Assembly (NCBI GenBank): GCA_964525635.1
Contig: CAZGJX010000085.1
Coordinates: 1-19,674 of the forward strand
DNA: 19,674 bases
Direction: 5' to 3'
From: an uncultured archaeon
GTDB lineage: Archaea; Asgardarchaeota; Lokiarchaeia; Sigyniarchaeales; SOKP01
Under the pieces are notes generated by a model that was given only the letters and a program-made list of their open reading frames with translations, made no database searches and was not told the DNA's origin. A program made the translations under genes and the position numbers. Below, one piece after another: positions 1-19,674 of this stretch. Each line of letters begins with the position of its first letter. Within the stretch, counting starts at the first letter, position 1.

Positions 1-15
1 GTTTTGGAAGTATAA
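1..15 (+). CDS. Possible 3' end of an upstream gene (…VLEV*), partial
   Basis: GTT TTG GAA GTA TAA at 1-15, followed by an A-run and a structured region. Only 4 codons are visible, so this could be chance. Confidence 0.25.
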   Translation, partial: VLEV

Positions 16-22
16 AAAAAAA

Positions 23-92
23 GTGATTGCTTAACTTAATGACATTGCTGTAAAGGGAGGGGTTTTCTTGAGCAATTATGATAAAAACTTAA
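23..92 (+). other. Hairpin-forming element, candidate eukaryote-like SECIS
   Basis: ATGAC (39-43), stem ATTGCT (44-49)/AGCAAT (71-76), AAA (52-54), apical pairing AAGGGA/TTTCTT, 3' TGAT (79-82). An alternative 10-bp helix is 23-32/70-79. The fit to SECIS geometry is imperfect. Confidence 0.3.
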
Positions 93-117
93 AAAAATAT
101 GAAAAAAAAACATAAGG

Positions 118-1224
118 TTAGAGTTGTTGATAGATATTTACACATAATTCTTGTATTTGTTTATAATCATAAAAGTCTTTAGAATTTCCAATCAAGACTA
201 GAGCAAAATTATTGAAATTCATACAAATTGTAGTGAGTTCTTCTCCATTAATTATAGATATTAGCATAATTCTATTAAAGAGCTCTTCACTAGATTTCTT
301 AGAGGCTGTTAAAAAACTAATTGTTTCTGGGATATATTCACTACAATCATATGTTTTATCTATAATCTTCTTAAAAAATATTTTGCCAACTAAATCAACT
401 AAAAACAATTGCTTTATATTATGGTTGAATTTGATAATTTCAAATTTTTCTACTATTTTCTGTGGTTTTTTCAGATATTTATCTTTTGTTTTAAAATAGG
501 GAAATTCAAGGATTTTTTGGCTTTTAAATATGATTTCATTCTCATAAATTTTGGTTATAATTATTTTATTTCTATTTTCTATGAGTAAAAACTTATTTTC
601 TATAGTATTTAATAAAATCCATTTTATTTCTTGATTTAAATAATTTTTATATAATAATTTGGAGGAGTTTACCAATAGAGGAATCAAAAAACTCATTTTT
701 TCTTTATTTATATATTCTTTTGCATGAGTATAAAAGATATTTCCCCCCTTGCTTTCTATAAAGAGTATTGCTTTCAGAGTTTTTTTTTTATCAATTTCTA
801 ATTGTGAATCTCTTAATATATCTAATCCATAATCTATTAGAATTTGAGTTATGATGACATCAAATAATCTAAATTTTAATACATTTCCATTAAATTCTTG
901 ATCTAATTCTTGCTTAAAATTTAATATAAATTGATCCATTACTTCATGAATAAAAGCATGTAATAGTTCAATTATAGTCTCATTTTTAGTTGTAACTACA
1001 AATACAAGTTTTTGAAATAAATCTTCTTTCTTCTCAAATAATATAAGAGTTTCCTTTAATTTTAGAGATTTTATATCTTCTCCTCTTTCTATGGTTGCAA
1101 AACTATTCAAAGCGGTAAGAAATCCACTAATTAAATCATCATTAAAATCTTCATCATTTCCTTTTTCATGCCAGCTATATATTGCTTGACCAGCTTCATT
1201 AATAACTAATAAATCTTCAATCAT
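118..1224 (-). CDS. Multi-domain longin/roadblock-fold protein (Asgard eukaryotic-signature-like)
   Basis: N-terminal longin pattern 'LLVINEAGQAIYS…DDLISGFLTALNSFA…IKSLKL…LILFEK…LVFVVT', then two more beta-hairpin/helix/3-strand units beginning 'LKAILFIESKGGNIFY' and 'IKQLFLVDLVGKIFF'. Confidence 0.7.
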   Translation of the reverse strand: MIEDLLVINEAGQAIYSWHEKGNDEDFNDDLISGFLTALNSFATIERGEDIKSLKLKETLILFEKKEDLFQKLVFVVTTKNETIIELLHAFIHEVMDQFILNFKQELDQEFNGNVLKFRLFDVIITQILIDYGLDILRDSQLEIDKKKTLKAILFIESKGGNIFYTHAKEYINKEKMSFLIPLLVNSSKLLYKNYLNQEIKWILLNTIENKFLLIENRNKIIITKIYENEIIFKSQKILEFPYFKTKDKYLKKPQKIVEKFEIIKFNHNIKQLFLVDLVGKIFFKKIIDKTYDCSEYIPETISFLTASKKSSEELFNRIMLISIINGEELTTICMNFNNFALVLIGNSKDFYDYKQIQELCVNIYQQL

Positions 1225-1245
1225 TTTTAACCATCTATTTGAAGT

Positions 1246-1256
1246 TTTATATAAAA
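1246..1256 (-). promoter_or_regulatory. Candidate archaeal TATA box for the longin gene
   Basis: TTTATATA on the minus strand about 25-30 nt upstream of the ATG at 1224. The AT-rich background lowers specificity. Confidence 0.35.
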
Positions 1257-1330
1257 AATAAAAAGAACAATTATTAATTAATCCAGAGGATTATTAATGT
1301 TTTTGTGAATTATAATGTTTAAATGATATA

Positions 1331-1340
1331 TTTATATAAA
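1331..1340 (+). promoter_or_regulatory. Candidate archaeal TATA box for the CCG gene
   Basis: TTTATATAAA about 30 nt upstream of the ATG at 1369, consistent with a leaderless or short-leader transcript. Confidence 0.4.
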
Positions 1341-1368
1341 ATCTGTGTTTTTATAAAAGAGATCGAAA

Positions 1369-2352
1369 ATGAAAAAGAGAATTAAGGATCGAGAAAATTA
1401 TCCTACTAAGGAAATAGAGCCAGAGAATTTCATATCTGATCAAAAAGTAAAAGAATTAGTTAATAATGTAGAAAACATCAAATTCGAAAAAAAAGACTTC
1501 TACAAGATCTATAATTGTATTCATTGTGGTGAATGTCCAACAGAAGAAAAAAGAATTCAATTAAAACAAATATTTTTAAAACAAGGTTATTCTTTTGAAG
1601 GATGGGAAGAATTAGTTGATAATTTTAAAAAATATAGAACACCTTATCCTACTAATAAAATGCGTATTAAATTACCAGAAGGAATACCAGAGGACTCAAC
1701 AACATTGTTTTTTATGGGATGTTTGTCAACAATCAGAATTCCTAACTATACAGAAAATGCAATTAAATATTTGTTAAAAAAGGAAGTTAATTTTACAATT
1801 TTAGATGAAGAAATCTGCTGTGGATGGCCCTGGTATGTTTCAGGCTCATTAAATGAACTAAATACCTGTATGAGTGAAAATATAGAAATCTTTGAAAATT
1901 ATGATCGAATAATCTGTCTATGTCCTGCATGTTATCATCTATTCAAAAATGAATATTTAAGTATATTAAAAAATAAACCTGAAATAAAGTATATTTCTGA
2001 TTATTTGACTCCAACAATAGAGAAAAAAACAGGAAATGTCGCTTTTCAACATTTATGTCAATTAATGTTTCGAGGAGGGGAGAAGACTGATAAATTTGTA
2101 GAAAACATTTTTAAACAGAGTGGTTATAATATTATTGATATACCTCATTGGTGTTGTGGACATGGAATAGGTAGAATGCATAGAATAGATATTATTGATA
2201 AGATTGGTGAAAAAAGAATAGAAGATTTTGATAAAGACAATATTGATTATGTTACTACTTATTGTGTTAGTTGTTGGTGGTGGCTTGATAGATATGGTAA
2301 GAAATTCAAAATCAAACCAAAAATAAAGGATATCTTTGAATTATTAATATAA
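1369..2352 (+). CDS. (Fe-S)-binding CCG-domain protein, heterodisulfide reductase HdrB/HdrD/GlpC-related
   Basis: CIHCGECP motif, then two CCG units: FMGC…ICCGWP…LCPAC and QHLC…WCCGHG…YCVSC. Confidence 0.85.
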   Translation: MKKRIKDRENYPTKEIEPENFISDQKVKELVNNVENIKFEKKDFYKIYNCIHCGECPTEEKRIQLKQIFLKQGYSFEGWEELVDNFKKYRTPYPTNKMRIKLPEGIPEDSTTLFFMGCLSTIRIPNYTENAIKYLLKKEVNFTILDEEICCGWPWYVSGSLNELNTCMSENIEIFENYDRIICLCPACYHLFKNEYLSILKNKPEIKYISDYLTPTIEKKTGNVAFQHLCQLMFRGGEKTDKFVENIFKQSGYNIIDIPHWCCGHGIGRMHRIDIIDKIGEKRIEDFDKDNIDYVTTYCVSCWWWLDRYGKKFKIKPKIKDIFELLI

Positions 2353-2566
2353 ATATTAAATCATAGCATTAATGATAAAAAAAATAGAAGTTTAAATAGA
2401 AATTAAATCTTATTTAAAAATGGAATTTATAAAGTTAAAACTATCCTTGTTGAATTAATTATTTTATTAAAAATCTCATCAAGCAATTTTATTTTTTATT
2501 AGATAAATAAATATTAATTATAACAATTTCAAATTATTTAAGAGAAAGATAAGAAAGCCTTATAAA

Positions 2567-3259
2567 ATGTTGTTAACAAACTTCGAAAAAGAACTAGTTA
2601 AAAAAGAAATGCAAAAATTAAAAAATAAAATAAGGTTAATAGTTTTTACAGATTTTAAAACTAAGGGAGATGGAAAGAAATATAGAAATTGTTCGATTTG
2701 CAATAGAGTTTTAAATATTTTAAATACATTAGAGAATTCGTCTGAGGGTAAATTAAGCATAGAAGAATTATCAATAAAAGAGAAAATAGAATTTGTTGAA
2801 AAATATAGTATCAAACGAATTCCTACGATTTTATTTTTTAAAGATAACGATGAAGAAATAATAAAATATTCTGCAGGTTTAAATGGTAATCATCTAATTC
2901 CATTTATAAAAAGTATCCAATATCTTTCTGGTATTAATCCTTTCTATAAAGATCAAATCATGACAAATCTTAATAAGATAAATAAATCAGAAATAAAATT
3001 ATTTATTACTCAGACTTGTTCATACTGCCCAGAAGTCATCCCACTAGTTAATTTATTTGCTTTAAATTCTAATGGTAAAATTAAAGTAGAAATTATCGAT
3101 ATCGACACATATCCCGATATAGCAAAGCAATATAATATAACAGGGGTACCAGATACAATGATAAATAAAAAGGAGCATATATATGGTGCATTTACAGCTC
3201 AAGATCTTTTAGAAAAATTAACCAAGGGAAAAAGAGACTTTGGGGGTATGTATTCATAA
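2567..3259 (+). CDS. Protein-disulfide oxidoreductase (PDO; two thioredoxin folds, AhpF N-terminal-domain-like)
   Basis: Two CxxC motifs (CSIC, CSYC), each with a cis-Pro loop (RIPT, GVPD); about 230 aa, the usual archaeal PDO size. Confidence 0.88.
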   Translation: MLLTNFEKELVKKEMQKLKNKIRLIVFTDFKTKGDGKKYRNCSICNRVLNILNTLENSSEGKLSIEELSIKEKIEFVEKYSIKRIPTILFFKDNDEEIIKYSAGLNGNHLIPFIKSIQYLSGINPFYKDQIMTNLNKINKSEIKLFITQTCSYCPEVIPLVNLFALNSNGKIKVEIIDIDTYPDIAKQYNITGVPDTMINKKEHIYGAFTAQDLLEKLTKGKRDFGGMYS

Positions 3260-3278
3260 TTAATTATTATAAATTTAA

Positions 3279-3283
3279 GAGGT
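3279..3283 (+). promoter_or_regulatory. Shine-Dalgarno-like site for the second PDO
   Basis: GAGGT ending 7 nt before the ATG at 3291, as expected for an internal operon gene. Confidence 0.5.
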
Positions 3284-3290
3284 ATGAATT

Positions 3291-3977
3291 ATGAGTTCAG
3301 AAAATGATTATAAACAAATTATACAAAATGAGATGAGAAAACTTAAAAAGAAAGTTAAACTTAAGGTATTTACTTCTTTAAAAACAGAAGTAGATGGCTC
3401 CAAAGTAAGGAAATGTGTTGATTGCGAACAAACAATGCAATTGTTAAGAATATATCAAGAAAATTCAAATGGATTATTAGAGATAGAAGAATTGTCTATC
3501 TATGATGCTCCAGAATATACTAAGAAATTCGACATTCAAAGGGTACCTACAATTATGTTTATTAATGATAATGGTAAAGAAATTATACGTTATTTAGCTA
3601 ATCCTATAGGACAAGAAATCCAACCATTTGTAAAAGCAATATTTGCAATTGGAGGTAGCCCAAATTATTATGAAAATATCCTTAAACAGTATTTAGACCG
3701 AATATCTCCTTCAACAATTAAAGTCATGATAACAATGCAATGTCCATATTGTCCAAACTTGGTCGAAGCAGCAAATTTATTTGCAATTGCATCAGAAGGA
3801 AAGATTCGATCAGTAATAGTTGATATAATGGGAAATCCAGATATAGGTCAATATTATAATGCTTCAGGCGTACCATATACTATCATTAATGAACGGCCAG
3901 CAATACAAGGAATGATTCCCGCTCATGAATTATTGCGTGAATTAATAGGTTCAAATATCAATATTCAACATAGATAG
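3291..3977 (+). CDS. Protein-disulfide oxidoreductase (PDO), tandem paralog
   Basis: CVDC and CPYC motifs with RVPT/GVPY loops. Collinear with the upstream ORF (EMxKLKxKxxLxVFT; ENSxGxLxIEELSI). Confidence 0.9.
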   Translation: MSSENDYKQIIQNEMRKLKKKVKLKVFTSLKTEVDGSKVRKCVDCEQTMQLLRIYQENSNGLLEIEELSIYDAPEYTKKFDIQRVPTIMFINDNGKEIIRYLANPIGQEIQPFVKAIFAIGGSPNYYENILKQYLDRISPSTIKVMITMQCPYCPNLVEAANLFAIASEGKIRSVIVDIMGNPDIGQYYNASGVPYTIINERPAIQGMIPAHELLRELIGSNINIQHR

Positions 3978-4024
3978 AAAATTCTATTTAAATTTATTAT
4001 TATTAAATTTATAAATTTTGTATA

Positions 4025-5185
4025 TTATAGATTTTTAATGCTTTCAGATGATTTTGGATTTAAAGGAACAGAAATTTCAAATGTGGTTCCATTTTCTTCT
4101 GATGTGGTAAAATTAACATTTCCATTCAAATAGGAACTTAATAGTTTCATACTATAAGTTCCTAATCCACGATTTGGACCTTTTGTTGAAAAAGTTCGTT
4201 GAAATATTTGAAATTGAACTTTTTGGGGGATATAACCTTGATTGTTTACCCAAAATTTTAATTTATTTTCTCCAACAATACATCCAATCTTAATAATAGA
4301 ATCGCGGACTACTGCTTCTAATGCATTTTTTATCATATTATCTATAATTCTACTAAGAATTGTTTTATCTGTAATAAAATCTATGCTTTCTGAATTAGGA
4401 TCTATTAAAATTTTAATATTTTTCGATTTTAATTCATCTTCGTAATGATTAATAATATTTTTTAGAAAATCAATAGAATGCAAAGTTATATAATTTAAAG
4501 TAAGATTATTCTGCTCTGCATCATTTAATAATTGTTGAGATAGAATTTGTTCTGTGAGAATATTAGCAAAATAATATAAATTTTTTATATATTTCTTATT
4601 TTCATCTATATTTTTGGAATATTTTAATAAATCAAGCGAAAGTGTTAATCCATTGATTATATTAAGTAAGTCATGAAAAAATATTCTCTCGAGGATACGT
4701 CGTCGTTTTTCATGTCCAATATCTTTAATTGAAACAGAATAAAATTGATCATTATTGATTTTCAAAGGATGGGACCATATCCGCAATATATGCGACTTAT
4801 TGAATTCAGTGACTAGCCTACAATCGTTAATGGCAGGATTTCCTTCTTGACTTTTAAGTATAACATTTAGACATCCACAATAAGGACATACTTTTGAAGT
4901 TCCGCATCCACCTTTTCCTTCTTTAGCACGAATACAATGAAATACCTCTCCAGGTCTTTTACCTGTAATTTCTGAAATATCCTCAATCTCTGCAAATTCT
5001 AAAGCTGCCTTATTCATATATACAACTTGCCTATATTCATTTAAAATCAAAAAAATTATTGGAATTGAATTAAGAATATTATCAATAACAATAAACTTTT
5101 TTAAAGTCATTATCTGATTTTCTAATTTATCATCAGAAGCACGCTGAGAAAGGTTTTTAATATAATTATCTGTTTTTTCTGACAT
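4025..5185 (-). CDS. Cytoplasmic PAS-domain sensor histidine kinase with Cys-rich insert
   Basis: PAS ('VVYMNKAALEF…GKRPGEVFHC'), H-box FHDLLN, N-box NMIKNALEA, IFQRTFSTKG and RGLG. No transmembrane segment seen. Confidence 0.9.
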   Translation of the reverse strand: MSEKTDNYIKNLSQRASDDKLENQIMTLKKFIVIDNILNSIPIIFLILNEYRQVVYMNKAALEFAEIEDISEITGKRPGEVFHCIRAKEGKGGCGTSKVCPYCGCLNVILKSQEGNPAINDCRLVTEFNKSHILRIWSHPLKINNDQFYSVSIKDIGHEKRRRILERIFFHDLLNIINGLTLSLDLLKYSKNIDENKKYIKNLYYFANILTEQILSQQLLNDAEQNNLTLNYITLHSIDFLKNIINHYEDELKSKNIKILIDPNSESIDFITDKTILSRIIDNMIKNALEAVVRDSIIKIGCIVGENKLKFWVNNQGYIPQKVQFQIFQRTFSTKGPNRGLGTYSMKLLSSYLNGNVNFTTSEENGTTFEISVPLNPKSSESIKNL

Positions 5186-5355
5186 ATCTATTATTAGATT
5201 TAAAAATAAATTATTTATTAAAGATCAATAAATAGAAATAAAAAATACATTTTTATAATATTTTATATTTTGAAATAAAAAACAGTATAATATAAACTAA
5301 AATTAATTTTAACTTATTTTATATTATTACCATATAAAAATCTAAAATAAAGATT

Positions 5356-6294
5356 ATGTATAATATTGAAGAATTAGATCCAGATAAAATATATGATATC
5401 ATTATAGTTGGCACAGGAACATCAGGTTTAGGTTGTGCAATATATGCAGCAAGATTTGCAATGGATCTATTAGTAATAGGAAAAGCATACGGAGGATTAA
5501 TAACAACTACGCATATTGTTGAAAATTATCCCGGAATTTCATCAACCACAGGTCCTGAACTGATGGAAATGTTTCGAGAACATATCAATTCCTTGAATAT
5601 ACCTTATATTATGGATGATATACGAGAAATCCACAAGGAAAATGATTATCTCGTATTAAAATCTTTTTTTGGATTCTTTAAAACGAAATCAATTTGTATT
5701 GCAACGGGATCTGAACATAAGAAACTAAATATACCAGGCGAAGTTGAATATACAGGAAAGGGTGTATCTTATTGTGCCACATGTGATGGTCCTTTTTTTA
5801 AAGATAAAGTTGTTGCTGTGATTGGAGGAAGTGATTCTGCAGCTAAAGAAGCCTTATATCTTACAAAACATGCAAAAAAGGTTTATATCATATATCGTAA
5901 AGGGGATATAAGAGCAGAGCCAATTAATAAGCAGAGAGTTCTTGATAATGAGAAAATAGAAATAATTTATAATACAATTATTAAAGAAATAAAAGGAAAT
6001 GAAAAAGTCGAATCAGTTATTTTTGAAAACGATGAAGAATTTACAGTACAGGGTGTTTTTATTGAAATCGGGTCTATTCCCAATTCTAAACTTGCTAAAC
6101 AGATTGGAGTAATTACAAATGAAAAAGATGAAATAATTATAAATAGAAAATCTGAAACCAATATTCCAGGTATTTTTGCTGCAGGTGATGTGGCAGACTC
6201 CCCTTTTAAACAAGCAATTACAGGTGTTGCTGAAGGTGTGATCGCTGCTTATTCTGCTTTTGATTTTCTTAAGAATAAAAAGATTGAATATTAA
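5356..6294 (+). CDS. trxB: Thioredoxin-disulfide reductase
   Basis: FAD motif IVGTGTSG, VENYPG, IATG, active site GVSYCATCDG, NAD(P)H motif VIGGSDSA…YRK, and GIFAAGD. Confidence 0.93.
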   Translation: MYNIEELDPDKIYDIIIVGTGTSGLGCAIYAARFAMDLLVIGKAYGGLITTTHIVENYPGISSTTGPELMEMFREHINSLNIPYIMDDIREIHKENDYLVLKSFFGFFKTKSICIATGSEHKKLNIPGEVEYTGKGVSYCATCDGPFFKDKVVAVIGGSDSAAKEALYLTKHAKKVYIIYRKGDIRAEPINKQRVLDNEKIEIIYNTIIKEIKGNEKVESVIFENDEEFTVQGVFIEIGSIPNSKLAKQIGVITNEKDEIIINRKSETNIPGIFAAGDVADSPFKQAITGVAEGVIAAYSAFDFLKNKKIEY

Positions 6295-6519
6295 CCTTAT
6301 TGATCAATTTCTATTTAAAATAAAAAAACCTGTAGATAAATTATATTAAAAAAAAAAAGGACTATGTGTTTTATTTAATACCTCTAATATATAATTATTT
6401 CATATTTTTTACTTTTTATTACACAAAAATAAATCAGAAATTTGTTAATCTCTCTTATTATTTTAATATATTCTTCATTATAATCATATTCCAATAATTC
6501 GGGAGGGTTGATAAAAAAA

Positions 6520-6648
6520 ATGGATTATAAAATTATTATTCAGGAATTAGAAGCTTTAAAACAATCTGCATCAAAACAAAAATGTATTCCTTTAGCAAAT
6601 AAAATTCAATCTTATATAAATAATATCAAAAACTTCCATAAACAATAG
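6520..6648 (+). CDS. Small 42-aa hypothetical protein (not in the ORF track)
   Basis: MDYKIIIQELEALKQSASKQKCIPLANKIQSYINNIKNFHKQ*. GGGAGGG lies at 6501-6507 upstream and T-tracts lie downstream. Amphipathic two-helix pattern. Confidence 0.5.
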   Translation: MDYKIIIQELEALKQSASKQKCIPLANKIQSYINNIKNFHKQ

Positions 6649-6732
6649 TTTATTTTTAATTATAGGTTTTTTTTTTCTTGAATTTTAAAAATAAAAGATT
6701 TTTAGTATTTATGGTTTATTTCTTGTTATTTA

Positions 6733-7248
6733 CTATGATTGTTTATTTAATTTAGGTAATTCTCTCATTAATCTTTTTATAAATAGTTTATTGTATTCCT
6801 GTTGATTTGGATTAGATTGTACGTAAGATAATATTTTTTTCTTAGCAGGTACTAAATATGGTAAGATTTTATACTCAAAGTATCCTTTTCGTTCTTTAAA
6901 GCCATCTTTAGATTCATAGTTTGGTTCCCGTTCTAGCTTAAAATTAAATGCTATAATAATAAAGGAATCTGTTTTAATTTGCTCTAATAATCCTAATTCT
7001 ACAATAGTTAATATTAAACCATTTTCAAATATACTATTAATTGAGCTGAATTTAAACAATTTCATCTCAGGATGAGTAAAAGCAACATAATTGGGAGTAA
7101 ATAAAACATGAGATTTCCATACGTATTTTTTTTTTAAAAGAAAAAATTTTACTTCACATAAAGTGCTATAAATGATTTCTTCTCCTTCAGGAATCAATTT
7201 ACTCAAATTAGAAAAATTAATAGGTATAAATAAATCTGACATTTTCAA
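6733..7248 (-). CDS. Hypothetical protein, possibly PH-like fold
   Basis: 171-aa ORF with host-like composition. The annotated start is TTG, with an alternative ATG at 7242. 'IPEGEEIIYS…HVLFTPNYVAF' recalls the bacterial-PH pattern (L..gE.i….l.lT..r..f). Confidence 0.7.
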   Translation of the reverse strand: MKMSDLFIPINFSNLSKLIPEGEEIIYSTLCEVKFFLLKKKYVWKSHVLFTPNYVAFTHPEMKLFKFSSINSIFENGLILTIVELGLLEQIKTDSFIIIAFNFKLEREPNYESKDGFKERKGYFEYKILPYLVPAKKKILSYVQSNPNQQEYNKLFIKRLMRELPKLNKQS

Positions 7249-7329
7249 TTTTCTCTATAGGTATTTTTTTATTAAAGATAGTAATCCATTTTTATTATTT
7301 AAATAATATTAATCCAAATGAAAGTACTT

Positions 7330-8217
7330 TTAAATAATAGAATTAGTTAAAATTTCTGAGATATTTTCCCAATATTTTTGTAAATCCCCTTTCATTTTAT
7401 TTTTAATTTTATCTGATAATTCTGCAAAAACCTTTTTTAACATTAATGAATCAAGATAGTTTATTTTAGGAGCAATGACACCTAACATGTATTCCTGTTC
7501 TCCAGATCTTCGACTTTCGTCAGGATAAGAATCAAAATAAATATAACCTTGCTTTTTAATATTATCTATATTTAACAATATCCCTTCAGCTTTAGTAAAA
7601 CCTTCCTGCCCATAGATGGTAGATGCAGCATTGTATAATTGAAAACTAATTTTTTCTATTGAATAGGTGAGTTTTTTTTTAGTTGTATAAAATTCTTTCA
7701 ATTTTGGACCATAAGCATCATCCCATAAAACCCAACATAAAATGATTTCATCCAAATCTTCATCTAAGTTTTCAGTTTGTTTTGATATATTTAATGTAGA
7801 TAACAGGTTAAATATCTCTTTACTGATTAATTGGGAATTTTTTTTTCGTTCCAATTTTCCTTTTATAATAGCAATCAGATCTTCTTCCTTAAATGGTTTA
7901 GTTATATAATCATCAATTCCTAACATTTTACCAAATCTAACGTCTTCAGGGGCAGTTTTTGCAGATAAGAAAATAAATGGTATATGATTCCAACTAGGAT
8001 TTGAAGTTATTTTTGAAAATAATTCATATCCATTCATTTCAGGCATCATTATATCACTAATAATTACTTCTGGAGGATTTTTAAGTGTTAATAACGTTTC
8101 TAATGCTTCCTTACCATTATTTGAAGTAATTACTTCAAAATTATTTAAAGTTAGAATTATCTTTAGATTAGCCAATATATCTTGATAATCATCAATAACT
8201 AAAATTAAAGGTTTCAA
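7330..8217 (-). CDS. Response regulator: REC domain plus C-terminal uDENN/longin-like domain
   Basis: Intact receiver (VIDD, ISDIMMPEMNG, FLSA, TKPF). The C-terminal domain starts IILCWVLWDDAYGPKL. No HTH. TTG start. Confidence 0.88.
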   Translation of the reverse strand: MKPLILVIDDYQDILANLKIILTLNNFEVITSNNGKEALETLLTLKNPPEVIISDIMMPEMNGYELFSKITSNPSWNHIPFIFLSAKTAPEDVRFGKMLGIDDYITKPFKEEDLIAIIKGKLERKKNSQLISKEIFNLLSTLNISKQTENLDEDLDEIILCWVLWDDAYGPKLKEFYTTKKKLTYSIEKISFQLYNAASTIYGQEGFTKAEGILLNIDNIKKQGYIYFDSYPDESRRSGEQEYMLGVIAPKINYLDSLMLKKVFAELSDKIKNKMKGDLQKYWENISEILTNSII

Positions 8218-8283
8218 TGGATGAATTCTTTAATGAATGATTTTAATATTTAAAATTATAATATTATCAAATATAAACTATTT

Positions 8284-10215
8284 TTATGTTTTTTTTCTTG
8301 GTATGAAAATTGAAAAAATTGATCCTTTATCTAACTCACTTTCAACGAATATATTTCCACCATGAAGTTCTATATATTCTTTTGCGATTGCTAAACCAAG
8401 ACCTGTTCCCGGAATATGATTTACTCTTTCTGATCTATAAAATCGTTCAAATAAATTCGCTAAATCTTTTTTATCCATACCAAGACCATGATCCTTAAAT
8501 TTAAATAAAACTCCATCAAGATTATTAGGATTAAATTTACCTACATAGTTATTAATAATTTTAATCTTAAATTTCGTGTTATTTTTAGAATATTTTAGAC
8601 CATTATCAATAAGAATTCTAAAAATTTGATTGAATTTATGTATATCTCCATAGAGTATTACATTATTATCATGCTTAACAGAAATAATGTTATTTTTTGA
8701 TTGAATTCTGAGCTCCATTGCTTTTATTATGTTATGCATTAGTTTTATAGGATCAAACTTTTCTTTTTTTAATTTTATTTTCTTTTCATCAATTTTTGAG
8801 ATAGTTAATAAGTCATCAATTAATTCCACTAAAATTGTCGTATTCCGAGTAATACTATCAATTAATTCGGTTTTTTGCTCTTCAGAAATTTTATCTTTAT
8901 ATTTATTTAAAAGCTCGGTTGATTGTAATAAAACAGTAGTTGGAGTTCTTAATTCATGGGATGCTGTAGAAATAAAGGATTCAAGACGACTTTCTGCTAA
9001 TTTACGTTTAGTTATGTCTGTGAAAGTTTGAATCATACCTAATACATTCCCTCCGGAATCTTTCCAGGGTAATGTATATATAAGATAAATTACTCTTTTT
9101 CCACTAGGTAAAATTCGATTTACTTCATATTCTGAATAATTCTCACCAGATTTTATTTTTTGAAAAGAACATTTTTTTGTATTGCATACGTGGCCAGGAC
9201 TTACTTCATAACATTTTTTACCTAATAATTCTTCTTTTTTTACCTCAAAAAATTGAGTATATGTATCATTAACTCTTATAATATTATTCTCATTATCAAT
9301 CACTCTCATGGGTAATGATGCATTAAAAATTTGATCAAATTCTACATAAGCTTCTTCTAAATCATTTGCTTTTTTTATTAAATTTCGTTCACTTAATTTT
9401 AGCTTTCGAAATAATAAGTTAAAAGGATTTTCAAATCCTGTTTCTATTATTGCTTTATAAACAAAAAAAGCTGCCATAATTTTTAATAAATGACCTAAAA
9501 AGTTTGAAAAATCATATACTTCAATATAAAATGTGAATGCTATTTCAGATATCATCGTTGCAATAATTGAGAAAACAAGAAAATACAATATTCTTTTATT
9601 TATTCTTTTATTGAATTCATTCCAAAAAATAAATAAAAGAATTAGAGCTATTAATAAAATAATATCAATTATATACTCACTGACGATTTTAAATAATGTT
9701 AAACTTTTATCTTCCTCTATATAACAAGTTGGGAAAATTCCTTGAAAAATTAAAAACAACAATATTGATGTTATAACAGCATAACTCAACAGAATTAATT
9801 TTGGATTTAATTTTTTATTTTTTGAAATAATAGCAAATATAATTGAAATCGACTGGATGTATCTAGCACAAATCCATAAAGAAGTAGGTAAATTAGTATC
9901 ATAATCGACAAAAACGCCCATTCCATCATAAGATAGAGTGTGAAGTAAGTCTAAAATACCAATAAAAAGATATGAGGTTCCGAGTATTAAAAATGATGAA
10001 CCTTCCATATATTTATTTGCATTCCACCCGATAATAAAAATGCATCCAGAAATAATAATGCTAAAGAGCTCTGCAATCGAATGAAACAGAAGATAATTAT
10101 AAATGGCAGTTAAAGATATACAAAATAAGCCTAAACCTAATATAAGATATTCAATAATATCATTTCTAAGAATTTTTTTATTGAAAAGTTCTGAATGATT
10201 CTTTTCTATTGTCAA
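8284..10215 (-). CDS. Membrane sensor histidine kinase: MASE3 + PAS + HisKA + HATPase
   Basis: MASE3 signature 'YNYLLFHSIAELFSI…LDLLHTLSYDGMGVF…LW..ARY…GHLLK' with about 8 hydrophobic segments, PAS ('IIRVNDTY…LLGKKC…FTDITKRK'), SHELRTP, DNGLKYS, DHGLG, FERFYR and GTGLGL. TTG start. Confidence 0.93.
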   Translation of the reverse strand: MTIEKNHSELFNKKILRNDIIEYLILGLGLFCISLTAIYNYLLFHSIAELFSIIISGCIFIIGWNANKYMEGSSFLILGTSYLFIGILDLLHTLSYDGMGVFVDYDTNLPTSLWICARYIQSISIIFAIISKNKKLNPKLILLSYAVITSILLFLIFQGIFPTCYIEEDKSLTLFKIVSEYIIDIILLIALILLFIFWNEFNKRINKRILYFLVFSIIATMISEIAFTFYIEVYDFSNFLGHLLKIMAAFFVYKAIIETGFENPFNLLFRKLKLSERNLIKKANDLEEAYVEFDQIFNASLPMRVIDNENNIIRVNDTYTQFFEVKKEELLGKKCYEVSPGHVCNTKKCSFQKIKSGENYSEYEVNRILPSGKRVIYLIYTLPWKDSGGNVLGMIQTFTDITKRKLAESRLESFISTASHELRTPTTVLLQSTELLNKYKDKISEEQKTELIDSITRNTTILVELIDDLLTISKIDEKKIKLKKEKFDPIKLMHNIIKAMELRIQSKNNIISVKHDNNVILYGDIHKFNQIFRILIDNGLKYSKNNTKFKIKIINNYVGKFNPNNLDGVLFKFKDHGLGMDKKDLANLFERFYRSERVNHIPGTGLGLAIAKEYIELHGGNIFVESELDKGSIFSIFIPRKKT

Positions 10216-10241
10216 ATCTATCTATCATATAAATTTAATAT

Positions 10242-10796
10242 TTATATGTTTATTTTTTGAAATACTGTATATATTGAGGTTTTTTGGATGTTTAAATTTA
10301 GTTTAGGAGAATTTAATCTATGTAGATTATCGATTAACTTTTTTATTTTTTTCTCATCAATTTTATTTTGAAAAATTTCTATGTCTGGATCCCATTTATG
10401 CAAAAATATAGATAAAACTACATTATGATTATTATCAATAATAATATTTATAATTTCATTTAAATAATTTAATGCTAAATCAAATCTCTTTGAATCTTGA
10501 ATATCAATTACATAGATTATTTTATTAACTTCATTTATATGAAATTTTAAGTTGACAATATTATTATTTCTATATTGTTCTTGCCCTCCATAATCCCATA
10601 TTGTATATTCTGATCCTAATGTTTCAAATATTTCCATTTCGATTCCTTTTGTGGGATTTAATGAAGAAAAAGACTCAAGGTTTTTTACTCCTCTTAAACA
10701 AAGAACAATTGAGCTTTTACCACTGTTATCCAATCCTAAAATTAAGATTTTTTTTTTTAAGCTATTTATATTATTTATATTTGTATTATTTTGCAT
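10242..10796 (-). CDS. Ras-superfamily small GTPase (Arf/Rag-like, Asgard type)
   Basis: G1 GLDNSGKS, G2 PTKG, G3 WDYGGQ, G4 HKWD, G5 TSIY. Confidence 0.92.
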   Translation of the reverse strand: MQNNTNINNINSLKKKILILGLDNSGKSSIVLCLRGVKNLESFSSLNPTKGIEMEIFETLGSEYTIWDYGGQEQYRNNNIVNLKFHINEVNKIIYVIDIQDSKRFDLALNYLNEIINIIIDNNHNVVLSIFLHKWDPDIEIFQNKIDEKKIKKLIDNLHRLNSPKLNLNIQKTSIYTVFQKINI

Positions 10797-10836
10797 GCTT
10801 AATTGCCCTTATAAGATTTCTTTTAATTCTAATATT

Positions 10837-11229
10837 CTATAGAAGTGTGTCATAAATATCCAAATCCCTTAAGTTCTTTATTTGTTCTTTATTTGTTTCA
10901 AGAACAAAAGCTTGGATATTAGATAATATTTCAAATATCCCCTTATTTTTTACTAAATAATAATTAATAGTTTTTGAAATATTACTTATCTTATTTGGCT
11001 TTTTAGGATTTTCCATTTCCAATATGACTTCTTTTTGATAAAAATCAACCAATCCATTGTTAATTAATATTTTTAAATGTTGTGAGATTGTTGATTGAGA
11101 TTTGTTTAAATGTTCTTGAATCTCTGAAGATGATTTCTCTTTATTATTAATCAATTGAAGAATTTCTAATCTCGTCTGGTCTGCAATTATCTTAAGAAAT
11201 TTAACAATTAATTTCCTTATTTCACTCAT
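10837..11229 (-). CDS. ArsR/SmtB-family winged-helix transcription regulator
   Basis: 'LKIIADQTRLEILQLI…SSSEIQEHLNKSQSTISQHLKILINNGLV…YY'. Confidence 0.92.
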   Translation of the reverse strand: MSEIRKLIVKFLKIIADQTRLEILQLINNKEKSSSEIQEHLNKSQSTISQHLKILINNGLVDFYQKEVILEMENPKKPNKISNISKTINYYLVKNKGIFEILSNIQAFVLETNKEQIKNLRDLDIYDTLL

Positions 11230-11483
11230 TAGAATATAAATACTGTAATGGAAAATTAATGAGTTTTATTACTTTTAAAAGTTTTTTTAATAAACTATTA
11301 ATAGAAATAATCTCAATCTATTCAACTTAAAATATAAAATATGATTTTAACCAATCTATATTTTTTTCTTCAGATCCAAATCTTTATATATTATGATAAC
11401 TTTTTATTAAATCGCTCTATCGTTATATGTTAATGTATCGATAATATATATATTAATTATAAAATTTAGGGATATAAAAAGTT

Positions 11484-11987
11484 ATGACTCAAGTATTTGA
11501 AATAGATGATATTGATAAATCTATTATTGAGATAGTTCAAGAAGAACCTAATCTTACCCACACTCAAATTGCTAAAAAAGTAAATAGAAGTCAACCGACT
11601 ATTGGGATGAGGATCCGAAAATTAGAAGAAATGGGAGTATTAAAATATCAAGCAGGTATAAATGTAAAAACTGCAGATTTAATTTTGGGATTTGTTGAAT
11701 TAGACACATTAAATCCAAAATTAATTGAAAAATTAATTGAATCTTGCCCATATATGATAAATGGATTCAGAAAAAGTGGAAATTTCAATTACACCATCCT
11801 TATTGTTGGAGATACTTTTCAACAAATTGATCAAATTATTAATACTCATTTCAGAAACAATCCAAATGTAAACCGTGTTGTTTTAAATATTGTAACTAAT
11901 ATTGTTAATGATTTTGTGTTATCTATCAATTTTAATTCTAAAGAATGTGAAAATTCTTGTACAAAAGATTTTTGTGGTATTTTATAA
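11484..11987 (+). CDS. Lrp/AsnC-family transcription regulator
   Basis: 'IDDIDKSII…LTHTQIAKKVNRSQPTIGMRIRKLEEMGVLK' HTH, RAM-like domain (SGNFNY) and a Cys-containing tail. Confidence 0.9.
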   Translation: MTQVFEIDDIDKSIIEIVQEEPNLTHTQIAKKVNRSQPTIGMRIRKLEEMGVLKYQAGINVKTADLILGFVELDTLNPKLIEKLIESCPYMINGFRKSGNFNYTILIVGDTFQQIDQIINTHFRNNPNVNRVVLNIVTNIVNDFVLSINFNSKECENSCTKDFCGIL

Positions 11988-12083
11988 TAAAATTTTTTTA
12001 ATTTTTTTAACAAATTTTTTTAAAGTTAACAGGACTGATTTTTAATGAATTAAATTATTTTAATAAAAAAGAAGGAAAAAAAA
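11988..12083. terminator. Probable bidirectional oligo-T terminator region between convergent genes
   Basis: Several T6-T8 tracts on the + strand after the Lrp stop, and A-tracts (T-tracts on the minus strand) next to the Hsp20 stop. Confidence 0.5.
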
Positions 12084-12392
12084 TTATTGAATAGTTATTT
12101 CAATAGCATCTTCCATTGGATCTTTAAATGGAACATCAACCTTTAATAATCCATTTTTATAGGTAGCTTTTGCTTCACTTGGTTTAACAGGACAACATAT
12201 AGCATAAGAACCTGTAAAAATTGAAGAATCGGTTTCTCCTCTTATAAAAAAGCTATCTTCTAACATTTTTAGGGAAATGCTATCTTTATCGACGCCAGGT
12301 ATTTCTACTTCTATATGGTAATTAGAATCGTCTTCCTCAATATAACCATGTATATTTGGTGATATAATAACTCTTTCTTTTTCTTCTGCCAT
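12084..12392 (-). CDS. Hsp20/alpha-crystallin small heat-shock protein (minimal, almost no N-terminal arm)
   Basis: 'YHIEVEIPGVDKDSISL…KATYKNGLLKVDVP' and C-terminal IxI motif (EITIQ). GGTG lies upstream. Confidence 0.9.
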   Translation of the reverse strand: MAEEKERVIISPNIHGYIEEDDSNYHIEVEIPGVDKDSISLKMLEDSFFIRGETDSSIFTGSYAICCPVKPSEAKATYKNGLLKVDVPFKDPMEDAIEITIQ

Positions 12393-12884
12393 TTTAATGC
12401 ACCATAATAATATTAATTATAGATTTCTGTTTAAAATAGAGAAACTTAAAAATTTAAATGTTAGGACTATAAAATATTAAAATATTCGGTGAACTACTTT
12501 AATTATTTTTATATTTAAGAGAAATTCTTTTATTTTATAAATTCTGAATTATAAGTAACTTAATTTCATTTAAAATTAAAAGTTTTATAACATAGAAATT
12601 TATAAATAAGTTTAATTTTTAATGATAATATTGTTGCCAGATTATCTTTTAAAAATTACACCTAAGTTTTTAAATAACAAACTCTAATCTTATAACTTAT
12701 AATTTATAGTCCTTTATTTAAAGATTGAATTAATTTATTCTCTAATCCACCAATCAGTAAATGATCAGATTCATAAGAATTATAAAAATAAAATAAGAAT
12801 CCATATTGAAATAGGGTAGGAATAAAGAAATGAATGAATAAATTAATAAGTTTAAATTGCTGAATATATATATTTATCATAGGA

Positions 12885-13856
12885 ATGCGGAAATTTAGAG
12901 TAAATGACTATATTGAATTAAGGTTAGAGCAAGGAAAAACGCAGATTTATGTAGGCGGACGTTCTTTTCTGAAATGTAAATATGTGCTATTGATTAATCC
13001 ACATGAAAGAACGGAGCAATGGGATATTGACTCTATTGACGAAGCAATGAACAAGCTAGGTCAGCAACTTGAAAATCGACCCCCATTAGATAAATGGGGC
13101 AGACCAAGACCATTGGAAAATCCAATAACGCCCCAAGATATAGGAATAACGCCCGAAGAGGAATTCTGGGCACATTGCTCAAATCTGCAAGCATGGGTCG
13201 AAAACGATTATGATACGAGAATTATTCATAGTAATTTGGCATTTCCCTTACTTAGGGAGCTAGCGAAGGTAAGTGCCCCTTTAGCAGAATTTCGATTAAA
13301 GGAAGAAATTATCAAAATGCTAGAGCGCGAATATCAACCCACAATTGAGTATTTAGCGGACATGTGCTACTGGCTATACCTCACGGAGGAGGAAATACTT
13401 ACAACAAGACTTAAATTAGATGAGGTAGAAGCAGTATATGAATTAGAAAGACTTATCGGCAAGAAGCTTCGCATCTATTATACTGAAGATGCCAAAGACT
13501 ATGATCAATTTATGCTTGGATATAGCTCAACAAAAAAAGAACAATTCATATACATATGTGATAAGCATGTCCTCATATGTGACCTTATAGATTGTAATTT
13601 AGAAGAAATACCTGAAGTAATCCTTAAATTTCCTGAACTTAAATATCTCACTTTATTTATAAATAAAATAAAGGAGATACCTGAATTTCTAAAGAAAATG
13701 AAAAATTTAGACACTTTATTTCTCATGAACAACGAGATAGAGACTGTTCCCAATTGGATCGATGAAGTACCATCCTTACGATTATTATATGTAGATGGAG
13801 ATCCATCTAAGCACGAGGAAATAAAAAAAGGTAAGGTAACCATCATTAAATATTAG
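12885..13856 (+). CDS. Leucine-rich-repeat protein with a Lokiarchaeia-type conserved N-terminal domain
   Basis: N-terminal 'KFRVNDYIELRLEQGKTQIYV…CKY…ITPEEEFWAHCSNLQAWVENDYDTRIIHSNLAFPLL'. The C-terminus has 3-4 LRRs of 23 aa (LxxLxLxxNxIxxIPxxL). Confidence 0.85.
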   Translation: MRKFRVNDYIELRLEQGKTQIYVGGRSFLKCKYVLLINPHERTEQWDIDSIDEAMNKLGQQLENRPPLDKWGRPRPLENPITPQDIGITPEEEFWAHCSNLQAWVENDYDTRIIHSNLAFPLLRELAKVSAPLAEFRLKEEIIKMLEREYQPTIEYLADMCYWLYLTEEEILTTRLKLDEVEAVYELERLIGKKLRIYYTEDAKDYDQFMLGYSSTKKEQFIYICDKHVLICDLIDCNLEEIPEVILKFPELKYLTLFINKIKEIPEFLKKMKNLDTLFLMNNEIETVPNWIDEVPSLRLLYVDGDPSKHEEIKKGKVTIIKY

Positions 13857-16800
13857 AGATATCCTAATTTATTCGCAATATACTTACTATAATCGTCAAT
13901 TCTACTACTAAGATATGCAAGATACCACAAAATATCAGTTTTACCTTGACCAGATGTCAAAACCATATTATTCTGAAAAGCATCTCTTATTATCCAATCC
14001 CTAAAAAAATTTCGATTGGGATCTGGAAATGATTCCCCTAAAATATCTACTTGCAAAGTATAAAAAGTATCTATTTTTGTATTATGAGGCAATGAAAAAA
14101 CATCTCCTCTGTCGATAAATCCTTCGCGTGTAAGACCGCAGATCCATTCTTCTATTCTCAGACGATGATCTGATGGTTTATTGGTAGGATTTTGAAAATC
14201 ATATCCTTCATATAAATCGTTATTAATTTTTGTAAACCCTACAATACAATCAAAGCTATTAATCAAATAACCTAAATGCATTAAAAGGTAAAAACTATTC
14301 GACTCAGAAAAATCAATTTCAATAAAATGGGAAGTAAGCCCTCCATCTTGGCTCGATATCCGAAGCATTTCATTACGAGTAGTATCTGTCTTTTCTGGTA
14401 AGTGAAGATAATATCCCCCTAGATCTCTTGCTGGAAATAATATAAAAGCCCTAACTCCAGAAAGCAGTAATTTATTTGTAAAAAGATCTTCCATTCGAGA
14501 GGTAAATTCGATAATATCCCCTTTTGCCATCAATCTCCTGATTTCTGTAGGAGAAATAGATTCTTTACCACTTAGGTACTCAAAGTCTCTGGTTAGGTCT
14601 GTGTACCACGAGAAGGGGATCATTTTAAGGTCATCTTTACAGAGGCGTAAGGTAAGAGGGGTAGTATCCTTTCCTCTCGTCCTAATTGGAAGTTGGATAT
14701 CTTCTATAACTAACTCAGTTAAGGAACTCTTACTTTCCATAAAATCATTTATAAAGCCTCTTATTGTCACGCCAGAACCAGATCTAATATGATTCATATA
14801 ATGAAAAACACCTTCTCTTAATGTGCGTGCTAATTTCAATTTAAGTGCAACCTTTTCACCTTGAGGCACATGTAAATAATCAATCTCGGTCTCGCCTAAG
14901 TGAAGAAGATAATTAAAAAGCGGAGTCATATCCTCCTCAAATTGATGTATTATATCCCGTGTACCATAATTTGAAAACTGATCTCTGAATATGTTAGCTA
15001 AAATAGTTGAATAATACTTTCTTATGGTCTGAGTTGATCCAGCTCGCAATGGAGAAAGATCTTGATTCTGAATTCCGAGAATTGGGCCGATTCTCGTTGT
15101 TAAATCAAAGTTTTTACCTGAATCTAATTGAATTCGTATTGCTGGATCGAGGAAGAATAATCCATACAAAATTTCTAATGTATTTCTTGAATCACTAATT
15201 CTTTTTGGGATGGCTCCTTGTCTGGTGGATTGTACTCTAAATCCTATATGAGAAAGTCGACTACTTAAAGTCTCTTTGAAATCACTCATAATAAAGATGG
15301 GACGATCTTCTATAACAATTCCTACTAAAGGATCGGGAAAGTCTCCTAAAAAGGTATAATAATCAATCATATTAGCACAAGCTAGTTTAATGGTAAATTG
15401 ACCAAAAATATCCATAGCAAGGTCCAAAACGAGTTGAGCAAGCTCTGCTTCTTTTTCAGTAAAAGTCTTTTCAAAAACATTAAATTGAGATTCGTGATCA
15501 GGAATTGCGATATAATCATTTAAAAGTTTTCGAGCGTTATTTATTACTGGATCATTGTATTTATAGAATCTAAAGGTAATTATTTTATTAAAAATCTCAT
15601 TTAACCATAATTTTGCTGTAAACTCCTCTTTAGTAGAAGAACCATCGGGATAAGTTATAATTTCGGAACTTCTAAAAGTATCGTCCTCATTTTTCCATAT
15701 AAAACGTAAGAAAGAATCCATATCAAAATAATCATTCTCATCTCTAAAAAAATGATTTATTCTATTATCAATTTCACGAATGGTTGGACCCTCTAAAAAG
15801 TTCATGTATGTATAATCTGTAACATACCCATTCAATATTGAATAATATTGATGAATAATTGGATTTACATGCTGGGCTTCACCTACACTGCCTTCAGGTC
15901 TGAATAACAAATCAAATATTCTATAATAATTATCTACGAAATTTACTCCATATGTACTTATTAGTTTTGCTCTCTCAAATGATTCATAATTTGTATGTAT
16001 CATTGATCTTCTTTCCATTATAGTCGGCCCATCAATATATGAGTCGTGTGCTCCAGTTGGAATGATATTAGAACTAACATCCTGTAAGAAACATGTTAAT
16101 TTATTCTGAGTCTTCCAAATAATGGAACGTAGATATGAGAATCTATATATCTCATTTATTTCTGTACCTATGAACTCCTGCTCTTTTGTATGAAGAGTCT
16201 CCATTATTTTGTTAATTAATTCTTGACGCGTCAAGATTTTAATCTCTTTAGATTGAGTATCAAGATATACCCGTCCTTCGAGTAGGATACCATCACTATT
16301 GGTGATAAAGACACCCTCAATTCCTTCATTATTATCCATATTATTAAGACCTTCTTTTACACCTTCAGGTAGTTTTAATACCATTCCATCAGGTGTTGCA
16401 AGACCATATTCTATATGCTTATCGCCATTATTATCGACAGTAACCTTATGTACGACAATCCAAGCGCGCTTAAAATCGAAACTATTTGGAATTTCGCTTA
16501 ATTCCTTAGTAATATAATTATTACCTTCTTTTACAACAAAGAAATCTATATTGGATAAATCCGTCCTACTGATCTGTTGACCTGTTGACCTATAAACATT
16601 GAATGTGATATCCCAAGAAATTTTATAAAATCCATTTTCATCTTTTATTAAGAGTAAATCTAAAAACTCTACCCATCTTCCCTTATCTTCAATTCTACTT
16701 TGACAGAATAACTGATTAACTTCAAAAAGCCGAGTGTCAAGAGAGGAAGGGCTATATATTTTCAACGCTTCAGCCTTAATGGACTCCTTGAAATTCTCAT

Positions 16801-19674
16801 CATTATGAAATAAATCTGCAATCCTCTCTTTCGCTTTTTGACGATTGGTCTGTTGAAGTCTTTCATTTATAAGTTCTGAAACTTTAAAATAAAATTGCAT
16901 ATCCTGTGGTCCCTTAGTCTGAAATTTACCTGTCGTTTTATCAATGTAGATCATATCCGATACTTTATTTATGGAGGCAATTTTTTCGATTAATGGTAAT
17001 AATTGTATATAATTCTCTTCCTTCAATCCTTTATCAACAGAAACTACTATTACTTCATGTTGTTCTTCTATATTTGGATTACTTTCCGCTGCTGCTTTAT
17101 AGAACGGAGCAAATATTCCCGAAAATATATCTACTGCAGCTTTCTCAAGCATATTTACATTTCCAATAACTCTGGAATTCTTGCACTCTACACTAAAAAA
17201 TGCATATCCTTGAATATATGCCTGTAAAATATCATAATATCTCCTATTTACGTCAGAAGGTCTAATTTCTATACCATTGTTCAGATCTTTCATTATATTA
17301 GAAAGAGTCTTTCCTGATAAGATCTCATCAAATTCAGTTCTCGCTTGGATTGGATTGTATTGCATTACTTGATAGAGATGAATTTTATCTAAATCGCCTT
17401 CTACAGCAATAAAATCATTAATGAGAAATTGACTTACAATAAATGCATAACTAAAGACTTCACGATACCAACCTATTTGATAATTGATATTATAGTCAAA
17501 TTGTAATTTTAAGTTATCACCTTCACGCGTCATAAAGCTTTCTAAAAATCGTAAAAGAACTAAAGGAAGTCTCTTATTAATAAAACTCTTAATAAATTCT
17601 TTTTGACCTTGTTCATCATTCAAAAATTCATCAATAACTTGAATAATTTCATCTCCTTGAAATCCCTTATTCTGACTTATAATTTCCTGAATAATTGAGA
17701 ATTGTATACTTTGGATAAGGATATCTTGTATATAAGCAAGTCCTAAATCTTGTATTGTTCTATCAAATCGAGGTCTTAATACAAAATCATTTACAGTATC
17801 TACTAATTTCTCAAAATTTGCAATAAGATCATCAGATAATTCATTATATTTGGAATGGGCTTTAAATTGCTCTAAATATAAATTCTTAATCATGGCGGTT
17901 AAAGCGCTATAAGCAGAATCAGGCTCAAGAATCTTAGAATAATATGAGGCAAATATATTCGTTAGGGGTTCTATAAAATTAATATATAACCCATCAAACC
18001 TTTCTCTAATAATTGGATTTTTAAAATCTACTTTCCCTTCTAAAAGTGTTCCATACTTATATTTAATTAAGTCTGAATAGGTTGTTATTTTCCAACTTCC
18101 ATCTTTAGTAAAGGCTTCCCCAAAATATAAAATCTGACTTCTCTCTTCAACGGATAATTGATCGATTGGAACTAATTCAATAATACAATTAGGGGAGGGT
18201 TTTCCATCTATATCTACACTATATTTATACCCAAGATGGTATAGAATTATTGGGGTAATGCTCTGATGCCTAATCGTTATAGTCTCTCCTGTCTCAACAG
18301 ATTTGAAAGAGACTCCAGGCGCTATTATTTGATCACCCCATTTTGCTACGTATGGCTTTCTTATATCAAGACCTTGTCGAGCAAACCTTAGTTTTGCCAC
18401 GGTTAGTGTCTGACTTATTGTAGGCATAGTATTATCCTTCTTGTAAAGACTTACAGCTGCAAATGACTGAACTTTTTCATTCCACATCCAAGCCTCATCA
18501 GAACTTGCTTCTAATGGAGAGGTAATGGTGAGAGCTATTTTATTATCATCTGATACATCTTCGACTAAAGAAGTCTCTAAATCTTTTTGAGTCTCTTTTA
18601 CCTGCGAAAGCATTCCAATAAGTTTTAAATCCCCATCTAAAGCCTCTTTTTTCGCTTCTAATAATTCAATATTGGATTGCACTTCTGATAAAGCTGAAAC
18701 AGGGGAATTAGATAATGGATCTCCAATATCTCTGTATGTCTTCACCAAAGGTATATATTCTTGATATTTCTGAGTGAAATATGCCTTGATTGTATCATGT
18801 TGCTTTAAAATGGAATCTGGCTTGGAAAGTTCACTATAGATATTTTCATAAATATTATCTAGTTGTCTCTCCTTTATGGCAGAGATACGCCTAATAGTCT
18901 CCCACTTGGCAATAGAGTCACTTGCGATATTGAAGGGAATGGAAGCAAGAGAGAACATGGTTATTGAACTACCTACTGTAGTACCAAATAAAACCATCGA
19001 GCTACCCGCATATAATAATCCTTTCAATGTGTTAGACACAATAATACGCTTCCATGATTTCAGATCTGCTTTTTCTGAGAGGATATCTTGTATTTCATCT
19101 CCCATACGATTCTGGATCTCCTGCTGAACTTCCATCTGGAAATCAATATCAGTTGTAATATCCCTTCCAAACGCATTCTCAATTACCCATTGCATAAGCT
19201 CTTGGTCTTGGCTTAGACGTTGCTCTATATCAATATTGGTATCAGTTGAAATATCTTGACCTTGAATTTTATTAGCTATACTATCACCAAGACGAGCAAG
19301 AGGAGAAAGTCCCGTCTCCCGTAATGATGTGAGCAGAGAGCTTATCCAGTATGCCCAATTTTCTCCATAACCGTGAATCTCTGCTTGTCTCATAACCCAT
19401 GCTTCGATAAAGGAGTCGATATAGAGTTCCTCCATTACTTCCGTAATAGTGCTTATTAATACTTTTCCTAAAGTAAGAGCTATGTCTAGAGCAGAAGAAC
19501 TTGGATTTGCGAGAGAAGCGGTAAGAATAGCTGTGGAGGATATTACAGTTGACCATGTTGTTATTTCCTTTGTGTACCAAATTTCAGCTAGTAAACCAGC
19601 ACTTACCTGTGCAAACGTGTATTGATTAAAAAAGTCCATTGTTGAGTATAAAGTGGCTTGATCGAGAGCCCATT
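13853..19674 (-). CDS. Giant hypothetical protein, C-terminal part (5'-truncated by the window edge)
   Basis: Uninterrupted frame of more than 1,930 codons. It stays open upstream of the ATG at 19639 to the edge (…WALDQATLYST-MDFFNQ). Hydrophobic Ala/Gly/Ser-rich segments near the visible N-end are followed by a coiled-coil-like stretch. Its stop overlaps the LRR gene stop (13853-13856). Confidence 0.88.
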   Translation of the reverse strand, partial: WALDQATLYSTMDFFNQYTFAQVSAGLLAEIWYTKEITTWSTVISSTAILTASLANPSSSALDIALTLGKVLISTITEVMEELYIDSFIEAWVMRQAEIHGYGENWAYWISSLLTSLRETGLSPLARLGDSIANKIQGQDISTDTNIDIEQRLSQDQELMQWVIENAFGRDITTDIDFQMEVQQEIQNRMGDEIQDILSEKADLKSWKRIIVSNTLKGLLYAGSSMVLFGTTVGSSITMFSLASIPFNIASDSIAKWETIRRISAIKERQLDNIYENIYSELSKPDSILKQHDTIKAYFTQKYQEYIPLVKTYRDIGDPLSNSPVSALSEVQSNIELLEAKKEALDGDLKLIGMLSQVKETQKDLETSLVEDVSDDNKIALTITSPLEASSDEAWMWNEKVQSFAAVSLYKKDNTMPTISQTLTVAKLRFARQGLDIRKPYVAKWGDQIIAPGVSFKSVETGETITIRHQSITPIILYHLGYKYSVDIDGKPSPNCIIELVPIDQLSVEERSQILYFGEAFTKDGSWKITTYSDLIKYKYGTLLEGKVDFKNPIIRERFDGLYINFIEPLTNIFASYYSKILEPDSAYSALTAMIKNLYLEQFKAHSKYNELSDDLIANFEKLVDTVNDFVLRPRFDRTIQDLGLAYIQDILIQSIQFSIIQEIISQNKGFQGDEIIQVIDEFLNDEQGQKEFIKSFINKRLPLVLLRFLESFMTREGDNLKLQFDYNINYQIGWYREVFSYAFIVSQFLINDFIAVEGDLDKIHLYQVMQYNPIQARTEFDEILSGKTLSNIMKDLNNGIEIRPSDVNRRYYDILQAYIQGYAFFSVECKNSRVIGNVNMLEKAAVDIFSGIFAPFYKAAAESNPNIEEQHEVIVVSVDKGLKEENYIQLLPLIEKIASINKVSDMIYIDKTTGKFQTKGPQDMQFYFKVSELINERLQQTNRQKAKERIADLFHNDENFKESIKAEALKIYSPSSLDTRLFEVNQLFCQSRIEDKGRWVEFLDLLLIKDENGFYKISWDITFNVYRSTGQQISRTDLSNIDFFVVKEGNNYITKELSEIPNSFDFKRAWIVVHKVTVDNNGDKHIEYGLATPDGMVLKLPEGVKEGLNNMDNNEGIEGVFITNSDGILLEGRVYLDTQSKEIKILTRQELINKIMETLHTKEQEFIGTEINEIYRFSYLRSIIWKTQNKLTCFLQDVSSNIIPTGAHDSYIDGPTIMERRSMIHTNYESFERAKLISTYGVNFVDNYYRIFDLLFRPEGSVGEAQHVNPIIHQYYSILNGYVTDYTYMNFLEGPTIREIDNRINHFFRDENDYFDMDSFLRFIWKNEDDTFRSSEIITYPDGSSTKEEFTAKLWLNEIFNKIITFRFYKYNDPVINNARKLLNDYIAIPDHESQFNVFEKTFTEKEAELAQLVLDLAMDIFGQFTIKLACANMIDYYTFLGDFPDPLVGIVIEDRPIFIMSDFKETLSSRLSHIGFRVQSTRQGAIPKRISDSRNTLEILYGLFFLDPAIRIQLDSGKNFDLTTRIGPILGIQNQDLSPLRAGSTQTIRKYYSTILANIFRDQFSNYGTRDIIHQFEEDMTPLFNYLLHLGETEIDYLHVPQGEKVALKLKLARTLREGVFHYMNHIRSGSGVTIRGFINDFMESKSSLTELVIEDIQLPIRTRGKDTTPLTLRLCKDDLKMIPFSWYTDLTRDFEYLSGKESISPTEIRRLMAKGDIIEFTSRMEDLFTNKLLLSGVRAFILFPARDLGGYYLHLPEKTDTTRNEMLRISSQDGGLTSHFIEIDFSESNSFYLLMHLGYLINSFDCIVGFTKINNDLYEGYDFQNPTNKPSDHRLRIEEWICGLTREGFIDRGDVFSLPHNTKIDTFYTLQVDILGESFPDPNRNFFRDWIIRDAFQNNMVLTSGQGKTDILWYLAYLSSRIDDYSKYIANKLGYL

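Follow-up and report, generated by a model that had tools for sequence, protein, structure and literature searches.

In eukaryotes, longin GAP complexes (folliculin, GATOR1, and C9orf72-SMCR8) turn off Rag and Arf GTPases; they control mTORC1 as well as lysosome function, and mutations in them occur in cancer syndromes and in ALS/FTD. NPRL2-like longins fused to two-component domains have been described in Asgard archaea (Liu et al., bioRxiv 10.1101/2020.10.19.343400; Nature 2021). In the accessible part of the preprint, these fusions are presented as a prokaryotic input to a Rag-type regulatory pathway, Asgard growth control is proposed to be still centered on two-component systems with eukaryote-like regulators, and most eukaryote-like genes are stated to sit outside conserved neighborhoods. 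A 2025 study (PMC12290439) reported Asgard longins with a GP motif and an Arg finger and posed their partner GTPases as a question; receiver domains, response regulators, and two-component systems are not mentioned in it. Tran et al. state that in MK-D1, as a rule, GTPase genes do not share operons with roadblock or longin genes, which hampers partner assignment, and a 2024 structural study noted that Asgard GTPases are seldom paired with regulators by genome layout (PMC10933270).

The locus described here lies in a stretch of 19,674 nucleotides (the window) with an overall G+C content of 27.5%, whose nearest relatives are Asgard archaeal assemblies without exception. It comprises five co-directional genes separated by gaps of 40, 26, 66, and 81 nt, the fourth of which encodes a fusion of a receiver (REC) domain with a predicted longin domain. 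The gene order is ArsR-type HTH, small GTPase, histidine kinase, REC-longin, and a 171-aa ORF, and the first four genes are as follows:

10837..11229 (-): ArsR-type helix-turn-helix gene, heading the cassette (Pfam HTH_5, 3e-16)
10242..10796 (-): 184-aa Rag/Arf-like small GTPase, two genes upstream of the regulator and its candidate target (Pfam Arf, 5e-21; Gtr1_RagA, 6e-20)
8284..10215 (-): histidine kinase, MASE3-PAS-HisKA-HATPase (Pfam), 66 nt upstream of the regulator and its presumed cognate sensor
7330..8217 (-): whole gene of the REC-longin response regulator, 295 aa (ORF list and translation; TTG start at 8217, stop codon 7330–7332)

A kinase homologue was present at 76 of 80 related loci, and the ArsR gene at 49 of the 80, directly upstream of the GTPase. 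The downstream 171-aa ORF (6733–7248) was considered as a fifth cassette member and rejected, with no family match and a homologue at 0/80 related loci.

Translation of window positions 7333–8217 on the minus strand yielded the 295-aa protein. The TTG start agreed with homologues whose N-terminus is MKPLIL, and full-length homologues of approximately 295 aa were found across Asgard lineages. The peptides quoted in the first-pass annotation, which had been made from the sequence, were all located in this protein at the places given: IILCWVLWDDAYGPKLKEFY at residues 158–177, IEKISFQLYNAASTIYG at 187–203, GILLNI at 212–217, QGYIYFDSY at 223–231, DESRRSG at 233–239, and YMLGVIAP at 243–250. The interval 7330–7760, to which that annotation referred, corresponds to residues 153–295 plus the stop codon. 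The protein was divided into three parts:

7843..8217 (-): receiver (CheY-like) domain, residues 1–125 (Pfam PF00072, E 1.3e-24)
7756..7842 (-): linker, residues 126–154; the last receiver helix runs on to about residue 140 and is followed by a low-confidence stretch
7333..7755 (-): predicted longin domain, residues 155–295 (AlphaFold2 topology and structure searches)

The PF00072 match covered residues 5–118 and scored 86.9 bits (curated cut-off 30.2). Among 31 homologues, D9/E and D10 of the acidic pocket, the phospho-acceptor D55 (codon at nt 8053–8055), T/S85, Y104, and K107 were conserved. The receiver was modeled as a (beta-alpha)5 fold with a pLDDT of about 90, and in the full-length AlphaFold2 model its last helix spanned residues 111–140, with pLDDT below 50 at 135–153. 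Judged by sequence, the protein qualifies as a response regulator, with a PF00072 profile match, the phosphorylation residues, and a kinase encoded alongside.

To characterize the C-terminal part, we built an AlphaFold2 domain model on an 80-sequence alignment (A2; residues 150–295), which had a mean pLDDT of 89.5 and a pTM of 0.86. Its topology was a short helical turn of 4–5 residues, then strand-strand-helix-strand-strand-strand-helix-helix. The full-length model, in which the strands lay at 159–166, 170–177, 211–217, 222–232, and 240–249 and the helices at 187–205, 254–272, and 279–291, agreed with the domain-only model on strands and helices. Both models agreed with the secondary structure that had been guessed from sequence, and the beta-beta-alpha-beta-beta-beta-alpha-alpha order by which the longin proposal was to be checked was present in the predicted structure.

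Foldseek searches of the PDB ranked longins first, with no better match to an unrelated output domain. The top match was 8yqg, the longin of a Lokiarchaeal Roadblock-Longin protein (E 1.4e-4); FNIP2 in the FLCN-FNIP2 complex (6ulg_N), GATOR1 subunits, DENND10, the active FLCN complex, Lst4, and the yeast SEA complex were also among the top matches. VIA-align, a structure search independent of Foldseek that covered 48,161 chains, gave the best scores for C9orf72 (7o2w_A, Z 12.1), folliculin (6nzd_H, 11.8), 8yqg (11.7), and Lst4 (11.7), the identities of 7o2w_A and 6nzd_H being established in separate steps. Lower scores were obtained for sedlin (10.3), SMCR8 (10.3), NPRL2 (9.6), VAMP7 (9.6), and DENND1A (9.5). 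In the structure searches, GAP-class longins outscored SNARE, adaptin, and roadblock domains, and their lead of 1.5–2.5 Z units over other longins backs the subclass assignment without deciding it. The models and the two structure searches support the assignment of the C-terminal domain as a longin, nearest to C9orf72, folliculin, Lst4/FNIP, SMCR8, and NPRL2.

The initial label of a uDENN/NPRL2-FLCN-type domain was supported, with qualifications: by predicted fold and by motifs the domain belongs with the longins of that group, but uDENN is not the best term for it. Neither a DENN domain nor an NPRL2 C-terminal domain follows, the protein ending 4 residues past the last longin helix. GAP-type longin is the better label, because no DENN core follows and the GP motif described below is absent from DENND-family proteins (PMC12290439).

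Two conserved loops were identified in the domain:

7705..7725 (-): W165-D-D-A-Y-G170-P171 motif, loop between strands 1 and 2 (conservation in 80 homologues)
7504..7521 (-): D233-E-S-R-R237-S loop between strands 4 and 5, with R237 as candidate arginine finger

The WDDxxGP signature noted at first reading went well beyond chance, being near-invariant across the 80 homologues (W165 and G170 80/80, P171 79/80, D167 77/80, and D166 71/80). The loop before the last strand that had been likened to 'D..aRG' was present as D233-x3-R237, with R237 conserved in 80/80 and D233 in 64/80. Reference motifs were read from PDB sequences of the eukaryotic proteins. C9orf72 residues 26–48 contain W33-D34-x3-G38-P39, with spacing identical to that of W165-D166-x3-G170-P171, and NPRL2 residues 5–84 contain F15-x4-G20-P21, with R78 immediately before the last strand. 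The GP motif, which opens strand 2, is in the same register as in NPRL2 and C9orf72. Folliculin residues 148–181 contain D160-S-L-A-R164-G165, with W-Y-S-I-I five residues on, and the D233-x3-R237 loop, six residues ahead of Y-M-L-G-V, resembles this arginine-finger loop; in NPRL2 the parallel to R237 is R78. In the usual longin sheet, the strand 1-2 and strand 4-5 loops lie on the same edge, which makes it plausible by analogy that R237 adjoins the GP loop in three dimensions. The GP motif has been reported to mark GAP-type longins (FLCN, NPRL2, SMCR8, and C9orf72) and to neighbor the arginine finger, both being carried by some Asgard longins (PMC12290439). ARF GAP activity was lost in a C9orf72 W33G/D34K double mutant and likewise in an SMCR8 R147 mutant (PMC8213707).

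Sequence-family searches gave no comparable match. Pfam and NCBIfam searches with the protein found no family for the C-terminal 140–150 residues; Pfam NPR2 (PF06218), Folliculin (PF11704), and C9orf72-like (PF15019) matched none of the 80 homologues nor the window protein at E up to 10, and phmmer and profile searches of the C-terminal domain against PDB sequences returned matches at chance level only. Across the window's genome, NPR2 matched nowhere, and the sole Folliculin match was a different longin, on contig 8, which is fused N-terminally to a Rag-like GTPase and carries D-E-D-G-P and D-T-M-A-R-G. All 28 collected orthologues of this longin-GTPase protein matched Pfam Folliculin (best E 4.6e-6). 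When alignment A2 was compared by hhalign with that of these folliculin-like Asgard longins (A4), GP paired with GP and R237 with the arginine of D-x-x-A-R-G over 120 columns, in a non-significant alignment (E 0.05, probability about 1%). This is the expected register, but sequence does not establish homology to Pfam Folliculin. A language-model look-up, taken as a source of leads only, pointed to an Asgard cluster (0.91), 19% of which carried NPR2, and, at 0.75–0.76, to LST7 and C9orf72-like clusters. Membership among the GAP-type longins is accordingly suggested by predicted structure and motifs, without a profile match.

We then counted the receiver-longin fusions, as the first-pass annotation had proposed. 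An exhaustive HMM search of 1.84 billion cluster representatives recovered only 255 proteins at E <=0.001, and 151 of 400 genomes of the phylum matched at E <=1e-10, including 118/134 in the window's own family and 20/22 in another. Record titles named Promethearchaeota and Hel-, Hod-, Hermod-, Odin-, Thor-, and Heimdallarchaeota; the receiver-longin family is Asgard-specific. Among the 149 proteins listed, 66 were 280–320 aa long and carried the domain C-terminally, and most of the shorter ones looked like fragments. The same longin subfamily also occurred in kinase-receiver-longin hybrids and in HATPase-longin, RsbRD_N-longin, and DUF1638-longin proteins, as well as in fusions to GTPases, one Ras/Rab-like (P0056) and one Arf-like (P0077). 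The W-D-[DE]-x2-G-P and Arg loops were retained in both GTPase fusions and in the other architectures, with the exception of the HATPase-longin P0160, which had no Arg-loop match.

The GTPase of the cassette matched the Arf and Gtr1/RagA families of Pfam about equally and contained no roadblock domain. Its closest solved relatives were Lokiarchaeal RagA-like proteins, 8yl2 (7.5e-24) and then 8zla/9m28 (2e-17), followed at greater distance by Arl and Arf (about 1e-10) and human RagA (1.5e-9). In a 49-member alignment, the P-loop, T49, D-x-x-G-Q72, and the H-K-x-D G4 motif were invariant; H-K-x-D is the Rag/Gtr form of G4. A GTPase gene lay within 6 kb at 57 of the 80 loci, upstream on the same strand at 49 and in other positions or orientations at 8. 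Among the remaining 23, 18 were too near a contig edge to judge, and the GTPase was missing from only 5 loci having at least 4 kb of flank.

A second receiver-longin gene (304 aa) was found on contig 80 of the window's genome. No kinase gene was visible within 900 nt upstream of it, and it is convergent with a gene for a 184-aa Gtr1/RagA-like GTPase, with a 4-nt overlap. Phylogenetic trees of 58 regulator-GTPase pairs revealed well-supported clades common to both proteins. A deep, long-branched pair (L082 and L077) appeared in both trees (SH-aLRT 100 and 99); it consists of the second copies from the window's genome and another assembly and stood apart in each tree from the cassette-type copies that these genomes also carry. 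Regulator and GTPase have duplicated and diverged together, which is supportive and not decisive of an interaction, because adjacent genes co-diverge through shared inheritance and matching trees are no proof that their products interact.

From sequence and predicted structure, we read the gene as that of the response regulator partnered with the adjacent MASE3-PAS histidine kinase, with a longin and not a DNA-binding domain as output, and we propose that it acts as a phosphorylation-gated GAP on the neighboring Rag-like GTPase. We put the probability of this reading at about 0.5. We infer that the kinase would phosphorylate D55 and that the phosphorylated receiver would alter how the longin oligomerizes or how far it is exposed, most likely by driving a longin homodimer. 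This dimer would then bind the Rag-like GTPase, which has no roadblock domain and whose gene lies two genes upstream, and stimulate GTP hydrolysis, as a GAP rather than a GEF, with the invariant R237 as putative arginine finger and the W-D-x3-G-P loop probably forming part of the GTPase-binding pocket. The GAP reading is favored because the fold, the motifs, the GTPase linkage, the second regulator-GTPase pair, the co-divergence, the GTPase fusions, and the receiver chemistry point that way, and the GTPase has kept the catalytic Gln72, as expected for a GTPase that receives an arginine finger in trans. What speaks against it is that eukaryotic longin GAPs are heterodimers with large partner subunits, which are absent here; no second longin gene was found in the cassette. 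The lack of a profile match to NPR2, Folliculin, or C9orf72 and the non-significant hhalign score also count against it. Complex prediction with two longins, the GTPase, GTP, and Mg gave 0.70, and a control with an unrelated protein replacing the longin gave 0.69, so that the prediction weighs on neither side.

Linkage to the GTPase gene and the GTPase fusions would fit equally well if the longin engaged the neighboring GTPase to promote nucleotide exchange or to serve as a scaffold or effector platform, on the model of Mon1-Ccz1, TRAPP, DENN, or MglB-type platforms, with phosphorylation controlling recruitment and not hydrolysis. Most platforms of the longin and roadblock type serve as GEFs or scaffolds (PMC10933270), and the longins of Mon1-Ccz1, TRAPP, and DENND1 also matched in VIA-align at Z 8–10. 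However, the GP motif and the strand 4-5 Arg have been described as marks of the GAP subgroup that GEF longins lack, and they are essentially invariant here, so that we regard this possibility as unlikely, although it carries appreciable weight. The longin might instead be a generic output for dimerization or for binding proteins or small molecules, directed at some other target, with the linkage reflecting co-regulation only. Such an output would suit the weak Foldseek matches (E about 0.01–0.03) to LOV/PAS, GAF, and LuxR-type ligand-binding domains, whose core likewise consists of a sheet plus helices, as well as the 5 full-flank loci lacking a nearby GTPase and the fusions of the same domain to RsbRD_N and DUF1638. 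It is harder to reconcile with a GTPase linkage that persists through rearrangement and duplication, with direct fusions to GTPases, and with invariant surface-loop residues that correspond to catalytic and interface residues of longin GAPs, and we consider it rather improbable.

That the domain has a Roadblock/LC7 (MglB-like) or some other profilin-like fold instead, its GP and Arg motifs being family-specific structural features, seems very improbable. Roadblocks share a common core with longins, and MglB and Asgard roadblocks did match at Z 7–8, but over about 100 residues, whereas longins scored 2–5 Z units higher over about 130–137 residues. The predicted order is moreover that of a longin and not of a roadblock, because it starts with a strand hairpin and ends with two helices; a roadblock has a helix in front and only one at its end, and here just a helical turn of 4–5 residues precedes the hairpin and two long helices follow strand 5. 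The roadblock identity was rejected on these grounds.

Returning to the phosphorylation-gated GAP, the cassette may represent a minimal archaeal forerunner of Rag-GATOR1/folliculin signaling, in which a homodimeric longin GAP, gated by a bacterial-style sensor kinase via its receiver, would combine a C9orf72-type WD-GP pocket and an FLCN-type arginine finger within a single chain and act on a roadblock-less Rag-like client; this broader proposal is tentative, and we hold it to be somewhat less probable than the GAP reading itself. If true, the locus would hold the first GAP and GTPase that can be assigned to each other in Asgard archaea, and arginine-finger longin GAPs would be older than eukaryotes. 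The family is an exception to the rarity of GTPase-regulator pairing in Asgard genomes, since it keeps one Rag-like GTPase adjacent and co-duplicates with it. Regulator and likely target GTPase can be tested as a pair, D55 phosphorylation offers an obvious on/off handle, and the small soluble set would be suited to probing how longin GAPs arose and by what minimal mechanism they work; the interest of the system lies in this testability rather than in surprise.

The fusions of Liu et al. are of the same kind, joining an NPRL2/folliculin-type longin to prokaryotic two-component domains in Asgard archaea, and in the accessible part of that work they are given as domain architectures (Fig. 5c) without the W-D-x3-G-P and Arg motifs or the Rag-like GTPase cassette. 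The first-pass view of a non-standard output class is thus valid for response regulators generally but not as a novelty, the longin/two-component fusions of Asgard archaea being already in that publication. The fusion class has been published since 2021, and the gain is modest. In the literature searched, which many subscription papers lay beyond, no description of a receiver-longin/GTPase operon or of the family motifs was found apart from the general statement of Liu et al. The Lokiarchaeal Roadblock-Longin protein (8yqg) and the GP-motif 'FLCN/SMCR8-type' Asgard longins (PMC12290439) share the fold, and the solved 8yqg longin is a dimer. These proteins are stand-alone or roadblock-fused, whereas REC-longin is a response-regulator output with a linked candidate GTPase.

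Analogous modules are known from bacteria in Myxococcus MglA-MglB with RomR/RomX and in the actinobacterial conservons (CvnA kinase-like, CvnB roadblock, CvnC, and CvnD GTPase). There, a small GTPase of the Ras superfamily and a regulator of the roadblock/longin superfamily act, or are encoded, together with kinase or receiver components. These modules are bacterial, with a separate roadblock protein and MglA-type GTPases, whereas REC-longin has a receiver-fused longin and a Rag/Arf-like GTPase.

Among the eukaryotic longin GAPs, FLCN-FNIP (acting on RagC/D), GATOR1 NPRL2-NPRL3 (RagA/B), and C9orf72-SMCR8 (ARF) share the longin fold with the predicted domain (Z 9.6–12.1), along with the GP motif that follows strand 1, the WD (in C9orf72), an Arg in the loop before the last strand, and a presumed client of Rag/Arf type. 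Unlike them, REC-longin lacks a DENN or NPRL2 C-terminal domain and a heterodimer partner gene, and it has no significant profile match. It also carries the C9orf72-type WD-GP motif and the FLCN-type Arg loop in one chain, unlike the eukaryotic complexes, which suggests that it would act as a homodimer. The mode of control differs as well, with a receiver domain in REC-longin in place of the nutrient-sensing complexes that control the eukaryotic longin GAPs.

A complete cassette (ArsR-type gene, GTPase, histidine kinase and receiver-longin regulator) was also present on an 11-kb contig, DATKTW010000054.1 (L071), labelled 'Candidatus Nanopelagicaceae bacterium'. Its proteins showed approximately 50% identity to those of the window, and the G+C content was 30%; most probably, Asgard DNA has here been binned into a bacterial genome.

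The genome from which the window derives (G000) carries a second receiver-longin copy on its contig 80 (locus L082), next to a GTPase gene:

915-1829, + strand: second receiver-longin paralogue, 304 aa, kinase-less
1826-2380, - strand: Gtr1/RagA-like GTPase paralogue, neighbour of the second copy

The two genes are convergent and overlap by 4 nt, and a histidyl-tRNA synthetase fragment is the next feature after the pair. Another assembly also has a second copy (L077), and the two clustered together in both the regulator and the GTPase trees.

Within the window, further features included the following:

118-1224, - strand: 368-aa ORF
6733-7248, - strand: 171-aa ORF, 81 nt downstream of the regulator
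12885-13856, + strand: leucine-rich-repeat protein
13853-19672, - strand: giant open frame, 1,939 aa or longer, continuing beyond the window

The 171-aa ORF had no Pfam or NCBIfam match, and tblastn (1e-5) against all 80 related loci, the three closest relatives among them, detected no homologue; the ORF is probably specific to its lineage and no member of the cassette. The first-pass annotation read the 368-aa ORF as a candidate for three tandem longin/roadblock-like units. G+C content steps from 22–25% to 29–35% at approximately 13 kb, and the last two features lie in this richer right-hand block (approximately 12900-19674).

A whole-genome search of G000 with the cassette GTPase profile yielded 21 matching places (E 1e-10 or better), a large set of Rag/Arf-like paralogues. 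Many of these matches sit in open frames of 300–500 aa, a length implying that they are fused to other domains.

The longin subfamily of the regulator also occurred in other architectures (P0042, P0047, P0056, P0077, P0069, P0073, and P0160), comprising RsbRD_N-longin, DUF1638-longin, hybrid kinase-receiver-longin, and HATPase-longin proteins, together with Ras/Rab-like GTPase-longin and Arf-like GTPase-longin fusions. A fusion with a different longin was found on G000 contig 8 (L083):

1231-2088, + strand: longin-Rag-like GTPase fusion, extending past the locus end

Fusions of this type were present in 80 of the 81 genomes of the family, mostly as open frames of approximately 470–500 aa. The longin part of the L083 protein contains D-E-D-G-P and D-T-M-A-R-G, and all 28 collected orthologues of the fusion matched Pfam Folliculin (best E 4.6e-6).
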